A stretch of DNA of 21,692 nucleotides from a virus (Duplodnaviria; Heunggongvirae; Uroviricota; Caudoviricetes), in the IMG/VR virus record IMGVR_UViG_2562617086_000013, one strand, 5' to 3'. A program made the position numbers and the translations under genes. The notes beneath the pieces were generated by a model. That model did no database searches and had not been told where the DNA came from. It was given only the letters and a program-made list of their open reading frames with translations. Of the stretch, positions 1-21,692 are shown piece after piece (position 1 is the stretch's first letter; every line of letters begins with the position of its first letter).

Positions 1-19160: not shown

Positions 19161-20117
19161 TTATTTTTGAATTGATTTAAACATCCCATCGAGTTGTAAT
19201 TTATTTATGTCGGTTTTCTTTATGGCTTTAATTAAGTTTTCAATAACTTCCAAAGAAAAAATTACATCTTTCTTTTCAATTCTAACCCCCCCGTGGTGGC
19301 TGCAAGCATTAAGGATGTCCTTTGTAATTTCAACATCATTTTTCATTAATGGTTCATAGTCCAGAGCCTCAATAACAGAAACTAAACTACCTAGCATTTG
19401 CTCTTGGTATTGAACGTTGTTTAAATGCATTATACGAATATTAACAAGCATGAGAATATATTCTAAATATCTCCTGGCAGTATTTCCTTTCTCTTGTAAA
19501 GAATCACGATCATATTCCTCAATACTCATGACTTCATTATGTAAAGAGGCTATTTTGTGCTCTGCTAATGAAATATTTATCGCATCCATGAGGTTTCGTG
19601 AGAAGCCTGTAGATGTAACATGACCATTTGCGGGCCTTGTTAAAATACATGTAGTATAGCAATTTATATTTGGGGTCTGGATTGTCTCATTTACTCTTTT
19701 AACCGTTCTATAAACGTCTACCATATAAGAACCTGAGTTTTCAAATGAACATGAAGAGCATTTTGTATTATATATTCTATTTAGAGATAACTGATTGTGA
19801 TAGTATCCCTTTAAGAAAGCATATATAGTGTCATTAAACTCGACAAACACAACGGACTCAATATATATATGGAATTTATCATTGGGGTGCCACTCTAATT
19901 CAAGTCTTCTTGTAGAGTCATCAAAGGAAAAGTTTGAAATAAAATCCCAGTTACCTAAATCTATAAAATCAACGATATTTCTACCTGCACCATGGATATT
20001 TTTATTTATTAAAGTTGTGATTGAGTTTTTTATAATGTCCCAATCATGAATTTCATGATCGAATTTATTATTGATGGTTTCTTTTATTTGATTGGAAAAG
20101 TTTGAATAACTAGTCAC
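19161..20117 (-). CDS. hypothetical protein (318 aa), AT-rich cargo gene between alpha and attR
   Basis: Single uninterrupted ORF, GTG start with a GAGG RBS; markedly AT-rich relative to alpha. No recognisable catalytic motif. Confidence 0.6.
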   Translation of the reverse strand: MTSYSNFSNQIKETINNKFDHEIHDWDIIKNSITTLINKNIHGAGRNIVDFIDLGNWDFISNFSFDDSTRRLELEWHPNDKFHIYIESVVFVEFNDTIYAFLKGYYHNQLSLNRIYNTKCSSCSFENSGSYMVDVYRTVKRVNETIQTPNINCYTTCILTRPANGHVTSTGFSRNLMDAINISLAEHKIASLHNEVMSIEEYDRDSLQEKGNTARRYLEYILMLVNIRIMHLNNVQYQEQMLGSLVSVIEALDYEPLMKNDVEITKDILNACSHHGGVRIEKKDVIFSLEVIENLIKAIKKTDINKLQLDGMFKSIQK

Positions 20118-20647
20118 TTGTTAGCCTCAAAATTAATAATGAGTATTAAAATTTAATTGATATTGTCTATAAAATGTAGCGATGCAATTTTATTGCAACG
20201 AAATGATTTTTACAACATACCATTATCGCTAAACAAAATCGCACCCATCAAATCAACTTACGTTACAATCACTACAAAGCGATTGCATTTAAATTCAAAA
20301 CAGTTTTCTGTTGGGCGCATTTTTTGTTGTACTGGACTAAAGAGAAAAAATGGGGTAAGGAACAAATACCTTCCGTGCTCAAAAATTAGGTTTTTATGCA
20401 CTTATTAATCAGTCAAGGTGAACAGTAAAGTGTTCACTTCTTATCAATCGTTAATTTCATATCTTTTTGAATATTAATGAAAAAAAACACAATGAGTAGT
20501 ATGAACAGTTATCCCCCAAAAAAAGTTTTTTCTGCCTTGAGAATGCGCGGAAAGCGAACGCCTTCACCAATGTGTATAGGGGTGTGTGTAGTTTAAATCT
20601 TCTATTTTAATTTATGTATTAAAATCATTGTGTTGGTGGCGATTATT

Positions 20648-20667
20648 GGTTCCTATTATCGCACCAT
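20648..20667 (+). repeat. degenerate direct repeat of the tRNA-Thr att core; probable attR of the P4-like element
   Basis: GGTTC-CTATTATCG-CACCAT versus attL GGTTCGACTCCTATTATCGGCACCAT (matches ggttc, ctattatcg, caccat). Confidence 0.4.
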
Positions 20668-20792
20668 TTAAATCAAGTAGTTACCCCATATTTAAATACA
20701 CCACGTTTCCTCCTGTGCCGCATTTGTGCCATTGTAACCCTGGCAATTAATCAAAATACTGTTCTGACATCAGGCAATGCAGGTGCAGACAT

Positions 20793-21692
20793 TTAAGCCA
20801 ATTGCTGCCGCCATTCCTTAACGTGGTCAATCAGAGCGCGGAGCTTTGGTGCAATATTGCGACGCTGTGGGAAATACAGATAGAAGCCCGGAAATTGTGG
20901 AAGAAAGTCATCAAGCAGAGATACAAGCTTACCGCTTTCAATATACGGCCTGAAAGTTTCCTGAGTGGCAATTGTTATTCCTCCGCCGGCAAGAGCCAGC
21001 CTCAACATCAGACGCAGATCATTAGTCGTAATCTGCGGTTCAATCGCAAGGTCGAAAGCTCTCCCGTTTTCTTCAAATGGCCAGCGATAAGGCGCAACCT
21101 CCGGGGACTGACGCCAGCCGATACACTTATGATTCACAAGTTCACGCGGATGAACAGGTGTGCTGTTGGCTGCGAGATAGGAGGGAGAGGCAACGACCAT
21201 TTCACGCTGCCTGCCGGTAAGGGGCACAGCAATCATGTCTTTTTCAATGACCTCTCCGAGCCTTACGCCAGCATCGTAACCTGCGGCCACGATATCGAAT
21301 TCCTCATCCGTGACAACAATATCAAGCGTAACGGCTGGATTGGCTGCTGCAAACGAAGCGATTAGCGGACCTGAAAGAAATTCTTCAGCTATTGACGTCA
21401 CCGCGATTCTGAGAAGTCCGCGTGGCACATGGTCAGAAACCATCTCTTCGAACGCTGCCTCAATACCGGATAAAGGTAATGACAGCGATTTATGCAGCCG
21501 TTCTCCCGCTTCTGTCAAATTAACTGAGCGCGTGGTCCGCATTACAAGCATTGTCCCGAATGCATCTTCAAGGCGTCTTATTCCCTGACTGACCGCTGAA
21601 CGGGTAACGCCCAGCCGTGCGGCGGCTTTACTAAAATTACTCTCTTCTGCTACCGCGATAAAAATGGGTAAAAGATTAAGATCGATTTTCAT
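20793..21692 (-). CDS. LysR-family transcriptional regulator (complete; start codon is the last three bases of the window)
   Basis: N-terminal LysR HTH MKIDLNLLPIFIAVAEESNFSKAAARLGVTRSAVSQGIRRLE..; C-terminal substrate-binding domain; about 300 aa. Confidence 0.85.
   Translation of the reverse strand: MKIDLNLLPIFIAVAEESNFSKAAARLGVTRSAVSQGIRRLEDAFGTMLVMRTTRSVNLTEAGERLHKSLSLPLSGIEAAFEEMVSDHVPRGLLRIAVTSIAEEFLSGPLIASFAAANPAVTLDIVVTDEEFDIVAAGYDAGVRLGEVIEKDMIAVPLTGRQREMVVASPSYLAANSTPVHPRELVNHKCIGWRQSPEVAPYRWPFEENGRAFDLAIEPQITTNDLRLMLRLALAGGGITIATQETFRPYIESGKLVSLLDDFLPQFPGFYLYFPQRRNIAPKLRALIDHVKEWRQQLA

Follow-up and report, generated by a model that had tools for sequence, protein, structure and literature searches.

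A candidate single-gene anti-phage defence with a predicted HEPN fold between the primase gene and the attachment site of the P4-like element Sp2 of Escherichia coli O157:H7

Results

The stretch of DNA analysed here (21,692 nucleotides; hereafter the window) matches E. coli O157:H7 chromosomes at 100% identity. Approximately positions 7764-20650 of it correspond to a feature of the Sakai record, 'prophage Sp2, P4-like phage', which includes the gene ECs_0304. From left to right, Sp2 carries an integrase, an AT-rich accessory block, delta/psu/sid, AlpA, an Icd-like gene, DUF5375, alpha, ECs_0304 and the right junction, and this gene layout is that of P4. The P4-type alpha primase-helicase gene (RefSeq CDS 16695-19028, plus strand) shares 72% nucleotide identity with P4 alpha and forms the left boundary of the slot occupied by ECs_0304. 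Between these two convergent genes, which are 132 bp apart, a terminator scan located a GC-rich hairpin with a 14-bp stem (19031-19061) that corresponds to the alpha terminator of P4. The homology of Sp2 past alpha, both with P4 and with a sister element of E. coli LR-03 (L033), reaches position 19056.

ECs_0304 itself was recovered from the open-reading-frame listing as an intact ORF of 318 codons at 19161-20117 on the minus strand, with its stop codon at 19161-19163 and a GTG start codon at 20115-20117. It corresponds to NP_308331.1 of Sakai and RefSeq WP_000205213.1, and is annotated as 'hypothetical protein'. A GAGG ribosome-binding site (20125-20128, minus strand) lies 7 nucleotides upstream of the GTG codon, and in the alignment the homologues start at the same position (M-T-x-Y-S...); these Met starts at the equivalent position support the GTG as the start of ECs_0304. 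The GC content is 0.313 in the CDS and also 0.313 in the 530 bp of upstream non-coding DNA (20118-20647), against 0.522 in alpha. From the start codon to yagP, a chromosomal LysR gene whose stop lies at 20793, there are 675 bp of non-coding DNA. An earlier note on this DNA had described an intact, AT-rich ORF of 318 codons convergent with alpha and followed by about 650 bp of AT-rich non-coding sequence, and both descriptions hold: the coordinates were recovered exactly, with a GC content of 31% versus 52%.

The right junction of Sp2 was located at an att core formed by the 3' end of thrW (tRNA-Thr), GGTTCCTATTATCGCACCA, at 20648-20666 on the plus strand. It occurs once in the window, where 0.01 occurrences are expected. 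We take it as the real junction because the match to island-free E. coli genomes starts at about 20651, where a tRNA-Thr is annotated, and because Sp2 ends at window position 20650 in the Sakai record. The earlier note had placed an att repeat in the non-coding stretch, by which a 22-nt direct repeat (20569-20590, plus strand; partner at 6579-6600) was likely meant. This repeat is present, but its assignment as the att core was revised, since the island-free genomes and the Sakai annotation place the junction at the thrW core instead. It is more probably an integrase arm-type site.

The partner copy of the repeat (6579-6600) sits at the start of an ORF (6580-7386) that has no RefSeq annotation. 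Near its start this ORF encodes the conserved N-terminus of a second P4-type integrase (..RAKPEAKAYTFGDGLGLSLLI), and it appears truncated; an IS-type 'integrase core domain' remnant (7023-7457, minus strand) comes after it. The second-integrase remnant suggests a leftover of another thrW-integrating element in tandem with Sp2. Further to the left, window positions 1-6500 hold what is left of a lambdoid prophage: a replication gene with a frameshift, tail-fibre genes together with a pinE invertase, a GIY-YIG gene resembling LEM-3 and an AraC-family regulator that is AT-rich. As this remnant lies to the left of Sp2, the window spans two tandem degraded elements.

Next to alpha, the reference P4 genome contains nothing up to attP except the alpha terminator, crr and the att arms. 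The earlier note had recognised no counterpart of ECs_0304 in the P4 backbone, and our comparisons agree: no protein match was found in P4, and the homologues are not linked to P4 core genes, as alpha, psu and sid do not accompany them in Proteus, Serratia, Pantoea, Citrobacter, Providencia and other E. coli islands. The E. coli LR-03 sister (L033) has an empty slot, in which the matches to 18810-19056 and 20415-20531 of the window are just 20 bp apart. This delimits an inserted cargo module of about 1.36 kb (approximately 19057-20414) made up of the CDS, a 3' tail and some 300 bp of AT-rich DNA that lies upstream and belongs to the module. Past the cargo, at 20415-20531, the satellite backbone resumes with homology to L033.

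The resumed backbone holds an inverted pair of P4 type-1 iteron-like motifs (TGTTCACC / TGTTCACT; TGTTCAC(C)) at 20417-20438, in a crr-like position. Across the whole window, TGTTCACC-like motifs occur at chance frequency, so a crr function of this pair is possible and is put no higher. We rejected the proposal of P4 crr iterons upstream of ECs_0304 on the same ground, the one inverted pair being confined to the backbone-homologous stretch.

A different gene fills the slot in two sister elements at the same thrW/yagP site, 65COLEC (L031) and CH427 (L032). It encodes 365 amino acids (4823-5920 in both records) in the same direction as alpha, and its product, annotated as hypothetical, is SIR2-type (PADLOC SIR2, E = 4e-9; Pfam SIR2 below threshold). 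This SIR2-type gene is another candidate single-gene defence in the primase-to-att hotspot. The pig isolate NJS001, on the other hand, carries an allele identical to ECs_0304. Presence and absence across related P4-like islands, a check that the earlier note had put forward, therefore gave three states of the slot (empty, SIR2-type or ECs_0304), and ECs_0304 is cargo in a variable slot. According to a 2026 survey, 7% of P4 defence systems lie between the primase and an att site (PMC13586616), which makes this interval a minor hotspot and not the typical one. The earlier suggestion of an accessory slot for defence cargo at the att end of the satellite is supported: the position agrees with a described defence hotspot, though a minor one, and nothing that we found points to a virulence role.

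Is the reading frame maintained by selection? Between ECs_0304 and its 80%-identical Citrobacter copy, dN is 0.134 and dS is saturated, giving a dN/dS of about 0.06 that marks a real reading frame; other resolvable family pairs gave dN/dS values of 0.10-0.24. The family is under strong purifying selection, and the ORF is no chance reading frame.

We also inspected the remaining cargo of Sp2. Its main int-psu hotspot (window 9129-12404) holds a Lamassu system, recognised by PADLOC, in fragmented form. LmuA is split between two ORFs (9129-9545 and 9518-10135, matching profile positions 10-140 and 141-333) and LmuB among three (10586-11218, 11249-11638 and 11838-12404, matching profile positions 3-199, 230-329 and 428-608 of 610); LmuC (10135-10593) looks whole. 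RefSeq labels these pieces 'ABC-three component system', 'AAA family ATPase' or 'hypothetical'. The Lamassu cargo appears decayed, and with this system broken into pieces ECs_0304 is the only intact-looking cargo of Sp2.

Of 5426 complete E. coli genomes, 307 carry ECs_0304 at no less than 97% nucleotide identity. Nearly all of these copies are at least 99% identical, almost all of the matches listed are O157:H7 or O157:H7-like, and the gene is tightly co-inherited with the alpha allele of Sp2. Two apparent variants were rejected. An IMG/VR record (UViG_2923272612_000005; L028) that looked like a divergent, frameshifted copy is the same allele at 99.2% nucleotide identity, with 13 single-base indels in 4 kb that represent assembly error. 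Likewise, a 'plasmid-borne 51% homologue' on pAR-0428-2 (NZ_CP044147.1; L036) lies on an error-laden duplicate of the Sp2 contig with identical Sp2 protein accessions. Both artefacts could mislead counts of pseudogenes or of plasmid carriage. The P4 candidate of O157:H7 FRIK944 that Rousset et al. found inactive when tested is a different, two-gene cytidine-deaminase system, so ECs_0304 is not the candidate examined there.

These observations bear on a reading in which ECs_0304 is a silent, functionless AT-rich passenger of O157:H7, kept by clonal inheritance and not expressed. Little can be read from the intactness of the 307 copies, which in essence represent a single clone, and the fragmented Lamassu cargo indicates that the island is decaying. 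Promoter-like hexamers upstream of ECs_0304 (20251-20142) were not above chance in a scan. Expression or phenotype data were not found in the searchable literature, from which WP_000205213.1 and its locus tag are absent, and the AT-rich gene may be silenced in its host. Nevertheless, the ORF has stayed intact, with a good ribosome-binding site, while the neighbouring system decayed; its module brings about 300 bp of upstream DNA of its own; and purifying selection acts on the whole family. We consider a functionless passenger very unlikely.

To place ECs0304, the protein product, among known families, we searched protein collections and curated models. A word-indexed search of 5.8 billion proteins returned only 36 clusters, of which the named ones all belong to Enterobacterales or Aeromonas and none carries a functional annotation. 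An exhaustive HMM search of 1.84 billion representatives brought this number to 152. Most of them keep the two-domain form of about 320 amino acids, those looked up are metagenomic sequences, and domains fused to the longer members gave no functional hint. Scanning species-representative genomes added one further locus only. Models from Pfam, PADLOC, NCBIfam and PHROG gave nothing meaningful for the query or for 60 divergent members (with PADLOC, no match for the query and scattered weak single matches among the 60), and PDB sequence-profile searches with two family alignments (A1 and A2) were empty.

The genomic contexts of the homologues are diverse. Those in Proteus and Serratia chromosomes form lone AT-rich islets. 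In Pantoea the gene occurs in a lambdoid prophage and, on a second contig, beside a methylase/HATPase cluster. Other E. coli carry it directly after a P4-type integrase and beside a Y4jQ-type system, and the Citrobacter copy resides on a conjugative element, flanked by an orphan methylase on one side and by ArdC with a type I restriction-modification system on the other. Another homologue lies beside a MmeI/Eco57I-type enzyme, the Enterobacter copy adjoins an ogr-like gene, and the Providencia copy belongs to an int/AlpA island.

Two of these neighbourhoods contain clusters of interest in their own right. At 11446-16327 of an E. coli record (GCA_034532695.1, L011; also L012, L013 and L027), a 45%-identical homologue directly follows a P4-type integrase next to proA and precedes an opposite-strand trio that encodes a Y4jQ-family protein of 1091 amino acids, a response-regulator-like protein of 149 and a 387-amino-acid protein without assigned function. 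This trio could be a defence system not yet characterised, carried on an integrase-borne island. On the Pantoea-like contig (SRR32456179_2995, L010; 1054-7052), the homologue and a 351-codon gene without assigned function adjoin a further cluster consisting of a DNA cytosine methylase, a HATPase_c_3/HEF_HK protein (1012 amino acids) and a Response_reg_2 protein (631 amino acids), which looks like a defence-type module.

What, then, is the mobile unit? DNA homology between the O157 and Citrobacter copies ends at the CDS boundaries, the neighbouring genes in Pantoea, Serratia, Proteus, E. coli and Citrobacter are mutually unrelated, and neither tandem repeats nor Rfam RNAs were found in the flanks. 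These results indicate that the gene alone is mobile, and the family travels in single-gene form between satellites, prophages, conjugative elements and islands. The unrelated neighbours across those five groups speak against a conserved partner gene. The 530 bp upstream of the gene gave no support for a concealed RNA antitoxin or repeat array either, as that region has no tandem repeats and no Rfam match and its flank homology is not shared with other copies.

The same data weigh on a second reading, in which ECs0304 would be a factor of inter-element conflict or addiction. It would then act as a HEPN toxin serving its mobile element, either by killing cells that lose the element or by hitting helpers or rival satellites, with a partner that has gone unrecognised. 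The flanks offer no candidate antitoxin, as they hold no conserved neighbour gene, repeat array or known RNA. Moreover, the lone islets in Proteus and Serratia chromosomes have no element to stabilise, and the existence of homologues outside P4 contexts speaks against a helper-specific role. This reading appears unlikely.

We then examined the protein by structure prediction, another check named in the earlier note. AlphaFold2 with the family alignment gave a model with a pLDDT of 88.6 and a pTM of 0.84, in which two domains are apparent. The N-terminal domain (residues 1-165; 19623-20117, minus strand) is beta-rich and confidently folded (pLDDT 92.7), with near-invariant D50 and D58 in a VDFxDxxNWD motif. 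No structural relative of it was found among solved structures; a sensor or regulatory role is proposed for it. It is marginally less conserved than the C-terminal domain, a difference too small for a clear arms-race signature. The C-terminal half (residues 170-318; 19164-19610, minus strand) has a HEPN fold: in the predicted model it is an all-alpha helical bundle superimposable on solved HEPN domains. Pfam models of the HEPN clan matched neither the query nor the 60 divergent members, even at E <= 10.

This domain carries two conserved motifs. The first, E209-K-G-N-T-A-R215-R-Y-L-E219-Y-I-L-M223 (19449-19493, minus strand), lies on helix 204-229 and has the family signature GN-x2-R-R-x2-E-x3-K. 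The second, N270-A-C-S-H274-H-G-G (19287-19310, minus strand), is a putative active-site motif at the C-terminal end of helix 261-273, with the family signature N-x-[LC]-S-H-D-[ST]-G. Exactly four residues (R215, E219, N270 and H274) are invariant in 60 of 60 members at about 20% identity, and S273 is kept in 58 of the 60. The canonical HEPN motif is Rx4-6H, often in the form R-N-x3-H, as in R265-N-S-I-M-H270 of Tha-1 (PMC11087260) or R100/N101/H105 of HepS (PMC13043305). ECs0304 does not have it. Position 269, the site of the canonical arginine, is L269 in ECs0304 and A, L, S or T across the family, with arginine in none of the 60 members, while N270 and H274 of N270-x3-H274 are each kept in all of them.

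The missing arginine favours a third reading, in which ECs0304 would be a counter-defence protein (anti-restriction or anti-immunity) or a regulator whose HEPN-like bundle would bind a protein or nucleotide and leave RNA uncut; the ArdC neighbourhood of the Citrobacter homologue fits it too. Against this, the invariant R, E, N and H are the residue types of HEPN ribonucleases and are kept at about 20% identity, and in the sister elements the slot holds a SIR2-type effector. We regard a non-cutting role as unlikely.

Could ECs0304 be a remote relative of a characterised HEPN protein? The remote-homology search that the earlier note had named was run with hhalign against RnlA and Tha-1. Alignment A2 matched K-12 RnlA with a probability of 0.5%, and A1 and A2 matched Tha-1 (orf3 of phage 80alpha) with a probability of 0.2%; no relationship was detectable, and a remote relationship to RnlA/LsoA or Tha-1 was rejected.

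Discussion

The reading that we favour, at about even odds, is that ECs0304 would be a free-standing HEPN ribonuclease, triggered by phage, that works through abortive infection. The N-terminal beta-sheet domain would sense a phage-derived trigger or hold the enzyme off, and the C-terminal HEPN domain would be a metal-independent ribonuclease. Its active site would consist of N270/H274 at the end of one helix and R215/E219 on another, and might be completed across a dimer interface, as in other HEPN enzymes. When a competing phage infects the cell, the nuclease would be set free to cut cellular or phage RNA (tRNA, rRNA or mRNA). The infected cell would stop, and both the clonal population and the satellite would be protected.

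We infer the defence function from several features. The N..H pair occupies the C-terminal end of a helix, which is also the position of Rx4-6H in RnlA; the homologues keep company with restriction-modification, methylase and Y4jQ-type systems; and Tha-1 and HepS offer a precedent, by analogy, for prophage-borne single-protein HEPN defences. Other features point away from defence, namely the absence of the canonical arginine, of any curated model and of a sequence relationship with RnlA or Tha-1, the lack of a clear arms-race signature in the N-terminal domain, an AT-rich composition that may go with silencing in the host, and one context that adjoins anti-restriction genes and would also fit counter-defence. 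Arg mutants of canonical HEPN RNases are inactive (PMC8266594), so catalysis by ECs0304 would depend on R215 as a substitute, which we offer as an idea only. A more far-reaching proposal, which we make tentatively and hold to be doubtful as a whole, is that ECs0304 may represent an undescribed family of single-protein immune nucleases, in which a structurally new beta-sheet sensor gates a HEPN domain with its arginine re-supplied by R215/E219, and which would contribute to phage resistance of O157:H7.

Mobile-element-borne, single-protein HEPN defence in a satellite hotspot is already known, and the slot has been described. New here are a family absent from every curated library searched, an N-terminal domain without a relative of solved structure and a HEPN site without the defining arginine. 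Should the proposal be true, an unrecognised anti-phage gene would reside in a much-studied food-borne pathogen (307 of 5426 complete E. coli genomes, with the matches inspected almost all O157:H7). A family overlooked by current defence-finding tools would be added, and the primase-to-att hotspot of P4 satellites, so far little studied, would gain a worked example. In the N-terminal domain there would be a new candidate module for sensing phage, and resistance to particular phages could affect the choice of phages for biocontrol of O157:H7. ECs0304 is also a natural test of how far a HEPN active site can depart from Rx4-6H and yet work; re-supply by R215/E219, if true, would be a distinct solution for such a site. 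If the HEPN domain is instead non-catalytic, ECs0304 is still a conserved mobile-element protein worth attention.

How does ECs0304 compare with known systems? With the cargo of the primase-to-att hotspot (PMC13586616) it shares position, variable occupancy and AT-rich foreign composition, but it differs in that PADLOC does not recognise the protein and that its activity is only predicted. PADLOC-based surveys would consequently count it as non-defence or unannotated.

Tha-1, the tail-activated HEPN anti-phage protein encoded by orf3 of Staphylococcus phage 80alpha, is a phage-protein-triggered RNase of 301 amino acids with an unassigned N-terminal half and a C-terminal HEPN domain (PMC11087260). 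Like Tha-1, ECs0304 combines an N-terminal region of about 165 amino acids with a C-terminal HEPN domain in one mobile-element-borne protein; it does so without a detectable sequence relationship. Tha-1 has the canonical R265-N-x3-H270, whereas ECs0304 has L269-N270-x3-H274 with the distal, invariant R215/E219. The N-terminal domain of Tha-1 is poorly predicted, in contrast to that of ECs0304, and the hosts are Gram-positive and Gram-negative, respectively. Furthermore, an overlapping inhibitor gene such as ith is not conserved at ECs0304.

RnlA and LsoA, the HEPN RNase toxins of anti-phage toxin-antitoxin systems in E. coli, likewise have one or more beta-sheet domains before a C-terminal HEPN domain and are encoded by prophages or other mobile elements (PMC8266594). 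The activity of RnlA requires R255/E258 of an upstream helix in addition to R318/H323, and its motif lies at the C-terminal end of a HEPN helix (PMC8266594). The split tetrad of ECs0304, R215/E219 with N270/H274, resembles this arrangement, with catalysis predicted here. The two differ in sequence, BLASTP being empty in addition to the hhalign result, and no rnlB/lsoB antitoxin gene is adjacent in any context of the ECs0304 family. The resemblance to RnlA is thus one of architecture and chemistry only.

HepS is a HEPN Solo defence element of the Salmonella prophage Gifsy-1 that acts by abortive infection and is auto-inhibited until a phage tail protein binds (PMC13043305). For both Tha and HepS, an N-terminal sensor or autoinhibitor mode has been reported as shown experimentally (PMC11087260, PMC13043305). 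HepS and ECs0304 are alike in being prophage-borne and free-standing, without a partner gene. They differ in that HepS is a stand-alone HEPN protein of fewer than 250 amino acids with the canonical R100-x4-H105 and no extra domain, whereas ECs0304 carries an additional 165-amino-acid domain and a non-canonical site.
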